A stretch of 64,000 nucleotides of DNA. Source: Parasitella parasitica NRRL 2501. Taxonomy: Eukaryota; Fungi; Mucoromycota. The stretch covers positions 78,182 through 142,181 of the forward strand of contig MU619304.1 of NCBI GenBank assembly GCA_025201805.1, read 5' to 3'. How positions within the stretch are numbered: the stretch's first letter is position 1; each line of letters opens with the position of its first letter. Below the pieces are notes generated by a model. It ran no database searches. It saw only the letters and a list, made by a program, of their open reading frames with translations, and had not been told where the DNA came from. Shown in pieces: positions 1 to 64,000 of the stretch. A program made the translations under genes and the position numbers.

Positions 1-1769
1 CCGCTTGCCATGTAGTCTTGACTTTGCAAGTTTGGGTCAGTGATTGAAATTGTAGGAACAGGTAGAGTCATGACAATAAAACAGTGTCAGATTTATATAA
101 AAGATTCCCTCAGCCTTATTGAGTAACAGATAACAAAAATAGAAGTCGTTATTTTTTTTTTTTTGTCAAGCCTCTTCTGGTTGCTTGCAATGTTTTCAAA
201 AAGGATGTTGAAACGGAAGAAAAGGGAAATATAGAATTTTAAAGTGAAGATCTGAAGTACTTGGTTTTCGGACCTTCTCTTGCTTAATTCAGATATTTTC
301 TTCATTTTAGCAAAGACAAATGTTGTTTAACTTTTAGAATTTGCTCATAAACATGTATTTACTGTTGTAGAAGACCCATCTTAACTCTCTCGAATAATTT
401 ACCTCCCACGGCTATTAACCAATTCATCCAACAATGCACCAATGTCTTTGATTGTATAATGTCTCCTCCATCTGTGTAATAATTGTTACTCAACAGCTTG
501 ATAAGAGCTGTATCAAACTAAGCTCGTTACACCAAGATCTCCCATTCTTTAGAGAAGTACCATGTGCAATTTGAATTCAGTATTTAGGGTTATTAGATTA
601 TTGAAGATCAACAAAGGTAAACTCAAACGTCACTCATCACTACAAATCATAACTGCTGTTACAAGCAATGATTTAGTTGTAATACTATATAACAGATTCA
701 TTTTTGTCACACACACACTCTTGAAATAATTCAGAGTTCGCTCACACTCACATAATAAAAAGAAACTAGCTCACTATCACACACAAATGTCAAATCAAGA
801 GAGGACAATCATCCAACCCATTACATTATTGTTACTGACATGGCACCGAAACGGAGGGAGAAACGAAAAACGGACAACAAACGTGCCAAACAATATGTCC
901 AAACTATCGATTTTAATAAAATAAAAAAAAGAAAGCATAGATGAGCAATAAGCGTCAGATAGAAAGACATAGGTTGTACCAGTGCCATTACAATACCTTT
1001 AGTACGAATGGCGAGTTCAGAATGATATAATCAAGAAAGGCAATGCATGTACGGATACTGAATTTTGAATCTAACTAGGCAAAAAAACATTTGTTTAATT
1101 TGGCAAAGGTGCTAATAATGATAGACATCTTATTCGTGTAAAGCACTGATCAAAATTATCGAGAATCATTATTAGCTTTGTATATAATTGAGAATATGGT
1201 CTCCTTAAATAAAGCATTCTTTATTCTTCTTCTTACTTCTTTAAAAATACTAAATTTGGTAGGAAGTGCAGTTTAAATGTTTTATGTTGACTGGTCTTGC
1301 TTTATTATCAAAAATTTGAAAAAATGTAAAGAACTTTGTAGTAGAGCATCTTTGTTGTGCCACTGTAAAGGGCGCGGCGAAATGCTGTGTTAATGTTATA
1401 CGAAAAGGAGTGAACAAGACTTTCTCTGAGTAAAACCAGATACAAAACTAAAGACTTTTATTCACATGAGATATGATCTCTATTTATACCAGAATATATC
1501 CTGATCAATGTTTATCCATGTAACATCTAATATTTGACAGGAAGTGTCAAACATTGTTAAATCACAACGTTTCCAGGAACAGGCCTATTTTTCTTTTAAT
1601 AAACAGAAGATGTGAGCAAGATGCCTCCCCGAAATCCCACGATCTGGTCTTAATGTAATCTTAGAAATAAACTTAGAACCTTGCAAGAAGTTCAATTACA
1701 ACCTGTAGCTTATTCCTTATTTGTAAATGAATTGCCACCAATGGGTATCATGATCCGTACATTAAAACT

Positions 1770-3820
1770 ATCTTAGATATGACATATTTAGCCTTTATAT
1801 GGATACAATTAGCAAGACCATTTGGAATATGAAAAGATATCTATAAAGCCTAATAATCTATATGATTTGGGTCGATTTGATGCAGAATTTGAAGTCTGAC
1901 AAAATAAATTAGCAAACATTGCAAATTGCAATAGCAACATGTTTCTGAGCTTGAATTTACCACTGCGAATGTAGGCCTTTAGCAGTGAAGCACCTATTTC
2001 AATTGAGGAGCAAAGCATGAACTTCATAAACGATATGGTTATTTCTTAATATATATCAATAGCCAAGATGTTGTAAAATATGACTTGCAAAGCTATTTTA
2101 TGTAGCTTTATGTTTTGGTTAAAATAATTGCCGCCTAATCATGACCATCACCTTTTTTCCCACTCAAAAGCATAATCTACAATCTCTGATATCTTTATAA
2201 ACCATTAAGCGATAGAGACACTACTTTCAGCCAAAATCTTCTTTTTTTGAAGCATTTTATAACATATCCAAATTTCACGCACCTCTGGCCATTTTTCAGA
2301 TTTTGCTATGTTTGGACCCCAAACCTCATATTCAATTTTCAGTTTTCAACTTTGGGTCATCCTTCAGGGACATTTTTAGGTACGGATTTGGGGTCCAATC
2401 CAAGTATACAACCAAATACTGGTATGATAACTGTACCTCACTACGTCTTCCGATTCTCGATATCTATCTTTGCTGTCAAGATATTCCCAAAACCAAATTT
2501 TGCAGATTTTCCAAATTTTACAGCATATGGTCCTATAACAAGTACAAAATTTTGCAATTAAATCATGTTCAAGTTTTTAATTAAAGTAATAAAGCACACT
2601 TTGGCACACCTATTGGTAATAAACATGCTGTATTCAAGCTCGAATTCGAGAAGATTGGGTCGATTTTGTCTTTTTACGCTAAACTTTGTCTGCCTGTTTC
2701 TCAAAAAGCTACTATAACACTTTGGCTTGAGTGGTTATTAAAATCTTTTTAAAACTTAATTCTCTACTAGATGTGTAAGTTTTTAGATAGATATGTATAA
2801 AAAAATATTTTTTCATATGTTTTTAGCAGAGGCTTAATTTATTTTCATAAATTTCAAAGCAATAGATAGTATTTAAATATGTATGATAAATCAATAAAAT
2901 CATAGGGCTACAAAATAGCTATGGAATAGTTTTTATTTGGTTTAAAAATATCAATTTTTGCGCAAGATATTCGCAAAAAACAGTATGATTCTTTACCCTT
3001 TTGAATGGCTTCATTTTGGCCCTCTAAACATAGGGCCGGAAAATCGTAGATTCATTTTAGTCGAGACAAGATTTTGATTTTTGGCAGATATAATAGAGCT
3101 ACAGTTGTGAACAAAATATTGATGTGTAGGCATTGAGATGATGGTTTGTTTGGTCAACTTTATAGAGCTGAATATGCTCAATATATGCTCGATTTTACTC
3201 AAAAACTATCAAAAAGGGCGTTTTTCGAATATTTGAAAATTGGTATTAAGAAAAAGTGTTTATATAGCCTTTTAATTTATATTTTTGGATGAAGAATTTA
3301 TTGTTTGGTATAAAACACTTAGTATACATATCCGATATACCTATTGCGTTTATGAGATATCTAGCAATGAACTACCTTTAAAAAAGCTCAAATTTGGTTT
3401 GGGTCAAATGGAAACATAGTGCTGAGATTCAATCTGCAGCCTTTTTTTTTTATTTTCGCTGTAAATGAGTGCAACACCTATTTTCAATTGAAGAGCAAAG
3501 CATAATTCTAATAGGTACCTTGCGTATGTCTCCATATGAATCGATAGCTGATATACTGCATAATACGGGCTAAAAAACCATTTTTGTATATCTTTATTTT
3601 TGGGTGAAATAAACACCACCAAATCTGAATTATTACCTCTTTTTCTGCTTAAAGACATAATTTGCAATTACTGATACCTTTACAAACTATTAAGCGATAA
3701 AAACGCAGCTTTCAGCCAAAATATTTTCCGTTTAAACTATTCTACAACATATCCAATTCGCAAATATTTCTGATCGTTATTCAGGTTTTGCTATGTTTTT
3801 GGACCCCACACTTTATATTC
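1770..3820. repeat. AT-rich degenerate repeat block (direct copies about 1485 bp apart plus inverted patches), probable DNA-transposon relic
   Basis: cacctatttcaattgaggagcaaagcat (1991) vs cacctattttcaattgaagagcaaagcat (3475); ttttgctatgtttggacccc (2301) vs ttttgctatgtttttggacccc (3786); agctattttatgtagc (2091) recurs inverted at about 2897-2911. No credible ORF. Confidence 0.6.
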
Positions 3821-3994
3821 GGAAAACGGAGATGATCTTCCATATTTATAGAGAACCTATTCCAAATTATACGGGAAAAGATGTTCACTTAAAAAAGATT
3901 ATATATAATTGCAACGGTTGCTTTGTCAAACTCAAATTCACGAACTACTCGATCTGTGTCAATAGTGACCCAATGCCAAATGGTTTAGAAGAAT

Positions 3995-4332
3995 GATCCA
4001 ATTTCATGAAAGCGCTGGTGCTTTTGCCCAAGTCGATTAGCTTGCCAGATCCCAGTAATCCAGTACCTTCCATTGAAATTTATTATAAGTGGTTTGAGAG
4101 ACTTTTGCGATAGCTTCAACATCTTGTGTTTGGAGAATCATAGACTTGGAGCCATTAAGAGTAATGCTTTAACCACTATTGTCGACATCACCATCACCTT
4201 CCTTGGGCAACAGTATTGGGTCATTTTGGCGGATTTGTAGCAGGAAGAGACACTACGTTTGCTAACTGGGGCAGTGAACACCATATTGTTAATCATAAAT
4301 ACCAAGATGGCAATCAAAGAGATACGAGTCAT
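3995..4332 (-). pseudogene. Frameshifted, truncated secreted 3D-domain (DPBB/MltA-like) protein pseudogene
   Basis: Signal peptide and KR site (MTRISLIAILVFM..APVSKR). Across frameshifts it reads TQY..PKEGDGDVDNSG*SITLNGSK..IAKVSQTTYNKFQ/MEGTGLLGSGKLIDL, resembling the Mucorales TQYWIPKEG..FQMEGTGLL family as I recall it. Breaks off at the repeat block. Confidence 0.55.
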
Positions 4333-4364
4333 GGGATTTTACTTCATTTGTATAAATCCTGTTA

Positions 4365-5168
4365 TTGGATATACTGCAATCTATTTCCAAAATGGGTCTT
4401 TTATGTTGTTAAGATAAAGCAGTTTGGATCTTGGTGCACTCATATAGTGTTATTTGTGGTAGTATTTGGGCAATCAGAGACAAGAACACTTCCACAAAGA
4501 ATTCTTTTCGTACAAATTCATTCAAGTTGAAATTGCTGTTTGTGGCCAATTCTTTCAAGAACATGTATTTTGAAAAAGCAAATGTGTGAGTGATAACTGT
4601 ATGAGCAGTATTCACTAGATTATACACTGGCTGCAAAAATTCTGGTTTCCATATATTTTTGATCGTTGTTTTCACTGTCATCACTTTTTCTCCTGTTTTA
4701 TCATCAAAGTTTTTTCGTTGTAGAACCAGGTTTGGTAGCAGTAGAGTCAGACTTGGAAGCAGTGACATTGGGTACATTCATGAAACTATCTGGTTGTGTA
4801 GTCTTGCTTGATTCACCTACCATTGGACCTTGAGGATTGGTGTTACGAAAGCCGATCTTGCTTGTGCTACCAATTTCGTCTTTGGCAGAATTGTCGCTTT
4901 GTTTACCTATGTAATGAGTGTTTAAAATGCTTTGACTCTTCAACACTTCAGAATATAATGTGCGAATACGTACTTCTTTTTCTAAAGGTTACTGATGGCT
5001 GAAATCATCGTCTGAATTGTCGGTTATAATTTTTTCATATGCGTCTACCATCATAGCTTAAATTAGTAACTTTTTGATCAGAAATTAACATGTATCTTTG
5101 CCGTTTCTGTTCTTAAAAGACCCCTCTTCAGAGCAAGAAGTAGAAATGTTCTTCCGACTTTTCGTCAT
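4365..5168 (-). pseudogene. Decayed N-terminal (WED/REC) fragment of a Fanzor1-type protein
   Basis: VKTTIKNIWKPEFLQPVYNLVNTAHTVITHTFAFSKYMFLKEL..KEFFVEVFLSL, then with frameshifts QITLYECTKIQTA(Y)LNNIK.HFGNRL (Fanzor1-like Y-x-NNI-xx-HF). Low-complexity leader with stops; no RuvC. Confidence 0.6.
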
Positions 5169-6975
5169 CTGTAATTTCCTGAAGGGAATAGTTATTTATA
5201 TTGTGTCTTCAGAAAACTAGCTTAAAAAAGAAACAAATGTGTAGGGAAAAAAACAAGACAGAAAATATTAATGGAGGATGCATTGTAGGTTCTAGTAACG
5301 ACAATATGTGCTTTTGAATATGACAATTACTTTTGTCGAAATCGACATTTAATTTGAGGAAACACCATTTATTTTTTTCCAATGGATGTTTATATTCCAA
5401 TAAATGCCATTTGTCTTTTCAAAATGACAAAATTTACAGGTTGCACTGTATATAATATTAGTAATTGCTTTTTTTTGCTTTACAATTCCCACATGCCTCC
5501 TTTGTTTCTTTATTTCAATAGAATTTGGGTTACATTTGAGATATATAGACTATCTCTAAGTGAGATGTAATTAAGAAAAATCGACATAAAGTGACTGTAT
5601 AGCATGAAGTTTCTGTGTAATAAATTTACCATGTATTTGTAATTGTAGCTTGTACTGGAAAAAATCCAATACATATTTTCATAAAGGAATAAAATGGGAC
5701 AATTTTAATTGTCTTGCGTAATATGCTATAAATAAATTTTGCCAGTACGTACAGTCTTGCAATTGAAAGAGTTTTATGATATCCCAGATAATATTTGTTA
5801 ATTCATATCAATTTAATATGGATACATGATTAACTACCTTGTATTGTGTCAACTGAGTACATGCTGAAGGCACTAGAAGTATCTTTGTCAATGTTTGACT
5901 ACATGTGTTCACCAAGCGATCTTGTTATATATAGTTTCTAACAGCGTACTTCAATTAAGTAAGTAATCTCTTGATTGGTCTTCCAATCGACTGTTTCAGG
6001 CACATCTTATCAAGCAATTTCGCTCATGTTTTCGTACGCCAGTCTGGCGATGTGTAATGAGGTCATGTTCTCCCATACATGAATTAAGAACTGTCAAAAC
6101 ATATGTATACATACGTAATGGTATGATAAACATAAAAAAATTACCATAAAATATTGATCATAATATGGTTCCTGTCATTGTGCGCATTACACCATATTTT
6201 TTTCTATCGGCATGAATGCATGTGTTAGCAAGTATCTGCGAAATACTGAAATCGGTCTTTAAATAGTCATAGGAACAAAACCTCAACATAATAGTAATGA
6301 TGGCCAGTGCTCATGTACCCCTTTGAATCATATTATCTATTAATGAATTACATGAACTATAAAAAACCGCGGAAAATGGAGACAGTATTATATAAACAAG
6401 ATAGCAGATAATCCTCTTTTTCAAAGCTTATCTTATTCATATGTAAATAAAGGCGTCGAATGTGCATTTGACAAGAAATTAAAACATACTATACAACTTC
6501 TAGAAAAAGAAGACAAGCAATAATTGTAAACATGCAGATTTGTTTTAAAAGTGTTTGTAGTAGATATTGTATATTGTTCATATTATTTAAAGGTATGAGG
6601 GATGCTGCATTAAACAATATTTTAAAGCAAAAGCATTTTAGCCTGCTGCAACCGTGCTCAGCGTCGATGTTTCGACTTAACAGATTAATTGAACAATAAA
6701 GAACATATTTCTTCATTTAGCACTGCTTTATAACCTTAAACTTTTGACGTGTAACTCTACCAAAGTGTATTGCTTGACTTGTTTACGAAATCAACGCCAA
6801 GTCTAATATATTTATCAATGATGATATCGTGGTGTCACTATTTATAATCGCCGCGAGCTATATACAGTTACAAACGGTGGGGTCACGCTAGTCTTACTAG
6901 TTTTAATTAAATTGCTATACAAAACGCAGATAACAATAGCCTCTTTCCCCTCTTTTCTCCATCTGCCAACGTAAA

Positions 6976-7207
6976 ATGTCTACCACCACTGAAACTATCA
7001 CTAATCCCGTCAGCACTGCTAAATTGGATCTACCAGATGTTTGTGATATGGAAAAGAAGTTTCAATCCAAGATGGAAGTCATCAATAACTATCTGAAAAA
7101 AGCACATCATCAGACACAGTGTTACTGGGACGTGATCAAGGTGAGTGCAATCAATCTGTGGCAATAGTAAAGTATATGTTAAATGTGCTTGTTTATGGTT
7201 GATTAAC

Positions 7208-7291
<84 letters not shown>

Positions 7292-7585
7292 NNNNNNNNN
7301 NTATTTGCAAGCGAGGAGTTTAGATTGGGAGTCTACATTTTCGGCTTGTTCTCTGCCCTTCCTGCAGCTGTCTTCTTGCTGTTTTTCACATTGGTTATAT
7401 TTATCACAACTGTTTTGGTCGGCTTTGTATGGACATTTTTTGTGTTTTCAGCGCTTACTATCGGTTTGGCGATATTGGTACCTATTTTGATGGGATGCTC
7501 GGTTACAGTGGGATTTTTAATCGTTGGATATGATATTTATCAACATCTGTTACGATTAAAACAAGCAAACAAAAAGACCCAATGA
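6976..7585 (+). CDS. Promethin/LDAF1-like small hydrophobic lipid-droplet protein (2 exons; intron spans an assembly gap)
   Basis: Exon 1 ends AAG|GTGAGT at 7140. Exon 2 is a long uninterrupted hydrophobic stretch (GLFSALPAAVFLLFF..LAILVPILMG). Confidence 0.6.
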
Positions 7586-7959
7586 ATAAATCAGGAAATC
7601 TGTAAAAAACATTGCATGCGGTGTGGCCTGTGAGTCTGATGAGGGCGTTATTTTTTTTTTTTCTCGAGAGACTGAGAGAAAGATCGACACACATATTTAA
7701 ACATTTGTATCATATTTTTAAATGGAATATCCTAATCAAAGGGTTCTCCGATGTTTTTTCCTAATACAATAAATGCGTCTAAAATATATAACATGTATTT
7801 ACTGAATGATTTGTATAGAAATGCCCCTTTCAAGGGTTCTTCTCTTTCATTTTGATTTGCGCTCTACTTTGTTTTCCCCCTTAATTATTGGAGTATTTAA
7901 CCTTTTACATTTACACTATATATCATCACATTTCTTTATGTTACGTTTCACTATACAAC

Positions 7960-8809
7960 ATGTCTAAAACTAGATCTTCTTCCGCTCGCGTTCGTCATAA
8001 TAAATGGAACAATACCCCTATTCATACAATTGTCTGCACAAATTCAAATACAAGTTCCAACAAGAAAAGCTCGTTTGAAACCATCATACATCATCCTCGC
8101 CGTCTGGGCTCAGGTTCTGCTTGCGAAAGATGCAGAAGTCGAAAAACGAAATGCGATGGCGGACAACCATGCTCATTTTGCGCCACACATGGCATCCAAT
8201 GCGTCCACCGTCAAAAGAAGAAAAAGAGAAATTCGTACTTTTATGGCCCCAATGATGCCGGCGACAAACTGGATGCTATAAATGTCCAACTCCCTTCTTC
8301 TTTATATCGTCAGCATAGAAACCAAGCACCAGATTTTAAACAGAGGAAAGCGCAATCTTCTTATTTCGATACTGTGATACAACAAGATTCAATTAAAATC
8401 AGTGATGCTAGTAGTACCGATAGTAGCATTAGCTCAATTTGCAGCATGCATGGTAATGTACAATATACATATGAAAAATTAGGCTTTCGCACGAAACTGT
8501 ATTAACTGGCATAATCTAGTACCTGAGGAAGTTGTATATGACAAAAAGGACCAACCAAGATCTGCTGCATTATCGGCAGATGATCCTCATCCAGAATCTT
8601 GGTCAAATAGAAGAATGCCGAGCATGTTGGGTAAGGAGAATACAATGACCATATTGACACTATATCCGAAATGAAAAAAGCACGCTATCTGATTAAAGTT
8701 TTATTAATCGCACTTGTACTATTTTCTTTGTGTAGATCAATTATCACATCGTACATTTACGCTCGAAGCGATATATGCTTCGTGCCATAATACTTGGCAA
8801 CAAAAGTAA
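7960..8809 (+). CDS. Small Zn(II)2Cys6 transcription factor (3 exons)
   Basis: ACERCRSRKTKCDGGQPCSFCATHGIQC binuclear cluster; GT-AG introns near 8453-8519 and 8631-8735. Confidence 0.85.
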
Positions 8810-9557
8810 AATCTTTTGTATATACATATATAACAATCTCGTCTAAAGCGTATAGATACGCTTAGGCCATAATAGTCATTATAATACACCACACAAACAT
8901 CCGGAAAAGCATGCTTTTGTCTCCCTGCTTTATTTTTTACGTCCCCTTTTCATAATCAAAAATCGCTTAATAAAAAAAAACCTCCCAGGAAAAAGAAGAC
9001 ATACATTATAGAGGTGAAGCAAGAGATAACACTATTCTCTTGCAGAAAATAGGACTGATAGTGTGCCACATGTGTTTTCATTTATATAGAATATGTACAT
9101 GTAAAAGCGAATTGCAGAAACCGTCGATCTACTATAAATCAATGCTGGTTGATGCAGTTGCAACGACGAATCTGTTTATGCTCATCAAATATTCGTTGTA
9201 TCCTTCGTTGATATCTTGGCCACAATCCCCTATCTTTACTTTGAATATGTCCTACAAAAACATGGCTTGCTTCAGTGACCTCTCATCAGCAAAAGGCACC
9301 GTACTTTTTCAAGCTCTGTGGTGTTCCCCTTACATAGAAATCATGATCCGATCACCAAAAAAAAGAGCTTATGACACACTCGAGGTGTTCCTCTTGCTGT
9401 ATTCACATTTGAAACGAGACTTAATTCACAATGATGTTGCATGATGGGGGATACCCCCGTAAGGTGACTGGTTTGACAGGTGCAAGTGTGCTCAGACAAC
9501 ACATTTAAGATGCAGTATCAGTCTAGACGATTCTCTTCTGTTATTTTTTTATTAAAC

Positions 9558-10395
9558 ATGGCTGCCAAAAATCTTCCCAAGGTCTTCTTTGATGTTGCCG
9601 TTAACGGCAATCCCAGTGGCCGTATGACTTTCAAGGTAAAAACAAAAGCAAAGCCTTGCTTTTGGTGATGAATGTGTGCTAAACCTAAACTACACCACAT
9701 TAGCTTTTTGCTGATACTGTACCCAAAACCGCCGAGAACTTTCGTGCTCTCTGTACTGGCGAGAAGGGTATTGGTAAGTCTGGTAAGGCTTTGAGCTATA
9801 AGAATAGTGCATTGTAAGTAAAGTTATTGATGAACTGGACATGTTGTTGACAATTGTATATGCATGAAGCCATCGCATTATCCCCGGTTTCATGGCACAA
9901 GGTGGCGGTAAGTTTATGTAATTGACCTGGGTATTTGAAGCCATTTCACAAACTATTTGAATAGATTTCACTTTAGGCGATGGTCGCGGTGGAGAGTCTA
10001 TTTATGGCGCCAAGTTTAACGAGTAAGTTAGGGCATGGATGCAGATGCCATGGCATTTAGGAACGAAAAAATTAACAAATGTTTAGTGAAAACTTCACTT
10101 TGAAGCATGAAGGCAAGGGTATCTTGTCTATGGCTAATGCTGGACCCGTAAGTTGATCAAGAAATGATAATATCTACGAGGACAGCTAAACTCAATTGCT
10201 CAATTGTAGAACACCAATGGCTCCCAATTCTTTATCACTTTTGACAGCACTCCTTGGTTGGACGGCAACCATACTGTCTTTGGCCAAATTATCGAAGGTG
10301 ATGATGTTTTGAAACTCTTGGAGAAATACGGCACTCAAAGTGGTAGACCCACGGCTAAAATCGAAATTGTTGATTCTGGGGAACTCAAGGAATAA
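9558..10395 (+). CDS. Cyclophilin A-type peptidyl-prolyl isomerase (multi-exon)
   Basis: [64 protein letters not shown] across short introns. Confidence 0.95.
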
Positions 10396-10417
10396 ACAAT
10401 TATGTTTTATTTTTGAA

Positions 10418-13400
10418 TCAATAATAGAAAGTACGTGGCTCCTGCTGCTGTTGCTGCTGATTATTAAATATACTAGGTGTTGAGCTATTGATAGTCTTGA
10501 ATACCGAATATTTATCACTGGGGTCTAAACATCGTAGACGTACAATTAGCAATTTACATGATTTAATGATTTCCCTCTTAAGCTTTACCTATTTGAGAAT
10601 TCATATTGTTGCCAGCAAATGGTTGTGGCACAAAACCTACTGAATTTTGCTGAGGTAAACCATAGTTTGGTTGCATCACGACAGGGTTACCGGGAGCACC
10701 ACTTCCAAATGGATTATCAGGCGTTGCATTGGCCCAGTTTCTTCCTCCTGCTGTTGCGCCAGTTGTCTGATGTTGTAATTGAGGTGAGCCGAAGCTGCTG
10801 ACAGTGGATTGGAAACTGCTCGCCGTTAATTGCGGAGCAAGAGCAGGTGGTAAGACAGATTGCAATGGAACGACGCTGGGAGTAGGGTGATTATACATGT
10901 ATTGATTTAATGAAGATGAGCTGTTGTTATTGGTGAATAGAGGTTGTTGCTGTACAGATGATTGTAGTGGTGCAAAACTGCTTCCTGTAGGCTGCTGCTG
11001 CTGGAATCCATTGCTTGTTGGTTTTTGAGTTGTAGGTTGATAGGATGATAGCAAAGAAGTGCCGTCTTGCATTACGAATGGTGAAGAAGTGACGTTACCC
11101 TGATGATGCATCGAAGGCATCAAGTCCATTCTGCTGTTTTGAGATTGGAAGCTTGATTGTGCTTGTAATGGGGTAGAGGCACTGTTAGCAGTTGTAGGTG
11201 GCGGCGGCACAGGTCGTCTATTAGCAGCAGCAAGTGCAGGACTTCCTCCCCATTTAGCAAGCAGTTCAGGATCGACCATGTTTTGCTGAGATAACGGAGG
11301 CGTGGGTCTTTGCCGAGGTGGTAATGAGACATTTGCTGGCGGTGTATTACTTTTCTCCGCAGTAGCATTCCACGCTGGATTTGCTGCTGCTGCTACTGCT
11401 ACTGACTGTACAGAAGGAGAAGAAGAGGCACGGGGGGCCCAAGCGTCATCTTCAAATGCAGGCTTCATTAGTGTATTGTTGACAGGTGGCGGAGGTGCAG
11501 AAGGTGATTGAATTAGCGTTGCAGGCACAGGCTTCAATGGCTCAAATTGCTGTGGTGTCAATACAGAGGAGTTTACATCGCGAGGAGCAGAATGCGAGGG
11601 GGTAGGTCTTCCTGTGCCACGGCGATGCAAGCCCGTATTAATATTGCCTTCTCCTTGTTCCTGTAATTGCCTAGCAAAAATTTCGTCTTGTTGGATTTGC
11701 CATTCCACATCATTCTCGTTATGGTCATTATCATCGTCTTCAGGAATATAGCTAACAGCACCAAAGGTAACTGATTTCTTGACTCTAATTCTGGGCTTGG
11801 CTAGCCCTCCTGCTCTGGTTCTTCCTGCATCTTCATTATCGGAAGGCGGTTCGGCTTTATTTGTTTCTATGAACCTTTGTATGCGTTGTACATGCCTTTC
11901 GGACATACCCAAAAGCTTCATCTTTCCATGTGTAAGACGCTCTATATCCTGCTCAGTCAGTCGGTTGGCATCAAAGTTCCCAGCGTACTCGACACATGCA
12001 CTGTGAGGAAGATTTGCCTTTTTGAAATAGTCAAACCAAGTAAATTGACTATTCAATTGTGCAAGTGGTATATTGTCGTTTTTGTCCTCGTGCTGCTTAA
12101 TGCCGGTTTCTTGTTCAATGTATTTCAAATCCTCAACACACATCTTTTGTGAGGGAACGTCAATTTTGACACCGTTTGTCTTGAAGAGTCTAATTTTGCC
12201 GTTGGCACAAGAAAGAAATTGAGCTTCTACTTTGAATGCTCCTGTACGATCAGTCCACATTCTGACTTTTGCTGGGTCAGGCTCTATTTTGAACGTTAGC
12301 TTTCCGCGTACTTTCTACACTGGATATTATCAAGACATACTATTGGGATATACATGCTTCGGTGTTTGAGGCTGCTGATTATCTAAACAATGGGATATTA
12401 AAATGAATGAAGCTGTATAGATAATTGTGATTTATACATGTAGGTAAGCTAGAATGTAGCGTAGTGTGATTTAATGGTTGTGGCTGTGGCTGTGTTTGTG
12501 CTTGTGCTTGAGCTTGAGCTTGCGGAGGAGGAGGTGGTGGTGCAGGAATTTGGCTTCGTCCTATCCAACTTGCATAAGAATGACATGTCAGCTGTGAAAA
12601 CTCAAAAACTTACTAGGAGAGCCACCTCCCATTTGAGGTGAGGCCATAGCATTTGCTGCAAACTATCACATCGCTTTAGTGAAAGCCTACGAAAATATTC
12701 AAATACACTTACAGCAGCTTGTCTCTTGGCATCAATTTCTTTCTGTTTGGCCTCCTCTTGCATTTTTCTTCTTCTATCAACTTCTGCTTGTCGAGCCCTT
12801 TCTTTTTCTTCCAAATCTATTTGGCGATTGAGCTCTGTCATCTCTTTTTGTCTCTGCTTTTCACGCAAATCCTCCTCTTCCTTTTGTTGCTTCTCTTTAG
12901 CAGCAGCAGCAGCTTCTAATCGCCTTTTTTCTTCCTCTGCATCCTCTGCTTGCAAATCTGCTTCATACTCGTCCTGAAATTTAACGTAGTTTGCAGGGAT
13001 AATGCCGGCAGTGCCATCTTTATGTTCAATACTCCACCAATCTGAACTCGTAACATAATCGGTGATCAGTACTTGCTCGTACTCTTGCAAATAGGTCTCT
13101 TCGTCGGTTTCGGGTTTAAAAGCAAAAAGGGCAACGGCCCAACGAGGCTCACAAGTTGGAGTAGGTGATGTGGCAACGACTTCAGGTACAGGGTTTGATG
13201 CTGATGATACTGCATTTGTTGTCAACGGCAAATTTAACCCAATGGCGGCATTGGAAGCTGTTTTTGACGACTCGATCTTTGCCAAGATGCTTTTTGCTTC
13301 TGATTGTAAGGCTGTTTGAAAGTCAAACACAGTATGTTCCGCATTATTTATCTCAATGTGAACATTTTTACCGTCAATTGATGCAGTTAAGACTTGGTTT

Positions 13401-14078
13401 ACTTGGAATTGACGCACAGGTAACGATTTATCCGTTTCACTTCCATAGCAAAACATGCCATTGCCAACCAACAAGTTACCTTTGGCTTTAGTCTTCTTTT
13501 TCTTGAGTACATCATATTCATAGACAGACCACGATAGTGCTGAATCACTGTGATTTAAAATAGGCGATGGTGCTGCTTGTTGTGCAGTAGGAGGCGAAGG
13601 AGCAAAAAGTGAAGCTGTAGTAGCTCCTGTTTCTTGCTGTTCTACATAATTGCTCGGTGCCAACCCAATCTCACCATTCGATTTTTCCACTAAAAACCAA
13701 TCAGGGTCGTCATTTTCGTATAGAGCCATCACTTCATCTTCTTCAAAAGCAACTTCTTCGATAGATTGGGGCTGATAGCCATACATTGCTTTCACAGAGC
13801 TAATCGGCTTTGCCTAATAAACAAAGTAAAGCTTTATTTTTAGATATATTGTACCATTCACGATGACGGTTATCCCATACCTTTTCAACGTAGTTGGAAG
13901 GAATGATACCTACAGGACCTCCATCTTGCGCCGATGGTACTTTTAATTGAGCTTTGTACCAATTTGGATCACTGTTCTCGAGAATATACAAGATATCATC
14001 GGCATTAAACGATAGTTCTTCATCATCTGTTTGTACTTGATAGTCATAAAGTGCGACACAGATAGCAACGTACTTCAT
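10418..14078 (-). CDS. SLA1: Sla1 endocytic adaptor (3 SH3 domains, SHD1, SAM-like SHD2, NPF motif)
   Basis: ALYDY/AMYGY/ALFAF..PxNYV SH3 domains; SHD1 WTDRTGAFKVEAQFL..NGVKIDVP; NWANATPDNPF; last exon DPSDKYSVFK..FYY* ends at 10418. Confidence 0.9.
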
Positions 14079-15178
14079 GATACAGGTATAGTACTATGAA
14101 AAAAAAAAGAAGAGAGAAAGAGAGATGATGGTAGCGAGGAAGAATGGTTGCTTAAATTGGTACACCTTTGCGTGTGACTATTGGAGTCCCGAAACCTTGT
14201 CTTCTATTTTGCCTGCTGTTGTTGCTGTACAGCACGAGCGTTAAGAAAGCTGTGGACTACTGAATTAGGAGGGCGGTTCCATTGGCTTTCGAGGAATCAT
14301 TTGCTAACTTGTGTATTACCCCTCTCAAATTTTCAACTCCCCAATTCACAAATGCAATTGTTGATACTCGGGTGATCAAGTTATGGGTATTTTGACCTTC
14401 TCTTATTTTCCATTGATTAATGAGGAAAGCATATGGCTCTTGGGGGGGGGGATGAAAGAGCACAAACAGTTTCACAATGCTAACAGTTGATTTTAAATAA
14501 AGGTATTCCACGTGTGCTTTCAAAGAATTTTTAACTCTACTTTTGATAACCATCTTTATAATGCTTTAGGTGATGAAAATGTAAGTACGTATCTAGATTT
14601 GAGGTAATCATTTTTCCATTTGAAGAAAATGTCCATTATGTTGTGGTTTTGATCATCCTTTGAAGGGTATCCGATTGCGGCAGACGAAATAACAAGATTT
14701 ATCGTAAATTCTGCACTACTAATACTACTACTAGATGATTGTTGGGGGACACCAAAACTCGTAAATGGAATTCGATCTTTCCATTGCAGTTTTTACAGTG
14801 TTAGATTTTCCATTTATTTTGCAAATCAAATCAAGACAACGAGACACAAAAAAGAAAATGAGCTCGTGTAAGAAAGAATACAAGTATTTTAAAGGGTATA
14901 TTTGGACTTATTCTATCTCACTATTGAAAAAAAAAAAAAAAAAAGAAAAGTCATTAACAATAAATAATAGGGAGGGGTAAATATTGAAACGAGAAGAAAT
15001 ATTCGGCAAAATCGTGTAAGCTGATCTGTACTACAAATCACTCATTTTCACTCCTTGAAGTGTTTTATACATTTCTTTCTCTTTTATCTTTATTCTCTTT
15101 TTGTTTTGTTTCTTCTTTTCTTTTCTGCAACCATATACTGCTGTTTCAAATTCTAAAACGCGAATCAAATAATAAACG

Positions 15179-15858
15179 ATGAGGGAATATAAGCTTGTAG
15201 TATTAGGGTCTGGCGGCGTAGGCAAGTCGGCATTGGTATGTATATATTTAACTATACTAAAGACAGTTTATTGATAAATGAATTTTGTTTGTAGACGGTT
15301 CAGTTTGTTCAATCCATTTTTGTCGAGAAATATGATCCAACTATTGAAGATTCATACCGTAAACAGGTTGAAGTAGACGGTCAGCAATGCATGCTTGAAA
15401 TTCTTGATACAGCGGGCACAGAACAATTTACAGCTATGAGAGATCTTTACATGAAAAACGGACAAGGCTTTCTTTTGGTATTTTCAATTACGAGTTCTGT
15501 TACTTTGACTGACCTTAATGAATTGAGAGACCAAATTTTACGAGTAAAAGATGGAGAAAATGTAAATGACAGATCAAAAAAAAAAAAAAAAAAGCGTTGC
15601 CATAGTGATTAACTAATTAAATTTCAGGTACCAATGGTCTTGGTCGGAAACAAGTGTGATTTGGAAAACGAAAGAATGGTTTCAAGAGAGCAAGGTATGG
15701 AATTATCTAAGCAATGGGGAGACAAACCGTTCTATGAAACATCTGCAAGATTCAAGATCAACGTAGATGAAGTGTTTTATGATTTAGTCAGACAAATCAA
15801 TAGACAAATGCCGTTTAAAGATAAACAAAAAAAGAGACTTAAATGCATTGTTTTATAA
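15179..15858 (+). CDS. Rap1/Rsr1-type Ras-family GTPase (3 exons)
   Basis: [34 protein letters not shown] (Rap-type Thr61), NKCD, ETSAR, CAAX box CIVL. Confidence 0.93.
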
Positions 15859-16338
15859 TTATCATTTTCTTTTTAACTGTACTAAACTACTATTTATTGT
15901 CTGCGACATATTCATTATTAATAAAGGTTCTGATACGATTTCAACAAGTATCAACCACGATTTTAATTATCATTTTGAAGGGAGGCCTAGTATGAAAAAG
16001 GAGAAAAGATTTCACATATCTGTTCCATGTTGTCAGACAATTAAAAAAGAAGCTACATACCGCGTTTGAGGGTAACATTACTTGCATGTGTATAGCCATG
16101 CTATCATTTCATAACCATGATATTTAGGCACTATACGCATTGTACTCACCCACGTTCATCATAGCATGTATATACGAACGAAAAAAAAAAAGAAAGAAAA
16201 AAAGGAGAGATTAATGCCATCATTTGAAAGAAGGGATGAGGAGGAAAAGCATGCAACATATTTGAAATATAGTCTTTGATGATGACTTTATAAATATATA
16301 CACATAAAGATCTAATAAATAGAAAATACAATTGATAT

Positions 16339-17790
16339 CTAATAGTCGTCATAAACTTTAAGGTTACCAGCAAGAGTTAATGCTAATCCTATAGTTAGGG
16401 CAATAGTTACACCTAGAGCGCTTGTCATAACAATCGGCCTCTTCAAACTGGGTAATCTTTGTACTGCATAATCTGTCAATTTGCCAACACCCAATGCAAA
16501 ATAAACACAGAGATACTCTGAAATGGGAATAAACGTTGCGCGGTAATATGCCTTATCTTCGCGGAAACCCCAATAAATCCAGGCAAAAAAGACCGCGTAA
16601 ATGACGCTCATTAGCAGTTTGCTTTGACTAGCTCTAGTTTGGAATATTTGATTCACTAAGAACATAATCATAAACCCATAAGAAAATATTTGCCATCCAA
16701 CTCCAGGTTGAATTAATGCAGTGAGCGTGCCATGGATAAACACCCACGTTTCCAGAAACAAAACCCATGACTTGTTACGATGACTCTGCATACATATACA
16801 TTGATTTTAGTGTGCAAGAACATGAGATTTTGATTGTAATCCCCTATGTTACCTTGTGCAAAAAATTGGTTGATTGCCAAATCAATAAACATTGATATAC
16901 GAATCCAAATAAATGTCCCATCGTACCTTCCTATTTTGATTTCGTCAGCCTGAATGTGTATCTCACTTTGGATACACATACCACTGGATGATAATGAAAA
17001 TTGAGAACAGTACCAAAGCTCATAGCATAACCATGATATTTTTGGGTAAAGTGAATGATCGAATTAGAAGCTGGTCGCTTGCCATACCCGAAAATAACAC
17101 CTCGACTGGTGATGCATAAAAATTAGCATCGTAAAAACATAGTCTTTCTCTGTCTCTCTCTCTCGTTACTTACTACGGAATTGCAATGATAATGGCAAAA
17201 ATAAGGATCAACACAACAGATCCTTGAGCAATACCTTCGGCTACATTAATAGCTAAGCCGTCATAAAATATATGACCATGTACCAACTTGTATAATGCCA
17301 TAAATCCATTTAAATACACCATTTGCCAATTCCACCATTGATAATCACTGCTCCATCTTGCCTGCCTCTTTTTAGACATTTGTAATTTAGCCAATATCAA
17401 CCACTGACCAAACTGATGTAGCAAATATGCGAACCAAGCTATTGTTATTCCAATTTGGCTTGGTTCAATACGTCTCCAGGGGTATGCAAAGGGTGTGTAT
17501 TTACCTATTTTGTTTTTGATTATATTATGAGTTTAACATGCTTAAATCCATGCATGATTTTAATTTTTGATTTTACCATTAACATATCGAGAGCCTCTTA
17601 TACTAAATCTTCCAAACCCCATATCACCTTTCAATGGCTTGGAATTGAAGAAATCAAACCATGAATTTTGCGAATTCCATAAAGCAAGTACTGTCACCAG
17701 TAACCCAAACCCAAAGGATGTAAGCAAGTAAATTGTATATGGGTATTTGTCAAATATATTCTTTTGCGCAGATTTTGTAGTCTGGCTCAT
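16339..17790 (-). CDS. Multi-pass membrane protein of unknown function (multi-exon)
   Basis: Hydrophobic exons with polar motifs YLLHQ, HGHIFYDGLA, RGVIFG, KYHGY, HYHP, ETWVFIHG; GT-AG introns. Confidence 0.75.
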
Positions 17791-17995
17791 ATTATTTTTC
17801 CACTAAAGAGAAGAAAAGAACTATAAAAAAAAAGAATTGCATCAGCTGTTATATTTGTTATCAGATCGTCAATTTCTAATGACAAAAAGATTTGCTGGGT
17901 TTCATAAACATTTGGGTCACATAACATACAAATGATGCCATCAATGCGAGATAATAAAAAAGGGTATGACCAGGTATGAGTTTTATTGAAAGATC

Positions 17996-19564
17996 CTAAT
18001 TTATCTCTAGCAAGACGTCTGATTCTAACGCTAAACATTCAAGCGCCAATGTGGTAACATCATCGATTTGGCAATCTGTGAGTGTCAGTTTTGATAAAGC
18101 GGTGCAATGCTTGAATAAGAACAGGAAGATGCGTTTATCAATAGAGATATTCTGAATAGCCAAGTATTTTAAAGAGTTGTTGTCGGCTTTTTTAGTGGTG
18201 GTTGATAAGATTAGGTTGCGTCCAGAGAATTCATATAAATGTGATGCTACAGTTAACGATTCCAAGTTTGAAAAGTAGTTTAGAATTTGGTCGAAATGTA
18301 CATGTCGTTTTTTTGTCATAATATTTGACCCTGAAAACTCGCATACAGCTCCTATCTCCATCGTGAGATGCAAAACAAGTTTATTGATGGGGCGAATAAT
18401 TGTATATTCCAACATATTCAACTCGCTGACACTATGATCGTAGTTTTCATTAAACTCTCGAATAAACCGATATTCTATTTCGTACTTTGTCTTTGCTTTT
18501 TCTGATGATTTGAATGTCTTCAGTTTGAATCCATGAAAGCGATCGAAATTTCCAGGAATGTTAAAAGATGCTCTCACCGAAACAGGTATGGATTTGTTCA
18601 GAATTTTGTCACAGTGATTATATAACAAAGTAGCAGTTGCAGCTTGCATAAACGATATATCGGCAATAAATTTGAAATCCATTTCCAACTCTCGAATGCC
18701 TGTGCTTTTTATCAAATCCATAATCGACCGCACAATTTCGAACTTGGTATAAGGTCTCGAGGTATATCCAGATTGTCGAGGAGGTGTATTACTTATAATC
18801 AGTGTGAGTGTATCTATGCTGTGATATGTGGATTTGATAATTGAAAACCATGCTGAATCTGGATGATGAATAAGACATTTCAAGTGCTGAACATGATTAT
18901 TACTGTTGTCAACAAGAGGGATACTAAAGCTGCTATCAGTGATGTTCTCCATGCATGCCATCAAACAAAAATCCTGGACAAGTGGGGCACAATTGTGTAA
19001 TGACCTTACTATGTCGATTGTCAAAAGCAAATGACGAGTAGCAATCTCCATTTTCAACAATTTCGGACAAGGCGTTGACATGAAGGTGAGAATGTATTCA
19101 TCTTGTGCAAAGAATGCCACTTCTTCCAACCTATCCTTGATTCTGTTGCACACGTCAAAGGATACCCTGTTTCTGGAAATGGGCACTATTCGTAAATGCG
19201 GCCAAATGTTGGTTAAATCGAGTTCGTTCATGCAGCGCCAATATTTCGTATGAAAAAACATTAAAATGTTCAAATTAACACAGTATCGAGATAGCAGCTC
19301 AAACTCTGTAGATGTCACTGGCCTCTCGTTGAAGTCTTCAATGTACAATTCCAATTTTTTGACAAATTTGCCGGGCGTTAGCTCGTGATGTGCGATAATG
19401 TATAAAAAAACTCGAAAAGAACGACATGTTCTTATAACTACTGAGTTGTAAAGGGACTCGAACATCGGTCTATACCAGCTTCTACAAACCAAAATGCATT
19501 GAAGTGCATCTTTTTGCGAAAGGTATCCAGATATATGCTGCACTACTTCGAAAGGTACAATCAT
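17996..19564 (-). CDS. F-box protein with degenerate LRR-like C-terminus (intronless)
   Basis: N-terminal VPFEVVQHISGYLSQKDALQCILVCRSWY F-box; 522-aa open frame. Confidence 0.8.
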   Translation of the reverse strand: MIVPFEVVQHISGYLSQKDALQCILVCRSWYRPMFESLYNSVVIRTCRSFRVFLYIIAHHELTPGKFVKKLELYIEDFNERPVTSTEFELLSRYCVNLNILMFFHTKYWRCMNELDLTNIWPHLRIVPISRNRVSFDVCNRIKDRLEEVAFFAQDEYILTFMSTPCPKLLKMEIATRHLLLTIDIVRSLHNCAPLVQDFCLMACMENITDSSFSIPLVDNSNNHVQHLKCLIHHPDSAWFSIIKSTYHSIDTLTLIISNTPPRQSGYTSRPYTKFEIVRSIMDLIKSTGIRELEMDFKFIADISFMQAATATLLYNHCDKILNKSIPVSVRASFNIPGNFDRFHGFKLKTFKSSEKAKTKYEIEYRFIREFNENYDHSVSELNMLEYTIIRPINKLVLHLTMEIGAVCEFSGSNIMTKKRHVHFDQILNYFSNLESLTVASHLYEFSGRNLILSTTTKKADNNSLKYLAIQNISIDKRIFLFLFKHCTALSKLTLTDCQIDDVTTLALECLALESDVLLEIN

Positions 19565-20001
19565 TATTTTGTCGTGTAGGAAAAAATAAGGAAAAGAAAA
19601 GAATTAGTGCCCATCACGTAAATTCTGAAAAAGAACTGTTACACTCAATTAGACTGCATATTGCCTTGTCAATATTGTTTATATTCTTAAAACACTTCGT
19701 AACTTCAATGATTATAATTACTGAATGGTTTAAAGAATCTTATAACATTCCTATATCCTTATATCCCAACATCGGTATTAATACATGATTTATCAGATTT
19801 TGTAAAATGCAATCAGAATAGTAAGTACCGTTTGAAGAACTTGGTAAGATTATTTTTGACCCTAAAATAAAGCTATAAGTTTGGTGATATGGTAATATTT
19901 CTGGGAAGATTGAACTGACGTTTTCATGTATTTTAATTTGAAATCCTTTAAAGTCGAAATTAACCATCTGTTACCAATATTTATACTTTCCGAAATGACT
20001 A

Positions 20002-22400
20002 GTCAGATTAGCCCATTTGCCTTAATTGACCACAAGTAATTATAAAATGCGTGATGGAGTGCAATTATCTGGTAAAAGCGGAATGTGTCGTAGGTCTTTG
20101 GTTAGGGACAAGAGAGTATCAATTTCGGGGTAGTGAAAAAAAAAAGTAGCGTATTGATTCGAGCACAGCAAGACAAATGAAATAACGGTGGTCGCTGAGA
20201 GCGTTATACTGAAAGGTAATTGTCCTTTGAAAGCAATTGAAGAATGCGTTTTAACAGCTGGGAGATGTCTTTGGTAGACATACCGTACTCATTATTTTTC
20301 ACTTGGGGCAAAAAATTTGTGGCTCCAAGGTGAAGGCATTAATTACCACAAATCAATTTTGTTAGCTTGGAAATAACCTTATTTTTAATAGTAACGCTAC
20401 TGTCTGCCATGCGCCTCTTTTTCACGAAGGTTAACGAAAGATTATTGAAATTTTTTAAAGTCAAAATGACTAATTTTATCTTGTGAGAAATGTGGCATTG
20501 TCACTCCCAATAAACTCGGGATTTGATTGCTCCTCCAGCTTTGACAGACACACAAGATATATTAACGCATTATAAAAGCCTGTTTTGTAATTTTTAGCTT
20601 AGAACGACTTGCATTGTTATGCTTAAAGGATATATGAATATAGTTGGCTCAAAAAAATGTATAACGTTATAAAACAAAATCAGGCAAAAACTTATGACTT
20701 CATTGATAAGAAACAATGTCATCTTTTTATACTAAATTATATTATTGTAACACTATTTGTAATTATTGGTTAAACATTGCACTTGGTATGTAATACCAAG
20801 TTATAATTACTTGTTATTGTATATCAATAGCTTATTCCTTGCCATTGTATACTAATAATTATCAATCTAATAATTGCTTGATCCCATGCCTTTCTGGCAC
20901 AACATGGGTGACACAACTTCTCAAAACAATAAATGCATAAATGAGATATATTGTGCTCGTCGGTAATAATCGACACTATGTTTTTTCAGGTATTATCGAA
21001 GTCATTCTTGATCTGCCTTAATCCACTATAGGAGATTGTCCAACGACGTATTGTTATACTTGTCGAAATAGGAGAATGAAGTCTCTGTTTCAAATCAAGA
21101 AGGTTGCTCCTGTATCGCACGACTTTGTTTTTGACAAACGTTAAGGCACTTTCAGTGATCAAGGATGAATAATGCAGTAGTATAATAATACATTGTATAA
21201 CATGACAACAGGGATAGTGTTACTTGAAAGTTAGCCTTGCCTATGAAATACATTCACTATGATGATCTGCATTCCACTTCTAGATTCATCCAGTTACCTT
21301 AAATTGATATAGACTACATATATTAACAGGGTACGATGTATTATTACACTACAAGGCCATTGATCTTTGATCTGACAGTACCTTATTGTTTGTCAATCAT
21401 ACAGATATGTGTTACAGATAACCTTCCTGATTTGAAGCAAAGACTTTATTCTCCTGTTTCGACAAGTATAACAACACATCATTGGACAATCTCCAATCTT
21501 TAATTGAAGTACACTATCATGATCTCCTATCCTACATTAGGGCAGATCAGTATGGCGGATAAGTAAAAGAGGAAGCAAATCTTATAAACCTGTTTGTCAC
21601 CTATCAGCTCTAGAGAATAACCTACATGCCTTTCATGATCTTTCGTTTTACATCAAGGAGTAGTGTTGTGCTCAGTCGATACGTCATGCCAGACACCGTG
21701 AATCTTACGAAGCTCGGTAACCGTCCTATATTACTCTGAGTCTGCTCAACTTAAATCACAAAGCTAAACTTATTGATAAATGATTTAAATTCATAAAGAT
21801 TAGTTGGTTAAATATGGATAGGTCTTGGCTCTGTCTACTGCCATGCTATGATCATGTTTGAAATTCAACTGTCAAACATAATCAGATTTTATTCTAAAAT
21901 TGATTCGTGTGGATTTATGCTAAATAAATAAATGACTTCTTATCAATCAATGAAATCATTAGTTTTGTAGCTGGTAGATTAAGTTTTTGTTACATTCTTA
22001 TTTCTATTAGCATATAAAACCGTCTACTGTGTTCATATCAAGATCTGGTGCAGCAACTTCATACATGATCAATAAATTTTGACCAAATTTCAAGTTTTTA
22101 AGTGTATGCTTAATTGCAGCCAAGGTATACTTTCTCCTCGCAATAGTCAGGAGCATCTTTGTCCATGTGCCCCAAGACTATTGAAAGGTAATGGGGCAGA
22201 GGATTCAGCATTTGATTTGGCGCTAGAACTGAAAGGAATGATAGAAACGCTGTAGAAGGCCCTGGCTTGATTTTGAAGTTTCTCTAACTTATGACTGATC
22301 TCTTTAACATCAAGTGTAGTCTCTTTGCCTTTGTTATGTTTGACCTCGAATGTGGTTTACTTAAGAACTAGTAGTAATAAAGGCAAAAGGAGAATTTGAC
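20002..22400. repeat. Large degenerate inverted repeat centred near 21265
   Basis: 21031-21105 matches the reverse complement of 21420-21494 at 67/75; pairing extends inward to 21197/21332; weaker nested patches outward. Confidence 0.75.
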
Positions 22401-22738
22401 CCTAATGAACGTAACTAGGCCTATTTCATTGCAATAAGTAAAATGGTAGAAAAGGCAAAAATAAACGCTCAAGCAAGTTTGATGGCAAATCACCAAAGAG
22501 GATATTTAGTCTATTAGTTATTTTTTATGTTTATTTAGAGCTAGTTTTCAAATGAATTAACATTTGTGGCAATAGCTACATGAGTCTGGATAGAATTTGG
22601 CTGTTGTTCTTGTCAAAGTAGTTGCGAATAACAATCGTATTGAGTTTAGAAAACGAGGTGGGTCTGTATAGTTTTCTAGAACTCAAAATGTTTGTTTGCT
22701 TTCTATTCTTTTTGACCATTTTACACACCCAACAAATC

Positions 22739-23116
22739 ATGAAACGAACCATATCGAAAAGAGATGCCGACCATAGACAATCTACGACTAAGGAAACTGA
22801 TAACACAACACTTGCTTCGTTAGCAAAAGAAAAGATTGTAAACAACCCTCCATCAGCACAAAAACTTGCACTTATCCAGGCCAAGCAACAAGAAGCTGAT
22901 GAACTAGTGAAAATCAATGAATTGGGTGCCGACATGGTAAAATATATTCAAAAATTAGCAAATGGAGTGGAAATAGCAACGCACAGTGCGCAAAAAACAG
23001 GCGATACTTTAGAAAATTGGGAAAGGGTGTTTACAACTATGGGAGAAATGAATAGAGGAGAAGAAAAGACAAACGAGACTTGGGTGAGATTCAAGACTTC
23101 GCCAAACTTAAACTGA
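22739..23116 (+). CDS. DAD2: DASH/Dam1 complex subunit Dad2-like
   Basis: Coiled-coil IQAKQQEADEL..LENWERVF..ETWVR fits the Dad2 pattern (NW..V; ETLVR). Confidence 0.6.
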   Translation: MKRTISKRDADHRQSTTKETDNTTLASLAKEKIVNNPPSAQKLALIQAKQQEADELVKINELGADMVKYIQKLANGVEIATHSAQKTGDTLENWERVFTTMGEMNRGEEKTNETWVRFKTSPNLN

Positions 23117-23277
23117 ACAATGATACCACAATGTATTTTGCTACGCGACTTTCCTGTTTGACATGTAAATAAATCGAGGGTTTACACGATGATTGTTGTG
23201 TATGTATAAAGCAGGCTTTTGAAACTCAAATTTTTTTGTTTTACTTTTCTCTCTCGTTTCTTGTATATAACACTGTT

Positions 23278-25229
23278 ATGAGTGAGCGAAGCTTTTCGCC
23301 TATTTTGAGATCACCTTTATCTCGTTCTCCAAGACGCAGAAGATCTTACTCACCACGTTCAACGAAAAGTTCTAGTTCTCGTTCATATTCCCGCTCACGC
23401 TCTCGCTCCAGATCCTATTCACGTCGTGGCAGGTCTCGTTCTCGTTCTCGCTCTCCGTACGGCAGAAGCTCAAGCAGAGGTTATCGCCGTTATTATTCAA
23501 GGTCACCACCACCTCATCATCATCACCCCGGACGATCCCCACCGCCGCACCGAAGATTCAGGTCAAGATCTCCTCCTCCTCCTGTTAGACGTAGACCTGT
23601 CAACAAAGACTGCAGAGTATATGTCAGTAATTTGTCGTTTGAAGTGACTTGGCACCAGTTGAAAGACTTTATGAGAGAGGGTATTCTATTCGAATGCAAT
23701 CACAGTAATTTAAAACGGTTTCTGATCTAAATTCATTCTTAGCGGGTCAAGTAACACATGTGGATGTCTTAAAGACAGCAAGCGGTAGATCGAAAGGCTG
23801 TGGGTAAGTGCGGCTTTATATGCGCATCATTGTTCAAGCGTTTAAAAAAGGTTCATGTTCTAGTGTGGTAGAATACCGTTATCCTGAGGATGCGAGACGA
23901 GCTATTCACATAATGAACAAAGCAGACTTGATGGGTAGACCTGTGTTTATCAGAGAGGTATGAGAGCCTGTCATTGTGGTGACCATGTTAATTGATGGCT
24001 TGCATCGTTAGGATCGTGAGTTTGATAGTTCTGGGCCACCCAAGGATCCCCGTGAGGTTCCTGATGATTGTAGACTCCATGTCAGCAATGTGAGTTTTCC
24101 CTGCGCTGACTTTTTTTTTTTTTTTTTGTACACAATTAATTTCATTCGTTTCAATTAGTTGCCATTAAATGCAAGTTGGCAGGATATGAAGGATTTGTTC
24201 AGAAAGGCGGGCCGTGTTCTGCATACGGATATACACACAGACTTGGGGTCTCGAAGACCCAACGGCCATGGAACAGTTATTTTTGACGAGGCTAGATTTG
24301 CTCGAAATGCTATCGGTATGGGAGACACTGCCTCGATCTATAAACATGAGTGTCTAATTGTTTAATGCAGAAATTTTGAACGGATACGTGTGGCAGGGAC
24401 ACAAATTAGAGGTGAGGGAGGGAAAATATGAAGATAGACCCGTCTCCACTACAACTAGCAATCCTAGACCGCTTCCTCCTGCTAATAATCCTAGACCTTT
24501 GCCTCCTACAAGACATCTAAACTTGAATTCAAATAACAGAAATCCTTTAAATACAATTCCGCCCCCAATGGTTGATATTAGCCACCATTACAACAAAGAA
24601 CCTCCAATTGCGAATACAGCAACTTCCCTTGCTACGCCTGCAAATAGGGTTCCGTCGCCTGTGTCAGTATTGCCACTGCAGCAACCTCCACCACCAGTAG
24701 AGGCAATCCCGCTACCTTATCAGAATCTGTATAGGTTTGAGGAGAATACAGCAACAGCCGCAGCAACTCCACCCCCGCCCCCACCACCCATCTATTCTTC
24801 TATGAGTCTAGTAGGTGGCCCTGCTGCTACTCTACCGACACATGGCCACAATCAAATTTTTGTGAATAATGTAAGGCTTCTGACTTGAGAGATGAACATC
24901 ATGATCTGTGTACATTTACTGCTTTTTTTTTTTNNNNNNNNNNTTTCGTTCTAGTTGCCATTTTCGACTACTTGGCAAGATTTAATAGACTTGTTTAAAC
25001 ATGTTGGTCCAGTTGTTCGGTCAGAAGTTTTGACAGTAAACGGACATCCTAAAGGATCTGGTTTTGTAAGGTTTGAAGATGCTGCCACATGCGACAAGGC
25101 GATAGGTAAATTATGTTAATTTTTAGTGGATCTGGCAATTTACTGATGAAAATAGAAAAATTTCATGGCTACATGTATGGTGGTCGTCATTTGGACATTC
25201 GACTAGATAAATATTCCACAACAATTTAA
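23278..25229 (+). CDS. Gbp2/Hrb1-like SR-RRM mRNA-binding protein (3 RRMs)
   Basis: N-terminal RS domain; VYVSNLSFEVTWHQLKDFMR, LPLNASWQDMKDLFR and LPFSTTWQDLIDLF RRMs. Confidence 0.88.
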
Positions 25230-25296
25230 AATGAAAAAAAAATAAAAATAAAAAAAAAAGCAAAAATGTACTGTATATGTGTTTATATGTGAAATT

Positions 25297-25830
25297 CTAT
25301 CTACTGTGTATCGAAACATCGGGTAAAGGGATAGGTTCATGGATCTAAAGAGACAAAATCAATAAAAAGACCCAATCAAGCCTGCAAACAAACCTACAGC
25401 TTCTGATATATCTATCCATTTGTCTACAGCATTTATCCTTGCGTCCTCCACATTTGGTGCAGTATCTTTTTTCCACAGAATAAACTCTTGGATTGTTTTG
25501 CTTGTCTGTTTCCAAGGGACATTTTCTGATGCGTTTTCTTCATCTGCCTCTTCCATTTCTTCGTCTTCTTCGTCGTCGTATCTATCTGAGGGTAATTTCT
25601 CGTAGACAAGACCTAAACTGCAGTGTTGGTTACTGGATATAGATAGCCAACATTGCCTTACATTGCGTCTTGTCGTTTAAAACGATCGAACGGCCTATTA
25701 GCTTTCTGCCCAACATGACAGTTTCATACTGCTCATCAGATCCCTTTTGAAACTTAAAATACTGCTTGGTGTTGATGGCTCCCTCTTTATCCACAGAGAA
25801 AGGAAACAAATGTGCTTTGATTTCAGTCAT
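25297..25830 (-). CDS. Ribonuclease H2 subunit C (Rnh203/RNASEH2C-like), 3 exons
   Basis: HLFPFSV..G..YF, GRKLIG, acidic loop, FILW..D.P, KWIDISEA|IH. Confidence 0.8.
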
Positions 25831-26092
25831 TGTGTTGTTTTTTGTGTGTGTGTTTTTTTTGTTTCGTTTCGTTTCGTTTTTTCAAAAGCCAAGCACGTTT
25901 GAAGATTGGATTCCCCAAAACGCGGTGTCTTTCCATTTGTATTCGATGTGACCGTACCAGCTCACTTTTTGGGACAATGTTAACTATAAGTAGGGTCCAA
26001 AGCTGCTTTTTTTCATGCACTGAAACCTATCCGTTGATTTCGGACTACAACTTGAAAAAGGCATACTAAATCATCAAAACAAGTTGACTGCA

Positions 26093-26147
26093 ATGGAGGA
26101 AGGTATAAAAGAGTTGCGATCCATCTTGCAAATCTGACAAATTAACC

Positions 26148-26187
<40 letters not shown>

Positions 26188-29100
26188 GCATTTGTGGATA
26201 TTCAGAAGAAATATGCAGAGTGTGTCGAAGCGAAGGCACTGTCGAAGAGCCCCTATTCCACCCATGCAAATGCTTGGGCAGTATTCGTTTTGTCCATCAA
26301 GAATGGTACTTTCTTTTTTTTTTTTTTTTGACTTAATAGAGCACATCACACAGCCATTCTCACCTATGTACTCCTTTCATGCAGTCTTATGGATTGGCTG
26401 TCGCATAGCAGAAAAAAGTGAGTAACAGGATGACAGAGATGGACCAGCGTTGCTGTACTAATGCATTGCCGCCTACAAAGATACTGTGAACTGTGTAATT
26501 ACCATTACAAATTTACACCCATTTACAAGAAGGATATGCCTACGACAATACCCAAAAGAATCTTTCTATGTCATTTAAAGAACATGCTGTGTTTGGTTTT
26601 CAGATGGACGCTTCGTGCATGTCTGGTTTCGTTTATCTGGCTCGGCGTTGTGCCATTTCTTACCATTTGGATATGGAGATTCTACTTTTGGAATGCGGAT
26701 ACCACAAATCATCTATTCAGCAAGTATTTTTTAGTAGCGCATAATAGCAACAGTGAGACAACTGCAGTAGATGCTGATCAGCACAATAGCATTTGGAGGA
26801 CGGTTTTGTATGATTGTTTGCAAGGATGGCTGATAGCATCCATTATAACTGTAGTGTTTATTGCTGGATTTCTGTTGCGGGAGTGGGTCATTCAAAATGT
26901 ACCTACCGAATTATTCGATCAAGAAGAGGAGGAAGAAGAGGAAGAAGAAGGAGAAGACGTACAGCATGGACATGAGGAAATTCCTGCTTTGATACCAGAA
27001 GCCGTACCAGTGCGAGAGCAAGAGCAAGAGCAAGAGCAAATACCGCGAATCCGCAGAGGTAGAATAAACAATCCAAGAAGGCCACCTTTGCGAGAGGAGC
27101 CATCTGATTATGAGAATCTAGAAGCCATGTGGCTCATAGATGAAGCTCAAGTTTTATCACCATCGTATGTGCGGGAACGGGATGAACGAGATCCATTTGA
27201 TCTAGATCTTGAAGACGACGATGCATTTGATGATGGCGGCTATTTCAATGAATCGGAAGAGGAGGAGGGTTCCGCTAATTCTGAAAGAATACGCGAGATA
27301 GTAGATGCCATCCAGAGAGAACAGCAAAACCAACCCAATAGGCCCAATCCTGTTGATCTCAACGCACACGATATCGACCAAGAAGTCATTGTGCCTCAAA
27401 ATGAAGAAAATGAAAATGAAAACATGGACAATGCAGCAAACGGAGGTCCTGATGGACCAGAAGAGATCGATGGCATTATGGAAGCAATTGGCATGAAAGG
27501 AAGCATCTATATGATGTTTCAAAATTCAGGACTCATGACTCTTTTAATGAGCCTTTGTTTAGGTGCTGGTGTATGGCTACCGTATGTCCTAGGCGTGTTT
27601 TTCATCACAGTAACTATTATTATTTTTTTATTTTATTTATAAACAAAAGAGATATGTACAAAAACAAAATTACGCTAGGTACATCCGTGGAATGGGGTTT
27701 TCTTATTATTAGACGGTCTGCGATACTTGTTAGACCCAGTGCTGGATTTTATCTCTGATCAATGGCTTGACTTTTATTCGCAATTGGATCCAGTATCTCA
27801 CTGGATACCAACATGGACACCCACTTTCCTCAAATCCATAATTTTAACCGCTGTACAAATTGGACAACATTTGATTCGATTCTTTTCAATCGGCACCGAC
27901 CAAGAAACTTACCTTGCTGACAATACGATGCCAATGAGTACTGCCAATACGACTTCTGCATTAACCTTATCGCAAGACATCTTGATGGATCCAACAACAG
28001 TGCAATCTTACAGTGTCTCGTTATGGCATGACCTCATTAAATTCTGGAGCTACGCTAAGCCGTTCTGTCAATCATTTCTCAATTCCTTTTCCCAGATGCC
28101 AACAGGGGATACTGCCATGGATCGTTTTGGTTGCATTGTGACAGGATATGTCATTTTGGTCGTCATTGGCTCACTATACTTGTCCAGAACTGACAATGTG
28201 TATGTTCGAATTGGTCGCACTGCTCGCCAGATTATCCGCCAGCTTGGGATTCTACTCAAAGTAGCCTTTTTTGTAACGATAGAGGTAACCGTGTTTCCTC
28301 TTGGCTGTGGTTTGCTCTTGGATTGCGTTGCGCTTTCGTTATTTTACAAGATTGGCGGTGGAGGAGGAGCGGCAGGTCATCTGTTGGCTATCCACAGACG
28401 AATGACATTTCTAAAGGAAAATGCCACAAGCTCCATCTTTATACACTGGGTGATAGGCACAGGGTTCATGTTTTTGTTCACTGCTATGGTTACATTTTGT
28501 CGTAACATTGTGAGACCTGGTGTTATCTGGTTTATTCGAGACCCCAACGACCCTCAATTCAATCCTATCAAAGAACTAGTCAAGAGGCCTTTGCTTTCAC
28601 AACTGCAAAAGATTGGGGCAAGCGCCATGATCTATGGCTTTGTGATTGAAGTTGGTGTAGGAGGTCTGGTGGCTGTAATTGGCGCTGTATTTGATGGAAT
28701 TTTACCTTTGAAATGGAGTTATACGTAATAAGCTTAGATTTTGGACATATGGCAATTAACATTTGTATACTAATGCTGATGTTACCTTTGTCTCTAGAAA
28801 ACCTTTAACTACAATTCCAATAGACCTGCTTGTGGCTATGATGGTGGTTCCCAGTATGGTTCAATATTTTGACCCAAAACAATTGTTGGAAAAAATAACC
28901 ATTCGATGGACGACCTGGTTGTGCCACCAGCTGAGGTTAACATCGTTTTTACTGGGTGGAAGGCCAATTAGTGAGGAGGGTTACATAAGATATAAAACTT
29001 GGAGGGCCTGGATTCAGCGCCCCCCGTCCAATGATGCTACGTTTCATCAGGACTCGGATAACAACAAAGAAGAAGAACAAGCAGAATTCGTCACTAATGG

Positions 29101-30313
29101 CTTGCTAGTCCGTGCACCAAAACATGATGGCGTTCGATACGTTCCTGGCCGTCGCGTGCTGGTCCCCGTTGACCCGATCACATTGGAAGCGTTGGATCCA
29201 CATGAAAGGAGTTTAGGTCACCCTGCTGCAGCAAACCTCGATCAAGACGGACAAGAAGAGGAAGACACTACCATTGTTTATTTACCACCTCAATTCAAAC
29301 TGAGAATGGCAATATTCATGGCAATCATGTGGGGCTCATGGAGTGCATTGCTTTGCTACGTATTTGTAGGCCCCGTTGCTGTTGGTCGATGGCTATTTCA
29401 ATACTACGGCATTGTCGCTGAGCCAGGTCAGAAAATTCACGATATATACGCGTACTTTATTGGCGGATGTGTCATGATCTTTGTGGCGATTTTCGTAAAG
29501 AAAACTAAAACTATCATTGCCTTGCCGGCATTTGACTTGAGCAAAGTGCTCTATGCTATGAATTGGGTACTTATGATTACGATATGCATACATGCACGCA
29601 ATATCTAGATATTTTTACTAACAAGGTACAAAATAGGCTGTTAATTTCATCACCATAGTGATTTCATTTGGCTTGATAATCCCTCTGATTCTTGGCGCTA
29701 TACTGCAATTGTATCTGATTATTCCATGTCAGAACTGGGGTTCCAGGGCACCAGTTATCGACGTGTTTTCTGTTTATACAAACGGCCTTGTTTGTTTGAC
29801 ACTAGTTGACGGCATCGCGTCGGCATTACCAAATCAAACACTCTTGCAATCGCTGATCAGAGCAAGTTTTATATTCATTCGCTTGTTGACTTCATTTTAG
29901 CCTAATCTTTCTATTATAAATAGCTGAAAGGAAATGGCATCAGTGGTTTTGACTGTACCAAGGAAATCAAGGGTTTAATTGGGCCAGTGGTGCTGAATGG
30001 ATTATTGGCAATTTTGCTTCCATTTTCTCTGGTAGTAGTTCGACATTTCTTTGGTAAAGCGACACATGCTGAAAATTGATGACAAAACACTCAAGAATCT
30101 TTTTTTTTTTTTTGCTGTTACATAGATGTTGATACAGCAAATGAAGTTGAATTTCTTCAAATCTTATATCCATCTGTGTTTATTGGCTTAGCTTTGTATT
30201 ACTCTGGCAGCGCATTTACCAAGTTCGGAAGACGGTGGAGTCAATCCATCCGCGAAGACCATTATTTAGTAGGCAGGGTGCTACATAACATGGATACAGC
30301 GCCTTTGATGTGA
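26093..30313 (+). CDS. Doa10/MARCH6 ERAD RING-CH E3 ubiquitin ligase
   Basis: [23 protein letters not shown]|LMDWL..YCELC RING-CH; many transmembrane segments; [14 protein letters not shown]; C-terminal [14 protein letters not shown]. Confidence 0.93.
26151..26187. repeat. (ATT)n microsatellite in Doa10 intron 1
   Basis: About 12 tandem ATT units. Confidence 0.9.
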
Positions 30314-30901
30314 TATGTCATGTTAATTATATTACATGTTATTTGCATCTCCTGCATTTGTATATATTAAAATGAACTCTAAAGCCATTAAATCTTCTTT
30401 TTTTTTTTTTGCACATGATTGTTGTATTGCGTTTGTAATTGACATGTTTGTCAGTCAAAATTGCCTAATAGTACCCAGTATTTCTTTGTTCCAATTTGAA
30501 AGAATACAGACAAAGTAGGAAATGTTTATATGATATGTGTGCTGGAACTGAGTTGATGATATCCAATAATGCATGAGGTCCCATCAAATTTATTCTTTAT
30601 TTGGCATCAAGAAGAAAGATTTCATGCCCCTCTATCAAATGCCTATCATTACATCGTTTCACCAATCTGTAGTCTTGATGGGTGCAGTTCCCTAAATAAT
30701 AATAGGAGTTCAATGTTTTGACAATCTGCCACCCCGTCGAAAAAGAGCGAGACCCCCCCCTCATATAACTTCCACGCGAGCGGGATTTAAGGTTATATGA
30801 TTTTCTTATAAAAGGAGGCCACCATGCATCCGCAATTTGGTTTTCGTTCAAATCACTCCAAGCTCTATTGCTCATATATACATCATACTACTTGTCTAAA
30901 A

Positions 30902-31486
30902 ATGTATTCTACCACCGCATCATCTCGCATTGTTCTCTTCCTCGCCGCTGCATTGATTGCTTGTGCTTGTTTGGTATCTGCTGCTCCTGTCACAAAGGGT
31001 CTTGATTTGAAAGCTGGCTCTGCGCTGCGCATCAGCATTTTGAAGAAGGTTGATGAAGATGAAGATGAAGAAACCACATCCACTTCCACAAAGACGCATA
31101 GAAAGACCAAGACCTCTAGCGAATCCACTGCAATCGTCAAACTTGCCTCAAAGAAGAAGAGCAAGAGTAGCTCTTCAGGTGATTATTCCGGGGACGCTAC
31201 ATACTACAACACTGGCCTTGGATCTTGTGGCTGGACTAGCAAAGAATCTGAATTGATTGTTGCTCTTAACATTGGACAAATGGACAACGGCGCCAACTCC
31301 AACAACAACCCCAACTGTGGTCGTTCCATTACTGCCACTGGCCCCAAGGGATCAGTTACTGTGAAGGTCGTCGATACCTGTCCTGGCTGTGCAAATGGCG
31401 ATTTGGATTTGAGTCCTGCTGCTTTCGAAAGGATTGCTGATTTGACTGCAGGCCGTGTTCCCATCTCTTGGTCTTGGAGCTCTTAA
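30902..31486 (+). CDS. Secreted RlpA-like double-psi beta-barrel (expansin/loosenin-like) protein
   Basis: Signal peptide, Ser/Thr/Lys linker, GDATYY..GLGSCG..IVALN..CG..V.VVDTCPGC..DLDLSP.AF. Confidence 0.9.
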   Translation: MYSTTASSRIVLFLAAALIACACLVSAAPVTKGLDLKAGSALRISILKKVDEDEDEETTSTSTKTHRKTKTSSESTAIVKLASKKKSKSSSSGDYSGDATYYNTGLGSCGWTSKESELIVALNIGQMDNGANSNNNPNCGRSITATGPKGSVTVKVVDTCPGCANGDLDLSPAAFERIADLTAGRVPISWSWSS

Positions 31487-32091
31487 GTTACCCGTACAAT
31501 CCTTTGGCTCTTTCTCTGGTAGAAGGACTATATCTCGCTCAGTATCTTTCTAACTTGACGTTATAATTGCTTTGCTCTTCTTTTTTCTTTTTTTTTTTTA
31601 ATTTACCCTCAATTCGATTCAGTTATACATATTTCCTAAATACACTTCACCTCTTTTTGATAAAGAATGGGCTGGTTCCAAAGCTTAATAAAAACAATAC
31701 GTCTTTTGACAAGATATAACAACCATATACATGTAAAGTGTTCCTAGATTGCCTCATTTATTTTTATCTCATCAGATGTTCCTGATTCATATCTCTCTGT
31801 TTTGTATTAAAAAGCAGACAGCTCAGGGGCATCTGGCCACCAAACAGTTTGGGTCTCTTTTTGACATACAATCAATTTCCATATTGGTACGCTGCGTACA
31901 GAATCAACTCGGTACGATTAAAGTGCTAAAGTAAACAAAAATTGTTATATACCAAAGCCTCTCGATGTCATAGAATGTGATTAGTAAAGAGATATTTTAT
32001 TATTACAGGATTGTTAAAATAATATAAATCAGAGGACGATTTTGGTTTACATAATTTTTTTTTGTTTTTTTTTGTTTTGTTTTGCTTTTTT

Positions 32092-35000
32092 TTACAGTCT
32101 AACAGACAATGATTGATCAATGCAGTGATTAATGAAATCTTTTTTACATGTCATGTCCATGCCAAATACACGTGACAATTTATCGCGCACTTGCTTTTTC
32201 GTCAATTGCATCAAATCATTGTGATTGAGGATGTTTTCTATTTCTTGCATGATGGCTGCATCATTTGGAATTGCAAAGAATGAGTTGGAGCCCATCACGG
32301 AGGGTGCCCGTGAAAAACTCGGACCGTGAAAGTAGGCCGAGGCGGGCTCAGCAGTGTAGTAGCCATCACCGCCATGTGGAACGCTCAGGCCTTCGCGAGT
32401 GTTACTGTTGCTGTGCTGATGCAGTCTGTCTACAGATGTAGTAGATGGCGATGTGTTACTGCTGTATAACCACTCCATACGTCTTTGGTCGCTGTTATTA
32501 TCTTGAGGATCGTCTTGATGTTCGATTTCATCGTCAGACTGATGCGAGTGTATGGACGTAGATGCTGATGAACAATGCGAATGGTGGGCGTCGTCTTCAT
32601 GATGAAGAGTGTGCTTGTCGCAGGAGCAGTCTGATTCTTTGCTGTGTTTAGAGCACATTGATTGCTGCTCCCATTCTTCCATCATTTCCTGCTCGTGCTG
32701 AGACCATGATTTGGTTGGAATAGTGTCGGGATCAAAAACACCTTCTTCAGGACCCACCGCCTTCTTCTGTCCTTTTTCGCCGACGACAATACGTGTGTTA
32801 CCCCAAGAGAAATCATCGAAATGCCAAAATGCGTAGATCGGGATGGCGAACGAAAACACTGGTATGGCAAGGATGTAAACAATCATCCAACCGACATGCT
32901 CCCACTATAATAATAAAAAAAAAATGTTGCGTATTATTAGTAAACTGTTTTGCTACATTGGGGTTTAAAAAAAAAATCTCGGCCTATAACCCGATCCAAC
33001 TTACTTTGCGTCTCAAAATAAAGATGACGGCTTGAAGGCCGTAAACACCAGCGAGCGTAATGATCGACATGAGTGGAACCTGATTTGTGTTTGTGCACAG
33101 TTGGTAGACCAGATAGCCTAAATAGCATACCACCGCCGGCATCACCAGCGTACTGAGTAAATCCAGCATCACCACAAAACGCATTGAGAAGCAGCAGAAA
33201 CCACACAATTGGGGTAAAAACATGAGCTCGCCCAAGTTGTGCACAGTCGAGTTGATCCATCTTCTACGCTGCGACAGCAACACAGGCCACTGGTCTGGGG
33301 CGTTTGTCATACAGGCGGCATCCGGGGTAAATTTGGTCTTGTAGTTTGGAAAGTGTTTCAAAATAAGAGTCGTCAAGTAGCGATCTTCGCCTAGATGCAG
33401 CAAATTCTTCTTGTGGAGGGTGTCGACGTGGTTCTCAGCATAGTCGTTGATGACCTGGTTAGATGCCAGCAGGGGCTGATTTCTGGTGGTGGAGCGGATA
33501 CGATACATGCAGAAACAGCCGGGGAGACAGGTAACTGATCCGAAAAGCGACTCGAATGCTTTGGCCAAATGGTGCGAAATGTAATACTCGTACACTTGAA
33601 TCATGGTGACCCATGTGTCCTTTTCGTTGGACAGCATCGTCTCGCCGCAAAGCCCCACAATTTTAGCATCGTTGACAAAGCAAGACACCATTCTGTTCAA
33701 CGACTCGGGCAGAACCTCTGTGTCTGCATCCACCATCAGCACAAACTCATAAAAGCCGGGATTTACGCCAATGACGTTCTTGAGTTGATGGTGGATCTCC
33801 AGTTCGAGGGGTGTCATGGGTGCATCAAAGTGGACTTTGTTCAGGAATCGCATAAGCACCATCTGCGAGTCTCGCTTGCCACGGTTGCCAGGTTTCTGTC
33901 TTTCGTCGGGTGTGCCTACTTTGACCACAACGACGTACGGAACCACATGTCCTGAGCATTCATACAAGCCAGAGTACACCTTGCCCATGTTGTGCTGCTT
34001 CCGTCCTTCTCCCAGGGCCAAAAATGACATTGGCTCCGGGTCAATGTTTGGATCCACACCCAATATGTCGAGAACAATGCGAGGCGTAGATCTGTCGTTG
34101 CCGCTACCCACAATCATGCCGTCGGCAATCAGGAATAGCAGTTTGCGCTTATCGTCGTATTTCATCACAGCCAGTGAATTGATGGTTTTTCTGAGCGATT
34201 CCTCGCCTTCAGTGTAACAAGGCACCTGGCAGATGATGAACTTGTCGTATTCTTCGGGCACACGCTGGGTTCCCAAACGAAGAGCAGCCAAAAACTTGAA
34301 TAGAATGACACTGCACAGGAACCCGGTAATCAGCAGCAAGAGGTACTCTGAGAACAAGCACTGGAGCGAGTTTCTGGTATCGACCTTTCCGACCAAGAAC
34401 AAGTTGCGCAAGCAGATCAACTGTCGCTCCCGCACCATTTTATCCAGCGGTAAGGCATCGAAATGGGCAGAGATGTCAGTTCCCGCAAGCTGACGGAACA
34501 GTTCCGTGATCGAGTTGTCGATAAAGTCCAGGTTGATGTTTGAAGGCAGCTCTTGGCCTTCAGCAGCGCGAGGCACACGGCCACCCATCATGTAGGACGT
34601 CAAGTCAAACACATTGTTGTGCAGGATGGCCCACTGGCGCTGGGTATTGATGCCACCAATCTGCACCGGGTAGGCAGCTTGGTTCTTGATATCGACAGGG
34701 TCATAGCCCATGAACCCAATGCGGTAGTTTCGTCGTAGGTACACCATTTGCTCAAAGTACCAATCGGGGCGATAGTCATCCCGGAAGCTTCGAAAGTCGT
34801 GGTAAGCCGCATTCGAATCTGTGATATTAATATGGACATCCAAGGTCACTTCCTTGGGCACAGTGCCGTCAATGCCGTCGCACACTGCAGAAACTTGGAC
34901 AGGAAACAGATCGCTAGCGTCTTGCCCAGCGTACTGGAACAGAGCGTTGGTTGGAATCACCTCTGACGCCCAATGTCGCGGGGCAAACGACGTTAGATCA

Positions 35001-37711
35001 AACACTTCGCCACGGATAGCGATGAACGCATTGTCTCTATCAGATTTTGCTTGCAGCTCAGATTGCGTAAACAGGTCTTGGTGAGGACAAACGAGTCTGC
35101 CAAAGAAGGCAATGAACCAGATCATGACAGCGCACAGCAGAAAGATCAGCCCACATAGAGTTACTTTTTCTCTCCATGCCATGCGGATGTCTGACCGACG
35201 CATGCCGCAGAGACGGCTCATGATGAGGCTGGGAACCCACCATGTGGTAAGCCATGTCATGGCCACCCAGCATCCTCTTGAACGGCTTGTTTTTCGCTTG
35301 CTATTCTTGTCTTTGCTGTCTTTGCTGTCTTGCTTTTTAGGATCAGAGTCGTCTTGGCCGCCTCCAAAGACGTGTTGGTGGTGCTGCTGCTTTTCGTCGC
35401 CGATTCCGCTCATTGTGATGGTCTGAACTGCACTGTCACCGCACTGATGCGAGCAGACCGAGTTGGACTCTTCTTCGTAGCATCCGTCAAAACATTCTTC
35501 AGAGTATATCGAGCCAGTTTCAGCCATGGATCTGCACGAAGGCGGTATCAACTGCGAGCATACCTGGCTCATGCTGTCAAATGCATCCTCATCTTCCTCG
35601 ACTAAAAGGTAAGTCAGTATACGCAGGCCATATATGTATGTATGTATGTATGCATGTTTGTATGCATGTATGTATACATATATCTGTGGATCTTACCAAA
35701 TGGAATCCCTTTCGCTATACATCGTGCTCTGCGTTGCTCGCGTTTTTCAATGGCACGCAATTTATTCTCTAGCAATGTCCAAGCTGTTTCTGTCAGGTAA
35801 ACCTAAGGAGAGCAGTTGGCTATTTTTGCGACATTCAGCTTGCAAAAAGCTTTCTTACCTTTTCGCCGTCTTGTATCATCATCTTGTCATTCCAGTGAAA
35901 GGCATCCTGTAAAGCGAGCCATTTTTCTCTTGGTTCCGCATCCAGCTCCACAGAGGTTGCATGGATCAGATTCATGTATCGGTCGCAAAACTCCTGTAGT
36001 TCCATATGGATGGTGTATTCTCGCTTGGCTCTGATCGTCAGTGCCATCAGGTTGAACACTTTGGCTTGCGCAACGAGCTTTTTAGAATCGCATGAGTGGG
36101 GCAAAAGCAAATCGTTGGATCGCAGACATAGCACGAACCATGTCTTTGTGGTATTTAGCGTTTGGATGATATCCTGCACGCCCTCGCGCAGCTGTCCTGC
36201 TCGGCTGGCATTGCTGCTATTGGTTGTATTGGCAGTGTCATCGACGGTGGTTGTTGCAGTGCCTGATTTGCGTTTTACAGAGGGCGACCGATGAGGTTTT
36301 CCAGATTGTTGTCCAGAGACAACATGTGTACTTTTGGGGTGTTTTTCTAATCGTATGGTTTTCTGAGAAAAGAGCTTTGTTACTAGTCGGTTGGTGGGTG
36401 CTTCGTTGATGCTGGTTCCATCCGCGCCAAACAGGGACATAAAGTCAGCACACAGCGTCTCTGTAGTGCGTGTGCCAAACTCTACAGGAGAATAGGCAAC
36501 GGTGCCTGTAAAATGCTGGATCGTAAACAGCGTTGTTCCCATGCCTGATTTGCTTCCAAGACAAGGGTTTTTGCGGTGATGCTGTTTAAATGTGTCGACG
36601 CACTTTTCAGGGTTGCTGTTGGGTAGTGTGGACTGGTGGCAGAGTGTGGCTATCAACCCATGCTGGGCGTCGTCCAAAAGCTGCACACAGGTATCGTTGT
36701 AATTCACACTGGGTTGGGCCTGAGGGGGCATATTCAAGATGGAATACACCTGGTTGTTTCTTTCAAACAGCTGATGCAACATAAAATTGTGCAGTCTTTC
36801 GTTGGCATAAAGCATGCAGAATTGATCGTACGAAGCCGTCTGCATGGGAGCAGCGCCTGGGAAATCTACAATCCCAATAAAGTTTTCGAATTCTGGTTTG
36901 CACAGCTTCTTGTTGAAGCTCTCCACCAGCCACGAGAACAAGAGCGAGTACATGGCTTCTGCAAGCGCATCACGCTGCACAGCAGCTTGCTCTGCATTTA
37001 AAAATATAGTCGTCAAATCCCGCTTGATCAGCTTGGTCTGGTAAGTTAGACATGTCTCTAGCGCCTTGGTCTCCACGCCAAGTAGTTCTGCTGTGATTTC
37101 CAATTCCTGTGTATTTTTTACAATCGCCGAGTCTTGAATGTTGGCTGCATCGTCGATGAACTGAAGGTTGCCTAAATGCAGTATGGCTGCAATGATCTGG
37201 CTGATGTGAAGCATCGTGGCTTTACTGATGCCTAGCGACCGCAATAGTGCTTTCAACTCGTTGTATTTTTCGGTGTCTTCCATGACAAGGCCACTTGCTA
37301 ACCTGGCTGCTTCCTTGGTTTTAAATAGATAGGCGAACGAGGATGCATCATTCAGTTGCAGCATCGATTTCTCTTCGGGCGTAGATCCATGCAAAACATA
37401 GTAAAAGATGTGAAAGCTGCGCTCGTCTCCAGAGGTGTGTGTTATCCGAGACTTTTCAAGCATGTAATCCAGGAATTTTGCGCCGACCATGCGGCCTCTT
37501 TCATTAAACTGCAATTCGAGGTATTTTCCAAAGCGAGATGCATTTTCATTTACTGTGGTTTTTGCATGTCCAAATGCCTCTAATGCGCCATATGCTTTTT
37601 GGATCATTTGCTGTATCTTTGATGGCTTTTTTGGGTTGCTGAGTGTCACTAGATGATAGAGCGTCCATTGATGCATTTCAGACTTTCCGCTGCCACATAA
37701 ACCACTATGTA

Positions 37712-37774
<63 letters not shown>

Positions 37775-38176
37775 AGGGGGGGATGAAGGGGGAAGAGAGG
37801 GGGAGGTTAAGATTTCAGTAATTAAGGAGTACTTGTTATACATTTACCTCAATACTATTGATTGATCATTTCCAGTACGTCTCATATGAAAGTATGCCTG
37901 ATTGATGTGTTGAAATATATGGACTGGAAGTTTGTCTCTGCCATCTGTAGCTTTGTATTCTGCCAGGTATCGCTCGCTTGTCTCTTGGATCTCGGCACGA
38001 GAGTCCTTGTAGGGATTTATCATCACAAGCAATGAGTTTCTTACACGAGTGTAAATCTGATCTTGTAGGAATCTTTCTCTGAGCGTATTTGCGATAGTCT
38101 CATCTGTGATATTCTCGATGTCTGCAAGGTCATCAAAAGTCGATTGCAGTTTATTGGATATTGCATTGGAGGCCAT
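32092..38176 (-). CDS. Class V chitin synthase with N-terminal myosin motor domain
   Basis: Myosin P-loop S|GLCGSGKSE, NENASRFGK, ERSFHIFYY; two cytochrome b5-like domains; GT2 motifs DADT, LGEDRYL, QRRRW; C-terminal DEK-C domain. Confidence 0.95.
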
Positions 38177-39638
38177 TGCAAAAAGTTGAACAAACAAACA
38201 AAAAGAAGAGCGAGAGAAGAGAAAGAAAGAATTCTTGATTAAAAGAATAGATGCACAATTATGATTCAAACCAAAATCACCCAGGAACGTTGTCCTAAAA
38301 AAGACTTTCTGCATGTCCATATGCCTATCATTTAAAAGGATCTCCTTTTTTTCTTCTACAGCTTGTAAGTATTATTAGCTTCCCCTTAATTCAAGTACTA
38401 TTTAAATGGTTCTGGCAATGTGCAATGCTTTCACTCGAGAATACTATAGGAAAATTCTTTGATTCGTTAAAACTCTCAATCGTTGTTATTCAAGGTTATT
38501 CCAAGATTGAAGAAGATTCAATAAAGACAGCATTTAAGAATAGTGAAAATTAAAAGCTCAGGTTTCTAAAAACAACATTCACATATTACATCTATTGATA
38601 ACTCTATTTCACTCAGTTGGATTTTATGGGATTGCAACTGTTAAAACATAAATCGTTAACTCATCTCGACGATGAAATGATCTTTCTCGATATATCATTG
38701 TTGAAAATTATTCTCAAGCCTAAAATATTGTTCTGAAAAAAAGAAAAGAAAAAAACTGCTCAAAGCAGGTAATAGATAACAGAAGCACCTACGTAAGATT
38801 TTGTATATTCAATTCCCCATCTTTTTCATTTTAGGCTAATATCAACCACTTTGACATTGACTTGTCTTAGGAGGGTTTAGAGTACCAATTCTATTTGCAA
38901 GATAGTACGACTATAATGAGTGTCATTCTCAACATGGCTGTTTATTACTCAACTAATACTTGATCGAATAGAGCTGGAAAACTTGAAAAAATCAACCACA
39001 GTGTTGGAGATATTGGAAGCATTACAGCAACGAATCTACATGACAATCATATCGATAGCTACTTCAAGCCCCCATATCTTGCAAATCAATTATTCATCAA
39101 AGATATTGATAAAATAGAGCTTGGATGGATTTAAAGAGAATCTTATCGAACTGAAAGAACCAATTTTGATGGGGTCTTGTTTAAGGTTGGGAAATCTGTT
39201 GTACCAGCACTTTAAGCATTTAACCAAAATTAGTCTCACATAAATGAGTAAATTTAGAAGATTTGTTTCTCCTTGATGAAGTATATGTATATAATTTACT
39301 TGTCGCAGAATGAGGGAGCCCCCTGATATGAAAAAAAAAAAAAAGATTCTAGTGCTATCACTTTCATTTGAAACCACACACACACCACAGCCATTCAATA
39401 ATTATCACTTTTTGTTTGCTGTACAAGTTGGATAGCACAGACTGATCAAAATGTATATTAATTTTAAGGGATATGCAGATCAAGCAGCTGTTTGTTACAC
39501 CAAGCCAAACAGCAACAAGCGCGAAGAACTCGCAAGATTAAAAGCTATTGGTAATGATTGTCTTGGACATGTGGAACTTTATACACAATGCTAATATGTA
39601 TTTCGTATGGTGATGATGTAAATGTAGTAGTTAATTAA

Positions 39639-41669
39639 TCATGAGTTTAATGCTGAATTTCTCGTATTTTTCTCTACTATTGTTCTAACGATATCAAAAA
39701 CTAATGCTTCTCCCGGCAGCGGAAAGTTTTTATATAGTTCTGTAACTGGAGGCGTTGATCCTGGAGGCGCAGAAGTGATCATAGAATAGGGCGAGGCGGT
39801 CAATGATACTTGATGGTCAGGCGAGATCCTCTTTGTGAGAGCATACATGTATTCATCCAGCTTTTGTTTTGCCATTTTTGCCATCTTTTCATCGGGGACT
39901 TGCAACAGACTCATGAGCGAATCAATAGAGCGTACTAGAAGCTTGGCTGGTGCTATACGGTACAAACAATTTCAGTGCAAGGTTTCTTTGTCTTTTCTAA
40001 ACGTAGCTTACAATAACAAAAAGTATCCATTTGATCCATTTGTTTCATCAGCAACAGGCACATATCCGCAGAGTGCATAGCTAAATGGATCGCTCTATCC
40101 TTGACAATGTTGTAAATGTTCTCAACGTTCTCTTTGGGCTTGGGCTGTATAAGGCAGCCTTGTATGCTAAGTGTAATTGTGTGTACATAGGAAGCCATCA
40201 AGACTCTGCACACGTCGGTTTCCTTTTCAATGATTTCTTTGCTTAAATTGAATGGCTCTGCGCACATTTTCAAGTCCTCGGGCAGGTTGTGCCACCATTC
40301 GATCACTGTCTCTTCATAACGCACAATCTCTTCAAAACTGAGTTCAGCTACATCGCCTGCTGCTAGTTGTCTTGCCTGCGTCACTACCGCAATGAATGCA
40401 GGATGCAAAGATAATCCCAGTATCAGGTTGAACATTTTGAGTATGTTCTTGATCTTTCGCGACTCATCTGGTAAAATATCAAACTTCACTTTATTCTGCT
40501 TGATTTCATTGCGCTTGTCATGTCTGATGAAATCAATGATTGCTATAGCGCATTCACTGAGGACGCAGTTTCGATGGATGATGGCGTATTTAATTCTAGT
40601 CATTCTCGGTAAATCCGGTCCACCGTGTTTGTATTCAGGATTTTCCTTTTGTAAATTGTTGCATAGTAACAAGGCAACTGAAGCCCACTTGTGCCCTTCG
40701 GCAATTCTCAGTGTCGTTATCATAAAAGGCAGCATGAGGTTAATGGTCAAAACTGATTCTAGGGCCTTTTCTGGATCATCGAATATGTCGACGAGCTTTT
40801 CCATGCCAAGTTCAAAGAAATACTCGCTAAAGTATCTCTTTTCATGTGAAATCAAAAAGTTGTGTTTGCAGGTAGAGATCGCAGAGCAGGTGCAGACAGC
40901 CAGCACAATTGGATCTTGCAGTGGGTTTTCTAGGCTTTCAAAATGCTTCATAAAGGTTGGCTCATGCAAAATAGGTACTGTATCGTTGAAACATGAAAAG
41001 TAGTTGTCCACTAGCCGTCGAACAAGCAATTGTGGTTTCAAAAACGAAGCGACGCCTATTGAAAATCGCTTCGATATAGCTTTTGGTGAAGATACAGATC
41101 TTGGATCAATAACCTCATCTGCCGTTGTGACCAGCTGCATGGCTGTTTTGACAAAGCTCGTATTCATGCGTTCAAATAAAAGCGACTTGGTCTGAAAAAC
41201 GGATCCGAATGGTGATAGATAACGAATAGCAGAGTGTCCGTACATCATAAGCTCCTCCAGATTGCGGATCTCTGTCTGCAGCCGAAGTTGTCCATCCACA
41301 AACCGAATGTCCCACCGAGGCTCCTTCTTTATCAGTGCTTTTTCCTGAGTCAGAGTGAGTTCCAGGGACCGCAGCTGCTTCTCGAGATCTCTCACTTGTC
41401 CGTACAGACAACCAAGCTCATAGTTGCTGGTATCGTCTCCTGTGTCTTCTTCGTCTTCGTCCGCAGAACTGTCTCCTTTGTACTGAAGGCCTTGGGGTAT
41501 GCATTTCCTCCTCATTTTCACACAGCGTTCGCAAGGATCATGGTCATGAAACTTTTCACATTTTCGACGTCTTTGCTTGCAATCTTTTGACGAAACCCAC
41601 AATTAGCTTCCTATGTGCACATTAGAATTTTTACTTATTCTCACATTGACATGGAATCTTTCTCGCCAT
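39639..41669 (-). CDS. Zn(II)2Cys6 transcription factor with fungal-specific middle domain
   Basis: Spliced MARKIPCQ|YCKQRRRKCEK..PCERCVKMRRKC; LVDNYF..PILHEPTF middle homology region; second intron near 39955-40011. Confidence 0.88.
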
Positions 41670-41882
41670 AGTTGAATTGTTTTGAGCAAAAGAAAAACAA
41701 AAAGAAAAAGAAAAAGAAAAAGGAAAAGGAAGAGGTCATGATGATGAATGTTCAACAGCCATTCATACAGACGAAAGCTGACAAGATCATCCAATCACAA
41801 GTAAATACAACATGGCTGCTTCCTTATTAGTAGCCCGCAGAACACCTTTTTCTACTCGGTTCATGTTGAAACAAACACAAGA

Positions 41883-43253
41883 ATGACTTTGAGCGCTTAT
41901 TTGGGCCTATTGTCCCTAGGAAGCACTATACAAACAAGATACAATGCGGAATGCCAAGAGGAGGAGCAGCAAGAGCTCGATGCTCTACGGATAATGGCAC
42001 AACATATATCAGTAGCAGAGATTGACACTGTGTCTGCTGTCAGCATACACCACGCTCCTTCAGAACGACGAGGTAAGGCCAAGATAGCTGCCCTTGTCTT
42101 ACTGTTTAAGCTCATTCTTTTTTTTTTTTTTAACTTTATGACAGTGGAAGTGAGGGAGAACATAACAGGTGTCGTGCTTGCCATAGGCACTATGATAGCC
42201 AATTATTCCCTCTGTTTCCCTATTGTCGCTGCACGCCATCGATTGCAAGCTGTACCTAGGCTTCATAGTTACAGCAGAGATACACCACTATATGGAACGC
42301 ATGTAATCCACCACACTTACAAACATGGTGGCATTCGACGATTATACCCAGGATTTGGCTTAGGACTCATTGGACAAACGATAAGCGCCGCGTACGAATC
42401 AGGACTCAATCAAGTCATGTCGACAGTAATTATTTCAGCAAATAGATCAAGCAGCACACTAGGCACATGTGCGACTTTACTAGCAAAAGGGCTTGTCTTG
42501 TTGATCAACATCCCCCTTTACCCATTGTACCGCAATGCGCTGATTCTCAGAGTACAGCAGTCAACTCAAATGGTGATTTGCAATGCCCATGATTTTATGA
42601 GACTTTACAAACAAGATTTACGAGCATTTTGGCCAGGAAACTCGCACCATCGCCAACTATTGAATGGATTCATACCCTCGTGCATTTTGAATTTGGTCAC
42701 AGAAAAGCTGCTCATTTACATTTATCGGGACATATTCCATTCCTTTTCCAGCAGCTCCTCCTCAGTCTCAAACAACAATACTGCAGAAAATCCAACAACA
42801 AATAGTACAACTGGTGTTGGCGCCGGATCTACATCTACCACATCGTTAGGCGCATCCCACTCCAACAAGAAAAAGAGAGAATCTACAGTGCTGCACACCT
42901 TCTATCCCGAGATTGCGTGTGGCGTGATCAGTAGTATCATAACGCGAGCAGCAAGTTATCCGGTTGAAACTGTTATTTACAAGCTGATGGTGCAGGATAC
43001 TGGAGTTTTGGCAGTGAATACAAATTACAGAGGGTTTTTTGATTGTGTCAGGAGGACATGGTATGAGGAAGGCGGATGGAAAGCGTTTTATCCTGGCTGG
43101 GGCATTGGCGTTTTGGAGATTGGCATGGGCTACATCATATTAGAAGCTTCGTGGTGGGCCTACCGTGCTTCGCAATGGAAACTGCAGGTGCCTGGAACAA
43201 GTGACACACGAACAGTCAGAAAGGCAAGGAAACTTCGAGAGAGACTTTTGTAG
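41883..43253 (+). CDS. SLC25A46/Ugo1-like mitochondrial carrier-family protein
   Basis: FPIVAARHRLQ, FYPEIA, YPVETVIYKLMVQ, NTNYRGFFDCV..EEGG..FYPGWG; probable 72-nt in-frame intron 42073-42144. Confidence 0.72.
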   Translation: MTLSAYLGLLSLGSTIQTRYNAECQEEEQQELDALRIMAQHISVAEIDTVSAVSIHHAPSERRGKAKIAALVLLFKLILFFFFNFMTVEVRENITGVVLAIGTMIANYSLCFPIVAARHRLQAVPRLHSYSRDTPLYGTHVIHHTYKHGGIRRLYPGFGLGLIGQTISAAYESGLNQVMSTVIISANRSSSTLGTCATLLAKGLVLLINIPLYPLYRNALILRVQQSTQMVICNAHDFMRLYKQDLRAFWPGNSHHRQLLNGFIPSCILNLVTEKLLIYIYRDIFHSFSSSSSSVSNNNTAENPTTNSTTGVGAGSTSTTSLGASHSNKKKRESTVLHTFYPEIACGVISSIITRAASYPVETVIYKLMVQDTGVLAVNTNYRGFFDCVRRTWYEEGGWKAFYPGWGIGVLEIGMGYIILEASWWAYRASQWKLQVPGTSDTRTVRKARKLRERLL

Positions 43254-44661
43254 AAAATTATATGACATGCCTCGCTGTTAATTATCTATATATATAAAAA
43301 AGGAATTGCACATTATTAAGGCTTCATATAATTATAAAAGTTCAATCTAAATTTATTCATAATTAGAGGGTACAATACATGGGCAGAAGAGACTTTTCGA
43401 CAGTGCTCAACGCTTCCACTTTGTTTACATTGACGTTTCAAGGGTGTGATAATTATTCAAGTTCAAGCTTGCTACAGCTCCATTGTCCCACACTTGAGTT
43501 GCGATGTGCTTGAAAAGCTTTGACGCGGCCACAACACTGGAATTTCTGTCTTGATTACGGGAGCGATCTGCAGTTGTCAATATTATCCAAGGTCTTGTTC
43601 GAACGTCATTAGTAGGTTTGGACGAAAATCGGTAACAGAGGTAGGTGGACAATCGATCGAACTTGGACCTTTAGTCGGCGTACCTGAGCATGTTCATCGA
43701 ACGGATAGAGTAATTGTTGATTAGAAGATCTAATTCCATCAAATTGTGTATTTTCTTTCATCATTATTTCAATTTCTTCAAGTTTACGTTTTTCAATAAA
43801 AATCCTTGTGCTCCTACTTGGTATGAACCCATTTGAGTTAGAGGCACCGACAATTGGTAATTAATTGCTTTCCAGGCGTGCAGATAAAGTAAACAAAACG
43901 TTCATGGTTTTGGTTCCCAACAATAATTTTTTAGAATTATCATCATCAATTAAGCATAATTCTATATTTTGGTATCTTGTGTTATATCAATGACATGCCA
44001 TAGAGCTTGTAGCAAGATCAAGAGGCTAAAGCCAATGTGCGTGGTAAATCAGGGATTCATTTTACTGACTAATTTTGAACTGGGGGATGTCTCCTTTCGT
44101 TGATGATGTTTTTGCATAGTGCGCATCCAGTGATGGGAGTCTTGAATAGGTCTCACTACCAAGAATAGTAACGACTTGCTTCCCTCCACAGAAACAGCTT
44201 CTTCAACAAATGAGCGCATAGTTAAGCTGCCATTGGATTTAAGGTCCAGCTGCTGTTTAGCCAAAGTGAAGCCTGATCGTTCAACTCGATATAATTTGAC
44301 TTTCCCTACAATGACTATTCAATATGATATTTCGGATTGAACATGGTAGTAAATCGGGTTGGCTGTCTTCATCTCTTTTTTGGAATGAAGATTAGTGGAG
44401 ACGCTTGGTTTTCTACTTGAAGCTTCATCATGCTGCTAATAACTTTTGGTGCAGCCAGCAAGTGGTGTTCTTCCCCTTCACGGTCAACTTAAACCATAGG
44501 CTCCAAGTCCCCTAATTCAGCTATTAACAGTTTTTTCTCTTGCTCTTTTTCAGGTTGCTGTAGTGTATTGAAAGCCGATAGAACTGATGTTTTATAGTCA
44601 TATCTTTTATATTGTTTCCATCCCAGAAAGATTCAGATACATACCAGAAACATAAGCACTT

Positions 44662-45497
44662 TTAACCTTGCAACCAATGTACCAAACTAGCACCTAGATT
44701 TGCTGGGGGAGGGGGGGGGGGCTTTAGCATGAAAAATGTAGTCCAATTCAAACAGAAGGCAGATAATAGGCCAACCGTCAGACCAAGAAGAAAAGCATCA
44801 CGAGGCTTCTTTACAGGTAGTATGTTAAGTGGAGATAGGATCCTGGATGATTTCTGGCATCTGAACGCTGAGGCAAGTAGTGACATGGGCGCGGGAGAGG
44901 TGTACTTTAGGATGGTATGGGCATGGTCGAGGTTTGCCCCCAGGGAGCCAACCAAGACGCCATCGAAGAACCTGGCTACGCTACTCCCAGAGAGCGACGA
45001 CAAGACGAGATGGTCTGAGCATTGAGGCCGGCACAAAGAGTCACATGACTATCCTGGAGGAATTGTCGCTGCAGGGGGGAGAAGGTACAGCGGTCCAGAG
45101 TGTCGAGCTGCTGCGCGCAGGTTTGCCCCAACGGGTTCGCTATCAACTTGTACCATTGCGAGTGGCTGGCAGAAATTTGGAGGTGGGGGGGAGAAGTCGC
45201 TGGAGCAAAGTGTCGTCGGGAAGTTGTCGCGCACGCAGGATGTATTTCGCCTGGAGGATGATGGCTCTGTCTGTCATTGATGGGTGGTGGGCAAGGTGCA
45301 GCATTATCTTAGTGGACGACGTACGAAAACCACCAAAAATCTGCCGTACGCAATCGTTCTGTCCTGCGTCGAGGGCTCTCAAGTTCGTCTTTGTCAGGGA
45401 GCAAATGGCCAGCCATCTTCCATTTTGGAGCGCACCATTTGAGCGTAGAAGCGCATTGACAGTAGCTGTGGGAACCCCTTGGAGTGGGTGCCAATTG
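44662..45497 (-). mobile_element. 5'-truncated, frameshifted 3' end of a non-LTR retrotransposon (LINE)
   Basis: Abrupt GC-rich island; IGTHSKGFPQLLSMRFY..VRSKME, QNDCVRQIFGG..LPDDTLL, RWRLGWLPGGKPRPC resemble post-RT regions of Mucorales LINEs. Confidence 0.7.
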
Positions 45498-46136
45498 CAG
45501 TTAACATCAACATGAGAAATAATTGGGCTAGGTCGGCTCTAGGAATACCTGTCCAAGTAGAGATTGAAAAGAATCGTTCTCCCTCATACAGAATTATCGG
45601 CGCTATACACTGTACTAGTGTTATCCATGTTGTTATGAAAAAACCACCACCCAAAAAGCAAAGAGCTCCAAGAACTCAAACATCGAAGACGGCTAAGCCT
45701 AAAAAAAGAAAGCTGGCAGAAAGCGAAGAGCAAGGAGCGGGTGATATTATTATCGAAGAGCCTACCAAAGAATACGTTGATGTTGAGGAGAGAACCGATG
45801 TTGAAAACAACAAGCCAGTAGCAATGGGTACAACTACTACCCATTTTGTGAAATTTATGAATGAGCTTTTGGATATCAGGGACGCGGATGAGAAAATGGA
45901 GAGTAGAGATTTCAGAGTTAATGTACTTGCATCCTTAATCGCCAGAGCTGAATCCAATTGAGCAGTTTTGGGCTCTTCTTAAAGGAAAAACGAAGCACTA
46001 TAGGTTGATGACTGAAGAAAACCTGTCTCAAAGGATTGCAGATGCCTGTAACGAGGTACGTCTCAATGATCTCCAAGAATTCTGTGGACACTCCAAGCGC
46101 CAAATCGTCAACTGTTATACCAAAACAAAGTTTTAA
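45498..46136 (+). mobile_element. Tc1/mariner (IS630-like) transposase remnant
   Basis: NINMRNNWARS..G.P, IIGAI, GTTTTHFVKFMNELLD; after a deletion/frameshift SPELNPIEQFWALLK..RIADACN..HSKRQIVNCY. Confidence 0.75.
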
Positions 46137-46807
46137 TTATCTTTTTTCTTTGATAAACATTTTACTCATACGTATATTTGTTGACAAACGTTTTAAAAAC
46201 AGACAAAATTTACCAAAGGGTCATGCCTTGCAAAAAAAAACCTTCTTTCATTTGATTACTTGTTTCTTGTGTCTACATTTACCTGTTTTTAATATATCTT
46301 TAATAGACGAAATTTTTGGTTTTTCTAACCTTTTAAATCATTTTATCAATTATATTTGATAATAACAAGTATTGCCTTACAGAGTTTACTGAACCTTTAG
46401 TAGATAATGATATGTTTTACGTGATAAAATACTTTAAAAGCGAAAAACGTTCAAAGACTTCCAGCAAATGAAACTGCTGGGGTAAACGCTTTCAACTCTT
46501 GCTTGCATGCAATAAAACACTGTTAAATGCCTGATACAAATGAAGAACCGTGGCGAAATATCATACAGTAACATGAAAAATATAATAACTCTTGAAACAA
46601 CCATATTCTGAAAAGACTTTAATAGTGTACGAAGAGATCGTGTTCATACATGGAAAGTACGCAATTCAGCCATAAATGGCGTTTCAGTCTGATATATATG
46701 GTCATTTCAAGCATTATTTTTTCCCATACAGTGGTTCAAGTACAATTTGATCGTGTGTTTATATTTTACAAAATGGTAAAACAAATACAAGGCTATTTTT
46801 AACACTT

Positions 46808-47204
46808 TCAACGCCATTCACGATACATTATGCCACCAAATTCCTCTCTACTGGTAGTCATTGGGGAAGAAAACGGGCTTGTTGAGTGAGAGAATTTCTT
46901 ATCCTGAAGCAAGCGCTGCCAAAAATTACCGTCAGAGCATGTCAGGGCCAAAATGTATCACACATTGTGTATATTATACCTCAATTTGATTAGCATCAAC
47001 AAAAGTAGGTAGTTTTGGTGTGCCAGATGGAGTAGCTATTTTGGTTGTTCGATGATGACCTTCATCAAAAGTAACGCCTAAATCTCGAAGAGCAGCCAGC
47101 CTTTCATTTCCTACTGGCATCGAGCGGATGGTCTTTTGCTTTACTCTTTCTTCATACATTGTGTTCTGTTCAATATCAGGATGAAAGTGATTTGATTCTG
47201 TCAT
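46808..47204 (-). CDS. Small hypothetical protein (about 110 aa, 2 exons)
   Basis: ORF MTESNHF..QIE|GTATAA splices in frame to CAG|RLLQDKKF..YREWR*; no recognisable domain. Confidence 0.45.
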
Positions 47205-49181
47205 TTCTTTGTATGTCGTTTGTAATAATATGAAAAGAAGCGAAAAAAGGAAAAATCATGCAAATCATTCTTTTTTCTCTTACATAAATTGGTGTCTGTG
47301 TAGTGTCTGATCTCGGCATTAGTATCACCCATCTCTGTTTAGCATGAGGCCTCACAAAAAAATTTATACAAAGGTTATTTGTCCATTCGCCTATTTATGA
47401 AAATGAGGCACGCTTTTCAAATAGGAAAGATATTTGTTGATAAATGAAAAAAATAAAATAAACATAGAGAATAATTTAGGTATTGGAAATGACGAAAACA
47501 TATGGAAGGCGGTTATTACCGTTTGCCTTGAATTTATTCATGTTTCGGAAGCTAATACGTATTCTAGACTCAGTCATCATGACTCTTTCATGAACAAACA
47601 TTGTCTAAAAAAGGGTCTCAACATGATCCAAGCAAACAAACTAATCAAATCCTAAATGCACAACTTTGAAGTCTAACCAGATCCGAGGCATTTTTGATTT
47701 GACAGTTCACTCCTCAGACTTTTTGACTTGTACTACGAGATAATTCCCTGAAGATCTGACATTGCATATCCGTAATGTAATCCAGTTCACGTCCATGGCA
47801 ACTGCCCAAGCTAGCACACGTTATATAGACAATGTGCTATAATAATGAAGCGCAAATTGCATCTGAATAAGCGCAAAGCTAAGCTAATAAAAAAGCTGAT
47901 TAGAACAACGATCAGGCAACTCGTTCTCATCATGGATCTTATGTTGCGAGTGGATGATAGAAGTAACAGCTTTGTTATTGTGTACTAATATTATGTGAAC
48001 AAGAACTTTTTAACGCCTTCGTAAGACGCGGTGCAGGCCAGCTCGTAGCATCTAAAAGCTTGAAAATTAGGTTTTCTGTTGCCATCTAATTTGTTTGAAT
48101 ATCTGTGAAAAGTTATAGTACTTCTAGCATATGTATAGCAATTACGCCTTATAATGCACAGCAGTTTTTTGACGCCACTGCTCAAATTGTTCAATCTCAT
48201 ATTATCGTGCCACGTTTGATGATAGCGACCTCTCTAATAAAAAATAATTATTCTCTCCTTAATAATGCGATGACCCTATAACATAGTTTCTGAACCTTCA
48301 CTTTACTACGACGACAGTAATTTTCTCCTAAAGCCACTGCAAAGAGCTTTTATTTACCTCTATTTAATGTAATTGATTGTCGTTCAACTAACTGACAATT
48401 TCATCATTACTGCTTATTGGCGTTTCCATTGAATTGATTCCAGCAATGCAGATTCTATGATGGTGAGGTTTATTTGAGTTTGCCATTTTCAAGGGAAAAT
48501 ATCTCTCTACATTGTGCTTCGGAGGATCTCATGCATAAAGTGGCTCTCGCTGTCGCAGGTCTTTACGGATAACACATCTTGATTAAAGTCTTTTATTTCA
48601 AAAGCGATATTTTGGGCAATAATAGTGTGTTTTTATCAAACTGAGAAGATTATCTTTGAATGATTAAAGCTTCCTGATATACTATACTCGAGGGCTTTAT
48701 TAACAGAAACGCCCTTTTCTATATAATTGAGTTGAACAAATAATTATTTCGCTCATGTATACAACGTCTTTCAGCCATGATCTACTTTTCTTCATTGTAC
48801 AGCTATAGTTTTAGGCGGATATAACCTTTACCTGAAGCGAGCTGTTCAACTGAACTAATCAATACCAAGTTGCTGAATTGTTGCAAATTATCAATAATCA
48901 TTATCTTCATGAAGTGTCTGTCAACATCGCGCCCACAGAGGCTCAGATCTTTGATCCCAAATTCGAGCTGTAAAAGTGTCTGGGGAATATATTGCTCTCA
49001 ATAGGGGTTAAAAGACTAGTTCAAGACATCCTCTTGAATTACCTTTTGCACAGTGTTTCAAGTGCCAAATGGCGCTTTCTACTGGTATCGGTGTTTCGTC
49101 ACTTGAGTTTATCAAGTTAACACACTGCAATGCAGTTCTTTTGCTTTTCTTTTGACTTTTTTTTTTCAATAAAATTATCGA

Positions 49182-50755
49182 TATGCCAATAGTCCATGCC
49201 GACAAAGATGTCAACAAATACCTTGTCAGTGCAATTACAAGACTAAAATCGTTGGAATCTGTCCATGTTATCAAGAAAATGACTTCACACTACAACTACG
49301 GCACAGAAGAGCCCTTCATACGCGATCGGTTCGAGATTGAATTGGGCTCCAAGAACAAAATCATACAATGTAAATAATGTTCTGCCATCAATTTCAACGT
49401 ATTTTCATTCATGTTATATACATATACATATATATACATATGTGTGTGTGTATGTATTTCTAGGTCAAGTGGTTTTTGACTCATCCAATTATTATCTGCC
49501 TCCAGATGTCATTTTTGAAAGGTCGGTCGTTGAGCAAGCGTTTGACATAGAGACAGTAGGCGCGCTATTGCCAGCAAGTAATTGGGATTTGAAGAATCAA
49601 GACTGTTTGTATGATTGGTTCGAAAATATGATCAGCAAGTTCAAGAAGGTAGGTTCTTGTTGGAAGTTGTATTGTTGGATGGGCCTAAGCACAGTTTTTG
49701 GCAGCCACCGAAATCACCCACTCCAGAACCAGAACCAGAGAAATCATCCTCGTCATCAAAAAATTGGAACATATTTGATATTATGAATGATTCGGATGAT
49801 GACTTTGTAGCATCAACCAAGAAGAAAAACGCTAGTGCTGATGATTTTCTCCGAGAAAAATGTGTCAACAAGAAAAGGTCTGCCATGGACGAAAAAATCA
49901 AGGAAAAGGAACACAAACTGAAAAAAGCAGCCTCGTCGATGCAAGAATATCACGATTACGACATCTTTGATTTTAACCAAAACGTTGCAGAGGGAAAAGC
50001 AAAGAATTACAATGCAGTAGGATGTAAAAGAGCGAAGATGAGCGATCCAGCCAAGAGCATAGACTTTGGCTCGGGGCAAGCACATAAAAAGATCGATTTG
50101 ATGAAAAAGGAGAGGAAGTTATTTGAAGCGAAATCGAGATCGGTTACCAAGTATTTGGAACAAGGAGAAGAGTTTATGAAAGTATGGAAAAGAAGACTGT
50201 CAGAGTAAGCTTTAAAATTATGTATCGTCAACAACTTTAACCGTTTGCTAATTGTTGTATATATTCACAGTTATATTTTGCAATTTAATGAACAAGACAC
50301 AGGTTCAGTAACAATGTACATGCCTTTCGAGATTGATCAAACTTCAGAGGAATGGCTGCAATACATCTGGGACAAGGATAAAAGTTTAAACGAATACAAG
50401 ACTCAGAACAGAATATCGCTAATCGAAAAGACTTCTCGACCCAAGCCTGTGGCTCCAATGATAGTACACCGTAAGTTGCACTTTCCAATGTTTGTTGCTG
50501 TATATATTGAATTTGTTTTGATAATTAGTTGATCTAATGTCAACTCATTTAAAGGTTAAGCTAATATCCGTCATGAACACGGATAAGCAGAAATCGGCAG
50601 GTGTGGACCACATTGATATTAATTATAGCTTTGATCAGCAGAAATCTGTTGTATCTGAAGTCTGCAGGATTCAAAGTGATATAAAAAAGCAAGCGATTCA
50701 TTTTCATTTATTTCAAAAAAAGGCCGAGGAAATTGAGTTAGCCCTAAAGGAATGA
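49182..50755 (+). CDS. BABAM2/BRE (BRCC45)-like UEV-domain protein with a charged insertion (5 exons)
   Basis: DRFEIEL..CQVVFD..YLPPDVIF..NWDLKNQDCL resembles the BRE N-terminus (DRF.L..IF..LPPDFIF..WN..NPECL); exon phases are consistent. Confidence 0.6.
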
Positions 50756-51747
50756 GGGCACCAATAATGCCGGAACACCCATATACCCCCTTCCCTCCCT
50801 TTCCTAGCAAACGATCCATTTATTACACAGATGAAAATTGATCACACAATACGAAGCTCACATAATCCTTTAAATTGTATGTACATGTTTATATAATATC
50901 ACTGAAAATATATCTATCCGTTTAATCATACACGGGATAAATTACATAATAGACGTTTAACATTAATATGGGGACGAAACTCAAGTGCATGGTTTGTGGT
51001 AATCGACAATGGAACTAGTAAAACTTTGAACATGTACAATCTCCTGCATGATCGTACACAGCTTCTATATTCTCATCTACTAAACGTTATACCAGAGCCA
51101 AGGCAAATGTCTTTCATTCCACTTACCTTATAAATGCATATATTTGTATTACATGATAATCCATGATTTACTTGAAACGTAATGATACACTCGAGACTAA
51201 ATACAAAATATTGCAATGGCCTTATGTAATAGATATGTTGGAAACAACTGACAATAGAAAAAAATGACATTTTCTACATTGACATATGAGAATACGCTGC
51301 ATCAGCCCTCGTCGTGATTCAACATTTTATTCGCCTCGTTTTCCCTAAATCAGCATCGCATAATTAAACCAAACTTGTGTCAATGAAAAGCTACCATACA
51401 TGCGTACAGCGTACTATGCATTATTTTTCCTTTATCCTTCTTTTGCTATCCTCATTATATATCACTGCTCAATTTGTATCAAATACCACTAATAAGTATC
51501 GGCTTATACAAGCAATATTAACACGCAGAGCTAATCAAGAGGCTACTATTACAATTACCAAGCAACGGTTTCATTGTACCACTCATTTATAATTAGCACC
51601 CTTTGCATCGTCCTACCATCATCATCGATATACAAAACGAGAAAAATAAAAGTATATAAACATACATACATACATACATTCATAATGTCGAATACCTCAA
51701 ATACTAAAACTTGCACCCAATTTTGGTTTCTATTTTATTTTCAAAGG

Positions 51748-53600
51748 ATGCACTCCAAAACACTCGTCTTTTCTGCATTTGCTATCATTGGCAGCATGCT
51801 GGTTCAAATCTGCCATGGCCTTGGTTTGTACGGTGGCAGAACTCTGTCGACAAAGTCAAGAAATATCTATTCAATAAGACCGAATGCTGTCAAAAGTGAT
51901 GAAAGTCTTCCTCAAAAATATGGGCCTTTTGTTATGGAAATGCCCCTGGATCACTTCTCTAGCAATGGCCCTAACACCACATTCAAGAACAGGTATTGGG
52001 TCAATACCGACTATTACCAACCAAACGGCCCTATCCTTTGTAAGCTGGCCTATATGGATAACAGATGCTGGATACGCCCTAATATAACTGTTTATTTAGT
52101 CACCAATGCAGGCGAAGCGGCTGTGGATGATGCAAATTATGCCATATTTAACTCAACTATTGCTCAATTAGCCCAGAGGCTGGGTGGAATCTTTATTTAC
52201 ATGGAACATCGATTCTACGGATCGTCCGGACCTGATGTAATGGCGTGTTTAACCCCTGAAATCTTTTTACCTGATTATTGATTGCATGTTTTATAATAGG
52301 ATTTTGAAAAAGAGCTTTCTAAACTAACAGTGGAGCAGGCACTCGCTGATATGGCCTATTTACTTGATAACGTCAAGGTATACTTTCTACAGTTGCCGTC
52401 TGACATGATGAGACAAATTTTCTAATACATATTCGGTGCGTCTGTAGTTTTCTTCCAAACTGGATGTACCGCGGGTGCCCAAAACAAAGGTGATTGTCTA
52501 CGGTTGCAGCTACAGCGGAAGTTTGGCTGCTTGGATGAAGGACAAGTACGCCGATATCATCTTTGCCTCTGTTGCTTCATCCGCGCCCGTCCAGGCTCAA
52601 TTCAACTTTTATCAGTACTTTGATCCAATTATCCGCTACGCACCTGCGCCCTGTATCAATTCAATTCGCAATCTTATTTCTGTTGTAGATAACATTTTGT
52701 TTGGAAACAATACAAAGCAAATAGATGCACTAAAAAAGCTGTTCAATGCCGAGGAATTGTACAACGACGATTTTGCTTCTCGTAAGTTATTGATATTGAT
52801 TTAATATGCGTTTGTGTATCCTCTGACTATATACATGCAGTCTTGTCAAATCCGCTGTCTGAATATTGGCAATACGGCATCACATCAGGCAAAAACAATT
52901 TTAAAGACGTTATCTGTAACACCGTGTTCGACCCCACATCCGATTCGACTACTGAGCAAGATCTTTTGGCCTACGCTGCATTTGTCAAATCCTTCACAAA
53001 GACAAGTCTGTGTCCAGACAACCAGACACTTTCCAGTTGCATAGGCTCGCACAACGCAACCGACATTGAAATGCAAAAACAGAAAGATCCGTCCACCATG
53101 TCTTGGCTTTGGCAAACATGTCTTCAATTCGGTTATTTCCAAGTGTCTGCTCCACACGGCGAGCCTACCATAGTGTCTCGTAAATTGACTACTGACACTT
53201 TTGAGCGCATTTGCCAGCTTTATTTTCCAGGCACGAACGTCCCAAAGCAGCCTGACGTCGATCAAGTCAACAAGGAATACCAGGGCTGGAATATTCATCT
53301 GGAAAACACACTTTGGATCGATGGTGAGTGGGACAGCTGGAGAGAACTGAGCGTTCACAGCGCTCAGGTCAATCGTCAGGTGCAAAATAGCATCATAATT
53401 CCAAACGCAACCCATTGTGCAGTAAGTAATAGCTAATTTTTTTTTCTTTTGCTTTTGCTTTTGCAGCTTTACTTTCTTGACTCACTTTTATGCGCTCTGT
53501 ATAGAACTTTGCTGGTATTGACGAAGGGAGTCCACAATACATGATTGATATACAGGATCAGCAATACATTCAGTTGAAATCGTGGCTCGAGAACAAATAG
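51748..53600 (+). CDS. Secreted serine peptidase, family S28
   Basis: PLDHF..F.NRYW, MEHRFYG.S, QALADMAY, nucleophile GCSYSG, WQTC..GYFQ, DGEWD.W, THC. Confidence 0.92.
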
Positions 53601-53655
53601 ATTTAAAATGTATTTTTTTACACCGTTATATAAATAAAGTATTTATTGTCTTTCT

Positions 53656-54952
53656 TTACTCATTCTTACGAGCAGCAGCTTCACGCTCACGCTTGCGCAA
53701 AGCTCTCTTGCGAATATCCTTTTGAATGTCTAGAGTGTGGGATTTGTTAGCTAGTTGTAAACAATCTTCTTGTCGAATGCATGCACTTACTGTCGTTTTG
53801 GGTCACCCAGAATTGATTAGTCAACAGGTTATTAATGGCCCAATTAGCAACGCTGTGCATAGGATAGGGCGTAGATGTAAAGGGGACATTGGCGCCACAG
53901 GGAACACCTATCTTGTTCAAAACACTAGCAACATAGTTCTTGGCTGTAGGGATCAAAAGAGAAGGTTTGCGGATCTTGCTCATGGCAGATACCACAAAGT
54001 AAGTATTAACATGCTCGACAATAATGCCATCCTTGGCGACTTCAGTTCCCAAAGCTTGAGACCAAGTGGACAAGAATGCTTTGCCGGCAGAATAAACGGA
54101 TAAATAGGGTGTAGGAACCAGCCCAGCAAAAGATCCCATGTTGAAAATAAGTCCCTTTTTACTTTGTTCCACAAATGAATAAAACACAGTTTCAACATCC
54201 AAGCAAACAACCAAACTTACTTTTGCTTCATCTGAGGAAGCACCAATTTTGTCATCTTCATGAGGCCCTTAATGTTGACTTCGACAATGTTGTTGATGAG
54301 CGCATCATCTTCTTCGGCAAAAGGCGTAGGAATGTCATGGTTGACGCCAACGTTGTTTACCAATACGCCCACGCGAATCGAGTCCATTACTTGTCCAACC
54401 TTTCTGAAATCCTCGGCGTCGCCCTTGGTGAAGTCCATTGCGAACGTCTTTGTTTCAACGCCATACTGCTCGGCTGAAAAACTCATTTTAGAAAACAAAA
54501 TGCTCGCTGCATCATTGCCATAATCCCACTCATCACCAACTTACAAATCTCCTTGGCAGCAGCATCCAGCTTGGACGCAGTGCGAGAAATCAGCAGCACA
54601 TTGAACTTTTTCTTTGCGAGTTGTAAAGCAAACTCCTTACCGATACCATCAGTGGCGCCAGTTACAACTAGTTTTAAGCTTTAAATTAACAAATTTGTAA
54701 TAAAACACAAGGGTTGCATTGTCAGCTCTTACCGGCCCATGCACCATCTCCAGCGCCAAACTTTTTGAGCTAATTCACAAGATTGTTACCGAAAAAGAAA
54801 GGTTTTAAGCGCGTTTGACAACTGCGTCTACTTACGGAGATGCCCCTTGCCACAAATGTATCAAAAAGAGTCTTCAAAAGAGTCAAGACCTTGTAACCAA
54901 TAAAAGCAGCGCCAATGGCCGCAAATAAGGTAATTGAATTACACTGAACCAT
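53656..54952 (-). CDS. Very-long-chain 3-oxoacyl-CoA reductase (Ifa38/KAR-like SDR)
   Basis: [19 protein letters not shown], catalytic [16 protein letters not shown]-terminal DIRKRALRK. Confidence 0.92.
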
Positions 54953-55538
54953 GTTGACGAGAACTGAAGGAAAAAGGGCCCAGCTCTCCCTCAAGAAACT
55001 GGTCTTTTATACAGATGTTGTTGAGTCTCAGCTGCTTGTTGGGTTGAAGGAACTAAGGGGTTACCAATGGCCTATCTCCACCCAACTGTTGGGTCCCACA
55101 CGTGCATCACAAATAAAGTATGACAGATGACAACACAAAGCCAAAGCAGGAGTCGATTGGAACATGTCAATTCACAAAGCTCTGCTTCAGATATCAAAAG
55201 AGAAAAAACTCTTGGAATTATAATGTGAAATGTTTGACATTAATGTAGTAGTATACAAAAAAGGCAACAAAGAATTGTTGTGTCAATAAGTGAAGCTTAC
55301 GAAAAAAAAAAAAAAAATGGAACTGAAGACTCTGATACTGATGTTCCATAATTGTATGGTTTTTATATATTCAAAAAAAAAAATTAGTGGTGTGTGTAAT
55401 TATAAAAATATAATAGCAGAATATAGATGTTTTTGAGTTTTTTTTTAAAAAACGGTTTCAAGAAACTTGATAAAGAGAGAAGACTAAATTAATGGATAGT
55501 AACTAAATATCAAAGGAAGGGTATGGACATATGTTATT

Positions 55539-58038
55539 TCATAGTAAAAGAGAAAAGAATCTACGAGTTTTGCTACCCGTATTTGGCTTGGATGGCTTTG
55601 TGGAAGCAGAGCGCTCCTGCAACTGCTGTTGTTGCTTCTGTTGATCTTGTTGAATATTGAACGAAAGTCTAAGATCAGGCAATTTTGAAAATTCAAGGTC
55701 TTCAAATGAAGATACAGTGTCAGGAATGAAGGGATTTTCATTGACAATTGGATAACTCATTACGGCCAGCGTAGCTTGTTGCTGTTGTTGTTGTTGTTGT
55801 TGTTCTGATTGCTGATTAGTATCTGATCCGCTGGTATTACGCCTTTTGGCATAACGAACATGTTCTTCAGAGGGTGAAAACGGAGTCTTTGCAAAACTTG
55901 GTTTTACAAGTACATCATCATTCAAACAAAAGGTATCGACATTCGACAGCATACTAATGCTGCCACGCTTTCGTGCTGGCTGAAATAAAGGTGGTTCTTG
56001 TTCGCCGTGTTCTTCTTGTTCTTCTTGTTCTTCTTGGTCCGAGTCATCCTGGTAAAACCCATCTTGATGATGAGATCTGTTGTATTCGACATGCGGTTGC
56101 TCTAATTCGAAATATCTCTCATCAGTGAATGAATAGCCATCAAAAATATCTTGCACTTCATCAGAGAATTCAACTTCAGAAGGAACCGGCGTCAAAGCAG
56201 GAGACATTGCCAGAAAATCAGGGTCAAAGTTGGTGAAATCCAGCTCGTCAGTGACAGGAGGAAGGTAAGGAGGTTGCAGCCGACGATTTCTGATATCATC
56301 CCATGTAATATCGGCAAAATACACGTGATTCTTGATTTCCTCAACGCCTTGCGCACCAAGACGAGTCCTCGGGTCACGATCCAGGACGTCTGATAGAAAT
56401 TCGGCCGTTTCATAGTCGAAAATGTCGGCAGGGAACTCCAAGGCATCGTTCAATACACGCTGATACATGTCTGAATGATTGTCTGCCCAGAAGGGAGTGA
56501 TACCGGCCAACATCTCGTACAAAATCGTACCAAAGCTCCAGTAATCGATGGTGAATGAATAAGCTTCTCCCAAAAGCACTTCGGGCGCCAGGTATTCTGC
56601 AGTGCCACAGAATGTCTGTGTCGAATAATCGTCTTCTTTGGTCAGCCATTTGCTAAGACCAAAGTCTGTCAAGATGATATGTCCATCGCCGCTCAAGAGG
56701 ATATTCTCGGGCTTCAGATCTCTGTAGAGAACGCCCAAACGATGCAGCTCTCCGATGCCGTCAATGATTTCAGCTGCATAAAAGAGAGCACATTCTGGGG
56801 TAAAGTTGTACAGCCTGGCCATGTGAGTAGCAAGGTCACCGCCACAGTAGTAGTTGGTCAGTAAATACAAGCGATGTTCGTCTTGAAACGAGGCATGGAG
56901 CTTGGCAAGATATGGATGGTTTAATTCAGCTAATCTGGCCAGGATGTTTCTCTCGTCCAAGGTGTGTGTTATCTCTCGTTGGTCAATCACATGCTCCTTT
57001 ACAATGGATTTTAAGGCATAAAGCTCTTTGGTAATTTGCGATCTCACCAGCACAACCTTGTGATACTCAAATTTTAGTACTCTTATTTATCGACATATTT
57101 TGTCTTGGTACTTACTTTTCCCATACAGCCTTTCCCCAGAACTTTGATCATTTCTAAATGATCAAGAGGAAAAGTGTCTTGGTGGTAGTGGGGGTAATGG
57201 TCCGTACTCTTGGAAAGCATGTCAAATAAATTGTCATCGTCATCGTCGTCGTCTTGCTGCTCATCGTCATGATTAGTGTTGATCGAGTTGGGCAAGCTGA
57301 TGACAGAGGGGTGTGGGCTAGGCACCCATACTTTTCCGACATCGATTCTACTGTCGATAATAGAATCTTGCAAAGTTGCGGTGTTCAGCTGTGGCGAATA
57401 TGAAGCGGGAGTGTCTTGCGAATCAGGTGAGAAGGAGGAGGGGGTTGTTGCTGACACATGTGATTTCTCTTTTATCAAATCGCCTTCTCTCTGAGGAGAA
57501 AAAAAATCTCGCAAAAGAGTCGAATTCTTTAGAACCGGATCCATGGAACAGCGATACAAGTATTTCTCGACTTTTTCAGCGTTAGATTTCATCGACATGT
57601 GAAAGAAGCTTCGAATGCTCATCCTCTTTTCTGCCTTTGAGATGGATTCTGACAGGGTTGGAAGTGGAATTTTGATCTTTTGGTAGTGCGTTTTGATCTA
57701 GAGTGTAGAAAGTTTTAAAAAAAATGTGTGCTAAATGAACGAAAACTATCCCCTTTACCAAATGATCAAAGCTATAAAGATCAGGAATGTACCTGATTAT
57801 ATAAAGATCAACATGACTTGTCTTTACGATAATATTGAACTCCTAGATGTTTTTGCAGGGTCAATGTCAATAACCATCACAATTCGGCACACATATCAAG
57901 CTGCGTCCTTACCGGTACAGTCTTCCATGATTCGTCGTTTGTATCTTTGACAACAATTGGAAATTCTGTTACTTTAATTTCATAAATGGATTCCATGATA
58001 TCAACGTGTTTTCTTAAGATCTCCAATGTTTGTTGCAT
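55539..58038 (-). CDS. AGC Ser/Thr kinase (SGK/Ypk/Akt-like) with degenerate N-terminal PX-like domain; start uncertain
   Basis: GKGCMGKV, YRDLKPEN, DFG, TFCGTAEYLAPE, hydrophobic motif FDGYSF; PX-like end EKYL..DPVLKNS.LLRDFF. Confidence 0.88.
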
Positions 58039-60358
58039 GTAAGTTGGTAGCGACAATGGTCCTGTATTTTTTTTTTTTTTTTTTTCCTCGAGAAAATATA
58101 AATGTATTTGCGTAGCGTGAGACAGTTCTAGATGCATATTGTGAGTCAAGCTCTGGTTTCAAGTCTCTGTTTACTTACATATAGAAATATATAATATATT
58201 TAAAAAAAACTCCTTTTGCAAATAGCGTTTAGTATCATTATCCATCCGCTCGAATGCCAACTGCTTACCTGAACCAAAGTTAAAAAAATATATATTATAT
58301 ATGTAAATTACCCAAAAAGCTTTCTTGTCTGTGTGTTTACTGTCTTGTGCAAGAAAAAAAAGCTCTTTTGCTTTGTATCAATTGATAAAAACAATAAAGA
58401 AAAGGGGAAGCAGGCAAAAAAAGAAGAAAGAGAGGTGAGAAAAAAAATAAGGATAAAAAGAGAGAGAGGAGAAGAAGGAAGAGAAGAAAGAAATGATAAA
58501 AACGAGGGGAACATAGTGCTATAGCAGCATACCAAAATTCTTTTTTCGGAATGCGTAGATGATATTGTATTCTTGCGTTACATGCGCCATTAAAACAAGC
58601 AGTTTGTGGTTACATTTTCCAAATGTAACTGCGTTGATGCAATTCTGTATTGATTCGAACTGTTCGTCATGCCTTGAATATTTTAAAACTTGTAATATGT
58701 AAATATATGCTTTTGTTCTATAAAAAGCATCGACACACTTGTGATTAGCTCGGCCATGTATGTAGCACTGCGCCCTCTCTCTTTATGTAGATGGGGACAC
58801 ATGTAATGTATCTATACACGTCTCTGCATTCCTAATTTGCAATATGTTTCAAGTATGTATGTAGGTGTATTTGACGCAAAGATCACACCCTCATATATAG
58901 ACATATAAACATTTACAGCGCCCTGGGGGTTTTATGTTTCTATCCTTTCTCCTAAAAGAAAAAAGCACATATTTAGCAAGCCTATATATACATCCTTCTA
59001 TATTGAGGGGTTAGTTTTGACCAAGGGGTAAAGCAGAGTCGTTTACATTACAGCATGTAGCAAATCCGAATATCCAGATATGTATGTGGAGAGTGCATGA
59101 ACGTTTGATTACGCTTTTTCCTACACGATATCTGATCAAAAGCTTAAAAATCAAGGCGCCAAATTTTGTAATTACCGATGCTTTGTTTATGAAAAGCATT
59201 CATGCGTCGTTCATTTGAAGTGATAGAGTGTGTGCATTGGGAGCTCCTTTGACGTCGATGACATTTAATCATTTAAGCAAATACTCATTGTCACTGGAGC
59301 TCAAGCATTCTCACTGTGCGGTGCATATAAAAACTGTGCTGGGCATTCCCTTTCCATCTTCCTGGATATCACACGAGGGCAGTTTGTTTCACAGAGCCGC
59401 TCTATTTCAAAACATAAGGTTTCTGTCAAGATCGCATTTGCAGCGAAATTCAGAGCCTGATCGTTACACGTCTTTTGATGATCGATTGCGGCGTTTGCAG
59501 CACTATGTGATGAGACGAATGATCTGCACATGATACTGAATCTTATTGAAGGTGATACAATTCTTGCGTAGTTTTCTGTTTTACGATTAAAAGCGTTTAT
59601 TTCATGATGCTTCAATAAACAGTTATTAAGAATGAATCGAGTAGCCATTAGGGTTTGCATACGTATTAGAAAAGTGAACACTTTTGCTTAAAAATACATG
59701 AAAGTCAAATTATACTCACCATGTCCTCAATGAGAGAGAAACACATCTGTCAATTATACTATTTGACGTAGTCATGGTACTACGGAGAGCATCTATTACG
59801 ATGTATCTTGTACTCTTATTTTATAAAACATGGTAGATGAACAGAACAGTTATTGAGCTTTCATGTTCAAGTTCGCATTTATTGCTTTTTGAGCAACTTG
59901 TCTTGCATAATCATAACTTCCTGATCAAACTATGCTTATAGTTAGGATGTTAAATTTCATGAGCCATTAGTCTGTTCTACTCTGTAATTATATATGTACC
60001 AAACACTTTCTTTCTCAGTATCTCAATCAAAAACTCATTGTAACAGCAAAAAGGCTTACTTTGCAGTGTGATTCTGGCATCAAGTTATTAAACAATATGG
60101 CTTTAAGGCATGCATAGGCTTCTACGCTGATTAAATTTTGTGCAAATTACACATTTTAGCATAATGAACACTATTTTGAAGCACTCCCATTCATAAAGAG
60201 CCATGAAGCAAGACTCATTGAATATTTTACGTGTTTCATTAAAACAAAAGGCAATAACAATGTATCCGGCATACAAGTTTTGAGCTATTATAAATCTTCC
60301 ACGAAAGACGAAATTGCAAAAAGGTATTCTTTTTCTTTCATTTACACACAATCGCAAA

Positions 60359-62143
60359 ATGAAGCAGTCTCCTTGGAACACGCTACCTTTAGAAGTGTGC
60401 TGCATTATATTCGAACAAATTGAATCCGTAACAGAATTAGCCAACTGCCGATTAGTTTGTAAAATGTGGAACCCTCTTGCCGAGAAAGCCATGTTTGGTC
60501 AGCATTTGGAGTTCAGAAGAGCTGAATCCATTGTCAAGTTTATTGCTATCTTGAAGTCGAAACCAGCAGCAACTCGGTTTATCAAGTCAATAAGTCTATT
60601 TGACCCTTACCACAAGTTTCTGCAACTACAAAAAGAATTACTCGACCTGGCACTGACGCCAAACATCAGATATTTGCGAGGTGAAATGAGCGAGGAGCTA
60701 TTTGGCCATTTATTATGCATTGCTCAGCAATCACCCAGCAAATTCGACAGGTTACAGGCATTACCAAAGTTGAATACAATAGCCAGCGGCAAATTTTCAG
60801 AAATGGGAAGATGCATATCCTCCATAATGGGAACGGGCAAATTGAACACAATGAGATCCAAGTATTTTGATGCAATGCTTTATTTTAAAAAACCCTTGAA
60901 AGAACTAAATGCATCGTTGTCACTGTTCGAAGTACCTGGATTATGTGATTGTATCTTCAATCATCTAGACGAATTCACAAGCTTAACCAAGCTCGCATTG
61001 GATTTTTATGGTTTTCCTAACTATGATATGCAGTCTAGGTATTTCCTTGAGCTGGAGATGATTCTTAACCAGTGCGGCACGCTACAGACTCTGAAGCTTG
61101 ACCTGCTAGGCTGGGGCGTCAGTCATTCAATGGAGAAGGTAGAGTTCAAGGAATGGCTTTCAAACAACGTGGTGCCAGTTCCAAGTCTTCATACAATTAT
61201 ACTCGATCGAGCGTCCAGTCCACATATGCTTGAGTATGTTGTACACAAGTACCCCAAAGTCTCCAAAATAATTATCGAGAACTTTAATACCTGCACTGAG
61301 CGCGTTCTGGATGCCATCAAAAATATAGACACGGTTCAATTACTTACAAAACAAACAATCATTGAGGGATCCTTCTTAGAATTATTCCGCAAGATGAGGA
61401 GTAAGACGAATCAAATGCAGATCCTAGGCACCGATGATCCCAATAAGGGTGGGCCATTACTAGATATAACCAAATGCAAGAGCACTGGAATTACAAAGTT
61501 TGTTATAAACACAATGTCCGCACCACAACTTATTTACGAGGAGATCATATCACTAATTGGCTCAGTAAACTGCTTGGAGACAAGGTATATAGGCTACTGC
61601 TGTGAGCGTGAGAGGGGCAAACCATTGTTAGACAAGCTACGCGACGTAGTCCCATTTGATAGCTTAGACAAACTAGCTTGTTTTAAGTTACAATGTGATG
61701 GAGAAGAGATTAATGCAAACATCTGTGAAAAATTAGCTTCTGCTGCTCCGAATTTGAACCATCTGACTATCAATGCTAGCTGCTCTTATGAAAAAGGTCA
61801 TCATGTATACTTTCCTCGTGCAGATCTTGAAACTGTTTCCATATTCAGAACACCTGGTTCCACAAAAAAGTATCTTCAAGAAGCTCAAGAGGTCCTCCTG
61901 ATAATAGAAAAAACAGGTGCTCCGCAAATGTCCTATTACCTCCTAACGCCTGGAGCAAACGGGCTACCTTCTCGCAGCCAGCAGATCTCCAAGCAAAGTC
62001 TTTCAGAGTATCCTCACAAGCTACCAGTGATTCGCATTGCGTTTAAATCTTTGAGTAACCTGAAAATTAGCCTTGGGGCCCTTTTATTAGAAATGAAGTT
62101 TGACCCTGAGGCTCGAACTGAGCAATCCATTGTTGATTGTTGA
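60359..62143 (+). CDS. F-box protein with LRR-like region (intronless)
   Basis: WNTLPLEVCCIIFEQI..LANCRLVCKMWN F-box; long open frame. Confidence 0.8.
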   Translation: MKQSPWNTLPLEVCCIIFEQIESVTELANCRLVCKMWNPLAEKAMFGQHLEFRRAESIVKFIAILKSKPAATRFIKSISLFDPYHKFLQLQKELLDLALTPNIRYLRGEMSEELFGHLLCIAQQSPSKFDRLQALPKLNTIASGKFSEMGRCISSIMGTGKLNTMRSKYFDAMLYFKKPLKELNASLSLFEVPGLCDCIFNHLDEFTSLTKLALDFYGFPNYDMQSRYFLELEMILNQCGTLQTLKLDLLGWGVSHSMEKVEFKEWLSNNVVPVPSLHTIILDRASSPHMLEYVVHKYPKVSKIIIENFNTCTERVLDAIKNIDTVQLLTKQTIIEGSFLELFRKMRSKTNQMQILGTDDPNKGGPLLDITKCKSTGITKFVINTMSAPQLIYEEIISLIGSVNCLETRYIGYCCERERGKPLLDKLRDVVPFDSLDKLACFKLQCDGEEINANICEKLASAAPNLNHLTINASCSYEKGHHVYFPRADLETVSIFRTPGSTKKYLQEAQEVLLIIEKTGAPQMSYYLLTPGANGLPSRSQQISKQSLSEYPHKLPVIRIAFKSLSNLKISLGALLLEMKFDPEARTEQSIVDC

Positions 62144-62168
62144 TTTTACTAATTAGCAGTGATTATAA

Positions 62169-62250
<82 letters not shown>

Positions 62251-62767
62251 CTTTTTTTTTTTTTTTGAAGGAGTGGATGTCTTATGCTATTTACACGCAC
62301 TCTCCATAGCCTTTTTTATAGAAACACAATATCTCATGTAGCTCTTAATACAATAGCAGCATGATATACTAGTGATATTACTCTTGTCGACTCTGTCATT
62401 AACTTTGGAAATAATAAATAGCTCCTTAATTCCATTATTGCCTACAAGCTAACAGTATAAACCATATCAATTGAAGCAATTAACATATCATTTAGAGCCC
62501 AAGAATTGTTAGAACTCGATATACATTTGTCCAACAATATAAATAGAGAGTCCTCAAATGAAGAATAACGTAAAAGTCCAAATAGACCTTCATTGTGATA
62601 CACATGGTCTACTGTAAGTAAAATAAACAATAAACATATGATAAAATTGCCTGCTGAGCCCACCAGCAGGGACATCAAAACTGGTATACATCTCTTGTAA
62701 CCTCGCAACTGATCAAGAAGATATTTTAGATTAAAGGGTACATACAGTTTCCTCCGCTTCAACAAAA

Positions 62768-63045
62768 CCATTGGCGGTGATGTAGATTACAGTTGACGAA
62801 ACTAGGTTGGGCCAATGAAAATAAATTTTGGTCATTTCCAAATTGAGTTGGGACACGATTACAAAAATGGGTCACGAATACGAAAATGGGACAACAAGAT
62901 GAAAATGGGACATGAGTACGAACATGGAGATAATGTTAGTATCTTTCAGAAGAGTCAGAATTGTTACAGCTTCTTACCTGCAATATCTTTAAGTTGCTGA
63001 CTCACCGGAGTGAGCAGCAACAACCACATTGGAGGTGGCGGTATG
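62768..63045 (-). ncRNA. Predicted Fanzor omegaRNA (scaffold overlapping the CDS 3' end, candidate intron, TIR tip and flank-derived guide); boundaries uncertain
   Basis: Hairpins GUUGCUG-CUCAC-uccg-GUGAG-u-CAGCAAC and CCAC-cuccaau-GUGG in the last codons; TnpB/Fanzor omegaRNAs are encoded at the element right end. Confidence 0.5.
62849..62924. repeat. Four tandem 19-bp subterminal repeats
   Basis: tgggacacgattacaaaaa / tgggtcacgaatacgaaaa / tgggacaacaagatgaaaa / tgggacatgagtacgaaca with exact 19-bp period. Confidence 0.9.
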
Positions 63046-64000
63046 TCTTTTGAAGAATTGGGGGCGGCCATTTCCACACCAAATTGATGTGGCAATGGTG
63101 AGCATGTTCTTCGAGGCCATGGCATCGCGATTCCAGTAAATATTGCAAGTTTTACACTTCAATACCTGATGGATTTTGGTTTCTTTGTTGTCATGGATTA
63201 TCTTGAAATTCTCCAGATCTTCTTTGAGACAATTGTTGCAGATCTATGAATAATCGGTTTTAGCTGAAAGTGCAATATGTGAATTATGTGTGTTTTTTCC
63301 TTAATAACCTTCGATGTTTTGAACTCATTAATATCTACAAGTAATAGTTCACCAATTCTTTCTCTTGCTTGTAGTTGCTTGTATATTTTGTTCGAGACAC
63401 CGTGTCTTAAACCTCTGAACTTTATATGATCTTTGTTTTTTAATCCGTCACCAAAGACCACCAGAGGCATCTTACTTTTGTCACATACTTCAAAACAAGC
63501 CTTGTTTTTTCTGTTATAAGTTACAAAAATAACAGTTAGAGTTTACTGAATTTACGAAAACTAGAGAAAAGTATATACCTCTTGGACCTTGTAACAGTAG
63601 TGATGGGTTTTCTTTCTCTGGGAGCACGAGTACAGCTGTGGCAATTTTTTCTTCTTCTTTTTCTGTTCGCCCTTGTCTTTTTTCTCTTGCCCTTATTATA
63701 CTTCTTTCCGCCATTTATCAGGATATTGACGCTTTCTTCGATAACTTGTTGAGAGCTAAGGTAGTTCAACCATCTGACTTTGGAAGTATCAAAGCCGTAG
63801 AAATCAAACAACGTATTCATGTGCTGCAACATGTAGGCTACGTACAGAACAAATTGCTCTACAGATGCAGTTTTAGGCGAGGGAATGTCTGTTTCAATCT
63901 TTTCAATGCCTAGTTCTTGTTTGTGTTTCTGTTGCTTTTTCATTCTTGTTACACTTCCACCCATATTATAGTATTCGATTGAGGACAAGCGACGTATGTC
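62989..64000 (-). CDS. Fanzor1 (TnpB-like RNA-guided RuvC endonuclease), C-terminal half, two introns; 5' part outside the window
   Basis: Exons 64000-63579, 63510-63309 and 63243-62989 splice in frame with no stops: RRLSSIEYY..IETDIPSPKT..FYG..PLVVFGDG..RuvC-II DINEFKTSK|ICNNC..LKCKTC..RuvC-III WNRDAMASKN..GRP. Confidence 0.9.

Follow-up and report, generated by a model that had tools for sequence, protein, structure and literature searches.

A Fanzor1 transposon of Parasitella parasitica with a spliceosomal intron across its right terminal inverted repeat, and a candidate guide RNA scaffold joined by splicing

Part of a Fanzor1 gene, carried by a DNA transposon, occupies the minus strand at one end of a 64,000-nucleotide stretch of Parasitella parasitica NRRL 2501 DNA (contig MU619304.1, positions 78,182 to 142,181), referred to here as the window (Table 1). 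About 650 nt beyond the right end of the element, an F-box gene of 609 amino acids lies on the plus strand (60314-62143). The first-pass annotation had proposed that two GT-AG introns, 63578-63511 (phase 2) and 63308-63244 (phase 0), restore a single frame, and both are indeed missing, to the base, from two sets of sequence contigs presumed to be RNA (X9 and X16) and from raw reads of a related species (X24). Because the GT-AG introns are lost exactly, X9 and X16 are taken as cDNA. The second donor, GTTATT, had been judged weaker than consensus, yet it is in use, since the RNA sequences of all three sources skip exactly that intron. The frame running from 64000 to 62989 is open over three exons, free of stops and frameshifts, and contains the motifs that had been read in it, namely INEFKTS with the RuvC-II Glu (63332-63312), the CNNC (63240-63229) and CKTC (63156-63145) halves of a CxxC..CxxC zinc finger, and WNRD with the RuvC-III Asp (63135-63124). 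The rearranged RuvC-II Glu stands 7 residues ahead of the first zinc-finger Cys and WNRD follows the finger, which is a feature of Fanzor1. A Lys/Arg-rich stretch located between RuvC-I and RuvC-II (63600-63710) is likely a nuclear localisation signal.

The window ends at the start of a run of 1675 N, inside which exons 1-3 and RuvC-I of the window copy fall. Extension of the contig past 64000, suggested as a check, was accordingly informative through the siblings only: four sibling copies carry RuvC-I (DPG) 45 nt outside the window, and the window copy reads N there. The siblings contain six coding exons, totalling 821 codons. Long runs of N, nearly all multiples of five in length, occur in the window copy and its sibling loci, inside almost every copy, and look like scaffold gaps. 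The description of the window copy as recent is a fair one, the copies being 93-98% identical, but its intactness and activity are unproven because RuvC-I and exons 1-3 fall in the run of N. In the siblings, exon 2 also holds a conserved zinc-knuckle-like N-terminal stretch, CxxC..H..C (L032:1800-1855); exon 2 of another sibling, L047, gave no match in Pfam.

Table 1. Features of the Fanzor1 element in the window (positions of the 64,000-nt stretch).
Feature	Position	Strand	Evidence or remark
Fanzor1 exon 4, 3' part (from just after RuvC-I to the basic insertion)	63579..64000	-	open frame; SpuFz1 match, E 0.0035
Coding intron, 68 nt, phase 2, GT-AG	63511..63578	-	absent from X9, X16 and X24 RNA sequences
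Exon 5, RuvC-II Glu (codon 63326-63324)	63309..63510	-	open frame; colinear with cDNA-derived P0116
Coding intron, 65 nt, phase 0, GT-AG	63244..63308	-	absent from X9, X16 and X24 RNA sequences
Exon 6, coding part: C4 zinc finger, RuvC-III Asp (63126-63124), stop codon	62989..63243	-	SpuFz1 match, E 5e-4
Stem-loop 1 of candidate omegaRNA, overlapping the last codons	62993..63021	-	z -3.7; covariation in 11 loci
10-nt linker and 5' arm of stem 2 (TGCAG), up to the splice donor	62978..62992	-	conserved in 11 loci
Non-coding GT-AG spliceosomal intron, 176 nt, most of the right TIR	62802..62977	-	junction in RNA contigs X9 and X16
Right TIR, ~135 nt	62790..62922		89% identical to left TIR at G000:C68:144581-144715
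Last exon within the element: 12 terminal nt and TA duplication; 3' arm of stem 2	62788..62801	-	RNA junction, conservation
Host flank, predicted 15-nt guide of the window copy	62773..62787	-	X9 record 4, contiguous with the spliced junction, 0 mismatches

The window gene is a Fanzor1, with six exons and about 821 amino acids as predicted from its siblings. The spliced model was compared exon by exon, with the database proteins P0027, P0078 and P0116 as stand-ins for longer pieces, and the profile and structure searches that had been set as a test of the assignment returned Fanzor1, with SpuFz1 as the best match in sequence and fold. P0027, 91% identical to the window exons, matches SpuFz1 at 6e-12 and PpFz1 at 0.0025, and a family profile search reaches SpuFz1 at 2e-22. 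The structure model of a full-length relative, P0116 (pLDDT 78), matches the three solved Fanzor1 structures (SpuFz1, E 9e-20; PpFz1, 2e-16; GtFz1, 1e-12) far ahead of TnpB, Cas12 or Fanzor2; this fold, like the TDG motif (WED) found in the siblings, belongs to relatives rather than to the window copy. Pfam searches with single exons found little, PF07282 being below the cut-off for exon 6 alone and above it for relatives, and PDB sequence searches returned nothing useful for exon 5 or for a stretch of upstream exons taken from a sibling. The nearest named proteins come from Mucor circinelloides (88-99%), followed by those of other Mucorales; judged from these identities alone, the host would probably belong to the M. 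circinelloides complex.

The element that carries the gene measures 3.75 kb, with TIRs of about 135 nt and TA on both sides, in agreement with the TA flank already noticed, which on the right lies at 62788-62789. The TIRs end in CAG..CTG next to a TA duplication, as in Tc1/mariner (IS630) elements; the right TIR might, on a weak indication, have lost AG relative to the left one. The genome contains about 25-30 copies, and exact matches to the ends number 24 paired and 8 single. Compared to the window copy, siblings show pN/pS of 0.16-0.57, well below 1, which points to purifying selection. The upstream part was read in five copies, of which four are disrupted (nonsense in L032 and L041, a deletion in L024, a lost donor in L023) and only L047 is open, in exons 1-5. 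The check on the left TIR and a transposase gave a divided result: the left TIR was located 3.75 kb away, but none of the 150 DDE_3 matches listed lies inside any TIR pair, many interiors being N. L032 and the window copy, which together span the whole element, contain a single gene. The transposase not being seen between the TIRs, the element reads as non-autonomous and probably depends on a transposase supplied in trans. A DDE_3 gene located beside the Fanzor gene of L044 was considered as the transposase of the element and rejected, a left TIR enclosing both genes not being found.

Other sequences of the same kind are scattered over this genome (G000), in which the C-terminal half of Fanzor gives at least 115 exon-level matches belonging to many families. 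A second TIR family, the ends of which differ by one base (TACAGTCGACG), forms elements of 3.8-5.9 kb in C9, C39, C42, C56, C61, C64 and C72, with weak Fanzor matches inside those of C56, C61, C64 and C72. Short TIR pairs of 180-250 nt (C6:288606 and C28:263675) may represent 'ghost' copies devoid of a protein gene. Immediately beyond the left end of the window element lies a TA-flanked miniature element of about 135 nt (L021:4795-4930, in C68), whose terminus matches the start of the published ROr-1 TIR and which adjoins a Tc1 DDE_3 fragment (C68:145240-145497).

The first-pass account of the gene was right about the two coding introns and left out a third intron, 3' of the coding sequence, which stretches across the TIR. 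Transcription reads through the gene and the right TIR into the host flank, the three introns are spliced, and the resulting junction is joined to the flank. This is seen in the loose ends of the RNA contigs, where the transcript jumps from 62978 to 62801. X9 record 4 joins 13 nt of the upstream exon to the terminal piece and to the flank of the window locus itself, without mismatch; in X16 record 3 the terminal 14 nt follow the junction and lead into a foreign flank; and X9 record 7 ends exactly at the TA, the point where different flanks would branch. Contig depth over 62929-62975 is zero in both X9 and X16, and the X24 raw reads give a thin coverage of the third intron. The intron starts with GTAAG and ends with CTAG inside the TIR; a predicted branch point, CTAAC, occurs 38 nt in and is followed by 139 nt free of AG (chance ~3e-4). 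Its donor context is kept in 23 copies. Rfam gave no match at the gathering score, and the intron is of the GT-AG type, distinct from the self-splicing group I intron of an IStron. L048, an intron-free cDNA of another family (789 amino acids, ~70% DNA identity), carries the joined end directly. Its spliced Fanzor transcript continues for 1.7 kb (L048:2450-4184) into a downstream host ORF starting ~40 nt past the end of the element, and a possible effect of this read-through on the downstream host gene can be envisaged.

The organization of this 3' end was compared in 11 genomic loci from four genera (Mucor, Rhizopus, Cokeromyces and Mycotypha), comprising the window copy, one more copy of the same family and nine loci of other families, from M. 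saturninus, M. flavus, R. microsporus, R. delemar, Cokeromyces and Mycotypha. The loci share a hairpin, a linker of 10-11 nt, T(A/G)CAG (AACAG in one locus), a GTAA donor, and AG located 6-14 nt before the end, donor and acceptor being kept in all 11. The outer three pairs of stem-loop 1 are Watson-Crick in 33/33 cells, with compensatory changes on both sides. Once spliced, every one of the 11 ends folds as two stems, the second of which consists of 5-7 bp (-4.1 to -7.6 kcal/mol) and closes at the TA, except in L052, where it lacks one pair. The unspliced TIR end reaches only 0 to -2.5 kcal/mol and folds no better than shuffled sequences (z +0.6); only the spliced form gives the two-stem fold in every locus. 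Because the loci are related, shuffle counts over them are not probabilities. A two-stem scaffold ending at the TA is thus supported by conservation. Together with the precursor transcript, this conserved fold suggests a candidate omegaRNA at the right end of the element, which would include the target-site duplication in its scaffold and take its guide from the flank. In four loci, an internal AG immediately precedes GTAA, which suggests that the third intron would be removed there in two steps; as for the branch point, these recursive sites are predictions from sequence.

The flanks of the element are asymmetrical. On the left, T precedes the TA in 18/18 copies, A occurs at -4 in 13/18 and a pyrimidine at -5 in 17, whereas the right flank is random, with A after the TA in 4/19 copies (left vs right, p 5e-7). 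This left-only bias is the pattern by which the TAM of Spu-1 is marked, so a TAM of about YATTA is predicted for the present family. TAM-dependent, RNA-guided DNA cleavage may be assumed by analogy; the present analysis shows a one-sided flank motif. The filled site would be spared because GTA, and not TTA, precedes the guide. A second TAM-adjacent target for the guide of the window copy was not found.

Taking into account these different features, the host spliceosome probably assembles the Fanzor guide scaffold from a split precursor, and the spliced RNA would guide homing. The Fanzor1 gene travels in a Tc1/mariner-type TIR element, and a single transcript runs from the gene through the right TIR into the host flank. 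Upon removal by the spliceosome of the coding introns and of the 3' intron, which holds nearly all of the TIR, stem-loop 1 and the TGCAG arm are brought beside the terminal 14 nt, and the predicted fold is a 7-bp stem 2 ending at the TA and directly followed by the flank. By comparison with Fanzor1 and TnpB, the nuclease would bind the RNA and trim it to a scaffold of ~65 nt and a guide of ~15 nt; as in TnpB homing, it would then cut the empty site (TAM ~YATTA and flank) after excision, and repair from a filled copy would restore the element. The intron would in this manner allow a long transposase-binding end to coexist with a compact guide RNA. The guide function attributed to the spliced RNA agrees with the junction found in two RNA assemblies, linked to the flank of the window locus, and with the same join in the cDNA of another family. 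Part of stem 2 could be a coincidence, since exons usually end in CAG before a donor and the transposase dictates CTG-TA. The published PpFz1 RNA, which works in vitro without splicing (PMC11423790), also speaks against a spliced guide.

Splicing could also be real but optional, the guide being an unspliced RNA of ~240 nt in which the intron loops out to let TRCAG pair with the terminal CTGTA, while the intron merely tidies the 3' end of the mRNA, e.g., by removing TIR repeats that could trigger RNAi. Fanzor1 tolerates large insertions beyond stem 1, as in GtFz1, and some X24 reads are unspliced; against this, the intron is missing from two RNA assemblies, and splicing is needed to produce the short loops and the pairs that close them. 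In Mycotypha, the donor is located 3 nt later, the acceptor is also shifted to a later position and the spliced stem is capped by a GAAA loop, a double shift which indicates that the TRCAG arm is kept for pairing and not just as donor context. In L050, a lone G between AG/GT sites, predicted to be a 1-nt micro-exon, completes a 7-bp stem. Optional splicing is accordingly regarded as an unlikely explanation. Still less likely is a working guide made of an unspliced donor-side hairpin and a fixed, intron-derived guide, which splicing would destroy or switch as in bacterial IStrons. In the present family, CTGTA occurs 8 nt after the donor and forms a hairpin as stable as the spliced stem, and the PpFz1 RNA recovered in yeast has such a shape; this hairpin is missing, however, in 9/9 loci outside the present family, no TAM-adjacent site in the genome matches the fixed guide exactly (three sites with one mismatch vs one control match), and this guide could not direct homing to the own empty site of each copy. 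That the family is dead, with transcripts arising by read-through from decaying copies and a cryptic intron, as the four broken siblings and the transposase not seen inside the element might suggest, is very improbable in view of the purifying selection, of the open exons of L047 and of a non-coding intron conserved over four genera.

The nuclease alone belongs to a known kind, the fungal Fanzor1 transposons, and the split, spliced guide precursor is the new part. Fanzor1 in TA-flanked Mucorales elements goes back to 2013 (PMC3627910), and introns in Fanzor coding regions have been known since 2023. A literature search, with subscription papers mostly outside its scope, found no spliced Fanzor guide and no intron within an omegaRNA. 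If the guide assembled by splicing holds true, it would represent a CRISPR-like guide RNA with a scaffold that the host builds through pre-mRNA splicing, would offer an explanation of how Fanzors came to occupy transposons with long terminal repeats and yet kept their guide, and would tie the targeting of a nuclease to the control of splicing. In addition, where omegaRNAs of intron-rich hosts were mapped from 3' conservation or from their expression in yeast, PpFz1 included, they may have been mis-defined, and exact compact scaffolds and TAMs could be predicted for a large set of fungal Fanzors.

Among the characterized systems, SpuFz1 of the Spu-1 element of Spizellomyces punctatus (PMC10432273, PDB 8GKH) is the closest in sequence and fold. 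Spu-1 also possesses a TA duplication and TIRs without a transposase in cis, its conserved bases occur only upstream of the left TIR, and its two-stem RNA ends at the duplication (PMC10432273); the guide role of the flank belongs to the Fanzor1 architecture (PMC10432273, PMC10711439). The present family resembles it in the TA, the TIRs, the transposase not seen in cis, the one-sided flank and the predicted two-stem RNA. In contrast, Spu-1 consists of a single ORF with TIRs of ~30 nt, a contiguous omegaRNA and the TAM CATA, whereas the present family exhibits six exons for ~821 amino acids, TIRs of ~135 nt, a split candidate scaffold and a predicted TAM of ~YATTA.

PpFz1, from Parasitella parasitica itself (PMC11423790, PDB 9CF0), and ROr-1, ROr-2, ROr-3 and MCi-1 (PMC3627910) are likewise Fanzor1 of Mucorales, carried by TIR elements with TA flanks. 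The PpFz1 clade differs from the present family, matched at E 0.0025 only, which may also be devoid of the FRI-type insertion; the available part of the 2013 sequence file does not contain the present TIR (PMC3627910). The PpFz1 omegaRNA, defined by expression in Saccharomyces cerevisiae and described with a second stem of four pairs only (PMC11423790), reads by eye in its middle as hairpin, linker, TGCAG and GTAAG, i.e. the donor motif, and shares with the ROr-1 end and the present family the order hairpin, short linker, TRCAG and GT. The start of the ROr-1 protein resembles PpFz1. Read in the same way, the ROr-1 end has this hairpin at a depth of ~170 nt within the element, followed by TACAG/GT, by an internal AG/GT and, 8 nt short of the terminus, by AG, and the published consensus ends of ROr-1, ROr-2 and ROr-3 all possess donor, acceptor and spliced stem (PMC3627910). 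ROr-2, which ends in GTG, has TGCAC in place of TGCAG as its 5' arm, a change on both sides of the intron, again by eye. The texts of PMC11423790 and PMC3627910 make no mention of a spliced RNA. Among the MuDR-type and other Mucorales Fanzors, the MCi-4, ROr-4 and PBl-1 ends (PMC3627910 supplement) exhibit the donor motif just after the gene, and MCi-4 shows AG 8 nt before its terminus. On balance, we lean to the view that Mucorales Fanzor1 guides, those of the PpFz1 clade and possibly of the MuDR-type included, are encoded as separate pieces that the spliceosome joins, in some families via micro-exons and recursive AG/GT sites; on this view, the RNA published as the PpFz1 omegaRNA would represent a fragment left unspliced, the guide of which comes from the intron.

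The IStrons, which combine a group I intron with TnpB (PMC10690162), resemble the present element in that splicing and guide RNA overlap at the right end of the transposon. They are bacterial and self-splicing, and in them splicing excises the scaffold and so works against the guide (PMC10690162), whereas in the present element a spliceosomal intron appears to build the guide scaffold.
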